Part shown: one piece after another, positions 1 to 64,000 of the stretch
How positions within the stretch are numbered: position 1 is the stretch's first letter
Layout: each line of letters starts with the position of its first letter
Sequence record: MF327003
Source of the DNA: Shigella phage Sf14
Strand: one strand, 5' to 3'
Length of the DNA: 64,000 bases
Made by a program: the position numbers and the translations under genes
The notes under the pieces: model-generated
What the model was told of the DNA's origin: nothing
The model's input: the letters and a program-made list of their open reading frames with translations, nothing else
Database searches by the model: none

Positions 1-129
1 TCAACAACTTATAAAAATCTTTTGAAAAACTATTGACAATGCCCCTTGACAAGTGTAACTTTGTTCGAGGGGGTTTATCTAAAAAGGGATTAACTTAATA
101 GATTCTTTATAGATAAGCGTAAAAAGTAC

Positions 130-158
130 TTGCAAAGGTCTAATCATATCTATATAGT
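130..158 (+). promoter_or_regulatory. sigma70-like promoter (TTGCAA-N17-TATAGT)
   Basis: -35 TTGCAA 130-135, 17-nt spacer, -10 TATAGT 153-158, upstream of first small gene. Confidence 0.4.
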
Positions 159-197
159 ATCTTCAAAAGGCAACTTCCTAAACTGGAGAATCACTAA

Positions 198-338
198 ATG
201 TTAGATATCATTAAAAACCCTATCCTTTGCGGTATGATTGTTTCTGTTGTGTTGCCATTAGCAATGCTCATCATTGGTGAAATCTCAGATAAACTTTTTG
301 ATAAAAAACTACTTGCAATGCAGAATCAAAACAAGTAA
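198..338 (+). CDS. small hydrophobic protein (46 aa), single predicted TM segment
   Basis: ATG 198 six nt after cassette copy 1; hydrophobic core CGMIVSVVLPLAMLIIG; below ORF-track size cutoff. Confidence 0.4.
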   Translation: MLDIIKNPILCGMIVSVVLPLAMLIIGEISDKLFDKKLLAMQNQNK

Positions 339-402
339 AGTATTTATCAACGGGGAGGGAGACTTCCCCACTAAACAAAATTCCTAAACTGGAGAATCTA
401 GA

Positions 403-930
403 ATGAATAAGTTTAATGCTGTTAATGCAATCCGTAGCCGTGAAGTGATGAGCAAGCCTTGTAAAGATACTTGGGAATTTACCTTAAAGAGCAAAGTTTT
501 TGCAGTTATCACAAAAGGGGAAGATAAGAAGTTTTATGTACACCGACCAAATGTAAAAGCGGTAACAGCCAACAACTTTATGGGGGCTATTTCTCTTATT
601 CTGAATGATTATATGGCTATAGTCGCAGAAATTCACGAAATGGCTATTAAGGCAACTAAAAACGAGTTAAACCGCTTTAAAATGGCTTATGAGCGCTCTA
701 TTAAGTCCCATAATCTTTTTATTGCAATCCACTATACAGGCATGTATGCTATGGGAACGGGTAACCAACAATACCCACTCTATGAAGTGGAAAACATCTT
801 TACAAGTGACTACCCAACAACTAATTTTAAAATTACGTTAGGGGAAGCATTAAATAGGGGAATTAGGCTTTACGAACAATCTTTAAAAAACTTAGAAAAT
901 TCCCTTGACGAAATCATCACAAATCTATAA
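403..930 (+). CDS. hypothetical protein (175 aa)
   Basis: ORF track; ATG preceded by cassette copy 2. Confidence 0.6.
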   Translation: MNKFNAVNAIRSREVMSKPCKDTWEFTLKSKVFAVITKGEDKKFYVHRPNVKAVTANNFMGAISLILNDYMAIVAEIHEMAIKATKNELNRFKMAYERSIKSHNLFIAIHYTGMYAMGTGNQQYPLYEVENIFTSDYPTTNFKITLGEALNRGIRLYEQSLKNLENSLDEIITNL

Positions 931-990
931 AGTACTTATCAACGGGGAGGGAATGACCTTCCCCAACAATCCTAAACTGGAGACTAGAAA

Positions 991-1254
991 ATGAATAATC
1001 AAGAAATCACTATCCTGTTACAAATCGGTACTGACAAAGAAGATATCCAACTTTGCAAACGTATTGAAAGTGATTGGTTCAACGGTGAAATCATCGCAGA
1101 ATCTTATGAAGTAGTCGGATTCATGAATGGTGAAATTGTAAGCCATTTTGGTTTAACTAAATCTGAAGCCGTTGCAAAGTATGACGTTTTATCTTGTGAG
1201 ATTCTTACAAAATACAATGAAAAAAGACTTGCAACTTATGCAGCAATGAATTAA
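991..1254 (+). CDS. hypothetical protein (87 aa)
   Basis: ORF track; cassette copy 3 upstream. Confidence 0.6.
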   Translation: MNNQEITILLQIGTDKEDIQLCKRIESDWFNGEIIAESYEVVGFMNGEIVSHFGLTKSEAVAKYDVLSCEILTKYNEKRLATYAAMN

Positions 1255-1319
1255 TATTACTTTCAACGGGGAGGGAGACTTCCCCACTAACCTAAATTCC
1301 TAAACTGGAGAATCTGAAA

Positions 1320-1571
1320 ATGGCTACTATCCGCGCAACTGTTAACAATTTTGGCTTCCATGTATTAGATGTTAAATTTGATATGGTTGGCACTGGTGAT
1401 GCTTTTGGCATGGTTGATATGTGTCTGAAAGCAACTATTCAGGATTACAATCAATCTGAGTGGTTCTGGAAAGAAGTTAAACAAGAAGTCTTAAAGGATG
1501 GCGTATCCTCTTACTATTGGGGTGATTCTCTTATCACGCTTTACTATGAAGTTGACGGCTTCAATAACTAA
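1320..1571 (+). CDS. hypothetical protein (83 aa)
   Basis: ORF track; cassette copy 4 upstream; terminator downstream. Confidence 0.6.
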   Translation: MATIRATVNNFGFHVLDVKFDMVGTGDAFGMVDMCLKATIQDYNQSEWFWKEVKQEVLKDGVSSYYWGDSLITLYYEVDGFNN

Positions 1572-1585
1572 CAAGTCGCCGCAAC

Positions 1586-1635
1586 GGGGCAAATAGCCCC
1601 AGACACCTTTACAGCCCCTTAGATGGGGCTTTTTT
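1586..1635 (+). terminator. tandem hairpins; second (AGCCCC-TTAGAT-GGGGCT + TTTTT) is an intrinsic terminator
   Basis: GC stems at 1586-1600 and 1613-1630 followed by T5 run. Confidence 0.7.
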
Positions 1636-1639
1636 ACGT

Positions 1640-3135
1640 CTTCCTAGAATCTTACCAGACATTTAGAACAATAACTCTATAGCTTACTCTATATCCTCTT
1701 ATCAAATCAACTTAAATATAAGCCCATAACCCGAAAGGGAAGGGCAATCCCTAAAACGCTCTATAACGCTCTATACGGGCTTATCATCTCATCTTAAGCA
1801 ATCATATTAACCTACTCTTAAAAGCCCTTCATAGAGCTTTCTAGAGCCTTAAAAGAATCTTATAAGGGTATAAGCTTTATTATCTCGTTAGTATCTTGTG
1901 AATGGTTAAACAGGGGCTATGAGATAGGACTCTATCGAATCCTATTGATAATAGCTTTAAAGTATGCTATGGAATCTAAAAAGAGCCTTAAAAGTAACGT
2001 AAAAGTTAGCCCCCTTTACATTCTCTTAACAAAATCTTAACAAATGCTACATAGTTATGCTTATTAGAGACTTGTTAGCCCCTTGTTAAATCCTTGTTAG
2101 AGGTATGTTAAGAGCTTGTTAGACTCTTTGAAGTCCCTGTATAAGCCCCTAGAAAGCCCTATAAAGAGCTATACAGGTAGTTGGGGTGTAGTTACTAGGG
2201 AGAACCTTAGAAGAGGCTATACAGAGCTATACAGGGCTTTTAAGAGGGCTTTATAAAGAATCACTAAGAAGGTAAGGGAACTATAGACCAAGAGATAGTG
2301 ACCATGTTAAGAGACTGTTAAAAAGGTTTAGAACTTGTTAATTATCTTAACAAATAACTCTTAAGATTTAACTATTTAGCAACTTATAAGCAACTTGTTA
2401 GACCCTTGTTAGTAGTGTTACAGAATGGTTAAGCTCTTGTTAGTTCTGTTAAGAAACTGTTAAGAACTCTGAAGAGATGTTAAGAGCTTGAGAGAGTTGT
2501 TAAGAGATTGTTAATGATATTTTAAGATTTTGCAAAGGGGATGTTACAGGGCTGTTAAGGGCTACCAAGCAGATATACATCCTCTGTAGATATTTTTCAG
2601 ATTCTCCAAAGACCCCTAAATAAACACTACCTAGTCTATTTTATAAAAATTTTATAATTCTGAATAACTATCTATACACTATCTTATATAAAACAGGAAT
2701 TAACAGGCTTATAAGATACCTTGTTAGTACCGTGTTAGACCTTGTAGGATAAGCCTTAGAAGGGAATACCTGTTTAGTGTTATATAACAGTCTATATAGA
2801 GGCTTAGTAATACCTAGTGATTCTGCTATATAGGGTACTATCGTTTACCTAGAGATTAAGATGAGTATAGGGGCTTCTAAGGGGCTAGGAAGAGGTTAGG
2901 AAGGTGATTGTATAGGGTTGATTAATGGGAGGCTTAGAAGGCTTTATAGAGGGCTATATAGAGAGCACTATTTAGAGACTAAGAGGCTATATAGATACTG
3001 TATAATACTATATAGAGATGATGCTTAGAGAGGGTGTTTAGAAGGGTATAGATATTTTATCACATATCATGGTGACCCAAGATGAACGGAGTGAATCCCA
3101 AATTTTATAAAAATTATAAATTTCGTAAATTTTAC
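1640..3135. repeat. repeat-dense AT-rich non-coding region (TGTTAAGA / CTTGTTAG / CTATACAG / CTATATAGAG unit families)
   Basis: no ORF of 60 aa or more on either strand; many short direct repeats, densest 2060-2520 and 2930-3030. Confidence 0.7.
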
Positions 3136-3140
3136 TCAAT

Positions 3141-3161
3141 AAAAAGCCCCAATTAAGGGGC
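3141..3161 (-). terminator. intrinsic terminator for leftward unit
   Basis: GCCCC-AATTAA-GGGGC hairpin; on minus strand followed by U-run (A5 at 3141-3145). Confidence 0.65.
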
Positions 3162-3170
3162 TGTATAGTC

Positions 3171-3842
3171 TTACATCAATTCACTAAGCATGGCTTGCAA
3201 TGAAGTTTTAGAAGTCTGGAAGAAGTGTGTGAACCCATTATGACGTTCTCTTACCTGAATCATTATCTGGTCACCCTTAATCGGGTGTGAACTAATATGG
3301 TATTCATTCATGTTCAGTACAACACCCAAACCATCTATAATGTGTCTGAGTATGTCATATTCAACAAATTCTTCTTTACCTGTGACCTTGATACAAACAC
3401 CTTTGTTGGTTCTCTTAGGGTTTATATCTTCCATAACCAGCATTTGTTGTCCACCAAGAGAAATCATAGAGAACTCTTTACGGTTCTGCTGCTTAACATA
3501 CATCTCAAGTTTCTTCAAAGTATCTTCATAGAACGGATAAGACTTCTTGACAAAGACACCTTCAAGTGGCTCTTTACCTGAATCTTCTCGTTCCATCTTA
3601 AGTCGATTAACAAGTAAGTCTAAAGACCACTTCTCACTTTCGTCAAGATGTGTGTTGATATCATCTAGGCTAAGTACCAGATACTTTCTTTCAAGTTCAA
3701 ACTTTTTCATCTCTATCAAATCCTTAAAGCATTTCTTAGTAATTGCTTCCCATTCTTCGGAGTTCTTTCTCTTCCTCTTCAGATGGGGAACCATATCTGT
3801 CAAGTTCTTCCAACTCTTCTTCAGTAGGTGTCCCATAATCAC
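3171..3842 (-). CDS. hypothetical protein (223 aa)
   Basis: ORF track; last gene of leftward block. Confidence 0.6.
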   Translation of the reverse strand: MIMGHLLKKSWKNLTDMVPHLKRKRKNSEEWEAITKKCFKDLIEMKKFELERKYLVLSLDDINTHLDESEKWSLDLLVNRLKMEREDSGKEPLEGVFVKKSYPFYEDTLKKLEMYVKQQNRKEFSMISLGGQQMLVMEDINPKRTNKGVCIKVTGKEEFVEYDILRHIIDGLGVVLNMNEYHISSHPIKGDQIMIQVRERHNGFTHFFQTSKTSLQAMLSELM

Positions 3843-4273
3843 ATCTTAAGTTTGAAAGTGTTTTTACCATTGACCTGAATATATCCATCATTTTCAACTA
3901 TCCAGTGTGCGGTTGAGAATGCACTATATGCGTTTGCTTCACCATAACCAAGAAACTTACCATCACACACACTTTCAATATGTATTGTGCCTACTGGTTC
4001 ACCTGTATCCACGGTTTCTACAATATAGAGTGTGTTTAGCTTTATGGAACTAACTTTAGTCTCTTCTTTGAAGCATTCAGATAGGGACATATCAAGCCCT
4101 TCAGTTATTACAAATTGCATGTATGCTTCTGAGCACTCCCAGATAAAGCTATGAAGAAGAACCTTTGCAGCATGTCTTGAACAACCAAACTCTGCAACGA
4201 TATCTTTGTACATATCATCTTTAGTTCCGTTGTTAAGCAAAGCTTTACGCACTATCTCTTTAACATTCTTCAT
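3839..4273 (-). CDS. hypothetical protein
   Basis: ORF track; start trimmed to ATG at 4273 (MKNVKEIV) giving 14-nt overlap with upstream gene. Confidence 0.5.
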   Translation of the reverse strand: MKNVKEIVRKALLNNGTKDDMYKDIVAEFGCSRHAAKVLLHSFIWECSEAYMQFVITEGLDMSLSECFKEETKVSSIKLNTLYIVETVDTGEPVGTIHIESVCDGKFLGYGEANAYSAFSTAHWIVENDGYIQVNGKNTFKLKM

Positions 4274-4571
4274 CTTTCCAATCCTCATCTTTCCAATACT
4301 TATCTCTCTCAATCTGAAACTCATCAGGTAACTCTGCAATAGCTTTCAAGTAATAAGCTTCTTGAATGCTGCAAAGGTCTTCATAACCACCATTCATAAG
4401 CCAGTTGTAACCAGCAGGTACACCGTTATCATCACAGAACCCTGTGTAGAACATCGCTTTATGAATCATGTTAAGTGGCTTGTAAGCAACTTCAACGATA
4501 TAGAAAGTATTATCTTTCCAACCACCCTTTGGAGGGTGGATACCTTTAACGCCTCTGGATTGTGGAGTCAC
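4260..4571 (-). CDS. hypothetical protein (103 aa)
   Basis: ORF track. Confidence 0.5.
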   Translation of the reverse strand: MTPQSRGVKGIHPPKGGWKDNTFYIVEVAYKPLNMIHKAMFYTGFCDDNGVPAGYNWLMNGGYEDLCSIQEAYYLKAIAELPDEFQIERDKYWKDEDWKDEEC

Positions 4572-5023
4572 AGCTTTTCCTCAATAAGTGCTTTAACTGT
4601 CTCTACAGATAATTTACCAGACTTGATGTGTGGAATCAACAAAGCAATTGCTTTATCTACATCTTCAGAAACCTTTACAGCTTCTTTTAAGAAGGAATCC
4701 ATCAGATACTTGTAAGTGCTTGAGGCTCTTTCAAGGTAAACTCTGTTATAGTATTCCTCAGAGAGAACTTCTAAATCAAAATCATTATGTGAGCTATGAT
4801 GTTTACCACGAAACAGATACTCACCATTGAATGTTAAGCGTTCTCCAGATTGAAATGTCATATCCTCATCACAGCAGGTTTTTACAAAGGAGTTGTCAAT
4901 CCTTACAGCGATAGGGTATGCTGCTGAAGTGTATATCTCAGTGACTTCACCTTTTGCCATCACGGTCTTTGTGGCATAATCAACAACGACAACTTTCTGA
5001 CCTTCTTTCAATTTTAAACTCAT
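4568..5023 (-). CDS. hypothetical protein (151 aa)
   Basis: ORF track; 4-nt overlap with next gene. Confidence 0.6.
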   Translation of the reverse strand: MSLKLKEGQKVVVVDYATKTVMAKGEVTEIYTSAAYPIAVRIDNSFVKTCCDEDMTFQSGERLTFNGEYLFRGKHHSSHNDFDLEVLSEEYYNRVYLERASSTYKYLMDSFLKEAVKVSEDVDKAIALLIPHIKSGKLSVETVKALIEEKL

Positions 5024-5065
5024 TTTCGCTACCTCTAAACAGGGGCTTTCACACCCCTTGACAGA

Positions 5066-5275
5066 TTACTCTTCAACAGATTCTTTATCTTTCTTTGAAG
5101 AAGACTTTTTCTCTTTCTTCTTAGGCTCAGTTGCTGCAATAGCAATGTCAACAAGCTGTGCTAAGTCAGATTTAATCACTGTTACTGGTTGTTCATTGTA
5201 GAAACCTTTCTCAAGGTACTCTTTGAACTCTTCCAGAGTGTTAAAGCCAAAAGGCTTGACAGGTGTTCTAATCAT
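5066..5275 (-). CDS. hypothetical small protein with lysine-rich C-terminal tail
   Basis: ORF track. Confidence 0.45.
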   Translation of the reverse strand: MIRTPVKPFGFNTLEEFKEYLEKGFYNEQPVTVIKSDLAQLVDIAIAATEPKKKEKKSSSKKDKESVEE

Positions 5276-5345
5276 TTACCCTCCGAGATATCTTTTAAGA
5301 TTTTCTGGTTAATCATTTCCGCAATAGCATAGCGGATACAAACTA

Positions 5346-5852
5346 CTAAAATTTTAGGTTGCATTCTTTACTTACCTCTTCAAAATTCTTCTCAGACTCT
5401 ACAATTCTCTTCTTGTAAGTCGTCATTCTCCAACATGAGAGGATGATACCAACTATTGGAATCACATACAAGAACCAAATCTCAGAAATTTTCTTCTCAG
5501 CTTGGTTAAACGTTAAATCCTGCATGTACATGCCACCGAAGGAGATTACACAAATCATAGCAAGGAATACAGATAACATGATTGCTATCCCTGCCCACCC
5601 TCTTGTATTATGTTCAGCATTTCTACGCTTATTTTCAAGATTGATAAGTTCGTTGTAGTCTGCTGAGAAGTCTCTGTAGAAAGCTTTCAAGTACTCTCTG
5701 CTGTAACCTTCAAAGCATCCTGTACCAAACCAATTTTCACCTCCAAAGTGTGAAATAGTTCCTTCTTCACCGTTTGCTTTCACAATCTTGAAAGATACAT
5801 GGTGCTTAGATTGCTCATAAGAAATCTGGTCTCTTGAATCTTCATAAATCAT
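5346..5852 (-). CDS. hypothetical membrane protein (central TM segment)
   Basis: hydrophobic stretch GWAGIAIMLSVFLAMICVISFGGMY. Confidence 0.55.
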   Translation of the reverse strand: MIYEDSRDQISYEQSKHHVSFKIVKANGEEGTISHFGGENWFGTGCFEGYSREYLKAFYRDFSADYNELINLENKRRNAEHNTRGWAGIAIMLSVFLAMICVISFGGMYMQDLTFNQAEKKISEIWFLYVIPIVGIILSCWRMTTYKKRIVESEKNFEEVSKECNLKF

Positions 5853-6067
5853 TGTTCAATCCTCTTTAATCGTGCATTCCACTCTCTGTCAATCATTCTC
5901 TGGAATGTCTTACCTCTTGGAGTAACGTTCTTAAGTGATTCTTCAGTACATACTAAGATATCACCTCTGGCAAATTTGCCATAACACTGTTTAGTCTTCT
6001 TAGCTCGTCTGTACTGCTCAGAAACAGAGAGCTTCCAGTATTCACCTAGAGTTATAAACTTTTTCAT
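5849..6067 (-). CDS. hypothetical protein (72 aa)
   Basis: ORF track; 4-nt overlaps both sides. Confidence 0.5.
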   Translation of the reverse strand: MKKFITLGEYWKLSVSEQYRRAKKTKQCYGKFARGDILVCTEESLKNVTPRGKTFQRMIDREWNARLKRIEQ

Positions 6068-6804
6068 TCTTTCACCATTGCGTTGTAGAATTGCCTTTGA
6101 ATCTCTTCAGCAATCTGATAAGGTGTGAAACCAGCTTTTAACATCATTCTTACTGTGTACTCAATGTCATTCTTATTAACCACATGGTCTGTGACACTGA
6201 TTGCTTCTTTTAACTCTTCCACATTCTTTTTAGCATCTTCACAAGCGCTGGTCAACATGGAGTTAAATTTCTTTTGTGGTGTAGTCCAAGCATGACTATG
6301 TGGATTTGCATCACAGAAATACTTGAAGTAATCTCTGACGTTATCTACAACCAGAGTTTGATGGCCATCTTCTTTAGTTTGGTATCGAGACTCTTGCTCA
6401 GGTACATCTGCAAGTCTGTGTGTAGGAGCCTCTATAGTAACATCAATCGTTCTAACCTTTGGAGTTGCCTCTTTCTTCATAGTCGGAGTTGCCTCAAAAG
6501 TTGCCTTTTCAGTTTCTTCTTCATCCCCTACCACAGTATCTTGTAAAGAAATACCCAGAAGCTTTCTGAAGCTTCCTGTGAAGGTTAAGTTTTCAATATC
6601 AGTGGTCGAATAGACTTTACCAGCCCATAAGTGTGCTTCTGGACCAAGTGATGTTGCTGGATAAATCTTGAAATGTAATGTCTTCATAGGTCGGAAGTAC
6701 ACAACCCCGCTATCAGACACATACGTAACAAATGCCTTAGTTCTTTGGGCTGGTGAAGCCTTTACATAAATGTAAATTGTGTCTGTCTCTTTAACTTTAA
6801 CCAT
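6064..6804 (-). CDS. hypothetical protein (246 aa)
   Basis: ORF track. Confidence 0.6.
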   Translation of the reverse strand: MVKVKETDTIYIYVKASPAQRTKAFVTYVSDSGVVYFRPMKTLHFKIYPATSLGPEAHLWAGKVYSTTDIENLTFTGSFRKLLGISLQDTVVGDEEETEKATFEATPTMKKEATPKVRTIDVTIEAPTHRLADVPEQESRYQTKEDGHQTLVVDNVRDYFKYFCDANPHSHAWTTPQKKFNSMLTSACEDAKKNVEELKEAISVTDHVVNKNDIEYTVRMMLKAGFTPYQIAEEIQRQFYNAMVKE

Positions 6805-6874
6805 TTTATCTCTCCAATAAAAAAGGGAACCACCTTTCGATAGCTCCCATCATACAAAATTCTAGATATTACTG

Positions 6875-7468
6875 TCAAGTATATTTTCTAGGCAGTAACT
6901 TACTTTTTCTGCTTCGAACATCTTCAAGGATAGCTATGAAGTCATCAGAAGCACCCTTCCAAGGGCTGAAGTTTGGGATATGTTGACGAATAGCTTCAAT
7001 AATCGTCTTCATACCTGTGTTCTTCATCCACCAATCTGAGCTTGAGGCAGTCATAACAAAGAACTGCTCATCATCGGTTAAGATGACCTCTTTAGTGAAT
7101 GGGGAGGTGTACGTGGTGATAACTGAACCACCATTCATGTAATATGTACGCTTGTGGACTTTATCAAGCATATCATGTAGGTCACCAAACAGCTTCACAA
7201 CCTCTTGGTGGTTAATGTCTTTCTCAAGGTCTAAACGGTACTTCAGAAGTGCTTCATCAACTTCTTTAGATGAGAACTTAAAGTACTGCACATCTTCAAT
7301 GATACATGCAGAGATGTTGTTCACATCCATAGTCAATTTGACAACTTTTGCTGGTGAGTTAATGTTTGGCTGGAACGCAGCAAGCACACCCTGAACATTA
7401 CCGTAGTGTTGGACTAATGCAACTTGTGGAGAATCAACTCCACCATTTTCTTTAATGTTTACACCCAT
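6875..7468 (-). CDS. hypothetical protein (197 aa)
   Basis: ORF track. Confidence 0.6.
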   Translation of the reverse strand: MGVNIKENGGVDSPQVALVQHYGNVQGVLAAFQPNINSPAKVVKLTMDVNNISACIIEDVQYFKFSSKEVDEALLKYRLDLEKDINHQEVVKLFGDLHDMLDKVHKRTYYMNGGSVITTYTSPFTKEVILTDDEQFFVMTASSSDWWMKNTGMKTIIEAIRQHIPNFSPWKGASDDFIAILEDVRSRKSKLLPRKYT

Positions 7469-7469
7469 A

Positions 7470-7820
7470 CTATAACTTCCTCACTAAATACTTTTTAAGT
7501 GGTGTCTTCGGTTTTTCAAAGACCTCAATAGAATCTATTTTGATGCCCTCACCACGCATACCTGTGGATTGGTAGATGTAGAACTCAAGCATCCCTATAT
7601 TTTTAGCTGGCATATCATGCTTAACAAAGATGGTCACTGACTCTTCACTTTTAAAGATTACTGTACCGTCTTTATACACAAGCTTATCAGGTTGTTTATA
7701 GTCAAGCATATCAAACATCAGAAATAGTCTTTGCTGACATTTGTCCAGCCTTGATGACAGGGCTTCTTGTATATCTGCGAAATTCTTATAAACAACGATG
7801 TGGAGCTTAAGCATCTGCAT
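7470..7820 (-). CDS. hypothetical protein
   Basis: ORF track; start trimmed to internal ATG (about 7820) to limit overlap with upstream gene. Confidence 0.45.
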   Translation of the reverse strand: MQMLKLHIVVYKNFADIQEALSSRLDKCQQRLFLMFDMLDYKQPDKLVYKDGTVIFKSEESVTIFVKHDMPAKNIGMLEFYIYQSTGMRGEGIKIDSIEVFEKPKTPLKKYLVRKL

Positions 7821-8100
7821 ATTCTCTGACGAAGAAGTAGTTGATTTTGTTATCGGACACCAGAAGGTCATAGCAAGTAATCTCGAACTTATTCTTTTCA
7901 GCATCATAGCTGGTGTATGGCTCAGAAACTTGCTTTGTTGACACTTTTGGGTTATTAGGGTTTAAAAGGCCACCATAAAGTTTCTTAATGGCCTTTGTTG
8001 CCACACTCCAGATAACATCATCAGTGAGTTCTTCGTACAGGTCAAACTCGGCTTCATAGCTGAAGTCATTAATTGGAAAGATAACCTGTACTTTACTCAT
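7807..8100 (-). CDS. hypothetical protein (97 aa)
   Basis: ORF track. Confidence 0.5.
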   Translation of the reverse strand: MSKVQVIFPINDFSYEAEFDLYEELTDDVIWSVATKAIKKLYGGLLNPNNPKVSTKQVSEPYTSYDAEKNKFEITCYDLLVSDNKINYFFVREYADA

Positions 8101-8101
8101 A

Positions 8102-8470
8102 TCAAACTACCTGTGTAACTTGCAACGCTTCTGTTACGGAGATATCACCTACTTTTTCTTCTTTGATGAAGGTGAAGGTTAGAAGAGTTGTCTTCGGAAC
8201 CTCATCTTCCAGAGGTACACCATTAAGTTCATCAAAGATAGCTTGCGTAGTCCAATCTTCTTGACCATCTGGGTAGTGGTAGGTATATAACGGGAAATCA
8301 ACACTACACCAACCGAAAACAGGGCAACCATCTTCATCATCACGTACACGACGTAGCTCATTGTCAGACTTTGTAAAACGAAGAAAAAGCTCCCCATCAC
8401 GTTCATAGATGGAAGCATCATCTAATTCCCGATATGAAGTGTCAACTTTGACTTGAATCTCTTTATTCAT
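8102..8470 (-). CDS. hypothetical protein
   Basis: ORF track; start trimmed to ATG 8470 (MNKEIQ) giving 8-nt overlap. Confidence 0.5.
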   Translation of the reverse strand: MNKEIQVKVDTSYRELDDASIYERDGELFLRFTKSDNELRRVRDDEDGCPVFGWCSVDFPLYTYHYPDGQEDWTTQAIFDELNGVPLEDEVPKTTLLTFTFIKEEKVGDISVTEALQVTQVV

Positions 8471-8873
8471 AATAACCTCTCTCAGCTTTCTCAATTTTAT
8501 CCAGAAGTTTGATACACTCATTGTTATGGCATGTAGCCTCACTCTGGTGTAACTTCTTCTTCTGCTCAAGTAGAAATTTATAGTAACCTGATAGCTGCTC
8601 TCTTGTCAAGGGGTGCTCTGAAATAATATCAAGAGAGCTTTCACCTAAAGGTGAGAACATGCCATTGTCATCCACATTGTACAGTTCACCAGCAAAGAAA
8701 CCTTTGTTAGCCATTGTGATAGGTGAGCGTTCAATGACCTCAACAACAAACTTTGTGAACACCTTATCTCCCATCGTAATCAACTTGGTTCCTGCAATAC
8801 GAACCTTCATACCACTTCTTGTGTACTTGAAAGTACCATTATCATCTGCCCAAAGCTTCATAGTTTTCTCCAT
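8463..8873 (-). CDS. hypothetical protein (136 aa)
   Basis: ORF track. Confidence 0.55.
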   Translation of the reverse strand: MEKTMKLWADDNGTFKYTRSGMKVRIAGTKLITMGDKVFTKFVVEVIERSPITMANKGFFAGELYNVDDNGMFSPLGESSLDIISEHPLTREQLSGYYKFLLEQKKKLHQSEATCHNNECIKLLDKIEKAERGYYE

Positions 8874-8877
8874 AGAA

Positions 8878-8901
8878 ATAAAAAAGGCTCCCGAAGGAGC
8901 C
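8878..8901 (-). terminator. intrinsic terminator after endolysin gene
   Basis: GGCTCC-CGAA-GGAGCC hairpin with A-run on plus strand (U-run on minus transcript). Confidence 0.6.
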
Positions 8902-8911
8902 TCTTAATCTA

Positions 8912-9376
8912 CTATTTTGGATAAACAGCGTCAAGGTAAATCTTGGCTTCCAAACTACGTCTATTTTGTAGACCCTTGGAAGTTACTTTTTGACCATTCA
9001 CTGTAATCTTGTTCCACCACTGCATAGCTTCTGCACAACCAACTTTATTACCAGCATTGTGACGCTTGATAAAAGTTGAATCCTGCATAGCATTGATACC
9101 AATGTTGTAAGTCTCTACAACAAGTGCATCAAACTCATTCTGAGTAGTTGGAACCTTGATTGTTTTGTTTACTGCACCTACATAGTTCTCAACATCTGCA
9201 AGGAGATATTGTTCAGCTTGCTCGGCAGTAATCTTCATCCCCATCGTAACAGGTCTTCCGTTGATACGAATTGTACCATAACCAATTGTAGGGATTCCAG
9301 CAGAGTCTTTATAGGCTTCTAAACGAAGCCCTTCAAAGAACTTAATGGCTTCTAAGCCTTTACTTGAGAGTTGCAT
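8912..9376 (-). CDS. endolysin, T4 lysozyme-like (GH24) muramidase
   Basis: N-terminal EGLRLEAYKDSAGIPTIGYGT matches the T4 lysozyme catalytic Glu/Asp/Thr region. Confidence 0.85.
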   Translation of the reverse strand: MQLSSKGLEAIKFFEGLRLEAYKDSAGIPTIGYGTIRINGRPVTMGMKITAEQAEQYLLADVENYVGAVNKTIKVPTTQNEFDALVVETYNIGINAMQDSTFIKRHNAGNKVGCAEAMQWWNKITVNGQKVTSKGLQNRRSLEAKIYLDAVYPK

Positions 9377-9384
9377 TATTCACC

Positions 9385-17145: not shown

Positions 17146-17161
17146 ATTTTAGGAGATTCCT

Positions 17162-17371
17162 ATGAAGCCTTATGGTAGACATGGTAAAGTTGAAATTGCA
17201 AGTTGTGGCTGCTGTGCAGCGCATGATGAAGAAGATTATTACAAATGGCGTACAGACCATCGTAAACGCTTTCTCAGAAGAGATAAGAAGAGAGCTAGAC
17301 AGGAATCTCAAAAGGATATTGCAGAATTAGTTCAAATGGACAGAGCAGCAACCTACGAAGTTGTTAGTTAG
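17162..17371 (+). CDS. candidate small basic Cys-containing protein (69 aa) inside tRNA island
   Basis: AGGAG 7 nt upstream of ATG; 3' end overlaps tRNA-Arg by ~50 nt so may be spurious. Confidence 0.3.
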   Translation: MKPYGRHGKVEIASCGCCAAHDEEDYYKWRTDHRKRFLRRDKKRARQESQKDIAELVQMDRAATYEVVS

Positions 17372-17397
17372 GGGTTCGAACCCTCTATTCTGCACCA
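17321..17397 (+). tRNA. tRNA-Arg (ACG)
   Basis: acceptor GCAGAAT/ATTCTGC perfect, loop CTACGAA, CCA. Confidence 0.7.
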
Positions 17398-17405
17398 AAT
17401 TTAAT

Positions 17406-17481
17406 AGGGGATTAGTTTACAAGGTTAAAACCTCGGTCTTTGAAATCGAAGAAGATGGTTCAATTCCATCATCCCCCGCCA
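17406..17481 (+). tRNA. tRNA-Gln (TTG)
   Basis: anticodon stem TCGGT/ATCGA loop CTTTGAA, weak 1-72 pair and G73, CCA. Confidence 0.65.
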
Positions 17482-17483
17482 AC

Positions 17484-17562
17484 GCTCCATTACTCCAATT
17501 GGCAGAGAGGCCAGATTTAAAATCTGTGTTATGTATCGGTTCGAATCCGATATGGAGTACCA
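17484..17562 (+). tRNA. tRNA with Leu anticodon TAA, short variable arm
   Basis: acceptor GCTCCAT/ATGGAGT, loop TTTAAAA, A73, CCA. Confidence 0.6.
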
Positions 17563-17568
17563 AATATT

Positions 17569-17644
17569 AGCAGTATAGCATAACTGGCAATGCTCCAGCC
17601 TCTGAAGCTGAAAGATTAAGGTTCAAATCCTTATACTGCTGCCA
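17569..17644 (+). tRNA. tRNA-Gln (CTG)
   Basis: acceptor AGCAGTA/TACTGCT perfect, loop CTCTGAA, CCA. Confidence 0.65.
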
Positions 17645-17647
17645 CTT

Positions 17648-17673
17648 CTAAGGGTTCTTACGAGAGTCCTTAA
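17648..17673 (+). ncRNA. hairpin motif copy C with loop GTTCTTACGAG
   Basis: stem TAAGG/CCTTA (compensatory relative to copy A) around identical 11-mer. Confidence 0.45.
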
Positions 17674-17675
17674 AT

Positions 17676-17752
17676 GTGGCCTTATCATAAATGGATAATG
17701 ACCCATACTGTGAACATGGTCTATACGGGTTCGATTCCCGTAGGTCACCCCA
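17676..17752 (+). tRNA. tRNA-His (GTG)
   Basis: loop CTGTGAA, discriminator C73, T-arm ACGGG/CCCGT, CCA; no encoded G-1. Confidence 0.6.
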
Positions 17753-17758
17753 ATTTCA

Positions 17759-17835
17759 TAGCTCAATTAGCTTATATGGTTAAAGCGCGTGTCTGAAAAA
17801 CATGAGAACAGGGTTCAAATCCCGATGGGCTACCA
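17759..17835 (+). tRNA. tRNA-Phe-like (GAA), irregular D-arm/acceptor register
   Basis: anticodon stem CGTGT/ACATG loop CTGAAAA; acceptor pairing ambiguous. Confidence 0.45.
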
Positions 17836-17851
17836 ACTTTATAGGTGCATA

Positions 17852-18586
17852 ATGAAAGAGATGACAGAACAAAGTAAAGAGATTTTTAATCTTCTTAAAA
17901 CTGGTAATGGTTTCTCAAACCCTCTTATTACTGGTGCAGCAGTTCTTGGTGGTACTATAGCTGCCTCTCAATCATTAGTTAACTCAATTAGTTCTGTAAC
18001 AGACCCAGCTACACAACAGATTTTAGTTGCTGCTGGACTGACAACAGCCTTATTAGGAAGCTTCACAACAAGCCTTGGAAGTACAACTTCAACGACAAGT
18101 ACACTTACTGAGTATGGACAAAAGTCTGTAGATGAGTTTTCACAACGTATGCAAGTAGCTAAAGGTTACTCTAACGTTATGGGAGCAGCAGGTGAACAGG
18201 TTGGATGTACACCGTTTAGCGGTATCATGGGCGTAGCTACCGAGTACGGTAATAAAGCGATGGATTTGATTAATACCTCCATAGACGCTGTAAATAGCGT
18301 TCTAAGCGATTTGCAAGATGCAATCGACCAAGGACTAGATACAATCTCTGAACTCGCTACACAGGCCGTTACAGCGATTAATGAGGGTATTGCAAAGATT
18401 ACTGCATATGCTAACGAAGTAACTCAGATGATTGCAGATGAAGCAGCACTGATTGCAGAATATCTGAAAACAAATATTAATGGTTTCCTTGCGAATGTTC
18501 TACCAAGCTGGTTTGATGATTCATGTAAAACTGGTGTGATTGATACTATCGCAACTCCAGAGATGAAAGAAGCTCTGAACAAATAA
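17852..18586 (+). CDS. glycine-zipper membrane protein with helical C-terminal domain (244 aa), embedded in tRNA island
   Basis: start trimmed to ATG 17852 (track start overlaps tRNA); hydrophobic segments LITGAAVLGGTIAAS and ILVAAGLTTALLGSF. Confidence 0.55.
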   Translation: MKEMTEQSKEIFNLLKTGNGFSNPLITGAAVLGGTIAASQSLVNSISSVTDPATQQILVAAGLTTALLGSFTTSLGSTTSTTSTLTEYGQKSVDEFSQRMQVAKGYSNVMGAAGEQVGCTPFSGIMGVATEYGNKAMDLINTSIDAVNSVLSDLQDAIDQGLDTISELATQAVTAINEGIAKITAYANEVTQMIADEAALIAEYLKTNINGFLANVLPSWFDDSCKTGVIDTIATPEMKEALNK

Positions 18587-18587
18587 T

Positions 18588-18680
18588 GGAAGATTAACCC
18601 TAAAAGGTAAGGGAGCAGTTTGCTAAACTGCCAGTAACCGAGAAATCGGCGTACCAGTTCAAGTCTGGTATCTTCCTCCA
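18588..18680 (+). tRNA. tRNA-Ser (GCT), type II
   Basis: acceptor GGAAGAT/ATCTTCC perfect, anticodon stem GCAGT/ACTGC, long variable arm, CCA. Confidence 0.8.
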
Positions 18681-18686
18681 AATTAT

Positions 18687-18762
18687 GTGTCGGTGTCAGA
18701 AATGGTTATGTGCCTGTCTGCAAAACAGGTTTATGAGGGTTCGAGTCCCTTCCGATACTCCA
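18687..18762 (+). tRNA. tRNA-Cys (GCA)
   Basis: anticodon stem CCTGT/ACAGG loop CTGCAAA, CCA. Confidence 0.75.
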
Positions 18763-18794
18763 ATTTATATTAATATCTCTCTCAAAGTTATTAT

Positions 18795-18854
18795 GCCCTG
18801 CTATGAGTATTCTCCCTTTCGCTACCGGAGAGTATTTTTAGACAGGGCTTTTTT
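18795..18854 (+). terminator. nested double-hairpin intrinsic terminator closing the tRNA island
   Basis: inner 9-bp stem + T5; outer GCCCTG/CAGGGC + T6. Confidence 0.7.
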
Positions 18855-18919
18855 ATAGAGTTATACTTTATGGGAAGACCTATACAGTATGTCTCTGGCA
18901 TACATTGTGGTTTCTCCTT

Positions 18920-18943
18920 GACGGTCTCTGCACCGTCTTTTTT
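18920..18943 (+). terminator. intrinsic terminator GACGGT-CTCTGC-ACCGTC + T6
   Basis: perfect 6-bp stem followed by TTTTTT. Confidence 0.7.
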
Positions 18944-18981
18944 CAGGGGAATCACTATAACTTTAATTTTGGAGAAATACA

Positions 18982-19188
18982 ATGAACGAGACTAATGTTT
19001 ACAAAGAACTATATGAAACTCAGAAACAGGCTCAGATGCTTCAAGCAACTGTAATGGCTGTGGCTGAACGTTTAATTGTTGCAACTGGTATTAACCCACA
19101 AGAAGCAACGATGGATAAACTTCTTAATTTAGTAGATGAAAAGTTTGGTGTAGAACCTAAACAGGAATCTGAAGAAGTTTCTGAATAA
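18982..19188 (+). CDS. small acidic protein (68 aa) immediately upstream of large terminase
   Basis: GGAG 8 nt upstream; position suggests packaging-associated role (inference). Confidence 0.5.
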   Translation: MNETNVYKELYETQKQAQMLQATVMAVAERLIVATGINPQEATMDKLLNLVDEKFGVEPKQESEEVSE

Positions 19189-19209
19189 TTCTATTTGCAG
19201 AGGTGCTTA

Positions 19210-20811
19210 ATGGACTTAAATGTTATTAAGCAGAAGCGAGTGGAAGATGTAAGGAAAGTCCTAGCAGGTGAGTTGGGGCTTTCTGAAGAAGTAAAAGATA
19301 TTATCAAATCCTTTGGTAAAGACCCCTCTAAATTCCTTCCAACTCAAATTCTGACTTTATTAAGATACACCCCAGACCAAGTAAGACTCATCTTTAAATT
19401 GATGACTGACAAGAACTATGTAGCTCCACAGCCTGGCTCTCAAGAGGTATTCTTGAACACTAATGCTGACTTGGTACTATATGGTGGTGCTGCTGGTGCT
19501 GGTAAGACTGCCGCCCTATTAATGGACTCACTAAGGTTTATTGAAGACCCAAACTACAATGCTGTTTATTTCCGTCGAAATACAACGCAGTTACAAGGTG
19601 GTCTGTGGCCTGCGGCTAAAAAGTTATTTGGTAAGTTTGGTGGAGTTCCACATGAACAGAAAATGACTATTACTTTCCCTTCTGGAGCAACTATCAAGTT
19701 TACTTATTTGGAACTTGAGAAACACTCAGAAGGTCACCAAGGTATCGAATACTCAGCTATTTATTTCGACGAAGGTACACACTTCTCGGCTTCACAGATT
19801 TCATATCTTCAGACACGTTTACGTTCTGGTGCTGAAGGTGACTCATATATGAAAATCTCAATGAACCCAGACAGAGACCACTTTATTTATGATTGGGTAG
19901 AACCTTTCCTAGATGATGCTGGATATCCAGACCCAGAGAAGTGTGGTAGGATTCGTTGGTATGTTATGAATGATGGTGTCATGGTTTCTGATTGGGATAG
20001 AGATAAAATTCTTGAAATGTTCCCTCTTGAGATTCCTCAAACATATACCTTTATTTCCGGTACAATTGATGACAACCCTATTCTAGATTTCCTTGAACCT
20101 AAGTATCGTGGTAAATTAGAAAACAACACACCAGTTAACGTTGCACGTTTACGTTTTGGTAACTGGAAAGCTCGTGCTGAAGGTTCAAACTACTGGCAAA
20201 GACAATGGTGTGAAATTGTTGATAGTGTTCCAGCAGATGTATTTGACGTAAGAGCATGGGACTTAGCAGCAACATTACCTTCTGAGGTTAACCCTAACCC
20301 TGACTGGACAGCAGGTGTTAAAATGGGTAAATCTAAAAAAGATGGTTGCTATTATGTGATTAACGTAGTAAGATTTAGAGATAGACCTTCTGGAGTTGAA
20401 ACACAAATTAACCAAACTGCTGAAGGTGATGGTAAGCGCACAGGTATTTTTATCCCTCAAGACCCCGGCGCTGCTGGTAAATCCTACGCAACATCCCTTA
20501 TTAGAAAACTTGCTGAGAAAGGTTTCCGAGCAAGAGCTAAACCAACAAATAAAGATAAAGTCACCCGTTTTGCGGGTTTCTCTGCTGCTTCTGAGGCAGG
20601 ACTTGTCAAAATTGTTAGAGGCTCTTGGAATGAAGCATATTTTCAAGAACTAGAAGGTTTTTGTGGTGATGGTCGTACTAAGGATGACCAAGTGGATGCG
20701 ACCAGTGATGCTTTCAACAGTCTAAACGAAGTTAAACTATTCAAGCCACCTTCGATGGGTGCTCATACAGATATTATGAAGAGTAATCCATATCAGGGGC
20801 TAAGACGCTAA
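19210..20811 (+). CDS. terL: terminase large subunit
   Basis: Walker A in LYGGAAGAGKTAAL; start moved from TTG 19195 to ATG 19210 with GAGGTG upstream. Confidence 0.85.
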   Translation: MDLNVIKQKRVEDVRKVLAGELGLSEEVKDIIKSFGKDPSKFLPTQILTLLRYTPDQVRLIFKLMTDKNYVAPQPGSQEVFLNTNADLVLYGGAAGAGKTAALLMDSLRFIEDPNYNAVYFRRNTTQLQGGLWPAAKKLFGKFGGVPHEQKMTITFPSGATIKFTYLELEKHSEGHQGIEYSAIYFDEGTHFSASQISYLQTRLRSGAEGDSYMKISMNPDRDHFIYDWVEPFLDDAGYPDPEKCGRIRWYVMNDGVMVSDWDRDKILEMFPLEIPQTYTFISGTIDDNPILDFLEPKYRGKLENNTPVNVARLRFGNWKARAEGSNYWQRQWCEIVDSVPADVFDVRAWDLAATLPSEVNPNPDWTAGVKMGKSKKDGCYYVINVVRFRDRPSGVETQINQTAEGDGKRTGIFIPQDPGAAGKSYATSLIRKLAEKGFRARAKPTNKDKVTRFAGFSAASEAGLVKIVRGSWNEAYFQELEGFCGDGRTKDDQVDATSDAFNSLNEVKLFKPPSMGAHTDIMKSNPYQGLRR

Positions 20812-20823
20812 TAGGTAGAAAGA

Positions 20824-22290
20824 ATGGCAGATATCACAGAAACACAAGAAAGCCTTCCTCCATTCAGAATGGGTGAGGTTGGGAGTCTTGGCCTTAAAGT
20901 TCGCTCAGGAAGAATCTATGAAGAACCTAGACAGGCTTTAAGATTCCCAGAAAGTATTAAGACTTTCCAACTTATGATGAGAGACCCTTCAGTAGCAGCC
21001 TCTGTAAATATTATTAAGATGTTTGTCAGAAAGGTTAACTGGAGATTCGTACCACCGAAGGGAAAAGAGAAAGATGCCAAGATGATTGAAAGGGCTAATT
21101 TCTTTAACTCACTAATGAATGACATGGAGCACGATTGGGCTGACTTTATTAACTCTGTAATGTCATTCTGTACTTACGGTTTCTGTGTAAACGAGAAAGT
21201 TTATAAGAAACGTCAAGGCAAGAAAGGTAAGTACCCTTCAAAATATAATGATGGTTTAATTGGTTGGGCTAAATTACCAATCCGTAATCAGACTACATTA
21301 GACAAATGGTACTTTGACTCTGACTATAGAAAAGTTATTGGTGTTAGACAGAACCTGCGTAATGTTTCCCATACTGCAGGAGCAATTAATCTTGGTGAAC
21401 AACCATTGACAAGAAAGCTTCCTAGAAGTAAATTCTTATTGTTCAAGTATGACGATGAATACGGTAACCCAGAGGGACGTTCACCATTGCTTAATGCTTA
21501 CGTTCCTTGGAAATACAAAGTTCAAATTGAAGAGTTTGAAGCAGTTGGTGTTTCCAGAGACTTAGTAGGTATGCCAAAGATTGGTCTTCCACCTGATTAC
21601 TTAGGTGAAGATGCAGAACCTGAAAAGAAAGCTTTTGTTAAATACTGCCAAGAAGTAGTAAATGATTTAATTGCTAACGACAGAGCAGGTTTAATTTGGC
21701 CTAGATTTATCGACCCAGAAACTAAAGAAGATATCTTTGAGTTCTCATTAGTTTCTCGACAGGGTGCTAAAGCTTATGATACAGGTTCTATCATTGATAG
21801 ATACTCTAAGCAAATTATGATGGCGTTTATGTCTGATGTTCTTGCTATGGGACAGTCAAAGTATGGCTCATTCTCTCTAGCAGACTCTAAGACAAGCTTA
21901 CTGGCAATGTCAGTTGACATTCTTCTGAAACAAATCAAGAATGTAATTAACCGTGATTTGGTTGCTCAGACTTATGCACTAAATATGTGGGATGATGAAG
22001 AACACGTAGAAATTGTGTATGATGATATTGAGACACCAGATATTGAATCTATTGGTTCTTACGTTCAGAAGACAGTTGCAGTTGGTGCTATGGAAGTTGA
22101 CAAAGCATTGTCTGATAAGCTTAGAGAACATATTGGGTTAGAACCTGCTGATGAGTCTAAACCAGTATCTGAGAACCTATCTCCAAACACTCAAAGTCGT
22201 TCTGGTGATGGTTATCAAACTGCTGGAGAAGGGACTGCTAAAACTCCTTCAGCTAAAGACCCAAGCACAGCTAATAAGGCAAACAAATAA
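20824..22290 (+). CDS. portal protein (probable)
   Basis: 488 aa directly after terminase, acidic C-terminus; assignment by synteny. Confidence 0.6.
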   Translation: MADITETQESLPPFRMGEVGSLGLKVRSGRIYEEPRQALRFPESIKTFQLMMRDPSVAASVNIIKMFVRKVNWRFVPPKGKEKDAKMIERANFFNSLMNDMEHDWADFINSVMSFCTYGFCVNEKVYKKRQGKKGKYPSKYNDGLIGWAKLPIRNQTTLDKWYFDSDYRKVIGVRQNLRNVSHTAGAINLGEQPLTRKLPRSKFLLFKYDDEYGNPEGRSPLLNAYVPWKYKVQIEEFEAVGVSRDLVGMPKIGLPPDYLGEDAEPEKKAFVKYCQEVVNDLIANDRAGLIWPRFIDPETKEDIFEFSLVSRQGAKAYDTGSIIDRYSKQIMMAFMSDVLAMGQSKYGSFSLADSKTSLLAMSVDILLKQIKNVINRDLVAQTYALNMWDDEEHVEIVYDDIETPDIESIGSYVQKTVAVGAMEVDKALSDKLREHIGLEPADESKPVSENLSPNTQSRSGDGYQTAGEGTAKTPSAKDPSTANKANK

Positions 22291-22790
22291 TGGCAGAAGT
22301 TATCTCTATTTCCAATGCTACGCGAGTGCATTCTTATAGAGGTGTCTTAATTATCACTGATGAATTAACTGTAGAGGCTGGCTCAAGGGTCAGCCTTTCA
22401 GGGTATGTTAGTGATGGTGGAACCTCTGACGTTTTCACTATTTGCAGGTTACTTGATGCTCCAATGAACGGAAAACAGTTTATTTCAAACAATTGTAACG
22501 AAATTGTTAAAATTCCATTTGACAGTTCATGCCTTTTGGGTGTAAAGTTATATAACTGTGAGAATAAACGTGTTAACGTTAATAGTGTTGAAGCTGCATT
22601 CATTACCATTGATACAGCATTTCAATCTCCAATGACAGTAAATAAAGAGTCTAACAGACTTGAGTACATTTTTTCACAAAATGATTACAAAGTACTTGTC
22701 AAAGGTAAAGTTTATGATATGATTGTAAATGTGGTAGATGAATCTGGTAACCATTCAACAATCCTTAAACAAAAAGTAAGGTTTAATTAA
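22290..22790 (+). CDS. hypothetical head-associated protein (166 aa)
   Basis: ORF track; start overlaps portal stop. Confidence 0.5.
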   Translation: MAEVISISNATRVHSYRGVLIITDELTVEAGSRVSLSGYVSDGGTSDVFTICRLLDAPMNGKQFISNNCNEIVKIPFDSSCLLGVKLYNCENKRVNVNSVEAAFITIDTAFQSPMTVNKESNRLEYIFSQNDYKVLVKGKVYDMIVNVVDESGNHSTILKQKVRFN

Positions 22791-23122
22791 TGGGAACATT
22801 AACGATTGATGGTAAGAATAAAATCCTAGCCACACTAACCCCGACAACTATTGTATTACACAATGTAGACCCAACGGCAGACCCTACAGCAAACAAGGTT
22901 ACTCAGCCAGTGGCTATCTTCTTCTCAGAACCTAATAATGGATTAATTGCCTCAGAAGACACAGTTAATATTACTGTTCCGGCTTCTGCTACAGTTTCTC
23001 ATTTTAGCTTATGGGATGACAACTCTAAGTGCGTGGCAACAGGTGCTCTAAGTAGCCCTCAGTTCTTTGCTGAAGAAGGAATTTATGTTATCTCTTCAGT
23101 ATCCATTGACTTAAATAAATAG
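22790..23122 (+). CDS. hypothetical protein (110 aa)
   Basis: ORF track. Confidence 0.5.
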   Translation: MGTLTIDGKNKILATLTPTTIVLHNVDPTADPTANKVTQPVAIFFSEPNNGLIASEDTVNITVPASATVSHFSLWDDNSKCVATGALSSPQFFAEEGIYVISSVSIDLNK

Positions 23123-23133
23123 GGTGAGTAAAA

Positions 23134-24483
23134 ATGAGTTCGAATATCTTCAGACTTGCTGACAGATTATTCAACCAACCTTTACTAGCTACAGAATCAT
23201 TAGCCCACTCAGCAGCGACTTATGTTAATAACCGCTTGTTAGGTGAGGTACAAGCAGCAGTAAACTTCGATAAGCCAAAAGGTGAAGCAAGGAGTCTTTT
23301 AAAAGTTAAAGAAGACATTGCTATCATCCCTATTATGGGTGGCCTAACACATCGTATGACCTTCATGGATGCAATGTGTACTGGTGGACTAAGTTCTTAT
23401 GAAGGTTTACGCAGAGGCTTTGACGAAGCCCTAGCAGATGAGTCTATTAAGACTATCGTGCTGCACGTTGATTCAGGTGGTGGTGAAGCGTCAGGTTGTT
23501 TTGAGTTGGCACGTCACATCATGGCTTCAAGAGGCCAAAAGAAAATTATTGCTTATGTAGATGAGTTTGCTTGCTCTGCTGCATACGCTCTTGCATCTTC
23601 CGCTGAAGAAATTATTGCATCACCAGATGCAGATGTTGGTTCAATTGGTGTGATTATGGTTCACCAAGAATTAACTAAAGCATTTGAAAAGAATGGCGTA
23701 ACTATTAACGTTATTAAAGCTGGTGAATTTAAAGGTATGGGTTCCCCATTCCAAGCATTATCAGAAGAAAGCAAGAATAGACTTCAAAAGAGAATTGATG
23801 ACACTTACAAGACTTTTACTAGTTTTGTTGCAGACTCACGTAATATCTCCGAAGAAGCTGTAAAGAATACTGAGGCGAATGTTTATTCTGCTCAGGAAGC
23901 TCTTGAACTTGGTTTAATTAACTCTATCATGTCTCAAGATGATTTCTTAAATTACTTACAAGGTTCTGAAGAAGCTCCTGTAAGTTTAAACACAAACAAT
24001 TCAGGTGAAGAAATGACTGAACAAGAAAAGCAAGAACTAGAAGCTCTGCGTCTTCAGGTTGCTCAAATGAAAGCTAAGGAACAGGAAGCAGTTCTTACAG
24101 ATTTAACTGGTAAGATTTCTGCATCTGCTGAAGCTTTTGGGTTTGATGCAAAAGAAGCTGCAACAGCTATTTTAGGTGCTGGTCTTGACAACCCTCTGAG
24201 TGTTCTGTTTATGAATGCTATGGAAGGTGCTAACCAGAAACTTAATGAAACTATCGCGTCCCATGCTTCTGCCATGTCTGAGAAGGATTCTGAAATCACT
24301 AAGCTGAAAGAAGCTGCTGGTGCTGTTCTGGAACACTCAAACGCTATGGAAGAACTTGGCAATGACGGCGAAGCAGAAGTGGATGATGGTAAAGATACCA
24401 CTCCAGAAGCAAATGTTAATGCTAACGCTGACCAACGCAAACTGGCTCTCCAGAATGCTTTGAATACTCTTATCAAGAAATAA
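23134..24483 (+). CDS. prohead protease (S49/ClpP-like) fused to helical scaffold-like C-terminal region
   Basis: VDSGGGEASG, CSAAYALASSA and GSIGV signatures; C-terminal 150 aa acidic coiled-coil. Confidence 0.75.
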   Translation: MSSNIFRLADRLFNQPLLATESLAHSAATYVNNRLLGEVQAAVNFDKPKGEARSLLKVKEDIAIIPIMGGLTHRMTFMDAMCTGGLSSYEGLRRGFDEALADESIKTIVLHVDSGGGEASGCFELARHIMASRGQKKIIAYVDEFACSAAYALASSAEEIIASPDADVGSIGVIMVHQELTKAFEKNGVTINVIKAGEFKGMGSPFQALSEESKNRLQKRIDDTYKTFTSFVADSRNISEEAVKNTEANVYSAQEALELGLINSIMSQDDFLNYLQGSEEAPVSLNTNNSGEEMTEQEKQELEALRLQVAQMKAKEQEAVLTDLTGKISASAEAFGFDAKEAATAILGAGLDNPLSVLFMNAMEGANQKLNETIASHASAMSEKDSEITKLKEAAGAVLEHSNAMEELGNDGEAEVDDGKDTTPEANVNANADQRKLALQNALNTLIKK

Positions 24484-24495
24484 GGAACACAAATA

Positions 24496-24873
24496 ATGGC
24501 ATATCAAGGTTTTACTAAATTAGGTGAAAGAGAACCTCTTAACGATATTATCCTTTGGGAAGAAATTACCCCAACTGGTCACTCTCGTAAAGAGTACGCT
24601 CCAGTAGCAAGCACAGAATACCGTGTTGGTGAAGTTCTGAAGGCTGACGGCTCTAAAGTAGCTGCTGGTCAAGAAGCTCAGGCAGATTCTGTATGTATCG
24701 TTAACTTCTATGCAGACCTGCAACTGTCTTATCATGGTCAGTTAAAAGTCGTTGGTATCTACCGTGACGCTGAACTGAAAGACTTGCTGAAGCTAGAGAG
24801 TGGCGTTGATGCTGCTGCTGTCAAGTCTGCTCTTAAGGCGAAAGGTATTGATTTCGTCCCAACTGGCCTGTAA
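24496..24873 (+). CDS. small head protein (possible decoration protein)
   Basis: 125 aa between protease and capsid gene; position only. Confidence 0.4.
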   Translation: MAYQGFTKLGEREPLNDIILWEEITPTGHSRKEYAPVASTEYRVGEVLKADGSKVAAGQEAQADSVCIVNFYADLQLSYHGQLKVVGIYRDAELKDLLKLESGVDAAAVKSALKAKGIDFVPTGL

Positions 24874-24904
24874 TTAATAATAAGACATTCTGGAGAATTT
24901 TACA

Positions 24905-26008
24905 ATGTTGACTAATTCTGAAAAAAGCAGATTTTTCCTTGCTGACTTAACTGGTGAAGTCCAGTCTATTCCAAATACTTACGGATATATCTCTGGTCTG
25001 GGACTGTTCCGTTCTGCTCCACAAACACAGACTACTTTCCTGATGGACTTGACTGATTGGGATATCAGCTTACTGGATGCGGTAGACCGTACCAGCCGTA
25101 AAGCTGAGACTAGCGCTCCTGAGCGTGTTCGTCAGATTAGCTTCCCGATGATGTACTTCAAGGAAGTTGAAAGCATCACTCCTGATGAGATTCAGGGTGT
25201 TCGTCAGCCAGGCACTGCAAATGAACTGACTACTGAAGCAGTTGTACGTGCTAAGAAGCTGATGAAGATTCGTACCAAGTTTGACATTACTCGTGAGTTC
25301 TTGTTTATGCAAGCTCTGAAGGGTAAAGTTATCGACGCTAACGGTGTTCTGTACGCAGACCTGTACAAGCAGTTCGATGTAACTAAGAAGACTATCTACT
25401 TCGACTTGGACAACCCGAACTCTGATATCGATGCGCACATTGAAGACCTGCGTATGCACATGGAAGATGAAGCTAAGACAGGTACTGTAATCAACGGTGA
25501 AGAAATTCACATCGTTGTTGACAGAACTTTCTTCAGCAAGCTTATCAAGCATCCTAAGATTCGTGACGCATACCTTGCACAGCAGACTCCGCTGGCTTGG
25601 CAACAGATTACTGGTTCTCTGAGAACTGGTGGTACTGACGGTGTTCAGGCTCACATGAACCGTTTCTACTACGGTGGTGTTGTATTCGTACAGTACAACG
25701 GTAAGTTCAAAGACAAGCGTGGTAAGACTCATACTCTGGTTAGCATTGACGGTGTATCTGATACTAATGTTGGTGTAGGTCACGCATTCCCTAACGTAGC
25801 AATGTTAGGTGAAGCTAACAACATCTTCGAAGTTGCTTACGCTCCATGTCCTAAGATGGGTTATGCAAACACTCTGGGTCAGGAACTGTATGTGTTCGAA
25901 TATGAGAAAGACCGTGACGAAGGTATTGACTTCGAAGCCCACTCTTACATGCTGCCATACTGCACACGTCCTCAACTGCTTGTTGACGTTCGTTCAGACG
26001 CTGAGTAA
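24905..26008 (+). CDS. major capsid protein (probable)
   Basis: 367 aa following protease/scaffold; synteny-based. Confidence 0.55.
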   Translation: MLTNSEKSRFFLADLTGEVQSIPNTYGYISGLGLFRSAPQTQTTFLMDLTDWDISLLDAVDRTSRKAETSAPERVRQISFPMMYFKEVESITPDEIQGVRQPGTANELTTEAVVRAKKLMKIRTKFDITREFLFMQALKGKVIDANGVLYADLYKQFDVTKKTIYFDLDNPNSDIDAHIEDLRMHMEDEAKTGTVINGEEIHIVVDRTFFSKLIKHPKIRDAYLAQQTPLAWQQITGSLRTGGTDGVQAHMNRFYYGGVVFVQYNGKFKDKRGKTHTLVSIDGVSDTNVGVGHAFPNVAMLGEANNIFEVAYAPCPKMGYANTLGQELYVFEYEKDRDEGIDFEAHSYMLPYCTRPQLLVDVRSDAE

Positions 26009-26030
26009 TAACTTGAAAGGAGGGTTATAA

Positions 26031-26480
26031 ATGTGTTATACAGGCGACCCCGCTAATAACCCTCTTGATAGAGTTCGAATCCTCTGCACCGACACTGACA
26101 ACAATGAAATCCTCATTGACCAATCGGTGCTAGAGTGGTTCTACCAAGAATCTGGAAAGGATGAAAAGAAAGCAGCCATCAAAGCTCTTAAATATTTACT
26201 CTTTCAAGTAGCCAAGATGGGAGATGAGAAAGTTGGTGGTGTTTATTTACGAAACTCTTCCAGATTCAAATCTCTGAAAGCTGTCTATGACGACCTAGTT
26301 AAAAGCTCTGTTAGTGGCCTCCCTTATGCGGGGGGTATTAACCAGTGTGATATTGATATGCGTCGTCAAAATCCTTGCTCTGTCAAGAAATATACTGAAT
26401 ATGGCGATGCTGTTAGATACTACGGTAGAGATTACTGTGAACGTGTCAATGGTGTATTTATTATCGAGCGAGATGAATAA
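26031..26480 (+). CDS. hypothetical head-tail joining protein
   Basis: AGGAGG SD; position. Confidence 0.4.
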   Translation: MCYTGDPANNPLDRVRILCTDTDNNEILIDQSVLEWFYQESGKDEKKAAIKALKYLLFQVAKMGDEKVGGVYLRNSSRFKSLKAVYDDLVKSSVSGLPYAGGINQCDIDMRRQNPCSVKKYTEYGDAVRYYGRDYCERVNGVFIIERDE

Positions 26481-26962
26481 TGGTTAAAAGGGTTATTCAC
26501 CCCGCTAGAGCTAAATTAGTCGGGGCTATGAAGAACTTGCATACGGCTAATGCTCAAGTTGGGTATTTTCAGGAACAAGGTCAACATAGCTCTGGTTTTT
26601 CTTACTCTGCTTTAATGTACTTGCATGAAGTTATTGGTGTACCAGCAGCTTCAGGTAAAGTATATCGTAGGTTGTTTGAAATTACTATGATGTTACACAG
26701 ACAGACCTTGTTAGAGCAGACTAAGAAGAATCTCTATAAGCAATTAAACAGTCTTAATACTGACCCCTCAGATACTTTAGAAGCATTTGCAAAGAGTGCT
26801 CAGAAAGCAATTAAAAGAGGTTTTGGTAATACGGCTATATTGCCTCCTAACGCTCCATCTACAGTTAAAAAGAAAGGCTTCAATGCCCCTCTTGTGGAAA
26901 CTGGAGATTTACGAGATAGCCTTGCTTATAAAATCTCTACTAAGAAAGGTATTAAAAAATGA
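26480..26962 (+). CDS. hypothetical virion protein (160 aa)
   Basis: ORF track, overlapping stop-start. Confidence 0.4.
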   Translation: MVKRVIHPARAKLVGAMKNLHTANAQVGYFQEQGQHSSGFSYSALMYLHEVIGVPAASGKVYRRLFEITMMLHRQTLLEQTKKNLYKQLNSLNTDPSDTLEAFAKSAQKAIKRGFGNTAILPPNAPSTVKKKGFNAPLVETGDLRDSLAYKISTKKGIKK

Positions 26963-27360
26963 GACTCTTAAATAGACACAGCTTTGTAGTTAAAAGAAAG
27001 GTATCTGAAGATGGTCATTACAATGAAGATGGTGATTGGGTAGCTTCACAGGATGTTGTATCAATTAACTGCAAAGGTAATATTCAACCTTATATTAAGG
27101 GTTCTGTAAAGAATGGTACACAGATTGTTTTACCTGAAGGTATCAGACTAACAGATACAAGAATCCTTTTCACTGTAGCTGAGTTAAGAACGTCTGATGA
27201 TGTTGATTGGACTGAAGCTGATATTGTCATGATTAAGGGACACGAATACGAAGTCTTTATGACAATGGATTGGTCTGAACAATTAGCTCACACATCCCAT
27301 TATGAGTATATCATTATTAGAAGGGATAAGATGAATGCAGTTAGAAACAGCAGAACTTGA
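26959..27360 (+). CDS. hypothetical virion protein (133 aa)
   Basis: ORF track. Confidence 0.4.
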   Translation: MRLLNRHSFVVKRKVSEDGHYNEDGDWVASQDVVSINCKGNIQPYIKGSVKNGTQIVLPEGIRLTDTRILFTVAELRTSDDVDWTEADIVMIKGHEYEVFMTMDWSEQLAHTSHYEYIIIRRDKMNAVRNSRT

Positions 27361-27934
27361 GAAAGGTATTGTCCGAGTTTTGGTTGATGTTATTGGTCAC
27401 CGTCTAGCGAGAGACAAGAATAACAGACCAAATGTTATCAGGGCTTACCCTTCAGATAATTCCAATGATAAAGGTCTGAAACCAGACCAACCTTTTATTA
27501 CAGTATACTGTCAAGATGCTACCACACCTTATGGTTGGGTTCTTGATAAGTTCGTGGAAGATGATGCAGTTTGTTACAGAATTGCTTTCCAGATTCCTGT
27601 ACTGATTACTGTAAATGGTAAAGGTGCTCACAGTATTATGCTTGAGCTAAAACAAAGATTAGAGATGAGTACTACAAGAGATTATCTAGCTGACATGACA
27701 GGTGCTTCAGTACTTGATACAGGGGCTATCCCGAATGATTATACTTATCTCAACACAGATTTTGAAAATTCTGCACCTCTTGTTGTAACCCTTGTAAAAA
27801 ATTCAGTATTAAAAGATGAACGTGGAAGTATTATTGAACGTGTCATTGTGGATGGTGAATTGGTTTACGAGGAAGGACAGGAGCCACCAGAATATACTAT
27901 CCATCTAGATGTAGACTCCAAAGGGGTAAAATAA
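27335..27934 (+). CDS. hypothetical virion protein (199 aa)
   Basis: ORF track. Confidence 0.4.
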   Translation: MQLETAELEKGIVRVLVDVIGHRLARDKNNRPNVIRAYPSDNSNDKGLKPDQPFITVYCQDATTPYGWVLDKFVEDDAVCYRIAFQIPVLITVNGKGAHSIMLELKQRLEMSTTRDYLADMTGASVLDTGAIPNDYTYLNTDFENSAPLVVTLVKNSVLKDERGSIIERVIVDGELVYEEGQEPPEYTIHLDVDSKGVK

Positions 27935-29287
27935 ATGTGGAATCCAATTGTTAATGTAGATATTACATTGAACACAGCAGGAACTACAAGAGAAGGTTTT
28001 GGTTTACCATTATTCCTTGCTTCAACAGATAACTTTGAAGAAAGAATCCGTGGTTACACTTCATTAACAGAAGTAGCCGAAGACTTTGATGAAAGTACTG
28101 CTGCGTATAAAGCTGCAAAACAGCTATGGAGCCAAACTCCAAAAGTAACTCAACTGTATATTGGTAGAAGAACTATGCAATATACTGTTTCTATTCCTGA
28201 TACAGTGGCTGAAGGAAGTGAATATTCATTGACAGTTGCTATCGGTGGTGGTGTTTCTCAGCCATTCCAATACACTGCAAAAGAAAATGACACAGCACTT
28301 ATTGTCTTGAATGAGTTTAAATCACAGATTGAAGCAAGCCCAACAATTAAAGATGGTGTTAATGCTAGTGTAACAGGTACTGGTGCTTCTGCGACGATGA
28401 TTATTACTAAAGCTGGTGATAATGACTTCGTAAAAGTAACGTCCATTACACCTACAACGTCTATTGCAGCAACAACTGCTGACACGGCTTCCGCTGCTCT
28501 GGCATCCATTGAAACATATTCAACAGATTGGTACTTCATCTCAGCAGAAGACAGAACTCAACAGTTTGTCTTGGCAATGGCTTCAGAGATTCAGGCGCGT
28601 AAGAAGATTTTCTTCACAGCTAATGCTGACGTTAAGGCTCTGCAAGGCACTGATTTGACCTCTGCAACAGATGTTCCGGCACAGTTAGCTAAGAGCAAGT
28701 ACACTCGTACAGTTTGCTTGTGGCATCACACAGCCGAGTTTGACTACCCAGAAATGGCTTACATCGCATATGGTGCCCCATATGATGCAGGCTCAATTGC
28801 TTGGGGTAACGCCCAATTAACTGGTGTTGCAGCATCTCTACAACCTGCTAACCAGAGACCACTGATAAGCATTCAGAAGTCAGCTTTAGACACTCGTAGC
28901 TGTAACTTCATTGACCTCGATGGTGGGGTTCCTGTAGTGCGCAGAGGTATCACTTCTGGTGGTGAATGGATTGATATTGTACGTGGTGTTGATTGGCTTG
29001 AATCTGATTTGAAAACATCTCTGAGAGACTTGCTAATTAATCAGAAGGGTGGTAAGATTACTTATGATGATACTGGTATTACCCGTATTCGTCAGGTCAT
29101 TGAAACATCTCTTCAGCGAGCAGTTAACAGAAAATTTTTGTCAACTTACACCGTTACTGTTCCTAAAGCCTCACAAGTTGCATTGGCAGATAAGAAAGCA
29201 CGTATCCTGAAAGACATTACCTTCCACGGTATTCTTGCAGGGGCTATCTTGGATGTTGACTTGAAAGGCACAGTGGCTTACGAATAA
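27935..29287 (+). CDS. tail sheath protein (candidate)
   Basis: 450 aa preceding a ~150-aa tube-sized gene, chaperone pair and tape measure; synteny only. Confidence 0.4.
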   Translation: MWNPIVNVDITLNTAGTTREGFGLPLFLASTDNFEERIRGYTSLTEVAEDFDESTAAYKAAKQLWSQTPKVTQLYIGRRTMQYTVSIPDTVAEGSEYSLTVAIGGGVSQPFQYTAKENDTALIVLNEFKSQIEASPTIKDGVNASVTGTGASATMIITKAGDNDFVKVTSITPTTSIAATTADTASAALASIETYSTDWYFISAEDRTQQFVLAMASEIQARKKIFFTANADVKALQGTDLTSATDVPAQLAKSKYTRTVCLWHHTAEFDYPEMAYIAYGAPYDAGSIAWGNAQLTGVAASLQPANQRPLISIQKSALDTRSCNFIDLDGGVPVVRRGITSGGEWIDIVRGVDWLESDLKTSLRDLLINQKGGKITYDDTGITRIRQVIETSLQRAVNRKFLSTYTVTVPKASQVALADKKARILKDITFHGILAGAILDVDLKGTVAYE

Positions 29288-29301
29288 AGGAGTAATTAGG
29301 A

Positions 29302-29748
29302 ATGGCTATGTATCAGCAATATTCCCCTAAAGATGTAGTTTGTAGCTGGAATGGCATTGCCATTGAAGGTTTTGCACCAGACTCATTCTTGCGTCTTCAG
29401 AGAACTTCTCCACTTGTTACGCCAGTTGTAGGTGCAGGTGGTCAAGTAGCTCTGACAAGAAATGCAGACAAGACAGGTACGATTGAGATTGAGCTAATGC
29501 AGACTTCTCTATCAAACCAGATGCTTTCTGCAATTCAAGCTAAACAAGATGACATGGAACTTGAAGAAGATATCTCATCTAACTTTGTAATTTACGACCC
29601 ATCTGGTTCAGTTCTGGCAACAGGTATTAATGCTTGGTTGCAAGAGCTTCCACAGATTGAATTAGGTCGTGACCAGAACTCGAAAACTTGGATTTTCGGT
29701 TGTGAGAAGTTAGACTACACTTCAACAATCCCTGCGTCAAGCGTTTAA
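29302..29748 (+). CDS. tail tube protein (candidate)
   Basis: 148 aa, followed by strong terminator; synteny. Confidence 0.4.
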   Translation: MAMYQQYSPKDVVCSWNGIAIEGFAPDSFLRLQRTSPLVTPVVGAGGQVALTRNADKTGTIEIELMQTSLSNQMLSAIQAKQDDMELEEDISSNFVIYDPSGSVLATGINAWLQELPQIELGRDQNSKTWIFGCEKLDYTSTIPASSV

Positions 29749-29761
29749 CAAATCCTAATAA

Positions 29762-29800
29762 GGGGGAGACTGTAAAAGGTCTTCCCCTTTTGTGTTTTTA
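29762..29800 (+). terminator. intrinsic terminator after tube gene
   Basis: GGGGGAGAC..GTCTTCCCCC stem + TTTTGTGTTTTT. Confidence 0.65.
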
Positions 29801-29824
29801 TAGCATAACTTTTAAGGAATCACA

Positions 29825-30226
29825 ATGAAGACTGAAACTAAAATGATTAACGGCAAGAAGGTAACTATTATTCTTCTTGGAGCAAGAGATGGTATCCGTA
29901 TCTCTATGAAACTTGGTAAAGCAGTTGTACCAGCATTTGCACAGATGTTCTCTGGTTTAACCTCTAAAGATGGGGAAGCTAAAATCCCATTTAAAGAACT
30001 CGTTGAAGCTTGCTTTGAAAAGGTTGACGAACTAGATATTGATGCAATGGCAGAGACACTATTTCAGGGGGCAACAGTTAACGACTTCCCACTGAAAATT
30101 GATAGTTACTTCCAAGCGAACTACGGTGAATTTATTGACTTCTTAGCTTTTGCTTTGGAGGCAAACTTCGGAAGTTTTTTCGAGGCAAGCATTTTCAAAA
30201 GCCTAACTTCTCAGCAGGAAGCTTAA
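29825..30226 (+). CDS. tail assembly chaperone (G-like)
   Basis: 133 aa immediately upstream of tape measure; contains slippery site near 3' end. Confidence 0.55.
   Translation: MKTETKMINGKKVTIILLGARDGIRISMKLGKAVVPAFAQMFSGLTSKDGEAKIPFKELVEACFEKVDELDIDAMAETLFQGATVNDFPLKIDSYFQANYGEFIDFLAFALEANFGSFFEASIFKSLTSQQEA
30175..30181 (+). promoter_or_regulatory. candidate -1 programmed frameshift site T_TTT_TTC
   Basis: canonical XXXYYYZ heptamer in chaperone frame; -1 frame open from 30181 into next ORF. Confidence 0.55.
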
Positions 30227-30234
30227 GTTATTCT

Positions 30235-30462
30235 ATGCAGACCCCGCTGACTGACGGGGCTGTAAAGGCAACTTATGATGAAGCAGATGAGATGAAATTT
30301 GTGCTTGCTATTTATGGTATGGATGGGTGTAAAGAAACACTCAACCAACTTTTTGATATGACCTTCGTTGATTTATTATCTCTACGTCAGTATTTAGAAA
30401 TCCAGAAGTCATATAAAGAAGAAATGGCTTACAACGAACTCAGAAAAGCAGGTAAAATTTAA
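30235..30462 (+). CDS. tail assembly chaperone frameshift extension (GT-like C-terminal part)
   Basis: 75-aa ORF in -1 frame relative to upstream chaperone. Confidence 0.5.
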   Translation: MQTPLTDGAVKATYDEADEMKFVLAIYGMDGCKETLNQLFDMTFVDLLSLRQYLEIQKSYKEEMAYNELRKAGKI

Positions 30463-32698
30463 TGGCACAATATACAGTTGATAGTTTTATTGTTGAACTT
30501 GGATTCAGTGAAAAGGTTATTAAGGGTTTGCAAAGAGTTGAGAAAATGGCTATGCAGTCTGCTCAACGTATCGAACGCAATATCAATAAAGCCTTTGATG
30601 TGAAGCCTAATAGAAGTTCACAAGACGCTCTAAACAGACTTGTAAAAAACGCTCAGACTGCTTCAGGCAGAATCAATAAATCCCTAAACAATGCTATGAA
30701 TTTAGATTCACAAGGTGTAAAATCACTTCGTAGATTAGAAACACAGGGTAAGAAAACAGCCAAAGAAATTAATAAGGCTCTAAGACAAGCTATGAATGTT
30801 GAAGGTAAAGTCAATGTTCGTGGTGGAGTTGGTAGAGGCCGTGGTAATACTATCCCTCCGGTTGGAGGTGGTGGTTCACCTAGAGTTAGACCTGATATTG
30901 CTCAAAGACAAATGGAAAGAATGTTTAATAACAACTTCTATTCTGGTTTGACTCGTCGTCTTGAAACAATTGGTGGACAAGGTAACCAAATGGCTACTTC
31001 CTTCAGAGGAAGCTTACAAGGAATCTATAATAAGTACAAAGGTAGTGGTAAAGTTGGTGAGTATGAGATGGAAGTTAAGAAACTCATTGACACTACCAAA
31101 CGTTGGGTTATTGCAGAAAATGCTAGACTTAAGGCAGTCAGAGAGTCAGCTTGGTTACAAGACAGAGCAAACTCTTCACTAAGACAGCTTGTAGGTGGTT
31201 TTGTTTCAGCGTATGCTATGCTGGAATTAGCTCAGAAGACTATTGATGCAGGTGTAAAGAGACAGTCTGCACAGTTAGCCTCAACAGCTATCTTTGGAGG
31301 GGATACACAGCAAGCGAGAATGTTCGCTGCTACGTTCTCTCACCAGATTGGTCAGAACTACACAGACACTATGAAGCAGTACTCAAACTTCGCTGCTGGT
31401 GCTCAACCAGAGTTAGGTTTTAAAGGGACTCAAGAGTTCTATAAGAATGCTGCTATGTTCTCACGTATTCGTGGTGCTTCTGATGAAGACTTGAAAGGTA
31501 TCATGGTTGCTTTCCAGCAAATGGCATCTAAAGGTAAGATTCAGGCTGAAGAACTTCGTGGACAGTTAGGTGACCGTTTGGCAGGTGCTGTTCAGTTATT
31601 TGCTGATGCTATTGGTAAAACTCCACAAGAACTTGACAAGATGATGAAAGATGGTCAGCTTCTTGCAAAAGACGTTCTACCAAAAGTCTCAGAAAAAATG
31701 AGAGAGCTTGTTGAAGCAGCAGGTGGTATGAATGCAGTTTCTAAGCAGACAGCTACCTCTATGGGTCAAGCAAAGGCAATGTGGGATAACACCCTTGTAG
31801 CTTTGTTTAACAACTCTAGCGAAGGTATCTCACAACTCTCTAACTCAGTTGCAATGTTCTTGCAAGGTTCCCTTGGTACATCTGAAGCACTTGGTACAGG
31901 TATTGGTTACCTTTTAAAAGGTGCTAGTAACCTTCTAGACTTCGTGACAGATATCATGTACCGCATTTCTTCATTATACTATACCTCAATGGGCTATTTC
32001 AAGGAATTAGATGCTAGTCAACAGAAACTAATCAAGGATTCTGCTGAGTTAGTTGCTACGTTCACCGCTATTGGTGTCTCAATTGCAGCTATTACAAAAG
32101 TCGCTAAAATCTTTGGTGGTACTGTAGCATTTGTCAAGAGTATCTTTGAAGAAGGTATCTTAGCTAAGATTGCACAGAAGTTTGGATTAACTACAGCAGC
32201 AGAAACAGCAGCTACAACGGCTGGTGTATCAGCAACCAGAATGGCTCTTGGTGTAGGTGGTTCTGCATTAATGTTATCTGGTTCAGTTGACAAGAATGCT
32301 GGAAAGAGATTTAACGAGGTTAACACACCTAATCCTTTCAATGAAGCTATCTCAGGAATCACTAATCCAAAACGTCCAATGTTCTTTGACCAGAATGGAC
32401 AACTTCAGTTTGCACAATATACCACAGACACTTCTGGAAATATTCAGAGAGTTGATAATGGTTTGTCAAATTGGGATATTATCATGAACAACCTGTCTGA
32501 GTCTCTAAATAACTTTGCAAACAAGTTTAACCAGACACCTATGATGATGACTCCTTCTGGACTACCATTGCAAACTAAGCAGACGCTTAACGTTTCCTTT
32601 AATCTGGATGGTAAGCAGATTGCTACTAAGATGGTGGATATCACTGATAAGAGTCAGGAAGATATTCTGTTAAACTCTAGCTACCCAGAGGATGAATA

Positions 32699-32699
<1 letters not shown>
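30462..32699 (+). CDS. tail tape measure protein
   Basis: 745 aa, helical, Gly-rich hydrophobic central segment, downstream of chaperone pair. Confidence 0.75.
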
Positions 32700-35460
<2,761 letters not shown>

Positions 35461-35461
<1 letters not shown>

Positions 35462-35877
35462 TGAAAACAGATTTTGCAATCAATCTTGGTGGTGACTACG
35501 TAGCTAAATTAGGAAATGATTCTGTATACGTTGCTCACGGAGATTTAAAAATTACGGGTAATCAGATTAGAATTATCCCAGAAGACGATAAAGCTACTCA
35601 GGTAGCTCAAAGATTACATATTAGGTGTCTTCTAAGGGCTGGAGAAGTATTCTTTAATACATCTGCTGGATTCCCTTATTTACAGCTTGCTAAGTTCAAG
35701 CAGAAGACCTCTATTTTTGATAATTATATGAAAGGTTACCTTGTTGAAACGAGAGATGTAACAAACATCTACAACTACTCTTCAACAATGGATAATGCAA
35801 TGAGAAAAGTGTCAGTCAGATTTAATGCAACGACAACTGCTGACGATGTTGAAATTAATACAGAGGTAAACATTTAA
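35461..35877 (+). CDS. baseplate wedge protein, gpW/gp25-like (candidate)
   Basis: 138 aa with [14 protein letters not shown] pattern typical of small baseplate wedge proteins. Confidence 0.45.
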
Positions 35878-37346
35878 TGGCTGGATTAACAACTACAGGT
35901 TTACAAACAAAAAGATATCAAGAAATCTTGGATGATGTTAAAGCAAGTCTGTATAGAGATATCTCACCAAACCTTGATGTTTCTGAAGATAGCGAACTTG
36001 GGTTATTCTTAGCTTCTGTTTGCCGAGGTCTTGCAGACGTTCATGAAATCTTGTCAGAAATCTATGATGGTGGTACTATTGACAAAGCTGAAGGATTCAG
36101 TTTAGATGATGTAACAGCTTTGAATGCTGTATACAGATATGTGGCACAAGCTACAAGAGGTCAAGCTGAGTTCACTGGTAACTCTGGTGCTCCTGTACCA
36201 GCAACTACAAGATTAAGAAGCACAGCAGGTAACATCTTTTACCCTGTGTCAACTTTCACGCTGACTCCATCTTACTGTGTAGAGGCAAACTTAGAAGTTA
36301 ACTCTTTACGAACAGATGCAAACTATGTTATTATCATTGATAACATTGAGTATTCATATCAGCCGACTAGCTCTGATACCATTACAACATTGCTACAGAA
36401 ACTTGCAGATGCTATTAATGGTGGTATTATTGCAAAGGCTGAAGTTACTAATGATGGCTCAGTTCTAAGAATCTATAAAGACACTGGAGATATCATTGCC
36501 AGAACTAACCCTATGGTTGTTACTGCAACGACATTCTTAACATTTACAAAGATTACTTCAATCAGTGACGTTGTAGCAGATGAAACTGGAGCTATCCAGA
36601 CTCTGGCAGGAACCTTGATTGAGATTGAAACAACTGTAGATGGTCTTGATAGTGTCTTCAACAGATATGATTTGACAACAGGTCGTGATGAGGAAACTGA
36701 CACAGAACTGAGACAACGTTACTTAGAATCTCTGGCTGTTACCGGTGTAGGTACTCTGGATGCTATTGTAGCTGCTGTAAAGAGAGTTCAAGGTGTGTCT
36801 GACGCTTCTGGTGTAGAAAATGATACTGAGACAACAAACTCTGATGGTCTTCCTCCGAAGTCTTTTAAGATTGTTGTAGTTGGTGGTCAGAATGATAATA
36901 TTGCACAGGCAATCTGGGACACGAAACCTGCTGGTATTCGCCCATATGGTGCAATCTTTGGGACTGCATATGACTTAGGCTCTCTCCCTCACGATGTTTA
37001 CTTTAGTAGACCAATGCCTAAATACGTTTTTGTCAAGGTCACTTACTCTCTTTACGATGAAGAAACTCTTAACATCCCTGAACAGGATATTCATGACAGA
37101 ATTGTTCAAGGTATCAATACCTATGGTAGAACGTTGAAAGTTGGTAACGATGTAATCCCTAACAGAATTTATGGGCATATCTATGATGTGATTCAAGGTA
37201 TTGAGATTAATGAGATTAAGGTTGCACTTTCAAACAACCAAGCAATTCCACCTGCTGATGAGCAGTACACCACTTCAAGAATTACTATTGATGGTGACCA
37301 GTACACTGTTTGGGAAAGCTCACAGTATACAATTACCAAGGAGTAA
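35877..37346 (+). CDS. baseplate J-like protein (candidate)
   Basis: 489 aa following W-like gene. Confidence 0.4.
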
Positions 37347-37348
37347 CA

Positions 37349-38206
37349 ATGTTTAAAAAGATTGAAAACTTTTATGAGAAAACATTGGACGAAAGAACTG
37401 TAACTCAATTCAAAGATAAGTTTATTTACACAAGTCTATTGAAATCTATCACAGATGAGTTACAATTATTAGAGGATATTAGTAATCAGTTATATACTGA
37501 AAGAAATATTCGTGTAGGTGTTGGCACACAACTTGATAACATCGGGGCTTTGATTAAAGTCCCTAGACCTATTGGTGCTGATGATGACATTTACAGAGCT
37601 ACCCTCTACATTCAAATTTTCTTAAGACGTTCTGACACCACACCAAGCTTCTTACAAAAAGCTGTTATGACCCTTTACAACGCATCATTCAGTCAGATTT
37701 TTGAGCACATTACGCCAATGACTGGTGGAATTGTTATCCGTGTAAACACTCGTAATGACGTGTTAGATACAGCATACACACTTTCTAAGATTGCTGCAAC
37801 AACTATTGGTTCAGCAGTTATCCTTAGAGATGTTACCTTAAATGGCACTGCTTGGACTCCTGTAGAGGTTGCTGATTCATCTCTGGCAATCACTGATGAG
37901 AACAATAACTGGTTTGTAACAAACACTAACAAGGGTCTTATTACGAACAACACAGGTGGCTCTCTAGAAGCAAATAAATTAGGTAGTTTTGCAGATGCAG
38001 GTGTAAGAGATGGTTATGTAAGAGTGGATAAAACTGGTGGAAGTACCAGTAAAGATTATTTAAAAGTCAGCAAAACAAACAATAGCAACGACTATTTCAT
38101 TGCTGGTAAAGAAACAGTAGCAGGTGGTGATTATGGGATTATGGCAGAAGTCGCCCAAATCGTCAAAGGCAGAAAAGATAAATCTCAACAAGAAGGAAGT
38201 TCATAA
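37349..38206 (+). CDS. baseplate/tail fiber-associated protein
   Basis: start trimmed to ATG 37349 with AAGGAG upstream. Confidence 0.45.
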
Positions 38207-38505
38207 TGTCTCTTTCATGGTCTACAGACACAGTTGATGCTGACGGTAACCAGCTTAAAGTTTTACCACCTCCAGAAATTCAAGCCACTGGCCTATTAAG
38301 GGGTGAACCTATGGGTCGTCAGTGGTTTAACTATATTATCAACTATTTGCTTAACAAAGTAAATGGTACGGTTGGAGAGGTTCGTTCATTTGCTACGGAG
38401 CAACCTGATTTAGTTTCCAATGGTTGGGAATTAATTGACACAGTAACAGGAACTGCACCCACTAGCACGACTAACCTTTACACATACGAATATAAAGGGA
38501 GCTAA
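38206..38505 (+). CDS. hypothetical tail protein (99 aa)
   Basis: ORF track. Confidence 0.4.
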
Positions 38506-38507
38506 TA

Positions 38508-39683
38508 ATGCCAGTCGGTGAAATTCAAATTAGTGCATTGCCTCAAGCCTCATTGCCTATTGATTTAAGTGATATCTTTCACCTTAAGCAAGGTATCGAG
38601 GATAAACGATGCACACTTGAGCAATTACTTGCTCCACACGCATCTTTAAGAAATAACCCACACGGTGTTACAAAGGTTCACGTAGAACTCGGTAATGTTG
38701 TTAACGCACTCCAATTAGTGGCTGCTAATAACTTGTCAGACGTGGTTAGTGTTGAAGAGGCTAGGCAGAACCTTAATATTCTATCAAGTGATGAAGTTAA
38801 TGCCCTTATTCAGAATCACATTAATGACAAGAATAACCCTCACAACACTAACAAGATTCAAGTAGGTTTGTCTAATATTCAAAACTGGACATATTCAAAC
38901 TCTTACTCTGAGGATGCTGATAAGTATGCTACTGCAAAAGCTGTGAATGCTTTATACAGGGCTATCCAGAATAGCTATCCAATCGGTACTATTCATTTGT
39001 CAGTTAACCCTGCAAACCCATCTACATATTTACTTTGTGGTGGTACTTGGGAGTTAGTTTCTAAAGGAAGGTCTCTTGTCGGTTATGACACAGATACAAG
39101 ACCTGTAGAATCAGTATTTGGTTCTGCTACTGTAACACTTACACAAAATAACATTCCAAGTCACACACACTCTGTGTTGTTAACTGGTGGTGGACACTCC
39201 CACAATGCAACAGTAGTAATTTCTAGCTTTGACTATGGGACTAAGAGCACATCAAGTTTTGATTATGGCTCTAAGGCCACAAACGACTCTGGAAGCCACG
39301 CTCATAATGTTAATGGTTCTGTGAGTAGTGCTGGTAGTCACAGCCACAGGATTCCATTGAGGGGTTCTGACAGGGGTGGTGTGAACGCTATTACGGCAAC
39401 GGCTGATGCAGGTGTTGGTAATGCGTCATATACAGACTTTGATGGGGTTCACACACATACCTTCAACGTTAACTCTTCAGTTGGTGGTAACCACTCTCAC
39501 AGTGTGTATATCGGAGCACATGGACACAGTGTTGCAATTGGTTCACATGGACACTCAGGTACTGTGACAGTTCAATCTTCTGAGCACACTCACTCAGGTA
39601 CAACTGGTGCATTTGGTGCTGGACAAGCATTTAATATTGAGCAACCTTCTTATGTTGTATATGTTTGGAAGAGAACTGCGTAA
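38508..39683 (+). CDS. tail fiber protein with His-rich HxH repeat C-terminal domain
   Basis: repeated HSHN/HAHN/HSHR/HTHT/HGHS motifs in last 180 aa. Confidence 0.55.
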   Translation: MPVGEIQISALPQASLPIDLSDIFHLKQGIEDKRCTLEQLLAPHASLRNNPHGVTKVHVELGNVVNALQLVAANNLSDVVSVEEARQNLNILSSDEVNALIQNHINDKNNPHNTNKIQVGLSNIQNWTYSNSYSEDADKYATAKAVNALYRAIQNSYPIGTIHLSVNPANPSTYLLCGGTWELVSKGRSLVGYDTDTRPVESVFGSATVTLTQNNIPSHTHSVLLTGGGHSHNATVVISSFDYGTKSTSSFDYGSKATNDSGSHAHNVNGSVSSAGSHSHRIPLRGSDRGGVNAITATADAGVGNASYTDFDGVHTHTFNVNSSVGGNHSHSVYIGAHGHSVAIGSHGHSGTVTVQSSEHTHSGTTGAFGAGQAFNIEQPSYVVYVWKRTA

Positions 39684-39728
39684 TTATTTTATAAGGGGCT
39701 ACACAGCCCCTAGAAAGAGGATTTATAA

Positions 39729-42107
39729 ATGGCTGAATATAAGCTAAGTGAGCTAAACAGTATTGATACAGTTCGCTCAGAAGATTTACTTCACCTAAGA
39801 ATTATCAAAAGGTCTGATATGCTAGGTGATGAAGACCGTAAAATGACCTATGCAAATTTCCTTGCCTCTTTCAAACTAGAAAGATTCTTACAACTAACTG
39901 GTGGGGATATGACAGGGAATCTTGGCATCGTCAAATTAAGATACGGTGGAAAAGACTTATTAGACCCAACAGGTTCTTCTGAGGTTATTCTCGGTGACAC
40001 TGCCAAGACCTTTAGAATTAATGCAAGTGCTTTAAGATTAACTGTAAATGATGCCACAAGGTCTGCAACAGTTTATCACACACTTAATAAACCATCTCCT
40101 AATGAATTAGGTATGAGAACTAATACTGAAAATGATGCAAGATACGCTATGAAGGAAACTGAAAATACCTTCTTGGCAAGACAAATCATTAATATCAACG
40201 GTGTTGGTTTGACACTTAAAAGTATCTTACCAGATGGTGGAGCATATATTGAAGCAAGAGACTCAAATAATGCTTTGAGATTCACAGTTGGTAACTTGAC
40301 TTCTGGGACTGATGTTACATTAGTTAACAGCAAAGGTGCTACGTTGACTCTTGGTACAAACTCTGTTAGTGTTGACAAGAACTTTGAAATCAATGGTCAG
40401 GTTCAGCCTAATAACTGGAACAACCTTGATGCAAGATTCTTTACACAGACTGCTGCTGACCAGAGATTTGCAAGACTTAATGCAAGTAATAACTTTGTTG
40501 GGGTTAACAACTTCAACGGGAAGACTTATGTTATTGCAGATAGTAATGCACTTAACTTAAGAGCGGCTTCAGAGAATGCTGCATTATTTATGCGTGGTTA
40601 CAACAGTGCTGGGACAGGTGCTTGGTATGTGGGTCAACCAGATGGTACGCAGTCTGAGATTGTTTTAGCAAACCAGATGACAAATGTTAACTTGAAAATT
40701 GCTACAGAGTTTTCATTTAACAAAGCTATTAATGTAACTGGTCAGGTAAAACCAAGTGACTTCGCAAACTTTGATACAAGATATGTTCCAAGCTCTTTAA
40801 CAAACGTGCTTGCAAGAACTAATGCTGCAAACGTTTTTACTAACCCACAAACTATTGTTACTACAGATGCGGCTTTCACATTGCAAAGTGGGACAGCTAA
40901 TTCATCACTATATATTGTTGGTGCTAATGCAGATGGAAACAGACGTTGGTATGTTGGTAACGGTGAAGGTAGTAGACCAAACTCTCTGTTCCTGTACAAC
41001 TACTCAAGCGGTGGTGTACAGTTAGAAATTGCTGATACTTTCATGTTTAATAGAAGCGTATCAGTATCTGGTCAGGTTCAGCCTACAGATTGGACAAACT
41101 TTGACTCAAGATACTACACACAATCTGCTGCAAACTCAAGATATATGTTGTCTGGTGTATCTGGAACGGGAACCGAAGTCGGTGATGCAACAGGTATTGC
41201 TTGGAATGCAAAAACAGGTTTGTACAATGTTACCAACTCAACTGGTGGTTCGACTCACTTAGTTTACCAAATGTACCTTGGAATTGGCGCATCCACACCT
41301 TCTGCACAGCTTAAATTTAACTATAAGAATGGTGGAATCCACTATAGAACAGCAAGGGATGCTTTTGGTTTTGAAGAGGCTTGGGCTAAAATCTACACAG
41401 ACCAAGACAAACCTACACCTTCCGAGATTGGTACTTACACCAAGGCTGAAGTAGACCAACGTATTGCTTCTGCTGTAACTGATTCTACAGACCTTAAAAA
41501 AGTGTATCCAGTTGGTATTGTGACGTTCTTTGCTTCTAATGTCAACCCAAATACAGCTTTCCCAGGCACTACTTGGACTTACTTGACAGAAGGTGCAAAC
41601 AGAACTATTAGAATCGGCTCTGCGAATGGCTCTGATGTGAAAGGTCTTGGGGGTGCTGATACGGTTGCATTAAGTGTTGGTCACATCCCTGCGCACACTC
41701 ACGGATTCTCTGGAACGACTTCTTGGTTTGACTATGGTACTAAGTACACAGATGCTCAGGGTGCTCACGACCATGACAGAGGTAACATGGAAATATCTGG
41801 GGTGTTCGGGTGGTTCAGAAGTGATAATGCTGCATTCTATACTGCAAGTGGTGCTTTTGCAATGGGTGGTAGTCAGGCTTCTCATGGTTTCACTGGTTCT
41901 AACTTCACATATGGTGCTCCAGTTGATTTCTATGCTTCCAGAACTTGGACGGGTAGAACAAGCTGGGTAGGTGCTCATGCTCACGGTGTAGGTATTGGTG
42001 GACACAACCACACATTTAGTGGTGATACTGGTGCAACTGGTTCTGGTGCAGCATTCAGTGTTCTTAACACTTACATTAAATTAATGGCTTGGGTAAGAAC
42101 TGCATAA
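39729..42107 (+). CDS. long tail fiber protein sharing HxH C-terminal module
   Basis: 792 aa; internal repeats (GQVQP..W.N.D.R); C-terminal IPAHTHGFSG..HDHD..HAHG..HNHT. Confidence 0.6.
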   Translation: MAEYKLSELNSIDTVRSEDLLHLRIIKRSDMLGDEDRKMTYANFLASFKLERFLQLTGGDMTGNLGIVKLRYGGKDLLDPTGSSEVILGDTAKTFRINASALRLTVNDATRSATVYHTLNKPSPNELGMRTNTENDARYAMKETENTFLARQIININGVGLTLKSILPDGGAYIEARDSNNALRFTVGNLTSGTDVTLVNSKGATLTLGTNSVSVDKNFEINGQVQPNNWNNLDARFFTQTAADQRFARLNASNNFVGVNNFNGKTYVIADSNALNLRAASENAALFMRGYNSAGTGAWYVGQPDGTQSEIVLANQMTNVNLKIATEFSFNKAINVTGQVKPSDFANFDTRYVPSSLTNVLARTNAANVFTNPQTIVTTDAAFTLQSGTANSSLYIVGANADGNRRWYVGNGEGSRPNSLFLYNYSSGGVQLEIADTFMFNRSVSVSGQVQPTDWTNFDSRYYTQSAANSRYMLSGVSGTGTEVGDATGIAWNAKTGLYNVTNSTGGSTHLVYQMYLGIGASTPSAQLKFNYKNGGIHYRTARDAFGFEEAWAKIYTDQDKPTPSEIGTYTKAEVDQRIASAVTDSTDLKKVYPVGIVTFFASNVNPNTAFPGTTWTYLTEGANRTIRIGSANGSDVKGLGGADTVALSVGHIPAHTHGFSGTTSWFDYGTKYTDAQGAHDHDRGNMEISGVFGWFRSDNAAFYTASGAFAMGGSQASHGFTGSNFTYGAPVDFYASRTWTGRTSWVGAHAHGVGIGGHNHTFSGDTGATGSGAAFSVLNTYIKLMAWVRTA

Positions 42108-42115
42108 TTACCTTG

Positions 42116-42144
42116 TTGACTAACTGTCAAGATGGTGTTAATAT
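42116..42144 (+). promoter_or_regulatory. promoter TTGACT-N17-TAATAT
   Basis: -35 42116-42121, -10 42139-42144. Confidence 0.55.
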
Positions 42145-42193
42145 TTCTTAGTAGGTATTCTCACCATCTTGGCTCAAGAAGTAAGGTGATTAA

Positions 42194-42388
42194 ATGCCAA
42201 CCATTCTAGCAATCCTCATGAAAAACCTTGGGGCATTCTTTTGGAAGCTTCTTTTTTCTCTTCTCAGTGAATACATGATTGAAAAAGTGTTCTTTAAGCT
42301 TGCAAGATACCTTGCGAGTAAAACAGATACACCTATTGATGATGAATTTGTAGATACCTTGGAAAAGGCTTTTAAAGGTGAGAAATAA
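42194..42388 (+). CDS. small membrane protein (64 aa)
   Basis: N-terminal hydrophobic segment ILAILMKNLGAFFWKLLFSLL. Confidence 0.5.
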   Translation: MPTILAILMKNLGAFFWKLLFSLLSEYMIEKVFFKLARYLASKTDTPIDDEFVDTLEKAFKGEK

Positions 42389-42762
42389 TGAAGTGGCTTG
42401 AAGATGCTTTTAAGAATAATATTGGTGCAATCGTTGTAGGTATTTTCAGTGTAATTGGTATGTACACTACAATGCAGGTCTCTGATGGTAAACAGGAAGT
42501 GTCTATCACAAATAAGTTACAGCAGTTGGATGGTTACTCAAAAGGTAACTATTCAGCTATTCGTGACTTACAATCTGATATGAAGCTCCTACAATTAGGG
42601 ATGGAGAACCAGAAAGTTCAGCTAGAGAATGTTAAGGGAGAAAACGCTAAGTTGACTAAGACCCTTGATAAGTTCTCTGACAGTGTTAACAACTTAGCAC
42701 AATCTGTATCAGCTTTGCAAGCAATTACAGAACAAAATACCCAAAGCACTAAAAAGAAATAA
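42388..42762 (+). CDS. membrane-anchored coiled-coil protein (124 aa)
   Basis: N-terminal TM IGAIVVGIFSVIGMYTT then heptad-rich region. Confidence 0.5.
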   Translation: MKWLEDAFKNNIGAIVVGIFSVIGMYTTMQVSDGKQEVSITNKLQQLDGYSKGNYSAIRDLQSDMKLLQLGMENQKVQLENVKGENAKLTKTLDKFSDSVNNLAQSVSALQAITEQNTQSTKKK

Positions 42763-42767
42763 TTCTA

Positions 42768-42797
42768 AGGCTCCTTTTTACGGGAGCCTTTTTGTTT
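42768..42797 (+). terminator. intrinsic terminator AGGCTCC..GGAGCCT + TTTT
   Basis: 7-bp stem followed by T-run; sits between convergent units. Confidence 0.65.
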
Positions 42798-43697
42798 CTA
42801 CTTACCTACTGATAAAGGTGCTTCAATCTTACCAGCATGTTTATACCCTTTCAATCCACCTAGGAAGTCATCTGCTGTCATATGTCTCAAATCTTCAAGG
42901 GACTTCAAATCTTGATGAATTTCAAACTTAGGTGCTGGAAACTCTTCATTGCCAAGAAGCTGAAAAACCTGCGACATATGGTTCTGATAGATTTGAGTAT
43001 CACCATAAGTCCCTACCAGATATCGCGGTGTATATCCCGTCAGTTTACACAATACTTCCAAGATAAAGGCATAGGAAGCAATGTTAAACGGTAACCCTAA
43101 GAACGTATCACAAGAGCGCTGATACCATTTCAAATCCACCTCATTAGTGTTCGAGATATAAATCTGAAAAAGTACATGGCAAGGTGCTAATGCCATAGAG
43201 TTACTTGAGATATCTGCTGCATTCCATGCGTTAACGAGCATGTAACGGTCTGTAGGAGACTTTCTCATCTTCTCTACAAGATTACTCAACTGGTCTACAA
43301 CAACGCCACCATGACCTTCGTAGGCTCTCCATTGGACCCCATAGATTCTTCCTCCAGCGTCCTCCAGCCAATCATTCTCTGTAGCATAGGTTGTTTTCAA
43401 CCAACGTTTAAAATCATCTGTCCAGATAGTCCAACGCTCTCCGTCGTTCTCTCCCCAAGTTCTGTAACGCAAATGACCTAGTTGGTTTTCACCGTTCATA
43501 AACCATAATGCTTCACCGAGGACTTGACGCATAAATGTTTGTTTTGAGGTGATTAATGGAAATCCACTACGCATATCAAAACGGAACTCAGGTGGAGCAA
43601 AGGTCGAAATCACTGAGCCAGTTCGGGTTTTACGCAACTCACCAACTGATAAAACATGGTTTAAAATAGCTTTGTAGCTTACATCTGCTTGTGACAT
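42798..43697 (-). CDS. thyA: thymidylate synthase
   Basis: MALAPCH active-site motif, YQRSCDTFLGLPFNIASYA near-identical to enterobacterial ThyA. Confidence 0.9.
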   Translation of the reverse strand: MSQADVSYKAILNHVLSVGELRKTRTGSVISTFAPPEFRFDMRSGFPLITSKQTFMRQVLGEALWFMNGENQLGHLRYRTWGENDGERWTIWTDDFKRWLKTTYATENDWLEDAGGRIYGVQWRAYEGHGGVVVDQLSNLVEKMRKSPTDRYMLVNAWNAADISSNSMALAPCHVLFQIYISNTNEVDLKWYQRSCDTFLGLPFNIASYAFILEVLCKLTGYTPRYLVGTYGDTQIYQNHMSQVFQLLGNEEFPAPKFEIHQDLKSLEDLRHMTADDFLGGLKGYKHAGKIEAPLSVGK

Positions 43698-43698
43698 A

Positions 43699-44244
43699 TT
43701 AGAAAAGTCCTCTTACTTGTGGAACATAGGTATCAAACACTACAGACTTGTCTTCTGAAGGTTTGGACTGTACTTTAGCAAATAAATCTGTGTCATACAA
43801 GTACTGGAAGAAACCCTCATAAGGTAGCTTGACAGTAGCCTCTTCAGTAACTTCTTTAATAACACTGTGGAAAACTACGTCAGCATACGGCAAAGCTGAG
43901 ATTAAGATATTGGCTCCACCAATTACTAAAACATCTTCCTCAATAGAACTATCAATATACTTCAGGAAAGCCCCAAAAGCTTCAGGCTTAACTTTTGCTT
44001 TACAATGAGAGTCATCTTTAAAATCCAGACCATAAAAGTCAAGAGAGTTTGTCAAGACAAGGTTCTCACGGTTTGGCAAAGGTTTGCTACCAAGAGTCTT
44101 CCAAGTTTCGCTACCCATCAAGACTAACTGGTTAACAGTCTGCTTCTTAAACTCTGCCATATCTTGTTTATTACGAGGCCAAGGCATTCCAGTAGCTGTG
44201 CCAAACTCCCCGTTAATACCACTTGCAAAAATTAACTTAATCAT
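43699..44244 (-). CDS. frd: dihydrofolate reductase
   Basis: N-terminal MIKLIFA..G.PW motif; adjacent to thyA. Confidence 0.75.
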   Translation of the reverse strand: MIKLIFASGINGEFGTATGMPWPRNKQDMAEFKKQTVNQLVLMGSETWKTLGSKPLPNRENLVLTNSLDFYGLDFKDDSHCKAKVKPEAFGAFLKYIDSSIEEDVLVIGGANILISALPYADVVFHSVIKEVTEEATVKLPYEGFFQYLYDTDLFAKVQSKPSEDKSVVFDTYVPQVRGLF

Positions 44245-44513
44245 TTTGTAAATCCTTTGATAATGAACCAGTTCAGAACACGCTTCACAATCCTGTTCGG
44301 ATGGTAAACAAGGTGAGGTTGTGGTTCATAACTTCCATAAGCCCAAAAAGATAAAATCTTTCCACATCCACAGCAACGGGTGTACTCTTCAGCGATGTTA
44401 CCAGAGACAATCTCTGAAACTTCACCTTGGAAGTTCTCACCTCCACAATGGCAGCATTTAACTGGCTCACCATTATTCATGTAACACTGTGATACTCCGC
44501 TTAAGATTTTCAT
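44241..44513 (-). CDS. zinc-ribbon protein (90 aa)
   Basis: CHCGG ... CCGCG cysteine pairs. Confidence 0.5.
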   Translation of the reverse strand: MKILSGVSQCYMNNGEPVKCCHCGGENFQGEVSEIVSGNIAEEYTRCCGCGKILSFWAYGSYEPQPHLVYHPNRIVKRVLNWFIIKGFTK

Positions 44514-45025
44514 TTTTTGTTTACCTTAAAAGTGCGTTCAAATTTTAGTATGAAATCAAGGTCATCAACTTCACTTGACAGGAAATCTTCAAAGTGTTTT
44601 GGAACAAAGTCTAAGAAACTCATAGAACCAAAGTCACCTGTCAGTTTGATAGTGCCTTGTTCACACTCAGCAGTTACTACATGACCACCTTCAGTCTGCT
44701 TAACAATCTCTACAATATCAGCTATAAAGATGTTTAGCAATGCTTTAAAGCTTCTTGGATACTGTGTATCTGAGTAGAGTTCAATACTTGGCTCCAGATT
44801 AACTTCAATAGAACGACTGTCACGTAGCTCTGGAGTAAATAAGTGAGCAGGAAGAACACACAAGGAATCAGCAGTGTCTTCATCAATGAACTCAATAGTT
44901 CCTGCATCATAGTTAGTATCAATCAAGAATGTCTTCTCAGTATGATTTGTAGACTTCATATGCTCAGACAACATTGATTTCAAGAACTCTGCTTCAGGCT
45001 GGCAAAGGGTAATTCCAATTTTCAT
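44510..45025 (-). CDS. hypothetical protein (171 aa)
   Basis: ORF track. Confidence 0.55.
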   Translation of the reverse strand: MKIGITLCQPEAEFLKSMLSEHMKSTNHTEKTFLIDTNYDAGTIEFIDEDTADSLCVLPAHLFTPELRDSRSIEVNLEPSIELYSDTQYPRSFKALLNIFIADIVEIVKQTEGGHVVTAECEQGTIKLTGDFGSMSFLDFVPKHFEDFLSSEVDDLDFILKFERTFKVNKK

Positions 45026-45026
45026 G

Positions 45027-45530
45027 TTAAACCTCTACAAAAGTATCTTTGTCATTATCATACTTGAAGAATTTTATACACTTTTGTGTATTCCAGTCAA
45101 CCTTTTCATCATAAGCAATACCTTTTGCTACACGCTTTCCAATAGTCTGTGTAATGATTTCACGGAGCTTTACATACTCTTTCCAATCTCTTGAGCCAAT
45201 AGTTATATTATATTTGTTATAACTATCAATTGCTTGTTCGTTATAGCGTATCTCCATAGGACTTGCAGGTTTGTACAGATGGGGTAGTAAATTCCAACCC
45301 ATATGCCCCTCTTCTTTGGCTAGTTCTAGTTGGTGAAGATATTCATTTAACCGTCCATCTTCCTCAAGCCACCTGTGAAGTGTCTGCAAGCCTAAGATGT
45401 TTTTGTTAAAGTGTGATGCACGTTTCACAGAGCCTAAATCACAACGATAATCTGACTTTGGTAGTGACAGTATGCTGCCTTGCAATACACTGTACCCAAA
45501 GTATAAATCGAGTTTTAAGGGAAGAGACAT
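45027..45530 (-). CDS. hypothetical protein (167 aa)
   Basis: ORF track. Confidence 0.55.
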   Translation of the reverse strand: MSLPLKLDLYFGYSVLQGSILSLPKSDYRCDLGSVKRASHFNKNILGLQTLHRWLEEDGRLNEYLHQLELAKEEGHMGWNLLPHLYKPASPMEIRYNEQAIDSYNKYNITIGSRDWKEYVKLREIITQTIGKRVAKGIAYDEKVDWNTQKCIKFFKYDNDKDTFVEV

Positions 45531-45874
45531 TTGATATCCTCATTTTTAAACACAAAAGTTGTGTAGTTGTGACCGTCAACATCTAACCAGACAGCCTTGA
45601 CTTCAACACCATCTAGGTTCTCTGACAACTCTTTGATGAAGTGGTCTCGTACCTTTTTGGCACTGGTGGTTTCAAGTTTGATGTTAGAGATTGCAGAGCC
45701 AATTGCCATATAACCTCTTACACGGTTTGCTTCAGTATGCTTCATACCACCAGTTGTGTAAACCTCTTTCAAGGTCTCCAGAATTGCATTACCATAAAGC
45801 TTCTCTGCTGGAGTTGGTTTACTATAGAAGCCAATTGCAAAGTTATCGTTAAAGATTGCATTTTCACGTTTCAT
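45515..45874 (-). CDS. hypothetical protein (119 aa)
   Basis: ORF track. Confidence 0.5.
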   Translation of the reverse strand: MKRENAIFNDNFAIGFYSKPTPAEKLYGNAILETLKEVYTTGGMKHTEANRVRGYMAIGSAISNIKLETTSAKKVRDHFIKELSENLDGVEVKAVWLDVDGHNYTTFVFKNEDIKCLFP

Positions 45875-45875
45875 A

Positions 45876-46175
45876 TTAATCTGCCAGCCTTAAGTTAAAA
45901 TTTACACCAAGTTTTGTACAAGCATTAAGCATGTACTCTAAAGAAATCTTTTGAGGGTCGTTAATGATATTTGATACACGACTCTGTGAGATTTCACAAA
46001 CAGTTGCTACTTGAGCCTGAGAAAGTTTTAGCTTCTCAATCTCTTTAGAGAATCTGAAAGATACAAAGTCTTTCATCTCTTCTATATCCATTGGACAGAC
46101 ATAACTCTCCATTTCAGCCTCTCTATCAGCCTCCCAAGAATCTTGAGGTGCATATGGGTCAAAGACTTCATTCAT
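45876..46175 (-). CDS. helix-turn-helix (XRE-like) DNA-binding protein
   Basis: LSQAQVATVCEISQSRVSNI resembles Cro/C1-type HTH. Confidence 0.5.
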   Translation of the reverse strand: MNEVFDPYAPQDSWEADREAEMESYVCPMDIEEMKDFVSFRFSKEIEKLKLSQAQVATVCEISQSRVSNIINDPQKISLEYMLNACTKLGVNFNLRLAD

Positions 46176-46371
46176 CTTTCTTTCTCCGTTTTCGAGAAGT
46201 GTCTATTAACGAATCAAGATTAGTTGCTCTGACGTTTTCACGAGTCCCATTAATGTAGTTATCTAAAGACTCTACAACGGTTGCAAAATCATTAGCCCAA
46301 ACTCTGTAAATAACTACTCCGTCATCATCGACCACTTCACCATAGTCTGTTCTACAGATGTTCTTCCTCAT
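46168..46371 (-). CDS. hypothetical protein (67 aa)
   Basis: ORF track. Confidence 0.45.
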   Translation of the reverse strand: MRKNICRTDYGEVVDDDGVVIYRVWANDFATVVESLDNYINGTRENVRATNLDSLIDTSRKRRKKDE

Positions 46372-46373
46372 GA

Positions 46374-46754
46374 TTATAAACCCATGCAGTGACGATTTTC
46401 AATAAAGTATTGAACACCTTTGAAAGACTCACGCATAAAGTTGTCTTTCACATCTTCTACAGTCTCAATACCTTTGCTATCAAGAAGGTCAACGTTCTGA
46501 GTGACCATCTCATCTGCTAATCTGTCATAGTAATCTCCCATAAAATGGTAGTTGTAGTCAACCATCTTATCAGTCATTTCTTGAACAGTCTGAGCAGACA
46601 ACGGTTTAGTCAACTCTCCAGCATTTGAAGCGATTTTCTGTACAATCTTACAAGATTCTAAAGCAACACCATTAAAGTTTGCTTCAGGCATCTTCATAGC
46701 TGCTGCACTAAAACTCATACCAAGAGCAACAATACCAACAAGTAACTTTTTCAT
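46374..46754 (-). CDS. secreted/periplasmic protein (signal peptide)
   Basis: N-terminal MKKLLVGIVALGMSFSAAA signal-like sequence. Confidence 0.55.
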   Translation of the reverse strand: MKKLLVGIVALGMSFSAAAMKMPEANFNGVALESCKIVQKIASNAGELTKPLSAQTVQEMTDKMVDYNYHFMGDYYDRLADEMVTQNVDLLDSKGIETVEDVKDNFMRESFKGVQYFIENRHCMGL

Positions 46755-46995
46755 AACTACCTCCGAGGTTTCTGACGGGTTCCTATATAATTTTCTATAT
46801 AGGTAGTATACCCGTCAGGTTACTCATGTCAACAACTTTATACTAAATACATTCTAACTGCTGCATTCACTGCAAATGATAACAGAGTAAGGGCTAAGGC
46901 TGCTTTGTATGTTATACTTAACAGTTTACTTATGAAGTAAGATAATGATAAAACAACAAAAACAAACAGGATAATTGTACTAAACATACTAACCT

Positions 46996-48096
46996 CTATT
47001 CATAGTCTCGAATTACTAGCCCAACAGGGAACTGTAAAGAACCCTTACGAGTCATCTTCTGGAACTGAACCGTTAAAGGTTTCCCGATAAATTCTTCAGG
47101 ATGTTCAGCAAGATACTGTTTCTTCTCGTGTGTAGTTTTCCATGAAACATCTACAAAGACGTTAGGAAGAGTCTCTACAACGAACTTACCATGACCACGT
47201 TTATCAGTCTTTACACCAGTTACTTTAAATTCCTGTGTGTGCATCTTCTTGTGCTTAATCAGGAAGTAAGAGCGATGACCACACTCATAGAACGAATCTG
47301 GTGAGATTGACCGATACATTGCCCCTTCAAACTTGAGTTTAACCCAATTGTCATGAGCATTATCAAATTCTTCCCAAGAGTTAACACGGATTGTCTGAAC
47401 AGGTACAACCCTGCAAGCATCACCGAGTTCAACGATTGGTGAATTATCAATAACTTCACGACGCTCAGGCCAAGATTTAGTCTTGTCACAGATATCATAC
47501 CAGTAGAATTTAAGAAGGTGACGGTCTGGATTGTCAGCATTCTTAATCATAGACACAATATCTTCCAAGTCCCAACCATGAGCATAAATCTCACCGTCGA
47601 AATCTTCAACATCTTTGTGCAGTTTCAGCATAAGAAGAACATCAGGAATCAACTCTACAGGAATGTTGTATACCGTGTTCTCACGAGAGTATGCTGTAAA
47701 ACTTTCTGAGTCAGCATCTCTTGAAATCCTGCAACGAACCCCGTCAAGTTTAGGTTGAGCATCGGCAGGGAATACCAGATACTTCTTGTGACTTATCTTG
47801 GAAGCATCCTGAGCAAGCTGTACACCAACCTTCTCAACATTCTCTGCTTCAGACTTTGTGTAAGCATACCCTTTACGGTCAACCTGCTTCTTGTACTTAG
47901 CAGCAACTTCAAAGAGAGCTTGCTGTTCAGCATTACGCTCATTCTTCTTACCGATGTTCTTAGGTTCTGCTGTGTACTCTTCAAACATCATCTTGCCATT
48001 TTCTTTACCATAAGTTGTGACGACTTTATCACCTACAGCAACACATGACCAGACGTTGAAAGAACCATCTTTATTTTGTTTGTACAGAATTGTCAT
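46996..48096 (-). CDS. ATP-dependent DNA ligase
   Basis: KxDG adenylation motif in PKLDGVRC; size 366 aa typical of T7-type ligase. Confidence 0.8.
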   Translation of the reverse strand: MTILYKQNKDGSFNVWSCVAVGDKVVTTYGKENGKMMFEEYTAEPKNIGKKNERNAEQQALFEVAAKYKKQVDRKGYAYTKSEAENVEKVGVQLAQDASKISHKKYLVFPADAQPKLDGVRCRISRDADSESFTAYSRENTVYNIPVELIPDVLLMLKLHKDVEDFDGEIYAHGWDLEDIVSMIKNADNPDRHLLKFYWYDICDKTKSWPERREVIDNSPIVELGDACRVVPVQTIRVNSWEEFDNAHDNWVKLKFEGAMYRSISPDSFYECGHRSYFLIKHKKMHTQEFKVTGVKTDKRGHGKFVVETLPNVFVDVSWKTTHEKKQYLAEHPEEFIGKPLTVQFQKMTRKGSLQFPVGLVIRDYE

Positions 48097-48187
48097 TTAT
48101 TACGTGCCTCACAAGCTAGACAACCTTTTGTGAAAAATGAGTGCCAAGAGCACCCTCCAAAATCTTCAGAGATGATACGTAAGACTC

Positions 48188-48445
48188 TCATTGCCACTTA
48201 CCTTTTAAATACACATTTACAACTTGGTGGTCATAGCCATCTTTAAGTTTATGCTTGACCTCTTCAACTCTGTAGTTCCAATCATTAATCTCAACAGTCT
48301 CCCCTTCTCGTGGAATAACTGGATTGCGTTGAGCTACAGTCATAGTGCTGAAGATGTTTTCATACTTATAGATAAAGTTTACTAGAACCTGCATATCAAT
48401 ATCCTTCATCAAAAACTGTGGTGTGTGACTGACTATTCTTCCCAT
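48188..48445 (-). CDS. hypothetical protein (85 aa)
   Basis: ORF track. Confidence 0.45.
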   Translation of the reverse strand: MGRIVSHTPQFLMKDIDMQVLVNFIYKYENIFSTMTVAQRNPVIPREGETVEINDWNYRVEEVKHKLKDGYDHQVVNVYLKGKWQ

Positions 48446-48641
48446 ACTTGTAAGAAGTTGTCGTCTGAGAATTTGGGCAGCGAACTACAATAACATCTCT
48501 GCTAGTGGCATCACCATTAAGCTTGTAAATCTTACAGTCTTGCATTTCTGGAGGAAGTCTGTAAGAAGCATCCTTGTTCTCATAAGAAGGGTTGCACCCC
48601 ACCAGTAGGACCGCTAAAGCTGGTATCAATAATTTTAACAT
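48396..48641 (-). CDS. small lipoprotein (81 aa)
   Basis: lipobox LLVGC after hydrophobic signal MLKLLIPALAV. Confidence 0.55.
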   Translation of the reverse strand: MLKLLIPALAVLLVGCNPSYENKDASYRLPPEMQDCKIYKLNGDATSRDVIVVRCPNSQTTTSYKYGKNSQSHTTVFDEGY

Positions 48642-48651
48642 TTTAAACCTC

Positions 48652-48918
48652 TCAATAAAATAAATCTGAAGCTTTTGAATTTACAGGATTCAAAGAACCT
48701 TCGTAATGTTCTTCATAACCCTCTTGGCAGATATTATACAGTTCTTTGAATCGGGTTTCATCAACTGGTTTAACATCTTTCTTAGCGCATAAGAAGAGAT
48801 ACCAATCATACCCCAAATCTCTGCACCAAGCCTCTGAGACAAAAGCTATTGATTTGTCTTCGCTCTTGAAGATTACTAAAGCTTCTTGCTCTTTATTGCT
48901 CATTTTTGGTGTCTCCAA
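48652..48918 (-). CDS. hypothetical acidic protein (88 aa)
   Basis: ORF track. Confidence 0.5.
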   Translation of the reverse strand: METPKMSNKEQEALVIFKSEDKSIAFVSEAWCRDLGYDWYLFLCAKKDVKPVDETRFKELYNICQEGYEEHYEGSLNPVNSKASDLFY

Positions 48919-49109
48919 AATTCAATATCAATAAGTTCCTGTGCAATACTCTTCAGATTCCCTTTCAAGAAAACCTTTTCAGAGTTAGGTAGGCTTGCAT
49001 TATCAATGAGTCTATTCATTCTGTCAAAAAGAGTTTTCTTCCGATTCTTGATAGTCTCTTTTGAAGCCCCTTGCATCATGGCAAGATGAGTTCTTCCACG
49101 ATGGCTCAT
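48900..49109 (-). CDS. hypothetical basic protein (69 aa)
   Basis: ORF track. Confidence 0.45.
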   Translation of the reverse strand: MSHRGRTHLAMMQGASKETIKNRKKTLFDRMNRLIDNASLPNSEKVFLKGNLKSIAQELIDIEFWRHQK

Positions 49110-49306
49110 AGACGTTCACCTTTAAGGTAGCCTGTCTTATCCTTGATAATCTTGCCCCCAGCGATAAAAATATCAACCTTGAAAAGATTTTCATTAGAAA
49201 GCTTGAGGTGCTTATGGCTACTGCAAATGATGATGCACATAGATTCAATCTCACTTTGAGAGTATCCAGCACATTGCAGTTGAACTTCAATTTCTGAAAT
49301 AGTCAT
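49106..49306 (-). CDS. hypothetical protein (66 aa)
   Basis: ORF track. Confidence 0.45.
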   Translation of the reverse strand: MTISEIEVQLQCAGYSQSEIESMCIIICSSHKHLKLSNENLFKVDIFIAGGKIIKDKTGYLKGERL

Positions 49307-49367
49307 ACAAGTCTCCTATACAATATAGAGTATAAGGTACTCTTCCATGAGCACCTTGTCAACACTA

Positions 49368-52067
49368 TTAGTGGACTTCAAGCCACGATTTACCAACTTT
49401 CCCTGCACCTGTGACCAATGTCTCTTTTCTTAGCCCAAGGTTCTTAGATGCTTGACCATAATACCAGTCAGTTACTGCTTTCACATCTGCTGTCATGCTC
49501 TCTGGACATTCCCAGCTTGTTTCATCGTGGTAAGCACAGAGTAAGCGAGCACCAATAGCTGGTTTACGACCATTCAACTTCATCAAACCTTCGTCAATCA
49601 TACGACGACATGCAAGGTTGATTGCTTCATTCTGAACTTGTGCTTCTGAACCCATCAGCAAATAGTTCAAGAGTTTGTGTGGAGACTTACACCACAGCCA
49701 AGCCCCAGCAACCTTCACAAAACCACCTTTAGAGATTGCAGCAGTCTTACCAAACACCTCTTCAAGTGCTTTCTTAGTTGCTTTGAAATCAGCTTCCAAG
49801 TTGTCTAACAGTTTCTTAATCTTCGGTAAACGCACAAAGTAAGTCTGCTTAGTCAATGCACCTTCCTGAGTAGTTGCTGCTTTAATTGTTTTAGCAAACT
49901 TCTCATCACCTGCACCGAACAACAGGGCATAGATACCATTCTTAGCTTTCTTACGTCCCTTGCTAATCTCATGAAGAAGATTCTCATCCTGAGTAGCACG
50001 ACAAGTCAAGATATCTTGCTCATCATTAAGGCTGAAGTAGATACTGTTCAGGGTGTGAGCATCAGTCCCTGAGTAAACTACGTACAAATCGTTTTCAGAG
50101 TCATAACGCAGATACTTGTCAATCTCTGGATTCAGATACTGGTCAAAGTGTTTGCAGTAGTATCTTCCATCCTCTTGACGAACAAACTCAATCTCTTCTT
50201 TACCCTCTGTTACCGCTTTGGTGAAGTCTTTATCACCCATGAAGTTACAGAGTAGTACAAGCTGTGCAGAGTTCATATCAACAGATACTACGTTGGTTCC
50301 CTCTTCACAAATCCACACTGCCCTCATTGGTTCACCGTACACGGCAGCACCGGAAGGTACGTTCACAATACCATACTGAGTCATACGTCCAGTAGAAGTG
50401 CCAAACACCATTGCACCTGCACTCAAACGACCATCTGGACGAATCTGGTTCAGCCAACCTTTCTCATCATCCTTTGAGTTCTCAATAGTCCTGCGTCGGT
50501 GCATCAAAGTATAGTACTTTGCAATCTTCTGTCCAAGCTCACCTTCGATTGTATCATAAGAAGATTCTGTAAGCTTTGGTGAAGTCCTAATCAAGCAAGG
50601 CTCAAGCACATCTGTGTACTTCTTAACAGACCAGTTATGCTCAATGTAATAGACGCCTTCATGCTCAATATAGCTCAACCCACAACGTTCAACCATCTCA
50701 TCCCACTTAGGATGTTTGCGAATCATCTTTTTATTGTCTTTGAATCTGCAAACCTTGATAGGACGACCATCAGAATCTTTTTTATAGTTCCAATCATCAG
50801 GAATCCAACCAACAGACTTTAAGTAATCCTTCACCACAGCTACCTGAGTCATTCGTGAAACTTCAAACTCAATTGGTGTAAATGGTGCATCAATCAAACC
50901 AGTGTAGCGACTAGACTCTAACTCGAAGTGGTTAACAACGTGAACATTGTAGTACTTCACAGTTTTCACAGTCTTAACTGGCTTCCAATCTTTACACTTC
51001 TTGCCAATCTTCTCATTCAGTTCATTACAAACTGCACGAGCATCTTTCATTGCTACAAAACCTTCAGGGTACTCTTCTTTTGTTACCGTGTTAGTTGGAG
51101 TGTAGCAGTTGCGTTTCTCAACATTAAAAATCTTTGTAGTTGGCTTTCCATACGGCTTGATAGGGTACTGCTTCAACTCACCTTCACGCATCTGTTCACG
51201 ATACTTTGTCTTAGGGTACTTGGTAATCCTTTTTAAACCGTCAACGTGACCAAATGTATCTACATACTCGTTCCAAGACTTGGCAAATTCTTCACCTGTA
51301 ACTTTACCTTTTGTCTTAATAGTTGGTGGAAGGTGTGGTTCAACCTCAGCAGCCAACTCATTAGTTAACTTGTCAAGTTCTTTAACGTGGAACTGCATAA
51401 GTTCTACATCAGCTTTCCAACCGTTGATAGCTTGCTGACTCATCCAGAAGGATGTTTCTTTAGCTCGCATGTAGGTTTCATAAGTGTCAACACCACACTT
51501 CTTAAGCTTGAGGTACTCATTATCAAGAGCACGTTTAGTTTTGGCGTTAATCTTAATATCTTCTACAACACGAGTAAGAATCTCTGCATTCCAGACACCC
51601 CACTCTTCAATCTCTGGTTTACGGACACCTACACGAGCACCCCATGCAGCCAAACCATGAGCACCTTTGTAACCTTTTGGCGTAGGTCTATCCATCCACT
51701 GTACGCGAGATTGGATAAGTGAATCCTGAAAGAAGTCACTCCAAGGCTTACACTTAGGGTTCTCAAAGTTCCACAGGTCAGGTGCAATGTGATTAAACAC
51801 CCACCAGTCATAACCCAAACCATTGTGGATGCAAAGGCGTTTAGCTTTCAGTGCAAACTCAACACCTTCACGCAGACCACCTTTGATGTATTTTGTATAC
51901 TTGTGACCAAGAATAGGCTCATCAGTGAAAACCCACACAGCAGGTTCATCACTGTCATCTTTATAGTCTGCGAAAGCCATTACGTGTGCTTTTGTAAACT
52001 CAAGGAGCAACCCATCAGTTTCTGTATCACCAACCAAATGTAATTTTTCGAAATCTACATTGTCCAT
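49368..52067 (-). CDS. DNA polymerase, family A (T7 gp5-like) with 3'-5' exonuclease domain
   Basis: Exo I LVGDTETDG; HNGLGYD; motif A VDMNSAQL, motif B RKKAKNGIYALLFGAG, motif C YHDE. Confidence 0.9.
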   Translation of the reverse strand: MDNVDFEKLHLVGDTETDGLLLEFTKAHVMAFADYKDDSDEPAVWVFTDEPILGHKYTKYIKGGLREGVEFALKAKRLCIHNGLGYDWWVFNHIAPDLWNFENPKCKPWSDFFQDSLIQSRVQWMDRPTPKGYKGAHGLAAWGARVGVRKPEIEEWGVWNAEILTRVVEDIKINAKTKRALDNEYLKLKKCGVDTYETYMRAKETSFWMSQQAINGWKADVELMQFHVKELDKLTNELAAEVEPHLPPTIKTKGKVTGEEFAKSWNEYVDTFGHVDGLKRITKYPKTKYREQMREGELKQYPIKPYGKPTTKIFNVEKRNCYTPTNTVTKEEYPEGFVAMKDARAVCNELNEKIGKKCKDWKPVKTVKTVKYYNVHVVNHFELESSRYTGLIDAPFTPIEFEVSRMTQVAVVKDYLKSVGWIPDDWNYKKDSDGRPIKVCRFKDNKKMIRKHPKWDEMVERCGLSYIEHEGVYYIEHNWSVKKYTDVLEPCLIRTSPKLTESSYDTIEGELGQKIAKYYTLMHRRRTIENSKDDEKGWLNQIRPDGRLSAGAMVFGTSTGRMTQYGIVNVPSGAAVYGEPMRAVWICEEGTNVVSVDMNSAQLVLLCNFMGDKDFTKAVTEGKEEIEFVRQEDGRYYCKHFDQYLNPEIDKYLRYDSENDLYVVYSGTDAHTLNSIYFSLNDEQDILTCRATQDENLLHEISKGRKKAKNGIYALLFGAGDEKFAKTIKAATTQEGALTKQTYFVRLPKIKKLLDNLEADFKATKKALEEVFGKTAAISKGGFVKVAGAWLWCKSPHKLLNYLLMGSEAQVQNEAINLACRRMIDEGLMKLNGRKPAIGARLLCAYHDETSWECPESMTADVKAVTDWYYGQASKNLGLRKETLVTGAGKVGKSWLEVH

Positions 52068-52326
52068 TTTTACTCCCTCTCAAATCATTCTGGATAATAC
52101 CCTACAGCAATTTTCTTCAAAAAGCAAGTTGACAAACTACTTGACAAGGTGTTAGTCTTTTCGAAGTGGGTTTTATCTTAATAGACTCCCTTTATAGATT
52201 AACTATACAGTTTCTTTAAAAGTCTTAAAAGATTTTTAATAGCTTTTAAAAAGCTTTAAAGTTATATGTATAACATACATAAAGATAAGAGATTAAAATC
52301 TTTATAGATACTTAACAGAGGCAATC
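52068..52326. promoter_or_regulatory. divergent control region with tandem TTGACA boxes and AT-rich palindromes
   Basis: CAAGTTGACAAACTACTTGACAAGG; GCTTTTAAAAAGC. Confidence 0.4.
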
Positions 52327-52767
52327 ATGCAGAGGATGTACGTTCACCCAGATATCAATAACCTTGTCCAAGCTTTAGAAAGAGTTGAAGCACTTTACAT
52401 TGAGGCTCAGAAGGAGTATGCTTATCAACATCGTCGAATGGTTGATGTTCAGCATGAGATAGAACTATCAAGTGGATACGACGAAGGTTTAAAGTGTTCT
52501 GTATTTGAGCACATGAAAGAGATATCTTCAGAAAGACGTAAAGCGAAAGACACAATCTTTTTGATAGATACCTTAAAAAATAAGTTGCAAAATGGAACGG
52601 ACTTAGATAGTCTATCCCAACTGCTTCAGGATGCAGAGAATACGTGGGACAGAAATTACTTCCCACGGTCTGAAAAAGGACTTGACTTCTCTTCACAAGA
52701 AAGCTTAAGATTATCACGACTTACTATTAACAAAATGAGAGAGATTAAAGATGAAAACTGTAAATGA
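52327..52767 (+). CDS. hypothetical protein (146 aa)
   Basis: ORF track. Confidence 0.5.
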   Translation: MQRMYVHPDINNLVQALERVEALYIEAQKEYAYQHRRMVDVQHEIELSSGYDEGLKCSVFEHMKEISSERRKAKDTIFLIDTLKNKLQNGTDLDSLSQLLQDAENTWDRNYFPRSEKGLDFSSQESLRLSRLTINKMREIKDENCK

Positions 52768-53545
52768 GATTCTGGAAGAAAAAGGTATTGACGAAGCATT
52801 CATGCTGAACACTGTTGAGACTCTTGCTATCATTATGCGTAGCAACTCACTGTCAGGAAAATTTATCCCTGAATCTCTGCGTGTTGTAAAAAACGCTGTA
52901 GAGAATGACGAAGATTTCCGTAAAGAGGTTGAATACCTGCTGGCTAATAAGACTGATGCTCTGAAAACCATCCTCATCGGTGTTGATGCTTTTGCAACAT
53001 ACATCTTTGATGAAATGTATTCAGGTGGATACATCCAGATTACTGAGCAGGGTATTAAAGAGCTCGATAACATGAGTGATGAAGACCTTCTGAAAGCTAT
53101 TTGTACGCCAGTTGCTGCTGTAATGGCATCGCTAGAGAAGCGTATGAATGATAAGTCACCACGTTATGCAAAACTGGATTGGGGTTTTGATGAAGTCTCT
53201 GACAAGGCAATTCAGTATGCTGATGAGACAATGAATAAGCTGTCAGAGATTACTAATGGTCTCTCTCTAGACCCTATTCAGGTTAAAGTAACTTCAATGT
53301 TAAATGCCATCTTTAGTATCATGGGTATCCATGCTTTACTTGAAGTGTCAAAAATGTTAGAGTCTGACCCAAGCTTTGTAGAGAGCATGTCACAAGGTGC
53401 TCATACAGCAGCACTCGGAGAAGTATTTAGTCAAACTGGTGCAGCAGTTCTTAGCACCAAGATTGCAATCAACTTTGGTGAAGAGTTTGTTCAGCAGCTA
53501 GAAGCAATGTCTGAGCGTGAACTATCTGGTTCTAAACTACAATAA
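52751..53545 (+). CDS. hypothetical protein (264 aa)
   Basis: ORF track. Confidence 0.55.
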   Translation: MKTVNEILEEKGIDEAFMLNTVETLAIIMRSNSLSGKFIPESLRVVKNAVENDEDFRKEVEYLLANKTDALKTILIGVDAFATYIFDEMYSGGYIQITEQGIKELDNMSDEDLLKAICTPVAAVMASLEKRMNDKSPRYAKLDWGFDEVSDKAIQYADETMNKLSEITNGLSLDPIQVKVTSMLNAIFSIMGIHALLEVSKMLESDPSFVESMSQGAHTAALGEVFSQTGAAVLSTKIAINFGEEFVQQLEAMSERELSGSKLQ

Positions 53546-53561
53546 TTGTGGCATACCCTTA

Positions 53562-53588
53562 AGCCTCCTTAATTGGGGGCTTTTTATT
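53562..53588 (+). terminator. intrinsic terminator AGCCTCC-TTAATT-GGGGGCT + T5
   Basis: 7-bp stem then TTTTTATT. Confidence 0.6.
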
Positions 53589-53602
53589 ATGGAGTGACTG
53601 AT

Positions 53603-54343
53603 ATGAAAAGTGTTATTGCATTTACTGGAAAGGCTCGTTCTGGAAAGGATACATCTTGCAGCATTGTAAAAAATCTATTGAATGAGGCTGGATACACTGT
53701 TAAAGTGTTTGCGTTTGCCGATAACTTAAAAGCAACTGCTGGGTTTATCTTTGACTTGAACTGGCAAGACCTATATGGTGATACGAAAGAAACACCTAAA
53801 AAGTTTAGCTTAGATTTTGACAATCTTAACTCCCGTGTGGCATGGGCTTTCCAGTTAAACATGAAAAGTAAGGGCATCCATGAAGATGCAAAACTTTGTG
53901 GTGAAATCACAGACAGGCTTATCAAAGAGCTAAAGAAAGTTGGTAAACCTACATTGCTTACAAAGCTTGGTTTGAAAAATGAATATATGATTTCCTCAAG
54001 ACAAATACAGCAAGTCTGGGGTAGTGAGGTTATCCGTAAAATTCTTGGAGAGCGTTTCTGGATTACAGATTTGGCAGAACGTATTGAAAAATTCTATGGT
54101 GATTGCGTTAAGAAAAGTCACATAGGTATTGCACTGGTATGTGATTTAAGGTTTGATATTGAAGCTGAGTTCCTTCAAAGCTATGATAGCCAGATAATTG
54201 AGATTACAAGAAAAGATGCTATTCAGGTGGCTTCCCATAGCTCTGAACGTGGTATTTCCACTAACTTCTCTCGTGATATTATCCAGAATAATGGAACGAT
54301 GGAAGAATTAGAGAGTAAACTTAAAACCATTATCAATCTGTAA
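53603..54343 (+). CDS. deoxynucleoside monophosphate kinase (T4 gp1-like)
   Basis: P-loop FTGKARSGKDT matches dNMP kinase GxxRSGKDT; start trimmed to ATG 53603. Confidence 0.65.
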   Translation: MKSVIAFTGKARSGKDTSCSIVKNLLNEAGYTVKVFAFADNLKATAGFIFDLNWQDLYGDTKETPKKFSLDFDNLNSRVAWAFQLNMKSKGIHEDAKLCGEITDRLIKELKKVGKPTLLTKLGLKNEYMISSRQIQQVWGSEVIRKILGERFWITDLAERIEKFYGDCVKKSHIGIALVCDLRFDIEAEFLQSYDSQIIEITRKDAIQVASHSSERGISTNFSRDIIQNNGTMEELESKLKTIINL

Positions 54344-54346
54344 AAG

Positions 54347-54547
54347 GTGTTGAAGATGAGAGAGAATAATTTTAAAGTAATTGACCACCGTACAGTGGAA
54401 CTCTCATCTCTTTCCAAAGAAGTTATGATGGAGCGACTTGAAAGGGTCGCTTCAAGAAGGAAAGAGATTGCAGAAGAAATCCATGAGCTTGATAAGATTG
54501 AAAACGGTCTTAAGGCAGAACTACAACGAAGAGGTGTGAATGGCTAA
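54347..54547 (+). CDS. hypothetical protein (66 aa)
   Basis: ORF track. Confidence 0.45.
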   Translation: MLKMRENNFKVIDHRTVELSSLSKEVMMERLERVASRRKEIAEEIHELDKIENGLKAELQRRGVNG

Positions 54548-56531
54548 ACAGAGAAAACTGAAAGATGCTGGAACATTTGTAGGTCACTGTGCATGTCCAC
54601 GCCCTCAATGTTTATCTTCAGATGCAGGTTCTATATATCGTCATGATGACGGTTCGTATTCAATGACATGTTTCAGTTGTGGAAAAGGTTTTCCAGAGTG
54701 GGATTTTGATAAAGGGCAGATTGTGAGCACTCATACTTCAGGTTCAGAGAATAAAAACCGTACATTTCGTGGTATGGATTTGGATGATGTGAAAGAAAAC
54801 CTAGAAGCAATGGATTTAAAAGACAGGAAGATTCCTGCAAAAGTCCTTGAGCGTCTTGGTATTAAAGTTGATATTGATGACAATGGTGATATTGATGCAC
54901 ATTTCTATCCAACATACAAAAAGGATGAAGATGGTAAGTTGCAACATGTAGGTTATCGTGTTCGTCACAAATATCCAGATGACTATCACAAAGAGCACTT
55001 ACGTGGGAAGTTGAAAGACTTTTCTGGTGGTGTTGGAGATATTAAAGGTGAACTGGCTATGTTCGGTTCATGGATTGCTCCAGAAGGTGGTAACCGTCTT
55101 TTCATCTGGGAAGGTGAGATGGAATGTGCTACAGCAATCTACATGACTTCTTTAGCAATTAAAGATAAGTCTAGACGTAAGAATTACTGCCACGTTTCTG
55201 TACCATCTGGTGCTAATGTTAAGTCTATCAAGGAGAACTATCAGTATATTACTTCCTTTGATGAGATTTACCTATGCTTTGATAATGATGAAGCAGGTGC
55301 TAAAGCAACTAAGGAAGCTGCTGGTATCTTACCTATTGAGAAAGTAAGACTGTTCCAGTATCCTGAAGGTATTAAAGACCTTAGTGAGTGGTGGACTAAG
55401 TTCTTCAAAGATAAAGATACAGTCTTAGAAGGATTTAAACAACGAATCTACAATGCACCTCGTTACTGCCCTGCTGGTATCAAGAACTTTGCAGACGGTT
55501 TCGACGCTATGAAGAATCGTGGTCAGATTCCTTTAATTCCTTTCCCAGATTCTTTCGGGGATTTGAATAAGCTGACTTATGGCGGGTATGGTTTAGGTGA
55601 GATTACAACCCTTGCTGCACCTTCATCTGTAGGTAAATCTGCATATACTCGTGAGATGATTTACAAAGCATGGAAAGATACTGAGTACAACATCGGTGTA
55701 ATTCCTGTAGAAGATACTTACGAAGAACTTATGGAAATGCTCTGTGCAATCCATCTTAGTAAGCAGATTTCAGAGATTCCTTATGATGAACGTAATTGGG
55801 ATGAGATTAAGGTTGCACATGCTGAGTTGTCAAAGGGTCGTCGTATTCACATCGTAGACCACCAAGGGGCAATTGACCAAGATAACCTGCTGGAGTTTGT
55901 TGACTATCTGGTTAACAGTCTTGATTGTAAGATTATCATCCTTGACCCTATTACATTGGCGCTGTCACGCTCTGATACAGATGAAGAAGAAGTTCTGTCT
56001 GAGTTACTTCGTCGCTGTAAGCGTTATCAGTATGCTCAGGTAAACGTGTGTCACGTTCGTAAGAGTGCAGGTGGTCAAAAGGCCAACTCTGAAGGTGGTG
56101 ATATTTCTGAAGAAGATATCAAGGGTTCTGGTGCATACTTCCAGATTTCCATGAACAACATTTTGCTTATGCGTAACAAGGTTGACCCAGACCCTGTTAA
56201 AAAGAACTTGACAAAAATCAAGCTAACAAAATGTCGCCGTCATGGTAAGTCAACTGGTATTGCTGGTCACACTTGGTATAATCCAGATACAGGTCGTCTT
56301 GTAAAGGCTGCTGGATGTGGTGTTGATATTGATGGTGCAGCAGAGAATATTCGTCAGCAGTTTGGTATTGGTGAGGCTGAAGACCATTACGATGACTCTA
56401 TGCCACACTATGAAGATGTTGATTTTGACCGTGAATCTGGAGAGATTTACACACAAGAACAACGTGAAAGTTCCACCATTCCACCTGTGATTAACGAGGA
56501 TAATGATGACTGTCCGTTCGAAACTGATTGA
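54540..56531 (+). CDS. primase-helicase (T7 gp4-like)
   Basis: N-terminal Cys4 zinc-binding, TOPRIM-like FIWEGEMECATA, DnaB-type Walker A LAAPSSVGKSAYT. Confidence 0.85.
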   Translation: MAKQRKLKDAGTFVGHCACPRPQCLSSDAGSIYRHDDGSYSMTCFSCGKGFPEWDFDKGQIVSTHTSGSENKNRTFRGMDLDDVKENLEAMDLKDRKIPAKVLERLGIKVDIDDNGDIDAHFYPTYKKDEDGKLQHVGYRVRHKYPDDYHKEHLRGKLKDFSGGVGDIKGELAMFGSWIAPEGGNRLFIWEGEMECATAIYMTSLAIKDKSRRKNYCHVSVPSGANVKSIKENYQYITSFDEIYLCFDNDEAGAKATKEAAGILPIEKVRLFQYPEGIKDLSEWWTKFFKDKDTVLEGFKQRIYNAPRYCPAGIKNFADGFDAMKNRGQIPLIPFPDSFGDLNKLTYGGYGLGEITTLAAPSSVGKSAYTREMIYKAWKDTEYNIGVIPVEDTYEELMEMLCAIHLSKQISEIPYDERNWDEIKVAHAELSKGRRIHIVDHQGAIDQDNLLEFVDYLVNSLDCKIIILDPITLALSRSDTDEEEVLSELLRRCKRYQYAQVNVCHVRKSAGGQKANSEGGDISEEDIKGSGAYFQISMNNILLMRNKVDPDPVKKNLTKIKLTKCRRHGKSTGIAGHTWYNPDTGRLVKAAGCGVDIDGAAENIRQQFGIGEAEDHYDDSMPHYEDVDFDRESGEIYTQEQRESSTIPPVINEDNDDCPFETD

Positions 56532-56784
56532 TAGTTATCTGAAGGAGGGTTTTGAACCCTTCTATTCAGAAGAAAGTAGAAAAAAATTTGTAAAAGAGTG
56601 CTTGACTAAGATAGAGCAGTTCGGTAAAGTACTCATCAACAAGGGACATGAAGTAAAGTTTGAACACTTATCAAAAGATAATGTTGAGCAATTTGCATTA
56701 GCGATTGATGGGTTATCTACAGTTTACATCTTTACCTTGACTAATAAACATTTTGAATATGAAATATATCGGAGAGATTCATGA
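56503..56784 (+). CDS. hypothetical protein (93 aa)
   Basis: ORF track. Confidence 0.45.
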   Translation: MMTVRSKLIDSYLKEGFEPFYSEESRKKFVKECLTKIEQFGKVLINKGHEVKFEHLSKDNVEQFALAIDGLSTVYIFTLTNKHFEYEIYRRDS

Positions 56785-56918
56785 AACATTCTAAAGCATT
56801 CGAGAAAGTATTTGGCGATTCCATGAAAGCAACTGCTGGTAAATCTGCTGAACACTATGTACAGAAGCGAGTTCGTACAGGTAAGACGGCTCGTAAAGCA
56901 GCTAAGAAATCTGCTTAA
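56781..56918 (+). CDS. small basic protein (45 aa)
   Basis: ATG overlapping upstream stop; below ORF-track cutoff. Confidence 0.3.
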   Translation: MKHSKAFEKVFGDSMKATAGKSAEHYVQKRVRTGKTARKAAKKSA

Positions 56919-56933
56919 AGTGTTTGACAAGGG

Positions 56934-56962
56934 AGTACGAAGTCTGTAAGATTGTACTCCTT
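56934..56962 (+). promoter_or_regulatory. promoter TTGACA-N17-TAAGAT
   Basis: -35 56934-56939, -10 56957-56962. Confidence 0.55.
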
Positions 56963-57003
56963 GATAGTTGAGTTGAAAGTTAATTTGAGAAAGAGGTATT
57001 AAA

Positions 57004-57864
57004 ATGTCTAAAGTTGTTAAAATGAAAGCTCCGGTAGAGAAGTACAATGGTCAAGAACGTGAGACTCTTCGTTACCTGCTGAAAGATGTTTGGTTCTATT
57101 ACCTGAACACTATTCCACGTCCTCAAAAGGGTAAATCTGTGGATAAGCATTTTCCGGGCAAAGATTGTAACTACAGCGTTTCAATTCTGGCAAAAGATGG
57201 TAACAAGCTCTTTAAAGAGTTCACCAAGTCTAAAAAGAGTCCTGAAGGTTGGGATAAAGTTACTACAGAGGCTGTTGATGCAGATGACTTCGAAGAGAAG
57301 TTTGGTTGTGAGCCTCCGTTTGAAGCTGACACCTATCACATCCTGAAGGTTAGCCGTTCAGCAGCATATAAAGACGGTGCTGTGTGGTCAGCAAAACAGA
57401 GTTTCCCTGTAATGCTGGTTGAAGAAATCAACGGTAAGCGTGTTGCAGTTAAGCAGCCTATGAAGAAAATCAAGGCAGCAAAATCTGATAAGCACGATGA
57501 TGATAAGACTTACGATGTAATTCATCCAGATATTGCAGTTGGTAACGGCTCATTTGGTAGTGTGATTCTGGCGACTCACTTCTACACATTTGAAGGTAAC
57601 GTTCTGACCAAGCCAATTCAGGAACAATTTATCATTGATACTCTGGTTCCTTACACTGGTGGTACTGGTGGTGCTACTGAGACTGAACTGGATGAAGATG
57701 AACTGGCAATGCTTGGCCTTGCAGGTGTTGAAGACAACGGTGAAATCACTGAAGAAGATGCAAAAGATTCTGGTGATGAAGGTAAAGGTGGTGATGACGA
57801 TGACGACGACCTGCCAAACCCAGATGATGACGACGAAGATGATTTCGAAACTGACGACGAGTAA
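57004..57864 (+). CDS. single-stranded DNA-binding protein (gp2.5-like, candidate)
   Basis: extremely acidic C-terminal tail with penultimate aromatic (DDEDDFETDDE); position in replication module. Confidence 0.45.
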   Translation: MSKVVKMKAPVEKYNGQERETLRYLLKDVWFYYLNTIPRPQKGKSVDKHFPGKDCNYSVSILAKDGNKLFKEFTKSKKSPEGWDKVTTEAVDADDFEEKFGCEPPFEADTYHILKVSRSAAYKDGAVWSAKQSFPVMLVEEINGKRVAVKQPMKKIKAAKSDKHDDDKTYDVIHPDIAVGNGSFGSVILATHFYTFEGNVLTKPIQEQFIIDTLVPYTGGTGGATETELDEDELAMLGLAGVEDNGEITEEDAKDSGDEGKGGDDDDDDLPNPDDDDEDDFETDDE

Positions 57865-57883
57865 TAGTCAGTAACTACTACAA

Positions 57884-57911
57884 AGCCCTGTACAGACGTA
57901 TGGGGCTTTTT
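57884..57911 (+). terminator. intrinsic terminator AGCCC..GGGCT + T5
   Basis: stem-loop followed by TTTTT. Confidence 0.55.
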
Positions 57912-57926
57912 CGTATGGAGAGTACA

Positions 57927-58973
57927 ATGGAACAATACACCTTAACAAAGCTCCCAGAGAGCGTTACACACGTCTTTATTGACTCTGATAGCATTGCTTA
58001 CAAAGGTGCTTGTGTAGTTGAAAAAGCAAAGTACAAGTATGTGAATAAAATCACTGCTGAAGAATCCGATGCTTTTGATAGTGCAAAACTGGCAGCACAA
58101 TGGTTGTCTGACCAAAGAGTTTTAACTGAAGAGTTAGGACTTGACTTTGATGAAGATGAATGGGAAAGACAGACTTGGAAGGAAGCTAAAAGTGAAGCTG
58201 AAGCAATTATGGCTACACAGCAAGTTCTTCAGGAGTGGTTGAAAGTCGTTGGTAAAGAACGCAAATGGATGGGTTACCTTACTGAGAAAGGTGTTCACAA
58301 ACACAAGGATATCAAAGGTCTTGAACACCAATATCAAGGTAACAGAAAAGAAGCTGTAACACCTACACACCTAGTTGCTTGTCGTGAGTATCTTCTGTCA
58401 CGACCAGAGTTTAAGCTCCTAAAAGGGGGCTTCGAAGCAGACTCTATCGTTATTGCAAAAGCTGAGAAGATGGGTAAAAAAGCTGCTCTGATGAGTATTG
58501 ATAAAGACCTTCGTCAAGCTGAAGGAACTTACTGTATTGATATGACTTATGAGAAAGCTCCATTAATTTTCATTGCAGATAATAACGTTGGTGAGATTTG
58601 GGATTGCCCTATCAAATCTAAACCGAAAGCTAAGAAGACAGTCGGAGTGGGTTTTAAATTCCTCTGCTATCAAGCTGTAGCAGGTGATAATGCAGACAAC
58701 TACTTCGGTTTAAAAGGTGCTGGTAAGGTTGCGGTGATGAATGCACTGGAAGGTAAGACTACCTATAAAGAGTGCTTAGATGCAATCTATGAACTTTATG
58801 CTAAGAAAGACTCTTACACTTATGAATCGTGGGATGGTCAGATTGTGACAAGAACTCCACTAGAACTAATGGAGCAGCACTTCTGGATTGCATACCAAGA
58901 AAGAAATTCTAAAGATGATTTCACTTTTGATAAGTACGGGTGGACACCAAATGCTAACTCAACAAACTCTTAA
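57927..58973 (+). CDS. 5'-3' exonuclease / flap endonuclease (candidate)
   Basis: N-terminal FIDSDSIAYKGA acidic cluster, H3TH-like GLKGAGKVAVMNAL; start trimmed to ATG 57927. Confidence 0.55.
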   Translation: MEQYTLTKLPESVTHVFIDSDSIAYKGACVVEKAKYKYVNKITAEESDAFDSAKLAAQWLSDQRVLTEELGLDFDEDEWERQTWKEAKSEAEAIMATQQVLQEWLKVVGKERKWMGYLTEKGVHKHKDIKGLEHQYQGNRKEAVTPTHLVACREYLLSRPEFKLLKGGFEADSIVIAKAEKMGKKAALMSIDKDLRQAEGTYCIDMTYEKAPLIFIADNNVGEIWDCPIKSKPKAKKTVGVGFKFLCYQAVAGDNADNYFGLKGAGKVAVMNALEGKTTYKECLDAIYELYAKKDSYTYESWDGQIVTRTPLELMEQHFWIAYQERNSKDDFTFDKYGWTPNANSTNS

Positions 58974-59442
58974 AGAATACCTACACTATGACCCCGAAAC
59001 AGGGGTCTTTACTTGGCTTAAAAAGTCAGCTAAACGTACAAAGATTGGCTCTATAGCGGGTACGAATTTAAAAGGCTATATTAGAATCTACTTGTTTGGT
59101 AAAGGTTACTATGCACATTCACTAGCTGTACTTTATATGGAAGGTTATCTTCCTGAATGTGTTGACCACAAAAATCATGTAACATTGGATAACCGTTGGA
59201 CTAACCTAAGAGCTTGTACTCTTTCTGAAAACCAATGTAATAGGTTACTTAACAAGAATAATAAATCTGGTGTCAAAGGGGTGTACTTCCATAAAAAGTA
59301 TCAAAAATGGTCTACACAAATCACTTTCAAAAAGAAAGTTTATTTCTTTGGCAATTATGACACTATTGAGGAAGCAGCAGAAGTTGTAAACAGAGAAAGG
59401 TTACGTTTACATAAAGAGTTTGCTAATAAAGGTGATAAATGA
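58951..59442 (+). CDS. HNH homing endonuclease with AP2-like DNA-binding domain
   Basis: HNH core VDHKNHVTLDNRWTNLRACTLSENQCN; AP2-like SGVKGVYFHKKYQKWSTQITF; start at internal ATG 58951. Confidence 0.75.
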   Translation: MLTQQTLKEYLHYDPETGVFTWLKKSAKRTKIGSIAGTNLKGYIRIYLFGKGYYAHSLAVLYMEGYLPECVDHKNHVTLDNRWTNLRACTLSENQCNRLLNKNNKSGVKGVYFHKKYQKWSTQITFKKKVYFFGNYDTIEEAAEVVNRERLRLHKEFANKGDK

Positions 59443-59942
59443 TAAAAATTAAAGGTTTTGGCAATTGCCCTACTTATGGTCACTGGATTTCACTGTGTGG
59501 TGAAGTTGACCCATCAAAATACTTTGGTTTTGTATATCTAGTCTACTGCAAAAAGACTGGTCAATACTATTTGGGAAAGAAACAATTTAATAACGTCACT
59601 AAGAGAAAGGTTGCTGGAAAGACCAGACGTAAAGTCGTGACAAAAGAAAGTGATTGGATGACTTATCAAACATCTTCTGAATACATTAAGAAGGATATTG
59701 AATCTTTTGGTGAAAAAGAGTTTGACTTCTACATCATCCAGACTTACTATACGCGAGGTGGCTTAGTTTATGGCGAAGCTAACCTACAACATAAGTTTGA
59801 CGTCATGACAAAAAGGATTGACTCTAAGCTTCGACTCTTCTACAATGCGAACATTGCAGCAATCAAGTTTCTTACAAAAGAGACTTATGATGAAGCTGAG
59901 AAGAGAATCACTAAAATCATGAAACTTAATGAGAGAGTTTAA
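59439..59942 (+). CDS. GIY-YIG-type endonuclease (candidate)
   Basis: FGFVYLVYCKKTGQYYLGKK resembles GIY..YIG motif. Confidence 0.5.
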   Translation: MIKIKGFGNCPTYGHWISLCGEVDPSKYFGFVYLVYCKKTGQYYLGKKQFNNVTKRKVAGKTRRKVVTKESDWMTYQTSSEYIKKDIESFGEKEFDFYIIQTYYTRGGLVYGEANLQHKFDVMTKRIDSKLRLFYNANIAAIKFLTKETYDEAEKRITKIMKLNERV

Positions 59943-60159
59943 AATGTTTAATAAAATCAAAAATGACCATGTTTCTAAAATCCAGAGTGGCGTAGCAGCA
60001 CTGAAGGAAACTATCAGTAAAGCTAAGTCAGCTACAGAATCCGAGATGGATGCTCTGGAATCACAAATTCAACATCTGTTAAGCAAACGTGTTGAACTCA
60101 AAGAACGAATGGACTATATTGAGTCTCAACAAAAGTTGTTTGAAGATAAGGAGGCTTAA
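59929..60159 (+). CDS. hypothetical coiled-coil protein (76 aa)
   Basis: ORF track. Confidence 0.45.
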   Translation: MREFKMFNKIKNDHVSKIQSGVAALKETISKAKSATESEMDALESQIQHLLSKRVELKERMDYIESQQKLFEDKEA

Positions 60160-60914
60160 TGTTTAATTCCAGAGAATCCGTAAGAAATTGGAATCTACGT
60201 TGTGGCAATAATCCAAAAGAACCATATAGCACAGAGTATTGGGAATCACTGAAAAGGCAGTCTCTGTGTATGCTTGAAGAAGCTAGAGAGCTAGTTGCAG
60301 CAGTAGAAGCCAAAGACCCTGTTGAGACCCTTGATGCTCAAGCTGATTTGCAGTATGTACTTGACGGTTTAATTTTCCTGACACAACATGACCATGATGG
60401 TGCTATCAAGGCTGTTTGTGAAAACAACAACCTCAAATACACAGACGACTATCAAGAAGCTCTACAGCGAATGTTTGATATTGAGAAACGTACTGGTGAT
60501 GAATGTTACCTGCGTCAATCAATTATTGAAGGTAAAGAGTGGTTTGCGATTATTCGCAAGTCTGATGGTAAGATTATGAAACAGTCTAATCTTCCAAAAG
60601 TTCAACTTGAAAGTTTTATTGCAGAAGTTGACGCAAAAGAATTATTTGTGGTAACATCTGACACATGCGTTATCTGCCAAGGACTGATTGGAAGTCTTGG
60701 TAGTCTTGGCATTAAAAACTTTTCTAAAGTTGAACCAATCTCTTCAAAAGCAGATAAAGACTTCTGCCGTGAGAATGGATTATGGCTTGCGGATATTGTG
60801 TACTATGATGGTGAGAAGTTCCATGTAACCTCATATCCGAAATTGAATTATGATGCAATCAACCTCAAGCAGTGGTTGAAAGGAGTCGGTTATAATGGAT
60901 TCACAGAACATTAA
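60159..60914 (+). CDS. MazG-like NTP pyrophosphohydrolase fused to glutaredoxin/NrdC-like domain (candidate)
   Basis: N-terminal EEARELVAAVE..D..DLQYVLDGL pattern; C-terminal FVVTSDTCVICQ with CxxC. Confidence 0.5.
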   Translation: MFNSRESVRNWNLRCGNNPKEPYSTEYWESLKRQSLCMLEEARELVAAVEAKDPVETLDAQADLQYVLDGLIFLTQHDHDGAIKAVCENNNLKYTDDYQEALQRMFDIEKRTGDECYLRQSIIEGKEWFAIIRKSDGKIMKQSNLPKVQLESFIAEVDAKELFVVTSDTCVICQGLIGSLGSLGIKNFSKVEPISSKADKDFCRENGLWLADIVYYDGEKFHVTSYPKLNYDAINLKQWLKGVGYNGFTEH

Positions 60915-61221
60915 TAAAGGTGAAGAAGTGGTGGCAAAAAGCCACTTCTCCAACTACAACCTCTCTATGACAGTGTTTATGAATGATTCACTGTTAGACA
61001 AGTACGGAGAGAAGCCAGAAACGATTCTGGATAATGAACAAGTATTAGCAGCAGTGTTGTATAAGTATGGCTTAAATATTGATAAACCGTACTCTTACGA
61101 GATTTGCCAGCACAGAAATACTTTTGGTAAAGTTGTTGTAGCCCCCCTGTTCATGGGTGTAGAGCGCACAGATGACCAGTGGATTTACTTGAAACGAAAC
61201 TTGGATAGATATCATGTCTAA
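60895..61221 (+). CDS. hypothetical protein (108 aa)
   Basis: ORF track. Confidence 0.45.
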   Translation: MDSQNINKGEEVVAKSHFSNYNLSMTVFMNDSLLDKYGEKPETILDNEQVLAAVLYKYGLNIDKPYSYEICQHRNTFGKVVVAPLFMGVERTDDQWIYLKRNLDRYHV

Positions 61222-61549
61222 AATTAAAAAGTTAACTAAAGAAGAAATCAAAGCTGGTGAAGAACTAGGCAATGATAAGTTTGGTGAGACATTACATCAT
61301 GGTGACTTTGTAATGTACACTGAAGATTGCAAAGGTCGCAGCGATATCAAATTTGGACGAGTTGTCTGCAAAGTACGTGGTAACTTTTCAATTGCAAGAC
61401 TTGAAGAAGATATTAGTGAGAAACTTGACATGGCATTCGATGAAGGTAAACGTTACTGGTATATGAATACAATGTCTAAAGGTTCACTAACAAAAGTGTC
61501 GCAGAAGTTCATTGAACTCTGGGAAAGTAAAAAGATTTTTAGCATTTAA
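61214..61549 (+). CDS. hypothetical protein (111 aa)
   Basis: ORF track. Confidence 0.45.
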   Translation: MSKIKKLTKEEIKAGEELGNDKFGETLHHGDFVMYTEDCKGRSDIKFGRVVCKVRGNFSIARLEEDISEKLDMAFDEGKRYWYMNTMSKGSLTKVSQKFIELWESKKIFSI

Positions 61550-61556
61550 TCTCTAA

Positions 61557-61580
61557 GGGGTCTCTTCGGAGACCCTTTTT
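61557..61580 (+). terminator. intrinsic terminator GGGGTCTC-TTCG-GAGACCC + T5
   Basis: 8-bp stem with tetraloop and TTTTT. Confidence 0.75.
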
Positions 61581-61600
61581 CACCTGTAGGATTTAATATA

Positions 61601-63835
61601 ATGATTACTACTATTCGCAAATCAGACGGTACAATCGTACCATTCGAACCAGAGCGTTTAAATAAATGGGCTTCATGGGCTGACAAGAGAGGAATTATCT
61701 GGTCAGAGGTTGTCATGGAAGCTATGAAGCGTGTCTATGAAGGTTGTACAACAAAAGAAATGCACCAAGCTATGATTGACGTTTGTATTGATAAGCAAAC
61801 TCAAGAGTACTCTGATATGGCTGGGAGACTACTTCTTGGCATTATCTACAAAGAAGCTTTTGGTGGATTTACAAAGGTTCCTCAGTTACTTCCATTTGTG
61901 ATGAAGATGGAGCAGATGGGGCTTTGGGAACATATGGATTACACACCTGAAGAGATTGACTACTTACAAGGTCACATCGTACATTCAAAAGATATCTCTT
62001 ATGGGTATGCAGTACTGAAGCAGTTCCGTGATAAGTATGGAATCCGTGACATTAAAAGTGGTAAGCTGTTTGAGTCTCCACAGTTTATGTTCATGGGTAT
62101 GGCTATGAAAGCCTTTGAAAGACAGCCTAAACAGCGTCGTTTAGATGATGTTATTAAGCTCTACACATATCTATCTGACCTGAAGATTAATGCCCCTACA
62201 CCGTATCTGAATGGTCTGAGAGCTACAAAATCTGGCTATGCTTCATGCTGCCTAATTAAAGCAAACGATACTGCTGAATCTCTTGGCATTGCTACAAAAG
62301 TAGCTTATGACATGACCACTAAGCAAGCAGGTATTGGTATGCTGATGGAGACCAGAACAATTGGTGATGGAATCCGACAAAACACTATTGAGCATATGGG
62401 AAAACTCCCTTATTATAAGCTTGTACGTGCTGCTGTAGAGGCTAATAAGCAGAAGAGTCGTGGTGGTTCAGCTAATAACTTCTTCACTGCATTAGACCCA
62501 CAGATTGAGGATTTGCTACGCTTGAAGCACCCTACAACGGTTCCTGCAAAGCGTATTAATGAAATGGATTACTCATTTGGTGCAAATGATTACTTCTGGC
62601 AATGTGTACAGTACGATACAGATTGGTTGCTATTCTCTTACAAAGATGCACCAAGACTGTATGACATGTTCTACACAGCAAGTGCTGATGAATTTGCTAT
62701 GGCAGTAGGTCACGCAGTTCATACAGGTGTTAAACATAAACGTGTAAAGGCTCGTGAAGTTGCCAAGTTGTTTATTCAACAACGTTATGCTACAGGACGT
62801 GTTTACCCGTTCTTTACTAACAACGCAAACTATCATACACCTTTCAAAGAGCCTTTGAAAATGTCAAACCTGTGTATGGAGATTGTCTTACCAGTTCATG
62901 GTTTTGAGGATGAAAGAGACCTGTATAGCTACACAGCCAAGAAAGAAGACGGTGAAGTTGCTCTTTGCTTCCTAGCTAGTTTGGTTGCAGGGAGAATCAC
63001 AGAAGATGAATACGCTGACGTTGCTTATTATGCTCTTGCAATGGTTGACTCCGTTATTGACCTTATGGATTATCCGTATCCGTCAATGCGTAACCATGTT
63101 CAGAAACGTCGTTCTGTTGGTATTGGTCTTACTAATGTGGCCCATTACCTTGCGAAGAACTATGTGAACTACTCATCAAGGGCTGGTAAAACTAAACTTC
63201 ATGAGTTGGCTGAGATGCACTCTTACTTCTTGCATGAAGCATCTTTAAGACTCGCAAAAGAGCGTGGTGTACCAGAGTACATGCAGTTTACTAAGTACCC
63301 TGACGGTTGGGTTCCACCAAAGACTGCTAACAAGAAAATTGATGAAAAGCACGATGCAAAACTTCGTTATGATTGGGATGACCTGTCACAGCGAATCAAG
63401 GAAAATGGAGGTATCCGTAACTCTGTGTTAGAGGCTTACATGCCTAATGAGAGTTCTTCTCTGGCAACTAACACGACAAACGGCCTATACCCTATTCGTG
63501 ACTTCATCTTAACTAAGAAGTCTGCAACTGGTAACGTTCTGTTTATTGTACCTGATTATGAAGAGTTGAAGTATGTATATGAAATTGCTTGGGATATTGA
63601 CACATTTGATATGATTGATTGCTATGCAATTGTTCAAAAATTCACTGGTCAAGCTATCTCTTCAGATTTCTATGTTGACTACTCGAAGTCTAAGAAGGTA
63701 TCATTAGAGCAAGCTTTGAAGTACATGATTTATGCAAACCTTGTTGGTTTGAAAACTATGTACTACCTGAACAGCCGTATCGGTGTTGGTAAATCAGCAC
63801 TACAAGATGCCTACTGTGAGGGTTGCGGCGTTTAG
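61601..63835 (+). CDS. nrdA: ribonucleotide reductase class I large subunit
   Basis: active-site SNLCMEIVLP, C-terminal CEGCG cysteine pair, 744 aa. Confidence 0.9.
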   Translation: MITTIRKSDGTIVPFEPERLNKWASWADKRGIIWSEVVMEAMKRVYEGCTTKEMHQAMIDVCIDKQTQEYSDMAGRLLLGIIYKEAFGGFTKVPQLLPFVMKMEQMGLWEHMDYTPEEIDYLQGHIVHSKDISYGYAVLKQFRDKYGIRDIKSGKLFESPQFMFMGMAMKAFERQPKQRRLDDVIKLYTYLSDLKINAPTPYLNGLRATKSGYASCCLIKANDTAESLGIATKVAYDMTTKQAGIGMLMETRTIGDGIRQNTIEHMGKLPYYKLVRAAVEANKQKSRGGSANNFFTALDPQIEDLLRLKHPTTVPAKRINEMDYSFGANDYFWQCVQYDTDWLLFSYKDAPRLYDMFYTASADEFAMAVGHAVHTGVKHKRVKAREVAKLFIQQRYATGRVYPFFTNNANYHTPFKEPLKMSNLCMEIVLPVHGFEDERDLYSYTAKKEDGEVALCFLASLVAGRITEDEYADVAYYALAMVDSVIDLMDYPYPSMRNHVQKRRSVGIGLTNVAHYLAKNYVNYSSRAGKTKLHELAEMHSYFLHEASLRLAKERGVPEYMQFTKYPDGWVPPKTANKKIDEKHDAKLRYDWDDLSQRIKENGGIRNSVLEAYMPNESSSLATNTTNGLYPIRDFILTKKSATGNVLFIVPDYEELKYVYEIAWDIDTFDMIDCYAIVQKFTGQAISSDFYVDYSKSKKVSLEQALKYMIYANLVGLKTMYYLNSRIGVGKSALQDAYCEGCGV

Positions 63836-63848
63836 TTTGAATAACTAT

Positions 63849-63868
63849 GAGGGTCGTAAAAGACCCTC
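63849..63868 (+). other. intergenic stem-loop GAGGGTC-GTAAAA-GACCCTC
   Basis: perfect 7-bp stem, no U tract. Confidence 0.5.
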
Positions 63869-63890
63869 TAAAATTAACTTGGAGAAAGGT

Positions 63891-64000
63891 ATGCTAGATT
63901 TAATTCGCAATGCGAGAATACGTAGTAAAGATAACTCACTATATTTATTTTATATTCCAAGACGGTCTTTGTATTATATTGCAGACTTAGACTTAAAAGT
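63891..64000 (+). CDS. partial ORF running off window end
   Basis: GGAGAAAGG then ATG 63891; open to window end. Confidence 0.3.
   Translation, partial: MLDLIRNARIRSKDNSLYLFYIPRRSLYYIADLDLK

What the first reader, a model, noticed from the sequence alone, without database searches (positions are those of the whole stretch)
160..1320. Repeated hairpin plus CCTAAACTGGAGAATC cassette before four consecutive small genes
Four near-identical 16-mers containing the Shine-Dalgarno GGAG precede the ATGs at 198, 403, 991 and 1320. Three are additionally preceded 10-25 nt upstream by a GC hairpin (GGGGAGGGA..CTTCCCC) with no following U tract. The regularity suggests a dedicated processing or translation-control module, for example RNase III-type sites, for a co-regulated set of small early proteins, one of which is a 46-aa membrane peptide.
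Basis: seen in the sequence. Interest (0 to 1): 0.5.

Follow-up and report, generated by a model that had tools for sequence, protein, structure and literature searches.

The report
Promoter–hairpin–RBS cassettes before phage genes
Each small gene here, in a Felix O1-like phage, is preceded by the same ready-made expression cassette (a likely promoter, a GC hairpin and a fixed ribosome-binding site), a kind of element already described in T4-like phages that also acts as a recombination point for swapping small genes.

Summary
The 16-mer CCTAAACTGGAGAATC lies before the ATGs at 198, 403 and 1320, with a 2-mismatch copy before 991. Three 7-8 bp GGGG..CCCC hairpins without U tracts precede the last three genes.

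The window is an Ounavirinae phage (Mooglevirus, 96% identical to vB_EcoM_3HA14). It cuts into the end of an array of 9-19 small genes, nearly all preceded by such cassettes.

In 73 of 78 unique relatives of these cassettes, TTGnnn-17-TAnnnT sits at one fixed register, ending 10 nt before the hairpin. In the window the upstream stop codon is the start of the -10 hexamer.

A second cassette class, found only in relatives, has the hairpin between -35 and -10.

Gene content differs between phages, with junctions inside the cassettes. The architecture matches the PeSL (promoter-early stem-loop) cassettes of T4-type phage RB49, down to the GGAGAATC ribosome site.

RNase III processing is not supported: the stems are too short.

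Verdict: a PeSL-type composite cassette in a phage subfamily where I found it recorded only as 'direct repeats'. It is a new member of a known kind, of moderate interest. Promoter activity and the hairpin's role are inferred, not shown.

The parts
121..158 (+). Promoter-like site of the first gene: A tract 121-127, -35 TTGCAA 130-135, 17-nt spacer, -10 TATAGT 153-158. Predicted start about A165. No hairpin.
   Evidence: 9 of 12 consensus match; conserved in 3HA14, SflM004, SUSP1 and Mijalis; A tract plus CTTGCAA repeated at 121, 304 and 1220 (family D10).
177..192 (+). Ribosome-site 16-mer, copy 1 (CCTAAACTGGAGAATC; GGAG 9 nt before the ATG at 198).
198..338 (+). 46-aa gene with a single hydrophobic helix. 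Its last 8 codons carry the -35 of the next cassette. Present or absent between relatives.
   Evidence: (phrog_7482, unknown function).
304..402 (+). Class A cassette 1: A tract 304-309, -35 TTGCAA 313-318, -10 TAAAGT 336-341 (its TAA is the stop codon of the 46-aa ORF), predicted start about A349, hairpin 352-369, 16-mer 383-398.
403..930 (+). 175-aa gene, homologue of Felix O1 ORF22 (75 of 175 residues identical), function unknown.
905..990 (+). Class A cassette 2: -35 TTGACG 905-910, -10 TAAAGT 928-933 (its TAA is the stop codon of the 175-aa ORF), predicted start about A941, hairpin 944-964, 16-mer variant 971-986.
   Evidence: (flagged as promoter-like).
991..1254 (+). 87-aa gene, function unknown.
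1220..1319 (+). Class A cassette 3: A tract 1220-1225, -35 TTGCAA 1229-1234, -10 TAATAT 1252-1257 (its TAA is the stop codon of the 87-aa ORF), predicted start about A1265, hairpin 1268-1285, 16-mer 1299-1314.
   Evidence: (96% identical to cassette 1 over 53 nt).
1320..1571 (+). 83-aa gene, homologue of Felix O1 ORF23 and last gene of the array.
1586..1600 (+). Orphan cassette-type hairpin (GGGGCAAATAGCCCC, preceded by CAAC) after the last gene. It has no promoter or ribosome site.
   Evidence: conserved in Michonne and Felix O1.
1613..1636 (+). Intrinsic terminator that ends the array (stem 1613-1630 plus T run). Equivalent to Felix O1 t23.

Best explanation
Each intergenic repeat is a composite, self-contained early-expression cassette of the PeSL type (promoter-early stem-loop). 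Its parts, in order, are:
- an A-rich tract;
- a host sigma-70 promoter (TTGnnn, 17 nt, TAnnnT) overprinted on the last eight codons and the stop codon of the upstream gene;
- a GGGG..CCCC stem-loop beginning 10 nt after the -10 hexamer, which is about position +4 of the predicted transcript;
- a short unstructured A/C-rich spacer;
- a fixed ribosome-binding module (CCTAAACTGGAGAATC, then 5-6 nt, then ATG).

On this reading every small gene gets its own promoter and a standard translation start. The hairpin is a boundary element at the RNA level. It would attenuate, or form a protected 3' end for, transcripts reading through from upstream. It would also be the 5'-terminal stem-loop of the cassette's own transcript, which should slow 5'-end-dependent decay.

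Because the same modules recur every few hundred bases, they also serve as homology for recombination that inserts, deletes and swaps the small genes between related phages.

Shown here: the sequence anatomy, its conservation pattern, hairpin covariation, and the junctions of gene gain and loss. Inferred: promoter activity, the start sites, and what the hairpin does.
For: (1) Identity and context. The window is Ounavirinae/Mooglevirus. In relatives the same strand carries 9-19 consecutive small genes, nearly all preceded by CCTAAACTGGAG. The cassette is found in 245 phage records at 1134 places, nearly all Escherichia, Salmonella, Shigella and Citrobacter phages, with every listed full-length record 84-98 kb.

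(2) Promoter. Among 78 unique class A cassettes from 17 distinct upstream contexts, 64 have TTG-N20-TAnnnT at one register, 9 more are shifted by 1 nt, and none sit at any other register from -8 to +8. Information content peaks at the A tract, TTG and TA...T and is low in the spacer. Where the cassette is fully intergenic the -35 is a perfect TTGACA. In the window, three unrelated ORFs each place a Leu CTT codon 8 codons before a TAA stop that starts the -10.

(3) Second class, in relatives only. TTTACA is present in 84 of 84 copies. TAnnnT lies 17 nt downstream in 76 and 18 nt in 7. The loop columns U, A and U are invariant while the three columns between them vary, so this is a promoter with the stem-loop between -35 and -10.

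(4) Hairpin. There are 32 distinct class A hairpin cores. In 47 of 49 variants the hairpin starts exactly 3 nt after AAC/GAC. Inner pairs covary: pair 4 is GC/CG/AU/GU and pair 5 is AU/CG/GC.

(5) Shuffling. There are 26 distinct arrays, and 9 of 19 recurrent gene families are preceded by two or more cassette classes. The 46-aa gene is absent from SUSP1 and Mijalis with the junction in the 16-mer. It is absent from Felix O1 and bumzen with a different junction, in the A tract/TTGCAA repeat. Paralogous cassettes show signs of gene conversion.

(6) Match to the known kind. RB49 PeSLs read directly are TAA, A tract, GTTGACA, GGGG..CCCC, TATAAT ... GGAGAATCAAAATG, and are defined that way by Arbiol et al. 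2010 (PMC2839356). That paper reports that a PeSL stem-loop placed before lacZ reduced expression about as much as a strong terminator.

(7) Timing. Felix O1 ORFs 16, 20, 21 and 22 of this array peak 5 min after infection.
Against: No transcript 5' ends are known for any Ounavirinae phage in the literature searched.

Judged one at a time, the promoter matches are modest: 8-9 of 12 consensus positions. Promoter-like matches in the region are not above shuffles (12 against 10.5), and the pattern is only weakly enriched across the window (24 against 14.9 +/- 4). The case therefore rests on comparative conservation, and part of that could reflect common descent of the repeats.

Felix O1 ORFs 17, 19 and 23 of the same array peak at 25 min, not 5 min.

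The orphan hairpin at 1586-1600 has no promoter or ribosome site and is still conserved. This argues that the hairpin's main role may concern the upstream transcript rather than 5' protection.

The conservation of CCTAAACT upstream of GGAG is not explained by pairing with 16S rRNA.
Confidence: 0.7

Rival explanations
1. The four genes form one polycistronic early transcript from the promoter at 130-158, and the hairpins are endonuclease processing sites (RNase III type) that cut it into separately stable or translatable pieces.
For: A plausible promoter lies upstream of the first gene and a single strong terminator follows the last. The hairpins are intercistronic, as in the T7 early region (established knowledge). 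The class B cassettes of relatives can form a 20-bp interrupted helix (-27 kcal/mol, z = -4.7) with one compensatory G:C to U:A change in its outer stem, which is of RNase III-substrate size.
Against: The window hairpins are 7-8 bp with 4-5 nt loops and no extended pairing, well below the roughly 20 bp RNase III needs. Hairpin cores as short as 4 bp occur at the same position in relatives. The model does not explain the fixed-register TTG-17-TAnnnT conservation or the invariant TA...T inside the class B loops. Rfam has no match.
Confidence: 0.08
2. The hairpins are only transcription attenuators or 3'-end stabilisers within a read-through operon. The promoter-like hexamers are inactive relics carried along with the repeat.
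For: An RB49 stem-loop of the same G-run/C-run type, without a U tract, strongly lowered downstream lacZ expression (PMC2839356). The orphan hairpin at 1586-1600 is conserved without a promoter or ribosome site. Single-sequence promoter scores are unremarkable.
Against: The -35 and -10 key positions are conserved while the spacer is free to vary, across 17 unrelated upstream contexts including three different coding sequences in the window. This is the signature of selection on a promoter, not of passive inheritance. Fully intergenic copies carry a perfect TTGACA.
Confidence: 0.12
3. The conserved 16-mer around the Shine-Dalgarno sequence is chiefly the recognition site of a phage-encoded post-transcriptional regulator. 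This could be a RegB-like nuclease cutting at GGAG or a RegA-like translational repressor, which would shut off this gene set together.
For: Eight bases upstream of GGAG (CCTAAACT) are conserved far beyond what 16S rRNA pairing requires. T4 RegB cuts GGAG in early-gene ribosome sites (annotation; established knowledge).
Against: No RegB homologue was found in the window or in nine related 10-18 kb regions (best E = 7.8). No Felixounavirus-named record appears among the organism groups listed for the 1138 tblastn hits, and nearly all hits shown are T4-like genomes of about 160-170 kb. RB49 PeSLs share only GGAGAATC, not CCTAAACT. This could at most be an added layer on top of the cassette function.
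Confidence: 0.05
4. The repeats have no regulatory role. They would be recombination scars or a selfishly spreading short repeat that happens to lie between genes.
For: Gene gain and loss junctions lie in the repeats. There are signs of gene conversion between copies.
Against: Every copy sits in one orientation, at exact register with a stop codon upstream and a start codon downstream, and supplies the only Shine-Dalgarno sequence of the gene. Hairpin pairing is maintained by compensatory changes.
Confidence: 0.05

Closest known systems
PeSL (promoter-early stem-loop) cassettes of T4-type phages RB49/phi1, PST and nt-1 (Arbiol et al. 2010, PMC2839356; Comeau et al. 2014, PMC4122927)
   Same: Both are composite intergenic repeats of about 70-100 nt. 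Both contain an A-rich tract, a sigma-70-type -35/-10, a G-run/C-run stem-loop with G-U pairs and no U tract, then a Shine-Dalgarno sequence and ATG. Both occur as many copies clustered before small genes of unknown function in a variable region. In both, gene insertions, deletions and replacements between related phages have junctions in the repeats. Read directly, RB49 copies even share the GGAGAATC-(A-rich)-ATG ribosome module. One relative (SflM004) has GTTGACA-AGGGG..CCCC-TACTAT, which is the commonest RB49 layout.
   Different: The phage lineage is different (Ounavirinae, about 88 kb, against Straboviridae). There was no blastn-level similarity to T4-type genomes. In the window's class the stem-loop lies after the predicted start site at a fixed distance, and the promoter is overprinted on coding sequence with the stop codon inside the -10. 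In RB49 the stop codon lies upstream of the -35. The Ounavirinae cassette also has an extra conserved CCTAAACT block. Promoter, attenuator and mini-circle activities were shown experimentally for RB49 and not here.
5'-terminal stabilising stem-loops of E. coli mRNAs (ompA and papA leaders; Emory, Bouvet and Belasco 1992, as cited in review PMC3997798)
   Same: A stable hairpin would lie within about 3 nt of the predicted 5' end of each class A transcript (predicted start at the A of CAAC, hairpin from +4).
   Different: The start sites are predicted, not mapped. The class B cassettes of relatives place the hairpin upstream of the predicted start, so this cannot be the general role of the hairpin.
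RNase III processing sites of the T7 early region
   Same: Hairpins lie between consecutive early genes, each followed by a ribosome site.
   Different: T7 sites are interrupted helices of about 20 bp or more. The window hairpins are 7-8 bp. Only the class B cassettes of relatives reach that size.

Membership tests
PeSL composite cassette (Arbiol et al. 2010) | Sigma-70-like -35 and -10 boxes inside the repeated intergenic motif | tested here: met
   TTGnnn-17-TAnnnT lies at one fixed register in 73 of 78 unique class A copies. TTTACA-17/18-TAnnnT is present in 83 of 84 class B copies. The spacer is variable. This is sequence evidence only.
PeSL composite cassette (Arbiol et al. 2010) | [quoted passage not shown] | tested here: inconclusive
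   An A tract upstream of the -35 is present (AAAAA at 121, 304 and 1220). In the window, however, the stop codon lies inside the -10, not upstream of the -35. Fully intergenic copies in relatives do have the stop upstream of the -35.
PeSL composite cassette (Arbiol et al. 2010) | Stable stem-loop with G-run/C-run arms, at a variable position relative to the promoter | tested here: met
   GGGG..CCCC hairpins lie after the -10 in class A and between -35 and -10 in class B. G-U pairs are present.
PeSL composite cassette (Arbiol et al. 2010) | Shine-Dalgarno sequence and start codon at the 3' end of the motif | tested here: met
PeSL composite cassette (Arbiol et al. 2010) | Many copies clustered in a variable region, before genes of unknown function | tested here: met
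   There are 4 copies in the window and up to 16 per related genome, all in one array. The products match only PHROGs of unknown function.
PeSL composite cassette (Arbiol et al. 2010) | Insertions, deletions and replacements between related phages have endpoints in the motifs | tested here: met
   The 46-aa gene has two alternative junctions, both inside cassette modules. 9 of 19 gene families are preceded by more than one cassette class.
PeSL composite cassette (Arbiol et al. 2010) | Demonstrated promoter and attenuator activity, and excision as mini-circles | not testable with these tools
   Needs reporter assays and inverse PCR.
PeSL composite cassette (Arbiol et al. 2010) | Sequence relatedness to the RB49/phi1 elements | tested here: inconclusive
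   No T4-type hits by blastn. The GTTGACA-GGGG..CCCC layout and the GGAGAATC-A-rich-ATG module are shared. Convergence is not excluded.
RNase III processing site | Duplex of about two helical turns (about 20 bp), often with an internal loop | tested here: not met
   The window hairpins are 7-8 bp and no longer-range pairing is predicted.
Intrinsic (Rho-independent) terminator | GC-rich stem followed directly by a U tract | tested here: not met
   The hairpins are followed by ACTAAAC or AACAATC. On this strand within the operon, only 1613-1630 passes the scan.
RegB-type cleavage of early-gene GGAG sites | Phage encodes a RegB endoribonuclease | tested here: not met
   tblastn with T4 RegB finds no hit in the window or in nine related regions. 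No Felixounavirus-named record appears among the organism groups listed for the 1138 hit records. About 24 kb of this genome lies outside the window.
5'-terminal stabilising stem-loop | Stem-loop within a few nucleotides of the primary transcript's 5' end | tested here: inconclusive
   The distance from the -10 to the hairpin is fixed at 10 nt, which predicts a 3-nt 5' tail. The start site itself is not mapped.
Any Rfam family | Covariance-model match | tested here: not met
   No credible match in 1-4000; the best hit is 22.7 bits against a threshold of 80.

The most novel reading that the evidence does not exclude
The Ounavirinae cassettes and the RB49-type PeSLs may belong to one shared pool of plug-and-play early-expression cassettes that circulates between unrelated virulent enterobacterial phage lineages. 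The grounds are the shared GTTGACA-GGGG..CCCC-TAnnAT layout and the shared GGAGAATC-A-rich-ATG ribosome module. These cassettes would be the vehicle by which small orphan genes move, for example as excised mini-circles. In the window's class the hairpin at +4 would additionally act as a built-in 5' mRNA stabiliser or insulator that makes expression independent of the inserted gene.
Probability: 0.2. Interest if true: 0.6.

Novelty: new member of a known kind. Interest (0 to 1): 0.4.

Why it matters
Felix O1-like phages are widely used for Salmonella and E. coli typing and biocontrol, yet the Felix O1 genome paper states that it is not known how their transcription is organised or temporally regulated (PMC3185647). 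Reading these repeats as promoter, stem-loop and ribosome-site cassettes gives testable start sites for a whole block of early genes. It explains why the paper saw 'direct repeats' there. It also explains why this block differs in gene content between otherwise near-identical phages. The PeSL idea of regulatory cassettes doubling as recombination modules would extend beyond the T4-like phages. Finally, the cassettes are compact natural promoter/5'UTR/RBS parts that could be used to engineer these phages.

Tried and rejected
- **Rfam, permissive thresholds, 1-4000.** Only sub-threshold noise.
- **RNase III reading.** Rejected for the window because the stems are 7-8 bp with no extension.
- **Intrinsic-terminator reading.** Rejected because there is no U tract.
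- **RegB-type GGAG cleavage.** I took the T4 RegB sequence and searched all phage records and the local loci. There was no hit in the window or related loci and no Felixounavirus-named record among the listed groups.
- **Single-sequence promoter scans.** Not significantly above shuffles, so they are not used as evidence on their own.
- **Pfam and PHROGs on the four products.** No function assigned.
- **16-mer in 185,579 bacterial and archaeal genomes.** 47 single, unrelated hits, as chance would give, and no multi-copy locus.
- **Literature searches for Ounavirinae or Felix O1 transcript maps or a prior description of these cassettes.** Nothing beyond 'direct repeats' in the Felix O1 paper and unlabelled repeat_region features in the Mordin record.
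- **Two local TAAAG..CTTTA palindromes in class B as protein operators.** Less likely than long-range pairing, because the one compensatory change links the outer halves. It is probably a single event.
Full report
**1. Observation**

The sequence is as described.
- CCTAAACTGGAGAATC occurs exactly at 177, 383 and 1299, and with two mismatches at 971. These are the only four matches in the 64-kb window at up to three mismatches. Shuffles gave a mean of 0.74.
- Each copy puts GGAG 8-9 nt before an ATG that opens an ORF of 46, 175, 87 or 83 aa.
- Three GGGG..CCCC hairpins (352-369, 944-964, 1268-1285) have 7-8 bp stems and no following T run.
- The repeat is larger than reported. The whole intergenic region and the last ~30 nt of the upstream ORF are repeated (families D6, D7 and D10).
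- A fourth related hairpin (1586-1600) follows the last gene, just before the real terminator at 1613-1636.

**2. Where the window comes from**

Bases 1-3000 are 96.5% identical to Escherichia phage vB_EcoM_3HA14 and 91-96% identical to Shigella phages Sf13/Sf15 and Citrobacter phages Michonne and Mordin. All are Ounavirinae, genus Mooglevirus.

In these relatives, and in Felix O1, SUSP1, Mijalis, KhF1 and bumzen, the four genes are the tail of an array of 9-19 consecutive small genes. The array lies downstream of rIIA/rIIB, polynucleotide kinase, spanins and a phosphatase. It ends at the same terminator.

Window position 1 falls in the long spacer before the 46-aa gene, so most of the array is outside the window. 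Nearly every gene of the array is preceded by CCTAAACTGGAG. The cassette is found in 245 phage records at 1134 places. Nearly all are Escherichia, Salmonella, Shigella and Citrobacter phages, and every listed full-length record is 84-98 kb. In IMG/VR it occurs mostly on contigs of about 80-94 kb. In bacterial genomes the 16-mer occurs only as unrelated singletons.

**3. Anatomy**

I collected 183 unique cassettes from 35 sources. They fall into two main classes, plus a hairpin-less promoter form like the one before the 46-aa gene.

*Class A (the three in the window).* The layout is an A tract, TTGnnn, 17 nt, TAnnnT, 10 nt ending in ATCAAC, the hairpin, a short A/C-rich spacer, then CCTAAACTGGAG.
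- Among 78 unique copies from 17 distinct upstream contexts, TTG-N20-TAnnnT lies at one register in 64 and one base off in 9. It lies at no other register between -8 and +8.
- Information content peaks at the A tract, TTG and T-A-...-T, and is low in the spacer.
- Where the cassette lies wholly between genes, the -35 is TTGACA.
- In the window the promoter is overprinted on coding sequence. The stop codons at 336, 928 and 1252 are the first three bases of the -10 hexamers (TAAAGT, TAAAGT, TAATAT). Three unrelated proteins each have a CTT Leu codon eight codons before the stop, and that codon supplies the TTG of the -35.
- A start at the A of CAAC, 8 nt after the -10, would give transcripts beginning AAC-GGGG..., with the hairpin from +4. 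This is inference.

*Class B (relatives only; none in the window).* The layout is TAAAGTRC-TTTACA-N-GGGGYTTA...TAAGCCCC-AGATAAAGAGCTTTAC...CCTAAACTGGAG.
- TTTACA is present in 84 of 84 copies, even when the class is defined by its downstream half alone. TAnnnT lies 17 nt further on in 76 copies and 18 nt in 7.
- In the alignment the loop columns U, A and U are invariant while the three columns between them vary. This is a promoter with the stem-loop between -35 and -10.
- Class B can also form a 20-bp interrupted helix (-27 kcal/mol, z = -4.7). Its outer stem shows one compensatory G:C to U:A change, probably a single event.

*Hairpins.* The class A hairpins have 32 distinct cores, from GGGAAACATCCC to GGGGAGGGAATGACCTTCCCC. 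In 47 of 49 variants they start at the same base. The inner pairs covary (pair 4 GC/CG/AU/GU, pair 5 AU/CG/GC). Pairing is therefore selected for, not a particular sequence.

**4. Gene shuffling at the cassettes**

I found 26 distinct array layouts. Nine of the 19 recurrent gene families are preceded by different cassette classes in different phages, and upstream neighbours vary.

The clearest case is inside the finding. The 46-aa gene is present in the window, 3HA14, Michonne and SflM004.
- It is absent from SUSP1 and Mijalis. There the first promoter is joined to the 175-aa gene through a single 16-mer, which corresponds to the loss of exactly one 206-bp repeat period, 177 to 383.
- It is absent from Felix O1 and bumzen with a different junction, in the AAAAAnTACTTGCAA repeat (121 against 304, a 183-bp period). 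That leaves promoter, hairpin and 16-mer before the 176-aa gene.

Two independent junctions, each in a different repeated module, are what recombination between cassette modules predicts. Paralogous cassettes within a genome also share loop or flank variants: GAGA/GAGA in the window, GAAA/GAAA in Michonne, and identical flanks in L021. This suggests gene conversion.

**5. Comparison with what is known**

Arbiol et al. 2010 (PMC2839356) define PeSLs in T4-type phages RB49 and phi1. Their description has these elements:
- a composite intergenic motif of about 100 bp;
- the upstream stop codon in an AT-rich tract;
- a sigma-70-like promoter;
- a stem-loop rich in G runs and C runs, placed between, over, upstream of or downstream of the promoter boxes;
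- a Shine-Dalgarno sequence and start codon;
- many copies concentrated before orphan genes in hyperplastic regions;
- a role in mediating insertions, deletions and replacements.

They showed promoter activity. They also showed that one stem-loop placed before lacZ lowered expression about as much as a strong terminator, and they detected excised mini-circles.

I read the RB49 elements directly. A typical copy is TAAAAAGTTGTTGACAGGGGATC..GATCCCCTATAATGC...AGGAGAATCAAAAATG. The layout is the same as here, and the ribosome module GGAGAATC-(A-rich)-ATG is shared. It occurs 12 times in 20 kb of RB49 and not at all in 10 kb of T4. One cassette in SflM004 (GTTGACA-AGGGG..CCCC-TACTAT) has the commonest RB49 layout. 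All testable defining features are met, except that in the window the stop codon lies in the -10 rather than upstream of the -35. Whether the two sets are related by descent or by convergence is open, because blastn finds no T4-type match.

In the literature I could search, Ounavirinae cassettes appear only as unexplained items. The Felix O1 genome paper lists '57 bp' and '39 bp direct repeats' and states that how its transcription is regulated is unknown (PMC3185647). The Mordin record carries unlabelled 14-nt repeat_region features. The KhF1 record annotates 'terminators' on the opposite strand within this array.

**6. Mechanism and its limits**

Most likely (0.7), each cassette is an autonomous early expression unit. 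The hairpin marks the boundary between units. It would attenuate or cap read-through transcripts from upstream, by analogy with the RB49 experiment and consistent with the conserved orphan hairpin at 1586-1600. In class A it would also form the 5'-terminal stem-loop of the new transcript. Such 5' stem-loops stabilise E. coli mRNAs against 5'-end-dependent decay (Emory, Bouvet and Belasco 1992, as cited in PMC3997798).

Early timing is supported for Felix O1 ORFs 16, 20, 21 and 22, which peak at 5 min. It is not supported for ORFs 17, 19 and 23, which peak at 25 min.

Weak points:
- No start sites have been mapped.
- Individual promoter matches are modest: 8-9 of 12 positions, and scans are not above shuffles.
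- The CCTAAACT block is unexplained.

**7. Rivals**

- RNase III-type processing is not supported for the 7-8 bp window hairpins, though the class B helices of relatives are of suitable size.
- Canonical terminators are excluded by the lack of U tracts.
- A RegB-like GGAG nuclease is not encoded in the window or related regions.
- An attenuator-only reading cannot explain the promoter-type conservation.
- A purely selfish or scar reading cannot explain the exact register with stop and start codons, or the hairpin covariation.

**8. Verdict**

It is wrong on the mechanism proposed, and it is incomplete because it misses the promoter, the much longer array and the shuffling. The feature is a PeSL-type cassette in a new phage subfamily. 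That makes it a new member of a known kind, of moderate interest (0.4).

Noticed in passing
window 1640-3140: A 1.5-kb stretch without an ORF lies between two convergent terminators (1613-1636 on +, 3145-3162 on -). It is packed with short direct repeats: CTTGTTAG/CTGTTAAG in 11-nt phase (2053-2133, 2376-2423, 2446-2525) and GCTATACAG/CTATAAAG units (1749-1779, 2137-2235, 2932-2962). The same gap exists in all related phages (Felix O1 ORF23 to ORF24), and the bumzen record marks repeats there. It could be an origin/iteron or genome-end region. UAB_Phi87 is reported to have 608-bp terminal repeats.
   Followed up: partly
window 2594-2608 (- strand): There is a perfect inverted copy of the ribosome module TGGAGAATCTGAAAA (identical to 1306-1320) inside the non-coding region. 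It is not followed by an ATG. It looks like a decayed cassette on the opposite strand.
   Followed up: no
window 30-90: A CCCC..GGGGG hairpin (about -15 kcal/mol) contains two TTGACA hexamers (33-38, 46-51). It lies in the long spacer upstream of the first gene's promoter and is conserved from Mooglevirus to Felix O1. It may be a further promoter/stem-loop composite.
   Followed up: partly
window 300-338, and L001 (Michonne) about 815-858: The promoter part of the cassette is translated as the C-terminus of the upstream protein. The 46-aa protein ends ..KKLLAMQNQNK*, and an unrelated 115-aa Michonne protein ends ..KKELAIKNQNK*. The cassettes therefore donate a few C-terminal codons to whatever gene lies upstream.
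   Followed up: partly
window 14151-18762: A cluster of 25 tRNA genes lies on the + strand. A 29-nt repeat (TTTACAGAAGACCGTTTACAGCAAACAA) sits between some of them, at 14314, 14477, 14959 and 15047.
   Followed up: no
window 9405-10120: Three tandem copies of a 249-nt unit, 65-75% identical to one another. Not examined further.
   Followed up: no
L083 (RB49) and the related loci: The RB49 PeSLs and the Ounavirinae cassettes share the ribosome module GGAGAATC-(A-rich)-ATG. It occurs 12 times in 20 kb of RB49, 13 times in 18 kb of 3HA14, and not at all in 10 kb of T4. Whether this reflects common origin or convergence is unresolved.
   Followed up: partly
L004 (Felix O1) 7626-7943; L008 (KhF1) features at 3060-3080, 3925-3945 and 6642-6662: These look like annotation problems in public records. 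Felix O1 ORF19 is annotated as starting at an ATG inside a cassette hairpin. The KhF1 record annotates several minus-strand 'Rho-independent terminators' within this + strand array, at positions close to where I found cassettes.
   Followed up: no
L010 (IMG/VR copy of a 90-kb phage): One array gene (family f4, 85 aa) is tandemly duplicated, and each copy has its own class B cassette. This is what unequal crossing-over between cassettes would produce.
   Followed up: no

Follow-up and report, generated by a model that had tools for sequence, protein, structure and literature searches.

The 1,496-bp interval at positions 1640–3135 of the Shigella phage Sf14 sequence (MF327003; the whole 64,000-nucleotide stretch that was analysed is referred to here as the window) is very probably the genome-terminus and packaging region of a Felix O1-like phage of the genus Mooglevirus, subfamily Ounavirinae, with its central 558 bp (2009–2566) serving as the direct terminal repeat (DTR). 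Judged by sequence, the feature belongs to an already known group, the short DTRs found in Felix O1-like phages. Each end of the linear virion chromosome should carry the DTR, which should be single in replicating concatemers. In the virion, the left flank of the region (1640–2008) would be unique DNA immediately internal to the right-end repeat copy, and the right flank (2567–3135) would be unique DNA adjoining the left-end copy.

We assigned the window to Mooglevirus, in the Ounavirinae or Felix O1-like myoviruses, on the basis of nucleotide identity. Over its first 8 kb, Shigella phages Sf13 and Sf15 match it at 96% identity and Citrobacter phage Mordin at 87%, and the window also carries genes for a large terminase subunit (TerL), portal and capsid proteins, DNA polymerase A, a primase-helicase and nrdA. 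The region occupies a syntenic position: its flanking genes and terminators are shared by Mordin, Moogle, HP1, UAB_69 and Felix O1. In these genomes it fills the gap between a rightward small-gene cluster and a convergent leftward cluster, which corresponds to the gap between genes 23 and 24 in Felix O1; the Felix O1 paper had noted that transcription units converge there.

The preliminary description had presented the region as bracketed by convergent terminators and free of open reading frames of 60 or more amino acids, and both statements held. On the left, a Rho-independent terminator on the plus strand (1613–1635; stem 1613–1630, AGCCCC/GGGGCT, followed by a T-run) closes the rightward small-gene cluster. 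On the right, a minus-strand terminator (3141–3162; stem 3162–3145, again with a T-run) closes the leftward cluster. The two are inverted copies of each other (89% over 28 nt), and both are annotated in Mordin and Moogle. The arrangement is consistent with transcriptional insulation of the sequence between them. The only open reading frames of at least 30 amino acids in 1640–3135 encode 31, 46, 36 and 33 residues, and none of these is conserved in 12 related genomes; coding potential was thus ruled out. The region harbors no tRNA, all tRNAs of the window lying at 14151–18762, and a search of Rfam returned a single chance match (E = 0.96), with no curated covariance model matched.

The case for a terminal repeat is carried by the ends of related genomes. 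The linear genomes of HP1, ZX4221, M7 and UAB_69 all start and finish within the counterpart of 1640–3135. The linear record of the Mooglevirus HP1, a Citrobacter phage, has annotated 570-bp repeats at both ends as deposited, consistent with the direct repeats reported at both of its termini (PMC9120918), and its position 1 aligns with window position 2009. Escherichia phage ZX4221, as deposited, has an exact 591-bp end duplication and Erwinia phage M7 an exact one of 444 bp. In Salmonella phage UAB_69, for which short DTRs have been reported (PMC11350853), a 618-bp feature at the homologous place is annotated "DTR". Finally, in at least three Erwinia phage records the conserved block lies at an almost equal offset from record position 1.

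The ends of these genomes fall at nearly the same nucleotides. The boundaries of HP1 and ZX4221 are identical, on the left between TA and GCCCCCTTAACATT and on the right between GCTGTTAAGGGCTACC and AAGCAGATATACA, and those of UAB_69 and M7 are only 2–3 nt off. The blocks that span them, TA followed by GCCCCCTT on the left and GGGCTACC followed by AAGCAGATATACA on the right, are invariant in 11 genomes drawn from Mooglevirus, Suspvirus and Felixounavirus, and each is found in the window as a single exact match. The right cut-site block (2559–2597), in which a second AGATAT element follows GGGCTACC and AAGCAGATATACA, is likewise invariant in the 11 genomes and near-identical in M7; the 21-mer at this boundary is unique within the window and recurs exactly in 28 IMG/VR contigs. 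From the end duplications of relatives, the existing DTR annotation and the invariant boundaries, we predict a short DTR of 558 bp at 2009–2566, or 2006/2007–2568 if the ends are set as in UAB_69 and M7. The repeat is single in the window, as would be expected for a concatemer junction or a collapsed assembly, and we infer the end duplication of this genome from those of its relatives.

Published termini of other members of the group agree with this placement. A 608-bp DTR was determined in the Felixounavirus UAB_Phi87 by Bal31 digestion and run-off sequencing (PMC4837284); the same boundary motifs lie 614 bp apart in that genome, 6 bp off the measured length. PhageTerm gave a 613-bp DTR in Ro111lw (PMC6454146) and short DTRs in the Kolesnikvirus phages Fifi106 and Fifi318 (PMC11984208), and the presence of short terminal repeats had been deduced earlier in the Felix O1 paper. 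The window shares with the Felix O1-like DTRs their position, their boundary sequences, a similar length and an internal motif array. DTR length ranges from 558 to 658 bp in about 35 genomes; no enterobacterial member examined has a shorter one than the 558 bp predicted from sequence for the window.

The predicted DTR contains the whole TGTTAAGA array. The preliminary description had counted about 15 repeat units between 2060 and 2520, and its count and coordinates proved accurate: TGTTA[AG] occurs 17 times on the plus strand within 2073–2553, at 30.5 per kb compared to 1.33 per kb window-wide, an enrichment of about 23-fold. Spacings between copies (9, 11, 20, 22 and 33 bp, among others) are mostly about 10–11 bp or multiples of this. 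All of the 300-bp segments densest in TGTTAR lie in the region, and the rest of the 64 kb does not come close. Of the 14 copies of the TGTTAAGA octamer in the window, 9 are in the region, as are 6 of 6 copies of CTATAYAGRG and 2 of 2 copies of TTTTATAAAAATT. Tandem Repeats Finder reported 13 arrays here, with periods of 10–13, 20 and 31 bp.

The motifs follow an ordered layout from the left terminus inward. Two inverted copies (2024–2044, minus strand), with TTAACA at 2026 and 2037, lie 11 bp apart, 17 and 28 nt inside the terminus; they occupy these same offsets in 12 of 12 aligned genomes, Erwinia M7 included. A first TGTTA[AG] array on the plus strand (2059–2123) consists of five copies at an exact 11-bp spacing (2073, 2084, 2095, 2106 and 2117). 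It is followed by a second plus-strand motif family, GCTATACAG / GCCCTATAAAG / GGCTTTATAAAG, with a 10-bp period (2137–2260), and then by the main TGTTA[AG] array (2305–2558, plus strand), in which 12 same-strand copies are spaced 9–60 bp apart. Across about 35 genomes, each DTR has 16–22 forward and 3–6 reverse copies of TGTTAR, and M7 has 11 forward copies; number and orientation are kept as far as the Erwinia phages. When both are read inward, one end of the DTR resembles the other (inverted similarity, with scores of 18–24 vs shuffle maxima of 15–18), and the TTAACA pair at the left edge is part of this resemblance. RNA structure within the DTR was considered and rejected: only the inverted TTAACA/TGTTAA segment, an element at the DNA level, folds, and it does so on both strands. 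The final ~100 bp of the DTR together with the right cut site (window 2455/2478–2579) are the sole part that BLAST can align with Erwinia phages, and they therefore appear to be the most deeply conserved element. The internal phased array and the conserved flanks are not described in the reports on DTRs in this group (PMC4837284, PMC11350853, PMC6454146, PMC9120918, PMC11984208), and the available part of the PhageMaP paper on the Felixounavirus Bas63 makes no mention of the corresponding intergenic region.

The preliminary description had left three interpretations of these repeats side by side: an iteron-type replication origin, a packaging or terminal-repeat boundary, and a protein-binding array. 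The second of these stands, since the DTR of the relatives maps to 2009–2566, over the TGTTAAGA array. A protein-binding array is compatible with it as a presumed mechanism, with the units as candidate sites. The origin found no positive support. It would require that an initiator, from phage or host, bind the repeats and open an AT-rich segment, alone or alongside packaging signals. Like the iteron origins of plasmids and phages, the region combines dense, phased direct repeats with AT-rich segments in gene-free DNA, including two conserved elements in the right flank (2638–2660 and 3102–3124) with GC down to 0.25; moreover, local GC skew flips from negative to positive near 1850–2100, and the flanks are conserved yet unexplained. 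However, the unit length and spacing do not suit iterons, with cores of 6–8 bp every 10–11 bp instead of units of 17–22 bp. There is no DnaA box in 1640–3135, and the open reading frames next to the region match no known family and none is initiator-like. The skew proved uninformative as an origin signal: on the genome scale it tracks gene orientation, with a sign opposite to the local one, and the local values of up to 0.76 reflect motif composition rather than replication bias. Finally, array and terminal repeat coincide exactly, and the repeat already explains the conservation of the array. We therefore consider an origin unlikely.

The sequences on either side of the DTR have an organization of their own. 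The left flank (1640–2008, ~370 bp) and the right flank (2567–3135, ~570 bp) are non-coding, total about 940 bp and have column identities of 0.8–0.9 across three genera. CTCTATA occurs four times in the left flank (1675, 1687, 1759 and 1769) and is mirrored by four copies of its complement, TATAGAG, in the right flank, where TATAGAG/CTATATAGAG motifs span 2792–3017 and a TGTTAG pair lies at 2719–2739. Together, the mirrored flank motifs and the inverted terminators arrange the 1.5 kb as an approximate dyad. The left flank of Erwinia M7 has about 15 TTCTAA-type units instead (visual count), and therefore the type of architecture appears to be kept there with a different motif.

Two hairpins in the left flank raise a different explanation for this part of the region. 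The first, on the minus strand at 1722–1745, is a nested G+C hairpin (GCCC-ATAA-CCC-GAAA-GGG-AA-GGGC) that is identical in the six genomes displayed, nearly invariant in 11 non-Erwinia genomes and absent from Erwinia phage M7. Because TTATATTT comes next on the minus strand, it could be a terminator for that strand; it could also be a structural element. The second (1759–1846) is either a long imperfect hairpin (−20.8 kcal/mol, 28 pairs), with pairing better kept on the minus strand, or a 2+2 inverted arrangement of CTCTATA and TATAGAG. It is the strongest conserved fold of the region, and its conservation is asymmetric: the alifold z-score is −7.7 on the minus strand vs −0.4 on the plus strand, 97.1% of cells are paired on the minus strand vs 84.4% on the plus strand, and strand-specific wobble favors the minus strand at 11 pair positions vs 2 (p = 0.011, a value to be at least doubled because the better strand was chosen).

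These features suggest that small non-coding RNAs, one or several, might be encoded in the flanks, or that single-stranded DNA of one particular strand might form a structure there; the candidate is the minus-strand hairpin, followed by the nearly invariant G+C hairpin and TTATATTT as its terminator. Yet true covariation is absent from 1759–1846: three pairs have double changes, and the 97.1% of cells paired compares to a mean of 96.6% after shuffling. The arms of the hairpin are themselves two inverted CTCTATA pairs, so a protein operator fits equally well. By inspection, no conserved sigma-70 −35 element lies upstream; no Rfam family matches; and Erwinia phage M7 lacks the candidate structure. 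An RNA, a structure in single-stranded DNA or a protein operator could each account for 1759–1846, and we regard an RNA or strand-specific structure as the explanation of the flanks as improbable.

Conservation of the region was judged against the rest of the genome. When used as a query, the non-coding sequence is covered to at least 80% in 208 of 293 phage records; for coding flanks of equal length, the figures are 25 of 252 and 11 of 252. Identity to Felix O1 is 0.79, approximately the genome median, compared to 0.88–0.92 for structural genes. The notion that this is the most conserved DNA of the genome was dropped because of this near-median value. Near-median identity combined with far wider sharing than the coding flanks suggests that the region acts as core sequence amid accessory genes. 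The comparison with related genomes proposed in the preliminary description thus finds the region conserved, with boundaries that do not vary in the 11 genomes.

These data also bear on whether the region might be a non-functional, low-complexity spacer left between two converging transcription units, its repeats being products of slippage. Some variation is of the kind that slippage would leave: the copy number of some units differs between genomes, DTR length spans 558–658 bp, and small palindromic inserts come and go, such as a sporadic 25–30-bp mini-insert at 1917–1950 (core GAGATAGGACTCTATCGAATCC at 1921–1942), whose site differs among relatives. However, the region keeps ~79% identity to Felix O1, whereas the small genes beside it are poorly shared; long blocks do not vary among three genera, and the motifs keep their number, strand and distance from the terminus out to the Erwinia phages. 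We find a functionless spacer extremely hard to credit.

A packaging role implicates the terminase as the presumed trans-acting enzyme. TerL of the window (19195–20811, plus strand; portal gene adjoining) has Terminase_6N (5.7e-42) and Terminase_6C (2e-32) domains and is encoded in a genome 96% identical to Mooglevirus phages; the large terminase of the group has been assigned to a Felix O1-like DTR clade (PMC4837284). No small terminase subunit (TerS) has been recognised in the Felix O1-like group, according to the Felix O1 paper. The 68-amino-acid open reading frame directly upstream of TerL (18982–19188, plus strand) was discarded as a candidate small terminase: comparison with PHROG, Pfam and PDB gave no informative match.

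The phased TGTTAAGA-type units, the left-edge copies and the flank arrays are most likely candidate assembly sites of packaging proteins, at which terminase would be loaded. In phages T7 and T3, the concatemer junction consists of a 160-bp terminal repeat with flanking short-repeat arrays and pac elements, and in the T7 model the repeat is duplicated by DNA synthesis during packaging. This junction is said to have been described by Dunn and Studier in 1983, by Chung and Hinkle in 1990 and in a review by Fujisawa and Morita. By analogy with T7, terminase would recognise the concatemer junction and cut at both DTR boundaries, and DNA synthesis would duplicate the repeat to leave a copy at each end of every packaged genome. 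Packaging proteins may assemble on the 17 same-strand TGTTAAGA-type units, which lie about one helical turn apart, and wrap or bend the DNA; further candidate assembly sites would be offered by the left edge, with its two or three inverted copies, and by the flanks, with their mirrored CTCTATA/TATAGAG arrays. The convergent terminators could exclude transcription, and with it RNA polymerase, from the junction.

The likeness to T7 and T3 is in a short exact terminal repeat found once per concatemer junction, short-repeat arrays in or near it, precise cuts at both boundaries and a repeat that would need duplication during packaging. The differences are several. The repeat of the window is 3.5 times longer than that of T7 and has its arrays inside, and its junction, set between convergent terminators, has conserved non-coding flanks of ~370 and ~570 bp. 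The large terminase belongs to a T4-like Pfam type, in a group with no recognised TerS. There are no promoters in or beside the repeat, promoter-like sites in a sigma-70 scan of the region being no commoner than in shuffles; a TTGACA/TTGATA element found in relatives near 2625 is disrupted in the window, with a spacing of 19 nt to TATAAT. No phage RNA polymerase is described in the Felix O1 paper.

Phased sites beside a cut are also known from other packaging systems, and the array of the window may be read against them. The R sites of lambda cosB and the pacL and pacR boxes of SPP1 consist of several repeats in phase, which the small terminase recognises. The region resembles them in having many short sites on one helix face beside a terminase cut site, a likeness compatible with DNA that might be wrapped around an oligomeric protein. 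It differs in its far more numerous copies (17–22) and in its fixed ends with a terminal repeat, in place of cos or headful packaging. We tentatively raise the possibility, more doubtful than the terminal repeat itself, that the Ounavirinae junction is an undescribed kind of packaging signal. In such a signal, the helix-phased array of 17–22 copies in the DTR, the mirrored flank arrays and the strand-specific hairpin would build a nucleoprotein complex to direct two precise cuts, about 560 bp from each other, without a recognisable small terminase, and the minus-strand hairpin at 1759–1846, or an RNA from it, would help to duplicate the repeat.

Placing the terminal repeat at 2009–2566 would fix the true genome ends for Sf14 and for many Mooglevirus, Suspvirus and Felixounavirus records that were opened arbitrarily and in which the gap is unannotated, and the two invariant boundary motifs should make the repeat callable from sequence alone. 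The repeat and its ~940 bp of flanks combine conservation approximately typical of coding DNA with an ordered motif architecture. The group offers a tractable system for asking how the ends are located and cut in short-DTR phages that have no recognised small terminase. The question is of practical weight because Felix O1-like phages are in wide use for typing, biocontrol and therapy, and their engineering is under way. Deposited "DTRs" include some assembly overlaps; that of KMM2, whose record opens at window position 2491, was rejected as a CheckV-type assembly overlap and is not a physical terminus. In the window, the DTR accounts for 558 of the 1,496 bp of the region, and the flanks are equally conserved.

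The two terminators that bracket the gene-free, repeat-dense non-coding region of Sf14 (window 1607-1634 and 3141-3168) are inverted copies of one 28-nt sequence with 89% identity, and an inverted repeat therefore bounds the entire 1.5 kb. This region also carries a palindromic mini-insert of 25-30 bp with the structure CTATGAGATAG-N3-TCTATCGAATCC, found in the window at 1917-1950 (core 1921-1942). Among the sequences of related phages, copies lie at 533-554 in L015, 1411-1432 in L006, 568 in L016 (Silverhawkium), 3287 in L028, 1173 in L032, and 1078 in L040. Each genome has at most one copy, and its site within the non-coding region varies between phages: after the left terminator in SUSP1, within the loop of the left terminator in ZX4221, within the loop of the right terminator in HP1, and immediately past the right repeat boundary in Moogle. 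The Felix O1 genome is without this mini-insert. The CTATGAGATAG-N3-TCTATCGAATCC unit resembles a very small insertional element. Another short palindrome, ATTGGTATTGTTACCAATCCCT, is inserted in two genomes, at a different left-flank site in each: near the window equivalent of 1898 in Silverhawkium and of 1760 in ZX4221.

At the ends of the predicted direct terminal repeat, independent terminus calls differ by a systematic offset of 2-3 nt per end (window 2006-2009 and 2566-2568). The calls for HP1 and ZX4221 give a shorter repeat and those for UAB_69 and M7 a longer one. Short overhangs or differences in method could account for this offset.

By visual count, the left flank of the repeat in Erwinia phage M7 (L013, about 1600-2050) has roughly 15 phased TTCTAA-type units, whereas the enterobacterial phages have CTCTATA motifs in their place. 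The window's right flank has the complement, TTAGAAG, at 2756, 2934, and 3038. Also in the right flank, the equivalent of window 2620-2660 reads TTGACA in Moogle, Silverhawkium, and SUSP1 and TTGATA in Felixounavirus genomes, followed in all of these after 19 nt by a TATAAT-like hexamer. The -35-like hexamer is disrupted in the window, Mordin, ESh21, and HP1. The element could represent a weak promoter, directed rightward, that the window's lineage has lost.

Outside the non-coding region, a 68-aa ORF (window 18982-19188, plus strand) lies directly 5' of the large terminase gene. It was assigned to PHROG 4397 (function unknown), and searches of Pfam and PDB returned no match. This phage group is said to be without a small terminase, and because of its position the ORF is a candidate terminase partner. 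Finally, every small rightward gene is preceded by a block of ~14 nt, CCTAAACTGGAGA(A/C)T, that includes the ribosome-binding site (window 170-200, 375-400, 965-990, and 1290-1320); in Mordin, the homologues of these blocks are annotated as 'repeat_region'.

Follow-up and report, generated by a model that had tools for sequence, protein, structure and literature searches.

Two protein-coding genes within the tRNA island of Shigella phage Sf14: a DUF7217 gene packed between tRNAs and a small reading frame that runs into tRNA-Arg

The thrU-tufB operon of Escherichia coli is a bacterial example of a transcript that carries tRNAs and an mRNA together. Mitochondrial polycistronic transcripts are reportedly divided by 'tRNA punctuation', a model said to go back to Ojala et al. 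in 1981. In the lytic myovirus T4, the segB gene, which encodes a GIY-YIG homing endonuclease, is located inside the tRNA gene region (PMC2330249). The locus described here, from Shigella phage Sf14, resembles that of segB in that a lytic myovirus has protein-coding ORFs scattered among tRNA genes of one orientation. Unlike segB, however, the larger of its two ORFs (ORF A, 17852..18586, + strand) is a fixed core gene with conserved tRNA flanks and not a mobile endonuclease, and the smaller (ORF B, 17162-17371, + strand) contains no nuclease domain. Similar to the genes of the mitochondrial and thrU-tufB systems, ORF A is abutted by tRNAs, with 1 nt on its 3' side and 16 nt on its 5' side. A difference is that the phage mRNA retains an ordinary Shine-Dalgarno leader and an intact stop codon; its processing is a prediction.

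The window, which is the entire 64,000-nt stretch of Sf14 DNA that was analysed (sequence record MF327003), belongs to a Mooglevirus, a Felix O1-like myovirus, and its DNA is ~99% identical to that of Shigella phages Sf13, Sf15 and Sf17. A search for related loci returned only close relatives. The tRNA island (14151..18762, + strand) contains 25 tRNA genes detected by ARAGORN, all on the + strand, and is interrupted by ORF B and ORF A, both of which are already annotated in Mooglevirus genomes. An earlier note on this DNA described the two ORFs as protein-coding genes nested within the island. Its coordinates were all correct, and codon-position bias and low dN/dS in both frames substantiate that description. 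The islands of relatives also hold HNH and PD-(D/E)XK genes. A promoter-like site of the sigma-70 type (14094..14123, + strand; TTGACA-18-TATAGT plus a TG extension, with 11 of 12 positions matching) ends 27 nt upstream of the first tRNA. Analogously, terminator t42 of Felix O1, which contains TTGACA, is located directly upstream of the first tRNA (PMC3185647). At the other end, a putative intrinsic terminator (hairpin at 18795..18854, + strand; -28.1 kcal/mol, z = -6.3, followed by U6) begins 33 nt after tRNA-Cys and would close the tRNA operon; a second terminator-like hairpin is found at 18920-18937. Since the promoter-like site and the strong hairpin bracket both ORFs, ORF A and ORF B would, judging from these signals, most likely be co-transcribed with the tRNAs. 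Overall, we consider it likely that both are genuine phage genes of the tRNA operon, ORF A encoding a soluble helical protein and ORF B carrying a tolerated tRNA-derived tail. The finding is an ordinary one of low novelty, and its value is mainly for annotation.

ORF A encodes a protein of 244 amino acids, with an ATG at 17852 and a stop codon that ends at 18586. The protein is acidic, lacks histidine and is predicted to form an all-helical bundle. Its score for the Pfam family DUF7217 (PF23854) is 282.9 bits (cut-off 29), with residues 7-242 covering positions 1-237 of the 238-position model, and it matches phrog_2114 with an E-value of 2.8e-109. FelixO1p100, ORF47 of VpaE1, gp102 of Sf15 and gp166 of Kuttervirus Sajous1 are members of the same DUF7217/phrog_2114 family. 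Shared features include the 244-aa length, two cysteines (C119 and C225), a conserved LPxWFxDxCK motif and a position at the 3' end of the island upstream of terL. Across 27 sequences, down to 38% identity, C119, C225, L217, P218, W220, F221, D223 and K226 are invariant, and both cysteines also align in the Kuttervirus homologue. The earlier note had suggested conservation of both frames in related phages as a check, and this was borne out. The 244 codons of ORF A are gap-free in 12 phages, with variable sites at codon positions 1, 2 and 3 numbering 64, 28 and 175 and a dN/dS of ~0.10, and the ORF B frame is open in all relatives.

Matches to ORF A were found by tblastn in 583 phage records from the Ounavirinae and Ackermannviridae. 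In Sf14 its neighbours are tRNAs, a 68-aa ORF and terL, and the order DUF7217, small ORF, TerL and Mu-like portal is preserved at 38-42% identity. In Kuttervirus, the DUF7217 gene is downstream of the head module. By its sequence, ORF A is a core DUF7217 protein of the Ounavirinae and Ackermannviridae, that is, of two enterobacterial phage families (Felix O1-like and Vi1-like) used in therapy and typing. A literature search for 'DUF7217' found no papers. The labels attached to family members in databases ('membrane protein', 'structural protein' and '(predicted) receptor-binding protein') are unsupported, and the function is best treated as unknown. A Felix O1 fragment (UniProt O80222) carries the label 'Red protein', for which a literature search found no source.

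The packing of ORF A between tRNAs, first noticed in Sf14, is conserved well beyond it. tRNA-Phe ends at 17835, leaving a 16-nt leader (17836..17851, + strand) that includes AGGTG at 17843-17847, and tRNA-Ser(GCT) (18588..18680, + strand) begins 1 nt past the stop codon, exactly as the earlier note had stated. The length of the leader (15-17 nt) and its GGTG core are conserved in Mooglevirus, Suspvirus and Felixounavirus. In 13 Ounavirinae, 15-17 nt separate the preceding tRNA from the start of the gene, and the gap between the stop codon and tRNA-Ser is 1-3 nt. Among more distant relatives, the leader is 16-18 nt in Rouille, L056 and L057, the L056 value being measured from a tRNA-like 3' end judged by eye, and three lineages with a DUF7217 of 38-42% identity have gaps of 1, 3 and 8 nt. 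Thus, a coding sequence abutted by tRNAs, the mark of tRNA punctuation, was found across lineages for DUF7217 down to ~40% identity. In L054 and L055, a 69-aa ORF is located between tRNA-His and the DUF7217 gene; ORF B is not related to the 69-aa ORF found ahead of DUF7217 in distant lineages. Since ORF A is flanked by tRNAs, the ends of its mRNA are expected to come from tRNA processing, and RNase P together with tRNA 3' processing would set them. This deeply conserved tRNA-gene-tRNA packing is a tractable system for studying the effects of tRNA processing on the fate of phage mRNA.

ORF A had been read as a glycine-zipper membrane protein, possibly pore-forming. On this reading, two segments form a transmembrane hairpin or glycine zipper in an integral or pore-forming membrane protein that might act, for example, in superinfection exclusion, as a holin-like or antiholin protein, or as a membrane-perturbing toxin. 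Two uncharged segments rich in Gly, Ala, Ser and Thr are indeed present (residues 25-43 and 57-75), with Kyte-Doolittle 19-residue maxima of 1.49 and 1.62 respectively, and the stretch from residue 23 to 86 is nearly devoid of charged residues. Several GenBank records label the homologue a 'putative membrane protein', and Felix O1 was reported to have no recognizable holin-lysin cassette (PMC3185647). However, the hydrophobicity of the segments is borderline. They barely reach the classical threshold, and do so only in the Felix O1/Moogle/Susp clade, whereas the maximum stays below it in the Kolesnikvirus and Ackermannviridae homologues (0.93-1.41 overall, Erwinia phage Rouille having 0.93 and the Ackermannviridae 1.0-1.4). 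In the latter family, it is the C-terminal helices that have the hydropathy peak, and charged D, E and K residues occur in the N-terminal region. No hydrophobic segment of transmembrane length was found family-wide in DUF7217. The GxxxG-like spacing stands only in its loosest form. Small-xxx-small triplets start at residues 29, 30, 33, 37, 62, 66 and 103, but the glycine-zipper motif (G/A/S)xxxGxxxG is absent from ORF A, as is any GxxxG pair.

The predicted structure is also at odds with a membrane hairpin. AlphaFold2 gave a confident all-helical model (pLDDT 88.6, pTM 0.80) in which both segments are helices of the bundle and a long C-terminal helix spans residues 165-221, the last in agreement with the long helical C-terminal part noticed earlier. 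Holins are ~60-150 aa long, with at least one transmembrane domain, and are usually encoded beside an endolysin or spanin gene, whereas ORF A is 244 aa long and has no adjacent endolysin. No holin matched ORF A in Pfam or PHROG, the sole match in the lysis category being an Rz-like spanin (E = 0.4), and the Pfam matches to Senescence and ApoLp-III were under threshold. The pore-former reading is weak because the segments are borderline hydrophobic here and non-hydrophobic in distant homologues, and we regard an integral or pore-forming protein as improbable. ORF A is probably an acidic helical bundle that is soluble and at most peripherally associated with membranes.

Comparisons with known folds have given little beyond that. 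Structural alignments of ORF A with ApoLp-III-like apolipoproteins, IncA, BAR domains and MLKL/CC four-helix bundles show 3-16% identity, and sequence matches to apolipoprotein and helical-bundle families are below the Pfam thresholds. Since the top structural matches are de novo designed repeats, the resemblance to helical bundles is one of fold class only. A PDB search with the family profile returned coiled-coil noise only (best E = 0.0045, a designed repeat), a BFVD structure search nothing but other DUF7217 models, and NCBIfam and PADLOC searches no significant match. When 1.84 billion representatives were searched exhaustively with hmmsearch, 122 matches were obtained, with no informative domain fusion; the long proteins among them are tape measure or other repetitive helical proteins. 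Residues 127-209 of ORF A have weak profile matches to tape measure (TMP) repeats (PHROG E ~0.005), and TMP_3-containing proteins are among the distant hmmsearch matches. Tape measure proteins are at least 600 aa long, whereas ORF A has 244 aa and lies outside the tail module; in Felix O1, gp67 has already been proposed for this role. The resemblance to TMP repeats stems from composition or coiled coils.

As to its role, our tentative guess, held at somewhat less than even chances, is that ORF A is a low-copy protein associated with morphogenesis or the virion, and not a membrane pore. The Sajous1 homologue gp166, which matches DUF7217 at 6.5e-99 and is 30% identical to ORF A, was detected with 8 spectra in CsCl-purified Kuttervirus virions (PMC10892097, Table 6), although its authors considered low spectral counts to be possible contamination (PMC10892097). 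The homologue was not reported among 17 virion proteins of Felix O1 (PMC3185647), it keeps the label 'hypothetical' in VpaE1 despite the identification of 22 virion proteins in that phage (PMC4690856, supplement), and the Sf14 paper does not list ORF A in its table of structural proteins (PMC11821841). These absences are consistent with a host-directed, non-structural takeover or anti-defence factor that is expressed early from a host-type promoter, its proximity to head genes being coincidental. The unit that contains ORF A has a promoter-like site close to the sigma-70 consensus and a predicted terminator of its own, apart from the terL-portal unit. DUF7217 is common to two phage families with overlapping hosts and unrelated head modules, a distribution that speaks against a role specific to the capsid and is equally compatible with a host-directed one. 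Furthermore, the tRNA islands of relatives are hot spots for accessory cargo, and in one metagenomic relative the anti-Gabija gene Gad2 is located ~2 kb downstream of DUF7217. However, ORF A is universal, syntenic and free of indels, with a dN/dS of 0.1, unlike typical fast-turnover anti-defence genes; it has no significant match in PADLOC or to known anti-defence families, and the homologue was found in purified Kuttervirus virions. The RT-PCR timing table for Felix O1 is too noisy to date the gene and is not informative. Such a host-directed factor is considered possible but unlikely.

A small terminase was rejected as a candidate for ORF A because the Ackermannviridae have their own TerS/TerL pair elsewhere. 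A scaffold was likewise rejected: the weak T4_CASP match (E = 0.018) is below threshold, and the Ackermannviridae already have a gp22-like scaffold. No relative of ORF A was found in solved virion structures, the PP35 and EspM4VN papers contain no usable proteome entry for the homologue, and no Felixounavirus transcriptome was found in the literature.

ORF B, the second gene, encodes 69 aa and is a full-length member of phrog_10765 (E = 1.4e-49, residues 1-69 covering positions 1-70 of the 70-position model). The strong ribosome-binding site attributed to it is present. An AGGAG (17151..17155, + strand) lies 6 nt before the ATG and is invariant in all 14 aligned sequences, that is, the window and 13 relatives. 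The body of the gene (17162..17320, + strand) comprises 53 codons, compared with 54 in relatives, a private in-frame 3-nt deletion in the window having removed Gly23. It has a Cys-rich N-terminus (C-G-C-C-x2-H) followed by an Arg/Lys-rich helix; AlphaFold2 returned a single helix of low confidence. Homologues were found by tblastn in 40 phage records, exclusively Mooglevirus and Suspvirus, at 87-99% identity.

The earlier note had left ORF B as either dual-coding or spurious. If it were untranslated, the region 17146-17320 would be conserved as a leader or spacer that constrains processing of the tRNA precursor, or merely by recent common ancestry. Divergence across the region is low (92-99% DNA identity, with just 24 variable sites), homologues are confined to 4 protein clusters among 5.8 billion sequences with no known domain, and the structure model is of low confidence. 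Against this, variable sites in the body at codon positions 1, 2 and 3 number four, four and 16 (16 of 24 at third positions; binomial P = 8.6e-4), and dN/dS is 0.145 in the ORF B frame alone, the remaining two forward frames giving 2.8 and 0.51. The ORF B frame is the sole one of six that is open in all relatives, its ATG, like the AGGAG, is invariant, and the private indel is exactly 3 nt. The body and spacer show no excess RNA structure (z = -0.66). In addition, the 175-nt spacer between tRNA-Leu(CAA) and tRNA-Arg(ACG) has no counterpart in Felixounavirus, which lacks tRNA-Arg(ACG), or in Kolesnikvirus, in which a tRNA-Leu and a tRNA-Arg are 6 nt apart; the spacer is thus not a general requirement of tRNA processing. 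An untranslated ORF B is quite improbable on these grounds. Since its body is under purifying selection, ORF B is not spurious. Its product is small, basic and Cys-rich and occurs only in Mooglevirus and Suspvirus.

The 3' end of ORF B overlaps tRNA-Arg(ACG), as had been noted, and the overlap amounts to 51 nt (17321-17371). The tRNA (17321..17397, + strand) was detected by ARAGORN and is bona fide, with an Rfam match at 17321-17394 that scores 56 bits (gathering score 29). The ORF B tail (17321..17371, + strand) consists of 16 sense codons and a TAG taken from the 5' two-thirds of the tRNA, the 5' end of which coincides with the boundary between codons 53 and 54. A different allele of 80 aa stops 1 nt before the tRNA and is un-overlapped. 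The length difference between the long and short alleles is exactly 82 nt. This segment has TGC at each edge and is the same in every long allele; blastn finds it only in Silverhawkium. The overlap arises most simply from this 82-nt length change. Relative to the 80-aa allele kept in Silverhawkium, an 82-nt deletion would have joined the ORF B frame to tRNA-Arg, although an insertion may instead be the source of the difference. The short form is the majority in both Mooglevirus and Suspvirus. If the frame was joined to tRNA-Arg by deletion, the last 16 codons are merely tRNA read as protein.

Such an overlap could instead be a selected dual-coding or regulatory device, in which the C-terminus is required or translation controls the maturation of tRNA-Arg. 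The overlapping allele is present in 39 of 40 GenBank records and forms a cluster of 80 sequences, compared with six in two long-form clusters. All overlapping forms are open to the same TAG, and the tRNA begins exactly at a codon boundary. However, the TAG is part of tRNA sequence that does not vary among the aligned relatives, and conservation of the stop is to be expected regardless. Variable sites in the tail number three, three and one at codon positions 1, 2 and 3, that is, six of seven fall at position 1 or 2 and are non-synonymous, whereas those in predicted tRNA-Arg stems keep the pairing in every case; there is no sign of coding constraint. The non-overlapping allele has a wholly different 27-aa C-terminus and occurs on two different N-terminal backgrounds. 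The lack of a coding signature in the tail, the link of the overlap to an indel and the survival of the 80-aa allele together argue against selected dual coding, which is judged very improbable. The tRNA-derived tail would be tolerated, not selected. If the length change was a deletion, ORF B is a clean natural case of a deletion grafting tRNA sequence onto a protein, the new tail evolving under the constraints of a tRNA and not of a protein.

The position of the tRNA within ORF B would also affect its message. RNase P cutting at 17320/17321 would strip the stop codon, and full-length ORF B would then come only from unprocessed transcripts. A bolder proposal, to which we give little chance, is that across the locus tRNA processing and translation compete on one transcript. 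If true, the ORF A message would be cut by RNase P to a 3' UTR of 1 nt and the ORF B message would become non-stop, protein output would be inversely tied to tRNA maturation, and the phage would have its own form of mitochondrial tRNA punctuation, serving as a regulatory switch. The conserved placement of DUF7217 between tRNAs and the joining of ORF B to tRNA-Arg would then exceed mere genome compaction. A separate idea, given equally little chance, is that DUF7217 is a new class of amphitropic helical-bundle protein, travelling within or alongside the virion and acting on the envelope of the host.

Despite its overlap with tRNA-Arg, ORF B deserves to be retained as a gene in annotation. Annotation pipelines omit it inconsistently.

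The protein gene at 17852-18586 (+) of the window, ORF A, encodes a 244-aa protein of the DUF7217 family. It starts 16 nt past the end of tRNA-Phe (17835), has an AGGTG motif within its leader at 17843-17847, and a single nucleotide separates its stop codon from tRNA-Ser(GCT), whose first base is 18588; the earlier note had placed it correctly. The product matches DUF7217 over its full length (282.9 bits against a cut-off of 29) and is included in phrog_2114. By tblastn, it was matched in 583 phage records, with identities of 80-100% in Felixounavirus, Mooglevirus and Suspvirus, ~45% in Erwinia Kolesnikvirus and ~30% in Ackermannviridae (Kuttervirus, Limestonevirus, Agtrevirus and others). All 12 Ounavirinae copies compared retain 244 codons without gaps, with a median dN/dS of 0.10 and 64, 28 and 175 variable sites at codon positions 1, 2 and 3 respectively. 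Residues C119 and C225 and the LPxWFxDxCK motif near the C-terminus do not vary in homologues as distant as 38% identity, and the two cysteines can still be aligned in the protein from Kuttervirus. The gene is real, and its frame is conserved in relatives. A DUF7217 profile search of 1.84 billion representative proteins returned only 122 clusters, most of them single-domain proteins of 220-300 aa. The long matches were rejected as tape measure or other repetitive helical proteins that share a coiled-coil composition. In one database cluster (P0001, 253 aa, 134 member sequences), the protein begins upstream, in the interval 17825-17851 of the window, at an ATG within tRNA-Phe; the conserved AGGTG and the 244-aa start in the other annotations compared suggest that the extension is an artefact of annotation.

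The tight packing of ORF A between tRNA genes is also conserved, to a depth that the present comparison adds. In 13 Ounavirinae loci, the Shine-Dalgarno leader after tRNA-Phe measures 15-17 nt and the spacer from the stop codon to tRNA-Ser 1-3 nt. In three lineages with DUF7217 proteins of 38-42% identity, the stop codon lies 1, 3 and 8 nt from tRNA-Ser(GCT), with junctions at 2560-2562 (L054), 7747-7751 (L055) and 7723-7732 (L056); in the window, tRNA-Ser(GCT) occupies 18588-18680. A leader of 16-18 nt after a tRNA or tRNA-like 3' end is also found in Erwinia phage Rouille, L056 and the metagenomic contig L057, and wherever a tRNA directly precedes DUF7217 the leader is 15-18 nt long and carries a Shine-Dalgarno sequence. 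Judged from these sequence comparisons, the tRNA-DUF7217-tRNA-Ser sandwich is ancient within the subfamily.

The AlphaFold2 model of ORF A, built from a 27-sequence alignment, is confident (pLDDT 88.6, pTM 0.80) and all-helical, with helices that include residues 25-47, 65-94, 96-112, 131-160 and 165-221. Foldseek found no match to this model with E < 0.1 in the PDB, BFVD yielded only other DUF7217 models, and the family profile found no relative among PDB sequences. The earlier note had described two Gly/Ala-rich hydrophobic segments with GxxxG-like spacing and a long helical C-terminal domain, called the product a glycine-zipper membrane protein and likened this architecture to that of small pore-forming or membrane-perturbing proteins. 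Two Gly/Ala/Ser/Thr-rich segments do exist, but their 19-residue Kyte-Doolittle means (1.49 and 1.62) only reach the classical threshold, and they contain no strict GxxxG motif. Hydrophobicity of this level is limited to the Felix O1/Moogle/Susp clade: the hydropathy maximum is 0.93 in the Rouille homologue. In Ackermannviridae it is 1.0-1.4 and located in the C-terminal helices, and the N-terminal region has D, E and K. The pore-former reading thus depends on a marginal, non-conserved feature, which argues against a membrane or pore annotation of DUF7217; a membrane-active role for ORF A is improbable, and the protein is probably a soluble helical bundle.

The second nested gene, ORF B (17162-17371, +), encodes a 69-aa protein. 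The AGGAG site and the 3' overlap with tRNA-Arg(ACG) that the earlier note had reported are both present: AGGAG lies 6 nt upstream of the ATG, and the last 51 nt of ORF B are contained in the tRNA gene (17321-17397), which begins exactly at the junction of codons 53 and 54. ORF B was found by tblastn in only 40 records, all Mooglevirus and Suspvirus, and a search of 5.8 billion proteins gave just four clusters. Its family is phrog_10765, and no Pfam domain was found in it. Felixounavirus lacks both ORF B and tRNA-Arg(ACG), and in Kolesnikvirus a tRNA-Arg directly follows a tRNA-Leu with no intervening ORF. Across 18 loci (14 unique sequences), 16 of the 24 variable sites in the 54-codon body preceding the tRNA are third-position (P = 8.6e-4). 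For the body dN/dS is 0.145, whereas the two other forward frames give 2.8 and 0.51, and its frame is the sole one of six open in every genome compared. The AGGAG and ATG are invariant in these relatives. The window carries a private in-frame deletion of exactly 3 nt (17225-17230, codons 22-23) that removes Gly23, a loss seen in none of 13 compared relatives. The ORF B spacer showed no excess RNA structure (z = -0.66). ORF B is therefore a real gene, conserved in frame, and not spurious, an option that the earlier note had left open. It looks like a small protein with a Cys cluster and an arginine-rich helix, which hints at nucleic-acid binding; this is speculative, and the structure model is of low confidence.

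The 16 sense codons inside tRNA-Arg behave differently from this coding body: only one of their seven variable sites is third-position, and all tRNA stem substitutions keep pairing, one of them by a double compensatory change. A natural allele pair accounts for the overlap. An 80-aa form, with a distinct 27-aa C-terminus and a TAA 1 nt before tRNA-Arg, occurs in Shigella phage Silverhawkium and in several phage genomes that are metagenomic or labelled 'plasmid'. Its difference from the common form amounts to exactly 82 nt and has TGC at each edge. The simplest reading of these sequences is a microhomology-type deletion that fused the ORF B frame to tRNA-Arg. An insertion in the long alleles is a possible alternative, since the 82-nt segment is identical in all of them and matches nothing else, and the short form dominates Mooglevirus and Suspvirus. 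Under deletion or insertion, the overlap is incidental and the protein tail is not what selection preserves, which contradicts the suggestion of dual coding.

ORF A and ORF B appear to be part of the tRNA transcription unit. The island comprises 25 co-oriented tRNA genes (14151-18762; ARAGORN, confirmed by Rfam). Just before the first, tRNA-Pro, lies a predicted sigma-70 promoter close to consensus (TTGACA-18-TATAGT plus a TG extension, 14094-14123), itself preceded by a terminator-like hairpin (13996-14027). Directly after the last, tRNA-Cys, comes a terminator-type hairpin of very high stability (18795-18854; -28.1 kcal/mol, z = -6.3) with U6 behind it. These elements would define the island as its own unit, which appears to sit between a 471-aa ORF (12570-13985), probably the counterpart of a Hoc-like decoration gene by length and position, and terL (19195-20811), separate from the unit of terL and portal (20824 onwards). 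RNase P cleaves at tRNA +1. Cleavage at tRNA-Ser would cut the 3' UTR of the ORF A message down to 1 nt, and cleavage at tRNA-Arg would deprive the ORF B message of its stop codon, exactly after codon 53; that such coupling is used for regulation is very unlikely. Phage tRNA clusters with embedded protein genes are a familiar arrangement, e.g. T4 segB (PMC2330249), and ORF A and ORF B are nested likewise. GenBank records of related phages already annotate both, and known PHROG and Pfam families cover them; they are an ordinary pair of phage genes. Beyond this, the analysis contributes the separation of the coding ORF B body from its non-coding tRNA-derived tail, the long and short alleles behind the overlap, and the case against a membrane or pore label for DUF7217. 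The nesting noticed earlier is confirmed, and its interpretation is partly supported.

In the three lineages where DUF7217 is only 38-42% identical, the gene is still followed, in this order, by a small ORF, TerL, a Mu-like portal, a Gp80-domain protein and an S49 protease. In Kuttervirus, the DUF7217 gene follows the T4-like head module, adjoins a SLOG/YAcAr-domain protein and lies upstream of a gp3-like tail completion gene and uvsY. Virion proteomics of Felix O1 detected 17 proteins, the ORF A homologue not among them (PMC3185647). Mass spectrometry of VpaE1 identified 22 virion proteins, and ORF47, the homologue, is still 'hypothetical' (PMC4690856 supplement); ORF A is likewise absent from the table of structural proteins in the paper on the Sf14 structure (PMC11821841). 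In CsCl-purified particles of Salmonella phage Sajous1, gp166 gave eight spectra, a count resembling known low-copy tail proteins, although the authors warn that low counts are possibly contaminants (PMC10892097). Gp166 was verified as DUF7217 (6.5e-99; 30% identical to ORF A), and its spectra show that a distant homologue is translated. The likeliest role of ORF A, suggested tentatively, is a link to morphogenesis or a low-copy place in the virion; a host-directed early protein is a rather doubtful alternative.

In Sajous1 (L023, 16780-18206), DUF7217 comes after the SLOG/YAcAr-domain protein, which bears the label 'GTP-binding domain', and an ORF of 50 aa. In a 475-aa protein of Salmonella phage 38 (BFVD A0A0N7CDB8), DUF7217 makes up the C-terminal half, and phrog_289, a 500-position profile, has the same architecture; this could reflect a true fusion or an artefact of annotation. 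Directly upstream of terL, the window encodes a 68-aa ORF (18982-19188; phrog_4397). All Ounavirinae examined have a small ORF here, which, matched by position, measures 66-96 aa in distant lineages. To our knowledge, no small terminase is recognized in Felix O1-like phages, which makes the 68-aa ORF a candidate.

Over 17000-19200, the window shares 99% identity with genomes of Mooglevirus (Shigella phages Sf13/Sf15/Sf17, Escherichia phage 3HA14) and 80-90% with >200 Felix O1-like genomes. The compared loci L001, L004, L005, L006 and L009 vary in spacer cargo. Between tRNA-Arg(ACG) and tRNA-Gln (8 nt in the window, 17398-17405), relatives carry an ORF of 75 aa, a DUF7338 protein of 185 aa (named 'holin' in HP1), or both; ahead of tRNA-Leu(TAG) (window counterpart 16239-16491), they hold an HNH or PD-(D/E)XK endonuclease gene. 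None of this cargo is present in the window at these spacers, and the tRNA island is thus an insertion/deletion hot spot. Within the 450-nt Asp-Lys spacer, Rfam scored a tRNA at 15058-15132 (+; 30 bits, gathering score 29) that ARAGORN did not call; the surrounding stretch (14910-15158), several short ORFs in the window, matches an 84-aa ORF of phage ESh21 (64% identity), and the site is probably a decayed tRNA or gene remnant. On L057 (10.8 kb; region 6847-8205), DUF7217 is 59% identical to ORF A and a Gad2 (anti-Gabija) gene lies ~2 kb downstream in place of terL, indicating that the tRNA-island neighbourhood can host anti-defence cargo.

What the first reader, a model, noticed from the sequence alone, without database searches (positions are those of the whole stretch)
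29825..30462. Candidate -1 programmed ribosomal frameshift in the tail assembly chaperone upstream of the tape measure gene
The heptamer T_TTT_TTC at 30175-30181 lies in the 0 frame of the 29825-30226 ORF (codons AGT TTT TTC). The -1 frame is open from 30181 through the 30235-30462 ORF with no stop, so slippage would give a fusion product of about 210 aa. The position matches the conserved G/GT chaperone frameshift of tailed phages.
Basis: partly seen in the sequence, partly recalled or inferred. Interest (0 to 1): 0.5.

Follow-up and report, generated by a model that had tools for sequence, protein, structure and literature searches.

The report
Known tail-chaperone ribosomal frameshift site
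This is the ordinary, already published -1 ribosomal frameshift that lets a Felix O1-like (Mooglevirus) phage make a short and a long version of its tail assembly chaperone from one gene.

Summary
TTTTTTC (30175-30181) lies in register T_TTT_TTC (AGT TTT TTC) in the 133-codon ORF 29825-30226. The -1 frame is open from 30139 to 30462, and slippage gives a 212-aa fusion.

The ORF is a tail assembly chaperone (Pfam Phage_TAC_15, E 7.5e-20). It lies between the sheath and tube genes and the 745-aa tape measure gene.

The window is 99.8% identical to Shigella phage Sf16 (Mooglevirus, Ounavirinae, Andersonviridae).

- AGT TTT TTC is invariant in every relative fetched, covering 14 distinct local sequence contexts and fusion identity down to 38%.
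- It sits at the sharpest peak of synonymous-site conservation in the gene.
- Kolesnikvirus relatives keep the -1 protein sequence but have no ATG, GTG or TTG in its first ~50 codons, so they can only express it by frameshifting.

The frameshift is already in GenBank as a joined CDS for phages Michonne, Mijalis and Mushroom, with the same FF|RGKHF junction in the deposited 212-aa Moogle and Michonne proteins. It is stated in three genome announcements and in a 2025 family-wide analysis.

No stimulatory structure exists at the canonical spacing. A GGAGG lies 13 nt upstream in 9 of 14 contexts. A conserved hairpin lies 51 nt downstream, and its role is unknown.

Verdict: real, supported, already known, low interest. 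No protein-level evidence was found for this lineage.

The parts
27935..29287 (+). Tail sheath gene (context)
   Evidence: phrog_205 tail sheath, E 6.9e-117; Pfam DUF3383
29302..29748 (+). Tail tube gene (context)
   Evidence: phrog_280, E 1.9e-47; Pfam KPP10_Orf10, listed as Phage_Tube_PhiTE for the homologue
29760..29789 (+). Intrinsic-terminator-like hairpin followed by a T run, between the tube gene and the chaperone gene
   Evidence: 12-bp stem then TTGTGTTTTT. The homologous site is annotated 'terminator' in the Michonne and Mijalis records.
29825..30226 (+). 0-frame chaperone ORF (TAC-N, the lambda-G equivalent), 133 aa, 14.7 kDa
   Evidence: Pfam Phage_TAC_15, E 7.5e-20; phrog_1613, E 1.8e-48. 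AlphaFold model with pLDDT 80. It matches annotated myophage TACs in BFVD.
30157..30161 (+). Internal Shine-Dalgarno-like GGAGG, 13 nt 5' of the heptamer (candidate dnaX-type stimulator; inferred)
   Evidence: Only 17 GGAGG occur on the + strand of the 64-kb window. It is present with the same 13-nt spacer in 9 of 14 distinct relative contexts and absent in 5. The stimulatory spacing for -1 shifts is 9-14 nt (PMC5009743).
30175..30181 (+). Slippery heptamer T_TTT_TTC (slip site)
   Evidence: In register AGT|TTT|TTC. Invariant in all relatives. The GenBank note 'ribosomal slippage (47149)' in Michonne maps to about window position 30178.
30181..30462 (+). -1 frame extension (T-like domain, 93 codons plus stop). 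With 29825-30181 it gives the 212-aa fusion (TAC-NC, the GT equivalent).
   Evidence: The frame is open. phrog_4963, E 2.4e-51. The amino-acid sequence is conserved in the -1 frame across lineages that lack any start codon. The junction FF|RGKHF is identical to deposited 212-aa proteins AIW03804.1 and AKU44019.1.
30181..30226 (+). Dual-coding overlap (0 frame EASIFKSLTSQQEA*, -1 frame RGKHFQKPNFSAGS...)
   Evidence: Third-codon-position conservation is 0.96-0.99 at codons 117-123 and stays at or above 0.86 to about codon 128. The background is mostly 0.55-0.75.
30235..30462 (+). ORF2 as called by ORF finders (ATG start, 75 aa). It is probably not an independent gene.
   Evidence: The ATG is replaced by CTA in Felixounavirus. 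It is absent in Kolesnikvirus, L043 and L044. The ATG is base-paired inside the hairpin below.
30233..30267 (+). Conserved RNA hairpin inside the -1 extension, 51 nt 3' of the heptamer and 6 nt 3' of the ORF1 stop. An outer helix pairs 30222-30227 with 30272-30277. Role unknown.
   Evidence: dG -17.5 kcal/mol, z -3.6. RNAalifold gives 17 pairs, 5 with compensatory changes. 98% of cells are paired, against 21-59% when the partners are slid.
30462..32699 (+). Tape measure protein gene. Its ATG overlaps the stop of the -1 extension (TAATG).
   Evidence: phrog_4036, E 0; Pfam TMP_3, E 4.3e-17; sequence

Best explanation
This is the programmed -1 ribosomal frameshift of the tail assembly chaperone gene of a Mooglevirus (Felix O1-like myophage).

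Most ribosomes read 29825-30226 and release the 133-aa chaperone (TAC-N, the equivalent of lambda gpG).

A minority slip when the two tRNA-Phe sit on UUU (P site) and UUC (A site) of U_UUU_UUC. Both re-pair one base back on UUU UUU. Reading then continues with CGA in the -1 frame to 30462, giving a 212-aa protein (TAC-NC, the gpGT equivalent) that shares its first 119 residues with the short form.

By analogy with lambda G/GT, the common N-domain coats the tape measure protein and the rare C-terminal T-domain recruits the tube protein. The slip frequency would then set the stoichiometry needed for tail assembly.

Shown here: the sequence signal, its strict conservation, the gene order and family, and the dependence of the -1 ORF on the shift in relatives.

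Inferred: the actual slippage, its efficiency and the division of labour between the two domains.

No 3' structure exists at stimulatory distance, so the shift probably relies on the intrinsically shift-prone heptamer. In this lineage an internal GGAGG 13 nt upstream may help.
For: - Register, open -1 frame and 212-aa product.
- TAC family and sheath-tube-TAC-TMP gene order.
- AGT TTT TTC is invariant in 14 distinct local contexts drawn from about 40 fetched loci. Fusion identity goes down to 38%: Mooglevirus, SUSP-type phages, Felixounavirus, Kolesnikvirus, Arno18, a Yersinia P778-like contig and metagenomic L044 and L045.
- The strongest synonymous-site conservation of the whole fusion sits at the slip site and the dual-coding overlap.
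- The -1 protein is conserved (CKET..F.D..LR.FLE..SYKEE) although Kolesnikvirus has no ATG, GTG or TTG in the first ~50 codons, and L043 and L044 lack a plausible start.
- Annotators and gene callers leave a gap of about 240 nt there.
- Indels in the linker are multiples of three.
- GenBank joined CDSs carry the same junction.
- Published statements: PMC4319497, PMC4591319, PMC5543628 and PMC12846349.
- U_UU.U_UU.C belongs to the efficient H_HH.U_UU.Y class in E. coli, shifts at more than 0.1% without stimulators and is used by IS elements (PMC4066793).
Against: - There is no protein-level evidence (mass spectrometry, western blot or reporter) for this phage or its family in the searched library.
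- In this phage the -1 ORF also has its own ATG (30235), 8 nt after the ORF1 stop, with an AGGAAG 12 nt upstream. Some independent or re-initiated translation of a 75-aa product cannot be excluded.
- No 3' stimulator exists at 5-9 nt, and the upstream GGAGG is missing in 5 of 14 contexts. The efficiency therefore cannot be predicted.
Confidence: 0.9

Rival explanations
1. These are two separate genes. ORF2 (30235-30462) would be translated on its own from its ATG, by independent initiation or by termination-reinitiation after the ORF1 stop 8 nt upstream. No functionally relevant fusion would be made. This is how the nearest GenBank record, Sf16, annotates it.
For: ATG at 30235, with AGGAAG at 30217-30222 (12-nt spacer) and the ORF1 stop at 30224-30226. 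Sf16, Felix O1 RefSeq and many other records list two CDSs.
Against: - The ATG is not conserved. It is CTA in Felixounavirus, whose alternative upstream ATG is ATA in L025.
- No start codon exists at all in Kolesnikvirus, and none is plausible in L043 or L044, yet the -1 protein is conserved.
- The 18 -1-frame codons between the slip site and the ATG stay open and conserved (RGKHFQKP) in all lineages.
- The ATG is paired within a stable conserved hairpin.
Confidence: 0.06
2. Transcriptional slippage. RNA polymerase would slip on the T6 run and produce mRNAs with one base fewer or two more. Standard translation of those mRNAs would yield the fusion.
For: A homopolymeric T6 run is present. The protein product would be indistinguishable at the amino-acid level.
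Against: - Productive transcriptional slippage in bacteria is described for runs of about 9 A or T (PMC5009743). Six T is short.
- The run is never lengthened in any relative, although an extra T at 30181 would also create a -1 stop, so this point is weak.
- More distant homologues (PAK_P3; Vandenendeviridae) keep only GTTTTT.
Confidence: 0.03
3. Chance heptamer. The T run would merely encode Ser-Phe-Phe and the open -1 frame would be fortuitous.
For: S-F-F is conserved at the protein level, which by itself constrains part of the sequence.
Against: - The synonymous choices AGT (1 of 6 Ser codons) and TTT are invariant across sequences only 38-50% identical. Third positions elsewhere vary freely.
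- Only about 0.06 such heptamers are expected in the overlap zone.
- The conserved -1 ORF ends exactly at the tape measure start in every lineage.
Confidence: 0.01

Closest known systems
Tape measure chaperone frameshift of Citrobacter phages Moogle, Michonne, Mordin and Mijalis (Mooglevirus). GenBank joined CDSs AIW03804.1 and AKU44019.1; PMC4319497, PMC4591319, PMC5543628.
   Same: Same genus and about 91% DNA identity. The heptamer, flanks, junction (…NFGSFF|RGKHFQ…) and product length (212 aa, 96% identical) are all the same.
   Different: Eight amino-acid differences from the Moogle fusion. The exact 212-aa sequence of this window is not in the protein collection, because the Sf13-Sf19-type records annotate two separate CDSs.
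Family-wide conserved GTTTTT frameshift motif in TAC-N genes of Andersonviridae and Vandenendeviridae (Pseudomonas phage Adele paper, PMC12846349, 2025)
   Same: The comparative argument is the same: an uninterrupted -1 frame and an invariant T-run near the 3' end of TAC-N. It is stated explicitly for 231 Andersonviridae phages, the family that contains this window's genus.
   Different: In Vandenendeviridae (e.g. PAK_P3, L036) the site is TCG GTT TTT CAA (G_GTT_TTT), which is not a canonical X_XXY_YYZ. Here it is the canonical T_TTT_TTC.
Bacteriophage lambda G/GT (Levin et al. 1993; Xu, Hendrix & Duda 2004, 2013, 2014; summarised in PMC5009743)
   Same: [quoted passage not shown] The short and long products share an N-terminus. 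[quoted passage not shown]
   Different: There is no detectable sequence similarity, and this is a contractile-tail phage. From memory, the lambda slip site is G_GGA_AAG, whereas here it is T_TTT_TTC. The 30:1 ratio and the domain functions were measured for lambda only.
Phage P2 E / E+E' (myophage counterpart; Christie et al. 2002, cited from memory; PMC5009743 notes 2-3-fold higher efficiency in P2-like phages)
   Same: Myophage with sheath-tube-chaperone-tape measure order and a T-rich -1 slip site. From memory the P2 site is TTTTTTG.
   Different: Different protein family. No similarity was found by sequence or by fold search.
E. coli dnaX -1 frameshift signal (SD + A_AAA_AAG + 3' stem-loop)
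   Same: A heptamer plus an internal SD-like GGAGG 13 nt upstream, which is within the 9-14 nt range.
   Different: There is no 3' stem-loop at 5-9 nt. The SD-like element is not conserved in all lineages. The expected efficiency is low rather than 50%.

Membership tests
G/GT-type tail assembly chaperone with conserved -1 PRF (Xu, Hendrix & Duda 2004) | The gene lies between the major tail/tube gene and the tape measure gene | tested here: met
   The order is sheath 27935-29287, tube 29302-29748, TAC 29825-30462, TMP 30462-32699
G/GT-type tail assembly chaperone with conserved -1 PRF (Xu, Hendrix & Duda 2004) | Two overlapping reading frames, with the downstream one in the -1 frame and open from the slip site | tested here: met
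   ORF2 is in the -1 frame, which is open from 30139 to 30462
G/GT-type tail assembly chaperone with conserved -1 PRF (Xu, Hendrix & Duda 2004) | In-register slippery heptamer X_XXY_YYZ within the overlap | tested here: met
   T_TTT_TTC at 30175-30181, codons AGT TTT TTC
G/GT-type tail assembly chaperone with conserved -1 PRF (Xu, Hendrix & Duda 2004) | Slip site and two-frame architecture conserved in diverged relatives | tested here: met
   Invariant in 14 distinct contexts down to 38% fusion identity. The -1 ORF is conserved without a start codon in several lineages.
G/GT-type tail assembly chaperone with conserved -1 PRF (Xu, Hendrix & Duda 2004) | Two protein products sharing an N-terminus, with the long one a minor species | not testable with these tools
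   This needs a western blot, mass spectrometry or a reporter assay. No such data were found in the library.
G/GT-type tail assembly chaperone with conserved -1 PRF (Xu, Hendrix & Duda 2004) | Both products required for tail assembly and absent from virions | not testable with these tools
   Requires genetics and virion proteomics
Pfam PF21822 Phage_TAC_15 / PHROG 1613 + 4963 | Sequence match above the curated threshold | tested here: met
   72.2 bits against a cut-off of 22. phrog_1613, E 1.8e-48; phrog_4963, E 2.4e-51.
Solved tail assembly chaperone folds (PDB) | Structural similarity of the N-domain model to an experimentally solved TAC | tested here: inconclusive
   [not shown]
dnaX-type -1 PRF signal | Internal Shine-Dalgarno-like sequence 9-14 nt 5' of the heptamer | tested here: inconclusive
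   GGAGG is present at 13 nt in this window and in 9 of 14 contexts, and absent in 5. The spacing rule comes from PMC5009743. No functional test was possible.
dnaX-type -1 PRF signal | Stable stem-loop or pseudoknot starting 5-9 nt 3' of the heptamer | tested here: not met
   Folds of 30182-30270 and 30140-30300 give z -0.9 and -1.2. RNAalifold on 10 diverse relatives gives 0 pairs. There is no Rfam match. The only conserved hairpin starts 51 nt downstream.

The most novel reading that the evidence does not exclude
The shift site would be embedded in a lineage-specific regulatory context that has not been described.

- An internal GGAGG exactly 13 nt upstream would tune slip frequency, dnaX-style.
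- A covarying hairpin (30233-30267) lies immediately after the 0-frame stop and buries the -1-frame AUG. It might suppress stand-alone synthesis of the T-domain, or stabilise the sparsely translated roughly 240-nt stretch ahead of the tape measure gene.

Either would be a modest refinement of how G:GT stoichiometry is enforced in Felix O1-like phages.
Probability: 0.25. Interest if true: 0.3.

Novelty: already known. Interest (0 to 1): 0.1.

Why it matters
For biology it matters little. The finding confirms a textbook recoding event in one more genome of a genus where it is already annotated and published.

The practical value is in annotation. The closest public records (the Sf13-Sf19 series, Felix O1 RefSeq and many others) list two separate 'chaperone' CDSs. 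Kolesnikvirus records leave a gap of about 240 nt. A joined CDS, 29825..30181 plus 30181..30462, would be the correct model.

The invariant AGT TTT TTC and the start-less -1 ORFs make this family a clean positive control for frameshift-prediction tools. The upstream GGAGG and the downstream hairpin are cheap to test in a dual-reporter assay.

Tried and rejected
- **Canonical 3' stimulator.** MFE folds of 30182-30270 and 30140-30300 are not more stable than shuffles (z -0.9 and -1.2). RNAalifold on 10 diverse relatives gives no pairs. Rfam gives only a sub-threshold GibS hit over the terminator. Rejected.
- **GGAAGTT/AACTTC pairing around the slip site.** It appears in the MFE fold, but the 3' arm is absent in Kolesnikvirus. 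Rejected.
- **Structure prediction of the 212-aa fusion.** Only the N-domain was modelled.
- **PDB searches.** The PDB sequence search found nothing meaningful. Foldseek against PDB gave no significant hit.
- **Protein database search with the fusion.** It returned only 123-136-aa TAC-N entries among its 86 hits, because gene callers do not model the shift. It was useful only for alignment depth and for three extra lineages.
- **Literature searches.** 'TTTTTTC + frameshift + tail assembly chaperone' and 'Ounavirinae + frameshift + tail assembly chaperone' returned nothing. The single 'Felixounavirus + frameshift' paper concerns host mutations, not this site.
- **GGAGG as a universal stimulator.** Rejected, because 5 of 14 contexts lack it.

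Full report
**1. Observation**

- ORF1 runs 29825-30226 (ATG to TAA, 133 aa).
- TTTTTTC occupies 30175-30181, and the 0-frame codons are AGT (30173), TTT (30176) and TTC (30179). The heptamer is therefore in the canonical X_XXY_YYZ register, T_TTT_TTC.
- ORF2 (30235-30462, 75 aa) lies in the -1 frame.
- That frame is open from 30139 (after a TGA at 30136) to the TAA at 30460-30462.
- A tandem -1 slip gives MKTE…ANFGSFF|RGKHFQKPNFSAGSLSYSMQTPL…AGKI, 212 aa and 23.8 kDa. The 0-frame product is 14.7 kDa.
- The stop of the extension overlaps the ATG of the next gene (TAATG at 30460-30464).

In-register slippery heptamers (Y = A/T) occur at 0.00215 per codon in the window's long ORFs. About 0.06 are therefore expected in the 29-codon zone where both frames are open. 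Among the 37 found, this is the only one on a credible gene that sits near the end of its ORF with a long -1 continuation reaching the next gene.

**2. What the genes are**

- ORF1 matches Pfam Phage_TAC_15 (72 bits against a cut-off of 22) and PHROG 1613 'tail assembly chaperone'.
- ORF2 matches PHROG 4963 'tail assembly chaperone'.
- Upstream are the tail sheath (phrog_205) and tube (phrog_280) genes.
- Downstream is a 745-aa tape measure protein (phrog_4036, Pfam TMP_3).
- A terminator-like hairpin (29760-29789) separates the tube gene from the chaperone gene. The homologous site is annotated as a terminator in the relatives.
- An AlphaFold model of ORF1 (pLDDT 80) has a β-hairpin followed by long helices. 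It matches annotated tail assembly chaperones of other myophages in the viral structure library.

**3. Where the window comes from**

The 4.9-kb region is 99.8% identical to Shigella phage Sf16. It is 99% identical to Sf15 and Sf17-Sf19, and about 91% identical to Citrobacter phages Moogle, Mijalis, Michonne and Mordin. The genus is Mooglevirus, in the Ounavirinae subfamily of the Andersonviridae family.

**4. Comparative test of the frameshift**

I fetched about 40 homologous loci.

*The heptamer is invariant.*
- Every Andersonviridae-type relative carries AGT TTT TTC at the homologous codons. There are 14 distinct 75-nt contexts.
- The lineages are Mooglevirus, two intermediate lineages (L007, L008), SUSP-type phages, Felixounavirus, Kolesnikvirus, L032, Pectobacterium phage Arno18, a Yersinia P778-like contig, and L044 and L045.
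- Fusion protein identity falls as low as 38%.

*The slip site is the conservation peak.* In a codon alignment of ten representatives, third-position conservation is mostly 0.55-0.75 along the gene. It rises to 0.96-0.99 at codons 117-123, which cover the slip site and the start of the dual-coding overlap. This is the sharpest peak in the whole 212-codon fusion.

*The -1 extension is a conserved protein.* It carries the pattern …CKET..L..M.F.D...LR.FLE...SYKEE…. Indels in the linker are multiples of three.

*ORF2's start codon is not conserved.*
- Felixounavirus has CTA at that position. Its alternative ATG five codons upstream is ATA in L025.
- Kolesnikvirus phages have no ATG, GTG or TTG in the first ~50 codons of the extension.
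- L043 and L044 have no plausible start either.
- Annotators and gene callers accordingly leave a gap of about 240 nt between the chaperone and the tape measure gene in these genomes.

A conserved protein-coding frame that lacks a start codon and begins at an invariant slippery heptamer is strong comparative evidence for obligatory -1 frameshifting.

**5. Prior knowledge**

- GenBank records of Michonne (note 'ribosomal slippage (47149)', which maps to about window position 30178), Mijalis and the Felixounavirus Mushroom carry joined CDSs.
- NCBI and UniProt hold 212-aa products for Moogle/Mijalis (AIW03804.1, A0A0A0RQ75) and Michonne/Mordin (AKU44019.1). Their junction is the one deduced here, and the Moogle protein is 96% identical to this window's fusion.
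- The genome announcements of Moogle, Michonne and Mijalis state the frameshift and cite Xu, Hendrix & Duda 2004.
- A 2025 paper on Pseudomonas phage Adele aligned the locus in 231 Andersonviridae phages. It reported the conserved GTTTTT motif as the -1 slip site, 'already suspected … in Mooglevirus genome annotations'.
- The exact 212-aa sequence of this window is not deposited, only because the Sf13-Sf19-type records annotate two CDSs.
- I found no protein-level demonstration for this family.

**6. Mechanism**

*The slip itself (inferred).* Tandem slippage of two tRNA-Phe from UUU-UUC to UUU-UUU is the simplest model. Sharma et al. place U_UU.U_UU.C in the efficient H_HH.U_UU.Y class in E. 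coli. They report more than 0.1% shifting without stimulators, under-representation in genes, and use by IS elements.

*Stimulators.*
- There is no 3' structure at the canonical 5-9 nt spacing. Fold z-scores are -0.9 and -1.2, RNAalifold on ten diverse relatives finds no pairs, and Rfam has no match.
- A GGAGG lies 13 nt upstream of the heptamer. This is inside the 9-14 nt range in which internal Shine-Dalgarno sequences stimulate -1 shifts.
- GGAGG is rare, with 17 copies on the + strand of the 64-kb window.
- It is kept with the same spacer in 9 of 14 contexts despite synonymous changes around it (TTG/CTG, GCA/GCT/GCG). It is absent in Kolesnikvirus, L032, L043 and L045.
- It is therefore a plausible lineage-specific enhancer, and it is not an essential part of the signal.

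*Function of the two products (inferred).* By analogy with lambda, the G-part binds the tape measure protein, the T-part recruits the tube protein, and the ratio is about 30:1. This division of labour is inferred, not tested.

**7. Rivals**

- *Independent translation of ORF2.* This cannot be fully excluded for this phage, because an ATG lies 8 nt after the ORF1 stop and an AGGAAG lies 12 nt upstream. It cannot explain the start-less relatives or the conserved -1 codons upstream of the ATG. The ATG is also buried in a stable hairpin.
- *Transcriptional slippage.* This is unlikely on a run of only six T.
- *Chance.* This is excluded by conservation.

**8.

- A hairpin at 30233-30267, with an outer helix pairing 30222-30227 and 30272-30277, is significantly stable (-17.5 kcal/mol, z -3.6; z -3.4 to -4.5 in relatives).
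- It is conserved in the Moogle, SUSP and Felix lineages. RNAalifold gives 17 pairs, 5 of them with compensatory changes. 98% of cells are paired, against 21-59% when the partners are slid. The number of independent evolutionary events behind this is small.
- L044 has a stronger hairpin at the same place. L043, L045 and Kolesnikvirus show none.
- It starts 51 nt after the heptamer, too far to act as a classical stimulator, and just after the 0-frame stop. Its function is unknown.

**9. Verdict**

The feature is already known: it is annotated in congeners, published, and described family-wide. Interest is low.

The residual value lies in annotation, where a joined CDS should replace the two CDSs of the Sf-series records. 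Two small untested elements, the upstream GGAGG and the downstream hairpin, may modulate expression.

Noticed in passing
window 30222-30277 (core 30233-30267): A conserved, covarying RNA hairpin lies inside the -1 extension, 6 nt after the ORF1 stop and 51 nt after the slip site. It buries ORF2's AUG. It is present in the Moogle, SUSP and Felix lineages and, with different sequence, in L044. It is absent in L043, L045 and Kolesnikvirus. Function unknown.
   Followed up: partly
window 30157-30161: An internal Shine-Dalgarno-like GGAGG lies 13 nt 5' of the heptamer. It is kept in 9 of 14 relative contexts with an identical spacer. It is a possible dnaX-like stimulator.
   Followed up: partly
[not shown]
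   Followed up: partly
L036 (Pseudomonas phage PAK_P3, NC_022970) 1474-2102: The distant homologue keeps the TAC / -1 ORF / TMP layout, but the homologous site is TCG GTT TTT CAA (G_GTT_TTT), which is not a canonical X_XXY_YYZ heptamer. RefSeq annotates the -1 ORF as a separate hypothetical protein. This agrees with the GTTTTT motif reported in PMC12846349.
   Followed up: partly
window 29760-29789: An intrinsic-terminator-like hairpin with a T tract lies between the tube gene and the chaperone gene. It probably lowers transcription of the chaperone and tape measure genes relative to the sheath and tube genes. The homologous site is annotated as a terminator in Michonne and Mijalis.
   Followed up: partly
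window 14151-18762: A cluster of 25 tRNA genes includes a phage-encoded tRNA-Phe (GAA) at 17760-17835. This tRNA species decodes both codons of the slip site.
   Followed up: no
window ~349-375, ~941-970, ~1265-1290: Three copies of a near-identical GC-rich hairpin motif (AACGGGGAGGGAGACTTCCCCAC…) turned up in the GGAGG census. They are probably repeated terminators or regulatory stem-loops in another part of the genome.
   Followed up: no
public records seen: Annotation is inconsistent for this locus.
- The Sf13-Sf19 series and Felix O1 RefSeq list two separate CDSs.
- Kolesnikvirus records leave a gap of about 240 nt.
- Some records name TAC-N 'head closure protein' (C600M2) or 'tape measure protein' (Sf13, BPSELC-1).
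- GU169904 'Staphylococcus phage SA1' contains a Felix O1-like chaperone gene, which suggests a chimeric or contaminated record.
   Followed up: no

Follow-up and report, generated by a model that had tools for sequence, protein, structure and literature searches.

The analysed window, a 64-kb stretch of DNA, is 100% identical to Shigella phage Sf16 (MF158043.1; Mooglevirus, Ounavirinae), which the NCBI taxonomy places in the species Mooglevirus Sf14. Two open reading frames are located here on the plus strand, as had been stated in the original prediction: the gene of a short tail fiber of 391 aa (38508..39683), 100% identical to gp59 of Sf16, and the gene of a long tail fiber of 792 aa (39729..42107), 100% identical to gp60. 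Their counterparts are gp52 and gp53 in Sf14 and gp26 (STF) and gp27 (LTF) in Bas63, respectively. In GenBank, gp59 is annotated only as 'putative tail protein' and a T7 gp17-like domain is ascribed to gp60. The short fiber was matched to phrog_2097 'tail fiber' (E 5e-131) and to the Pfam family Gp10_C (PF21939, 63.5 bits). The long fiber was matched to phrog_4277 (E 0); its Gp10_C score of 25.9 bits lies just under the 27-bit cut-off, and PF21939 is found in many of its homologues. Both proteins are similar over their full length to fiber families of the Ounavirinae, with identities to the FelixO1 proteins of 67% for the short and 55% for the long fiber.

Upstream of the fiber genes, a baseplate wedge protein of the Baseplate_J type is encoded (489 aa, 35877..37346, plus strand; PF04865, E 8e-16; phrog_6). 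Directly 5′ of the short fiber gene lies the gene of the 99-aa protein gp58 (38206..38505, plus strand), a member of phrog_4141, for which no function is named; by gene order, gp58 would be the counterpart of Bas63 gp25, the platform of the long fiber. The order wedge (Baseplate_J), wedge, platform of ~100 aa, fiber of ~390 aa, fiber of ~790 aa and then lysis genes was also found in Moogle, FelixO1, Shy, Sf15 and SP22, and the same order is present in Bas63 with wedge 2, wedge 1, platform, short fiber and long fiber. The two small genes 3′ of the fibers match only PHROG families without a named function, the second being annotated as holin in the record. Among the genes adjoining the fiber genes, none was detected that resembles the chaperone genes gp38, Tfa or gp57A; the folding of T4 gp37 depends on the chaperones gp38 and gp57A (PMC6957217).

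Between the two fiber genes, a GC-rich hairpin (AGGGGCT-ACAC-AGCCCCT) is located on the plus strand at 39694..39711, 10 nt past the stop codon of the short fiber gene and one base away from the position originally given for it. It has a perfect 7-bp stem with five GC pairs, a 4-nt loop and a predicted stability of -12.7 kcal/mol, is one of only six perfect GC-rich 7-bp hairpins in the 64 kb and gave no match in Rfam. An intrinsic terminator that splits the fiber genes into separate transcripts would agree with this stem and its place behind the stop codon and with the identical hairpin in Moogle, which is annotated there as 'terminator'. Shy and FelixO1 also have a stem at this site, which fits a terminator as well; these Felixounavirus versions carry partial T-runs (TTTTAA in Shy, CTTTCT in FelixO1). 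In Sf16, however, the hairpin is followed by AGAAAGAGGATT, no T-run is present in either Sf16 or Moogle (AGAAAGAGG… and ATAAAGAGG…), and a consensus terminator scan gave no call. Moreover, the ribosome binding site and the ATG of the long fiber gene follow within 18 nt, with the Shine-Dalgarno sequence AAGAGG at 39715..39720 (plus strand), 8 nt 5′ of the ATG, a site whose counterpart in Moogle carries an RBS annotation, and no promoter above background was detected 5′ of the long fiber gene. The tail carries one set each of both fibers (PMC12609058, PMC11821841), from which an equal supply of the two proteins appears likely. A full terminator is thus rather doubtful; a partial terminator or a stem that protects the 3′ end fits better.

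The short fiber begins with a putative baseplate-binding region (residues 1-150, 38508..38957), which contains E31-D-K-R-C35-T, has the fiber repeat NNPH..TK.QVGL.N twice, at residues 50 and 110, and is 80-90% identical among the Ounavirinae homologues. A baseplate-binding role of this N-terminal region has been described (PMC11821841, PMC12609058). The first part of the collar domain (residues 151-228, 38958..39191) has the predicted fold of T4 gp10, gp11, gp12 and gp37-D10 and ends with IPSHTH (H219, H221). It is followed by the outgoing needle strand (residues 229-280, 39192..39347), in which the FDYG(T/S)K motif is duplicated and HxH motifs occur at residues 230, 264 and 278, by the head or tip subdomain at the putative fold-back point (residues 281-308, 39348..39431) and by the returning needle strand (residues 309-365, 39432..39602) with HxH motifs at residues 315, 329, 338, 347 and 360. 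The chain ends with the closing part of the collar (residues 366-391, 39603..39680; …AFNIEQPSYVVYVWKRTA), which aligns with the C-terminus of the long fiber (…AFSVLNTYIKLMAWVRTA). All of these segments are encoded on the plus strand. In an AlphaFold2 (AF2) monomer model, a mirrored series of strands flanks a low-confidence loop at residues 285-307, where the pLDDT is below 50, compared with 88-91 at residues 366-391. A Foldseek search with this model returned weak matches only (best E 5e-3).

In the long fiber, the putative baseplate-binding region (residues 1-140, 39729..40148) contains E35-D-R-K-M39-T and is 73-100% identical in the tabulated homologues. The adjoining shaft (residues 141-475, 40149..41153) consists of three gp37_trimer repeats (PF20744, Pfam E 3.9e-44), each of which ends with GQV(Q/K)P…(D/T)(A/T/S)R(F/Y), at residues 223, 338 and 448. 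The shaft is the least conserved part of the protein, with 35-64% identity beyond the closest relatives, and its repeats resemble T7 gp17 (4A0T) with an E-value of 1.3e-4 in a profile comparison. The next domain (residues 476-585, 41154..41483) is similar to the S fiber of phage Mu: it was matched to the Pfam family gp37_C (PF12604, E 3.2e-20), and residues 477-582 were matched to Mu S (PDB 8JU3) with E 3e-21 alone and 1.2e-27 as a profile. The first part of the collar (residues 586-655, 41484..41693), which was aligned with the short fiber collar by hhalign, ends with HIPA before H656. The outgoing needle strand (residues 656-682, 41694..41774) has HxH motifs at residues 656 and 680 and one FDYGTK, a head insert of ~67 aa (residues 683-749, 41775..41975; RGNMEISGVFGWFRSD…FYASRTW) takes the place of T4's distal stem and tip, and the returning strand (residues 750-765, 41976..42023) has HxH motifs at residues 750 and 759. 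The closing part of the collar (residues 766-792, 42024..42104) was aligned with the short fiber C-terminus. All of these features are likewise on the plus strand. The AF2 monomer of the C-terminal module reached a pLDDT of 49.7 and is too poor for use.

In total, nine HxH motifs were counted in the short fiber and four in the long fiber, both numbers being far above chance. In composition-preserving shuffles of the short fiber sequence, 1.5 motifs were found on average and at most 7, and none of 20,000 shuffles reached 9; for the long fiber the mean was 0.24, and 2 of 20,000 shuffles reached 4. None of the remaining window ORFs with 100 aa or more contains more than two. The series of HxH motifs in the shorter protein is therefore real, with an exact count of 9 instead of the 'about 10' of the original prediction. 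The IP(S/A)HTH motif is present in both fibers as reported there (NIPSHTHS at residues 215-222 of the short and HIPAHTHG at residues 652-659 of the long fiber), but it is itself the first HxH of the series and does not precede it. Among 60 homologues of the short fiber, 16 of 18 HxH histidines show 92-100% conservation, and the remaining two, H264 and H266, are conserved in 65% and 72%. For the long fiber, all eight HxH histidines are 98-100% conserved in 120 homologues.

The HxH iron needle of T4 gp37 is reportedly known since 2010. The short fiber sequence by itself matched the T4 gp37 tip structure (2XGF) with E 4e-25 and its family profile with 6e-60, the latter covering residues 16-239 of the 242-residue chain; for the long fiber, the E-values were 1e-3 (single sequence) and 6.7e-9 (profile, needle residues 98-217 only). 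Residues 245-347 of the short fiber form an ungapped block of 103 residues with T4 residues 896-998, in which H278/H280 are aligned with the T4 iron ligands H929/H931 (numbering as in PMC6957217). The head is equivalent to the T4 tip, whose limits have been given as residues 932-959 (PMC6957217). Residues 229-244 with H230xH232 align to the first needle HxH of T4, in the gapped part upstream of this block, and the HxH motifs of the returning strand align to the T4 HxH numbers 4 to 7, with histidines conserved to 92-98%. Altogether, 7 of the 7 iron-binding HxH motifs of T4 are in register with HxH motifs of the short fiber. The four of the long fiber are in register with the T4 numbers 1 and 2 (H656 and H680, histidines 100% conserved in 120 homologues) and 5 and 6 (returning strand, 98-99% conserved in the same set), and in the profile alignment to 2XGF no counterpart of a T4 HxH was found at residues 683-749. 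The needle is present as an insertion in the collar domain of the gp10/gp11/gp12 fold. The original comparison with metal-coordinating needle or tip domains of phages is thus supported at the level of homology, in agreement with what has been described for Bas63 (PMC12609058).

It is very likely that the two genes encode baseplate-attached tail fibers of a FelixO1-like myovirus, each with a HxH needle of the T4 gp37 type and a receptor-binding head. By analogy with T4 and published cryo-EM, each fiber would form a homotrimer, with the N-terminus fixed to the baseplate. A long needle would emerge from a collar of the gp10/gp11/gp12 fold; since each chain would extend outward, turn round at a small head and come back, the needle would be a six-stranded beta structure. 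The HxH motifs of both arms are expected to face the three-fold axis, where, as in T4 and Bas63, six histidines from three chains would bind a metal ion per site (Fe2+ in T4). Such stacked metal sites may keep the three chains in register and stiffen the needle; the receptor, in this phage group probably the LPS core, would be contacted by the distal head. On this model, up to 9 metal sites and a hypervariable head of ~28 aa are expected in the short fiber, and 4 metal sites and a different head of ~67 aa in the long fiber. In this analysis, homology, the register of the HxH motifs, their conservation pattern and the mosaicism of the head cassettes were demonstrated, and we infer trimer formation, metal occupancy and receptor contact from T4 and the published cryo-EM. 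The fold-back of the short fiber chain is implied by the ungapped T4 alignment, and AlphaFold and cryo-EM of Bas63 agree with it (PMC12609058).

As an alternative to a fiber, the 391-aa protein might be a wedge or tail-pin component of the baseplate, comparable to T4 gp10 or gp11; in that case, its His-rich end would serve as a baseplate joint and not as a receptor tip. This is very improbable: a protein of the 391-aa type was seen as a 430 Å fiber in the cryo-EM of Sf14 and Bas63 (PMC11821841, PMC12609058), the gp10 similarity is confined to the collar (residues 143-228), the remainder matches the gp37 needle and tip along its whole length, and hypervariability such as that of the head is a usual trait of receptor-binding sites. 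If the protein is a fiber, its HxH motifs might still be kept for beta-strand packing or assembly only, with no metal or with another one. Related collar domains, e.g., that of T4 gp12, bind zinc rather than iron, the long fiber retains only 4 sites, and H264 and H266 are the least conserved HxH histidines of the short fiber. On the other hand, the complete alignment of the T4 iron-site motifs with those of the short fiber, the near-invariance of most HxH histidines amid variable neighbours and the essential role of H929 and H931 in T4 gp37 (PMC6957217) argue for bound metal, and a needle that is metal-free or has a different metal appears unlikely.

The C-termini of the two fibers are similar (residues 153-391 of the short versus 589-792 of the long fiber; BLASTP 27% identity, E 3e-15), and a comparison of the two family profiles with hhalign gave a probability of 100% and E 1.1e-40, by which the modules are homologous and the likeness originally noted between them is confirmed. 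That the two modules have one architecture in common and share their last residues (…W(K/V)RTA) might be explained by a tip that was recently exchanged or duplicated between the fiber genes of this phage. However, the common collar and needle scaffold is only 27-30% identical, the indels are large (21 aa; heads of 28 versus 67 aa), the bit score of the short fiber module is 92 with T4 gp37 but only 65 with the long fiber of the same phage, and both genes form separate conserved families throughout the Ounavirinae. A recent event is extremely improbable, and the divergence between the modules is old. The 'shared tip' of the original prediction accordingly applies to the collar and needle scaffold, but the actual tips are the head inserts, and these differ. 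Because the heads differ in length (~28 versus ~67 aa) and sequence, the two receptor specificities proposed there are plausible, and the short and long fibers most likely recognise different structures; the same has been hypothesised by the authors of the Sf14 study (PMC11821841).

Variation was found in both head regions. In the short fiber, whose head is the hypervariable element of the subfamily, residues 281-314 are only 3-29% identical in most homologues with ~80-90% identical N-termini, and the head is retained in the closest relatives. The long fiber heads are of type I in 108 of 121 family members and of type II, with 6 HxH motifs, in 11. The Sf16 long fiber head is unlike that of close relatives such as Sf15 and Sf13. 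Compared with Sf15, a mosaic DNA patch of ~225 bp that encodes this head (41731-41955) falls from 97-100% to 69-77% identity, 24 of the 36 differing codons being synonymous, and it is nearer to Felixounavirus sequences than to the sister phages. The module exchange originally suggested was observed between phages, in the long fiber head of Sf16 versus Sf15, and no exchange was observed from one fiber gene to the other. Replacement of the patch by recombination can be proposed only tentatively; head cassettes may move apart from the needle scaffold, and host-range differences among Sf13-Sf19 might then map to this patch. If they move independently, they would be a natural unit for retargeting these phages, and the domain map indicates for host-range engineering of Shigella phages that the collar and HxH needle scaffold should be kept and the heads (short fiber residues 281-308, long fiber residues 683-749) swapped. 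The practical value lies in annotation and engineering. As a discovery the locus counts for little, as the gp37-like HxH tips on both fibers and the two-fiber arrangement were already published for this phage group in 2025, and only the mosaicism and variability of the heads are not in print already.

In the cryo-EM study of Bas63 (Felixounavirus, 2025), a gp37-like collar, a HxH needle and a head were described for both fibers, which have the same two-fiber arrangement with lengths of 430 and 630 Å (PMC12609058). Bas63 has 7 and 6 di-histidine motifs (PMC12609058) compared with 9 and 4 in the short and long fibers here; the long fiber belongs to the commoner class with 4 HxH and a large head, whereas the 6-HxH class resembles the Bas63 description. 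Among the structural proteins of Bas63 and Sf14 compared, the tail fibers have the lowest identity (~52%; PMC12609058). For Sf14, fibers of 391 and 792 aa with lengths of 430 and 630 Å were placed on the tail by cryo-EM and docked AlphaFold trimers in 2025; the lengths of gp52 and gp53 are identical to those of the Sf16 fibers, and the long fiber motif EDRKMT is the same (PMC11821841). HxH is mentioned there for the central spike only, and the gp37/C24-like domain is placed mid-fiber (PMC11821841), which conflicts with the fold-back adopted here and for Bas63 (PMC12609058). This analysis is more in line with the Bas63 reading, in which the head is at the physical tip because the chain folds back, than with the mid-fiber placement. 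The prophage protein C24 of Bizionia argentinensis (6OV6) gave a weak match, with no match found at the sequence level.

In T4 gp37 residues 785-1026 (2XGF), a collar is combined with a six-stranded, HxH-lined needle and, where the chain turns back, with a head; this arrangement is predicted likewise for the short and long fibers, and the FDYGTK motif is common to all three. The tip of the short fiber is equal in length to that of T4 because the alignment block is ungapped, but two additional collar-proximal HxH motifs (219, 360) result in 9 sites versus 7; in the long fiber, the distal stem sites are lost and a larger, unrelated head of ~67 aa is present. Furthermore, T4 gp37 is the last segment of a kinked fiber of four proteins, whereas here single proteins of 391 and 792 aa would attach directly to the baseplate. 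The C-terminal domains of T4 gp10, gp11 and gp12 (PF21939; 2FKK, 1EL6, 1OCY) differ in having no long HxH needle insertion, and gp10 and gp11 are baseplate joints and not receptor binders. The related domains of Mu S (8JU3) and of the T7 gp17 pyramid (4A0T) are located at or near the receptor-binding end, whereas in the long fiber they occupy internal positions ahead of the collar, needle and head.

The region 38206-42400 matches Shigella phage Sf16 (MF158043.1) with 100.0% identity, which is listed in the NCBI taxonomy under Ounavirinae, genus Mooglevirus, species Mooglevirus Sf14. The two fiber genes correspond to Sf16 gp59 (38508-39683, plus strand, 391 aa, labeled "putative tail protein" in the record; here the short fiber) and gp60 (39729-42107, plus strand, 792 aa, labeled "tail fiber protein"; here the long fiber), and they lie at the end of the block of late structural genes.

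The short fiber was aligned with the tip of the T4 long tail fiber (2XGF, gp37 residues 785-1026) with an E-value of 4e-25, and its family profile matches nearly the whole chain (E 6e-60). Short fiber residues 245-347 align without gaps to T4 896-998. The T4 domain limits were taken from PMC6957217, namely the collar (D10) at 811-881 and 1010-1026, the stem at 882-931 and 960-1009, and the tip at 932-959. With this mapping, H278 and H280 of the short fiber correspond to the T4 iron ligands H929 and H931, residues 281-308 to the T4 tip, and all seven T4 HxH motifs coincide with a short-fiber HxH. The short fiber differs from T4 by two additional motifs at the collar-proximal ends, at residue 219 in the outgoing and 360 in the returning arm of the needle. 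The segment preceding the needle is a collar of the gp10/gp11/gp12 type (Pfam Gp10_C, 63.5 bits; gp10 alignments cover residues 143-228). The AF2 monomer of residues 140-391 (mean pLDDT 70.7) contains a confident collar and a mirrored pair of short-strand series on either side of a low-confidence loop (285-307).

The long fiber is composed of a conserved N-terminal region (1-140), three gp37_trimer repeats with similarity to the pyramid region of T7 gp17 (141-475), a domain that also occurs in the Mu S fiber (476-585; 8JU3, E 1e-27 as a profile) and the same module of collar, needle and head, the probable fold-back tip between the needle arms, as in the short fiber (586-792). Its four HxH motifs fall on numbers 1, 2, 5 and 6 of T4 (2XGF, E 6.7e-9 as a profile). 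In contrast to T4, a 67-residue insert is located between the motifs at 680 and 750, which has no T4 counterpart and replaces the distal stem and tip. An AF2 monomer of this module (575-792) was too poor for a fold search (mean pLDDT 49.7); the alignment used as input consisted of 60 sequences from close relatives only, and the chains would be intertwined as a trimer. The resemblance of the His-rich ends to phage receptor-binding needles or tips, as originally proposed, is supported by the matches of both fibers to 2XGF. From T4 and the published cryo-EM structures we infer that both fibers form trimers and bind metal.

In the short fiber nine HxH motifs were counted (residues 219, 230, 264, 278, 315, 329, 338, 347 and 360), instead of the roughly ten predicted, and in the long fiber four (656, 680, 750 and 759). 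The IP(S/A)HTH motifs, thought to precede the two series, were found as NIPSHTHS and HIPAHTHG, each being the first HxH of its own series. A chance or low-complexity richness in histidine was ruled out by shuffling and by the conservation pattern. Shuffled short fibers contain 1.5 HxH on average and none of 20,000 shuffles reached nine; for the long fiber the mean is 0.24, and four motifs were reached in two of 20,000. All other ORFs of 100 aa or more in the window have two HxH at most. Besides the fibers, only a 471-aa ORF (12570-13985, plus strand), which is unrelated to them, exceeds one HxH, with two overlapping motifs in an N-terminal HSHLH. The central spike protein (213 aa, 34820-35461, plus strand) carries a single HxH, H194-T-H196 within NEHTHHYYW, described as the site at which the tail needle binds iron (PMC11821841). 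Together with both fibers, three different tail proteins of the window would use this device.

Among 60 full-length homologues of the short fiber, 16 of the 18 HxH histidines are conserved at 92-100% (H264 65%, H266 72%), and 51 of 61 sequences have exactly nine motifs. The head window (residues 281-314) is retained in the closest relatives, but drops to 3-29% identity in most sequences, compared to about 80-90% for the N-termini and 40-70% for the needle arms. Such a distribution fits a conserved scaffold that would bear a receptor-binding cassette. In the long fiber, all eight HxH histidines are conserved at 98-100% among 120 homologues. Two tip classes were distinguished. One, to which Sf16 belongs, comprises 108 of 121 sequences and combines four HxH with a large head; the other, with 11 of 121, combines six HxH with a shorter head. 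The latter has the HxH number reported for Escherichia phage Bas63 (Felixounavirus); since the HHxH signature of the Bas63 long fiber was not found among the best 120 long-fiber homologues, this likeness is one of motif number only.

The two C-terminal modules are similar to each other. Residues 153-391 of the short and 589-792 of the long fiber share 27% identity (BLASTP, E 3e-15), and the family profiles, built from 62 and 60 members, align with an hhalign probability of 100% (E 1.1e-40), so that a lack of similarity on alignment could be dismissed. A recent duplication between the two genes was ruled out by the identity of 27-30%, and within one genome the two are old, diverged relatives. 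The short-fiber module scores 92 bits against T4 gp37 and 65 bits against its own long fiber. An N-terminal similarity was not found, the C-terminal module being the sole hhalign match listed, which agrees with the remark that the baseplate-binding domains of the two fibers are alike in structure and not in sequence (PMC12609058). Inside these otherwise dissimilar regions a short motif is common to both fibers, EDKRCT in the short (38598-38615, plus strand, residues 31-36) and EDRKMT in the long fiber (39831-39848, plus strand, residues 35-40). The short-fiber motif is quoted as E-D-R-K-C-T in PMC11821841, whereas the sequence here reads E-D-K-R-C-T.

Module exchange, which had been suggested for the two genes, is not seen between them, but does take place between phages, where it concerns the head. 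Sf16 and its sister phage Sf15 share 97-100% DNA identity across most of the locus. The identity is 87-96% in a downstream stretch of the long-fiber gene, just upstream of a sharp mosaic patch (41731-41955, about residues 668-742), and falls to 69-77% within the patch; the Felixounavirus SP22 is 79-84% identical to Sf16 over this patch. Within codons 668-749, 36 of 82 differ between Sf16 and Sf15, 24 of these synonymously, compared to 37 of 475 codons in the shaft. The short fibers differ by 21 nucleotides, all of them silent. Judged from the drop in identity and the mostly synonymous codon differences, the patch points to an older segment acquired from elsewhere, and not to local selection. 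A weaker dip (87%) is located in the Mu S-like domain (41206-41430).

The predicted hairpin between the fiber genes (AGGGGCT-ACAC-AGCCCCT) was found at 39694-39711, one base off the original position. It begins 10 nt past the short-fiber stop codon and is followed by AGAAAGAGG, containing the Shine-Dalgarno sequence of the long fiber, whose ATG comes 18 nt after the stem. In Sf16 the stem is not followed by a T-run, the terminator scan makes no call, and a search of 38000-43000 against Rfam gave nothing for it. Moogle has an identical stem, annotated as a terminator in the record (extracted locus L002, 1808-1859). At the same place, Shy has AGGGGCT-TTGT-AGCCCCT followed by TTTTAA (L004, 1511-1563) and FelixO1 an 8-bp stem with one G·U pair followed by CTTTCT (L003, 2764-2820). 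The position is kept in two genera with varying loops (ACAC, TTGT, GTAC), and only the Felixounavirus versions have a partial T-run. As the stem sequence is kept while the loop varies, the position is conserved but there is no covariation. Most likely, this minor feature is a leaky terminator or a 3′-end-protecting stem within the late transcript.

Upstream of the fiber genes lie the genes of two wedge proteins, the first of the Baseplate_J type (35877-37346), and of a 99-aa protein. The second wedge protein starts at TTG 37310 in the mechanical ORF list (298 aa, overlapping the upstream gene) and at ATG 37349 in GenBank (285 aa, as long as the 285-position PHROG profile and the 285-residue wedge 1 of Bas63). 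No fiber chaperone of the gp38, Tfa or gp57A type adjoins the fiber genes; the two small downstream ORFs (42194-42762, plus strand) match only phrog_402 and phrog_4038, PHROG families without a named function, the second ORF being annotated as holin. Helpers of the gp38/gp57A type are required by T4 gp37 (PMC6957217). The late structural and lysis block on the plus strand is separated from convergent genes for thymidylate synthase and dihydrofolate reductase on the minus strand by a hairpin (AAGGCTCC…GGAGCCTT, 42767-42790) that has T-runs on both strands and resembles a strong bidirectional terminator.

In summary, the observation of the original prediction was confirmed and its interpretation supported. 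The sequence is a deposited phage genome and the HxH fiber tip is already known; small additions are a residue-level domain map for Sf16, nine (short) and four (long) candidate metal sites versus seven in T4, the two long-fiber tip classes, and the head-cassette patch setting Sf16 apart from Sf15. In the cryo-EM study of Sf14 (PMC11821841, February 2025), the 391-aa and 792-aa proteins were docked into the tail map as AlphaFold trimers, and a separate receptor was proposed for each fiber, with the LPS outer core as the probable target of at least one. HxH is named there for the central spike only, and the gp37/C24-like domain of the short fiber is placed mid-fiber. The T4 alignment and the pattern of variability favour instead the reading given for Bas63 (PMC12609058), by which the middle of the module sequence would form the physical tip.
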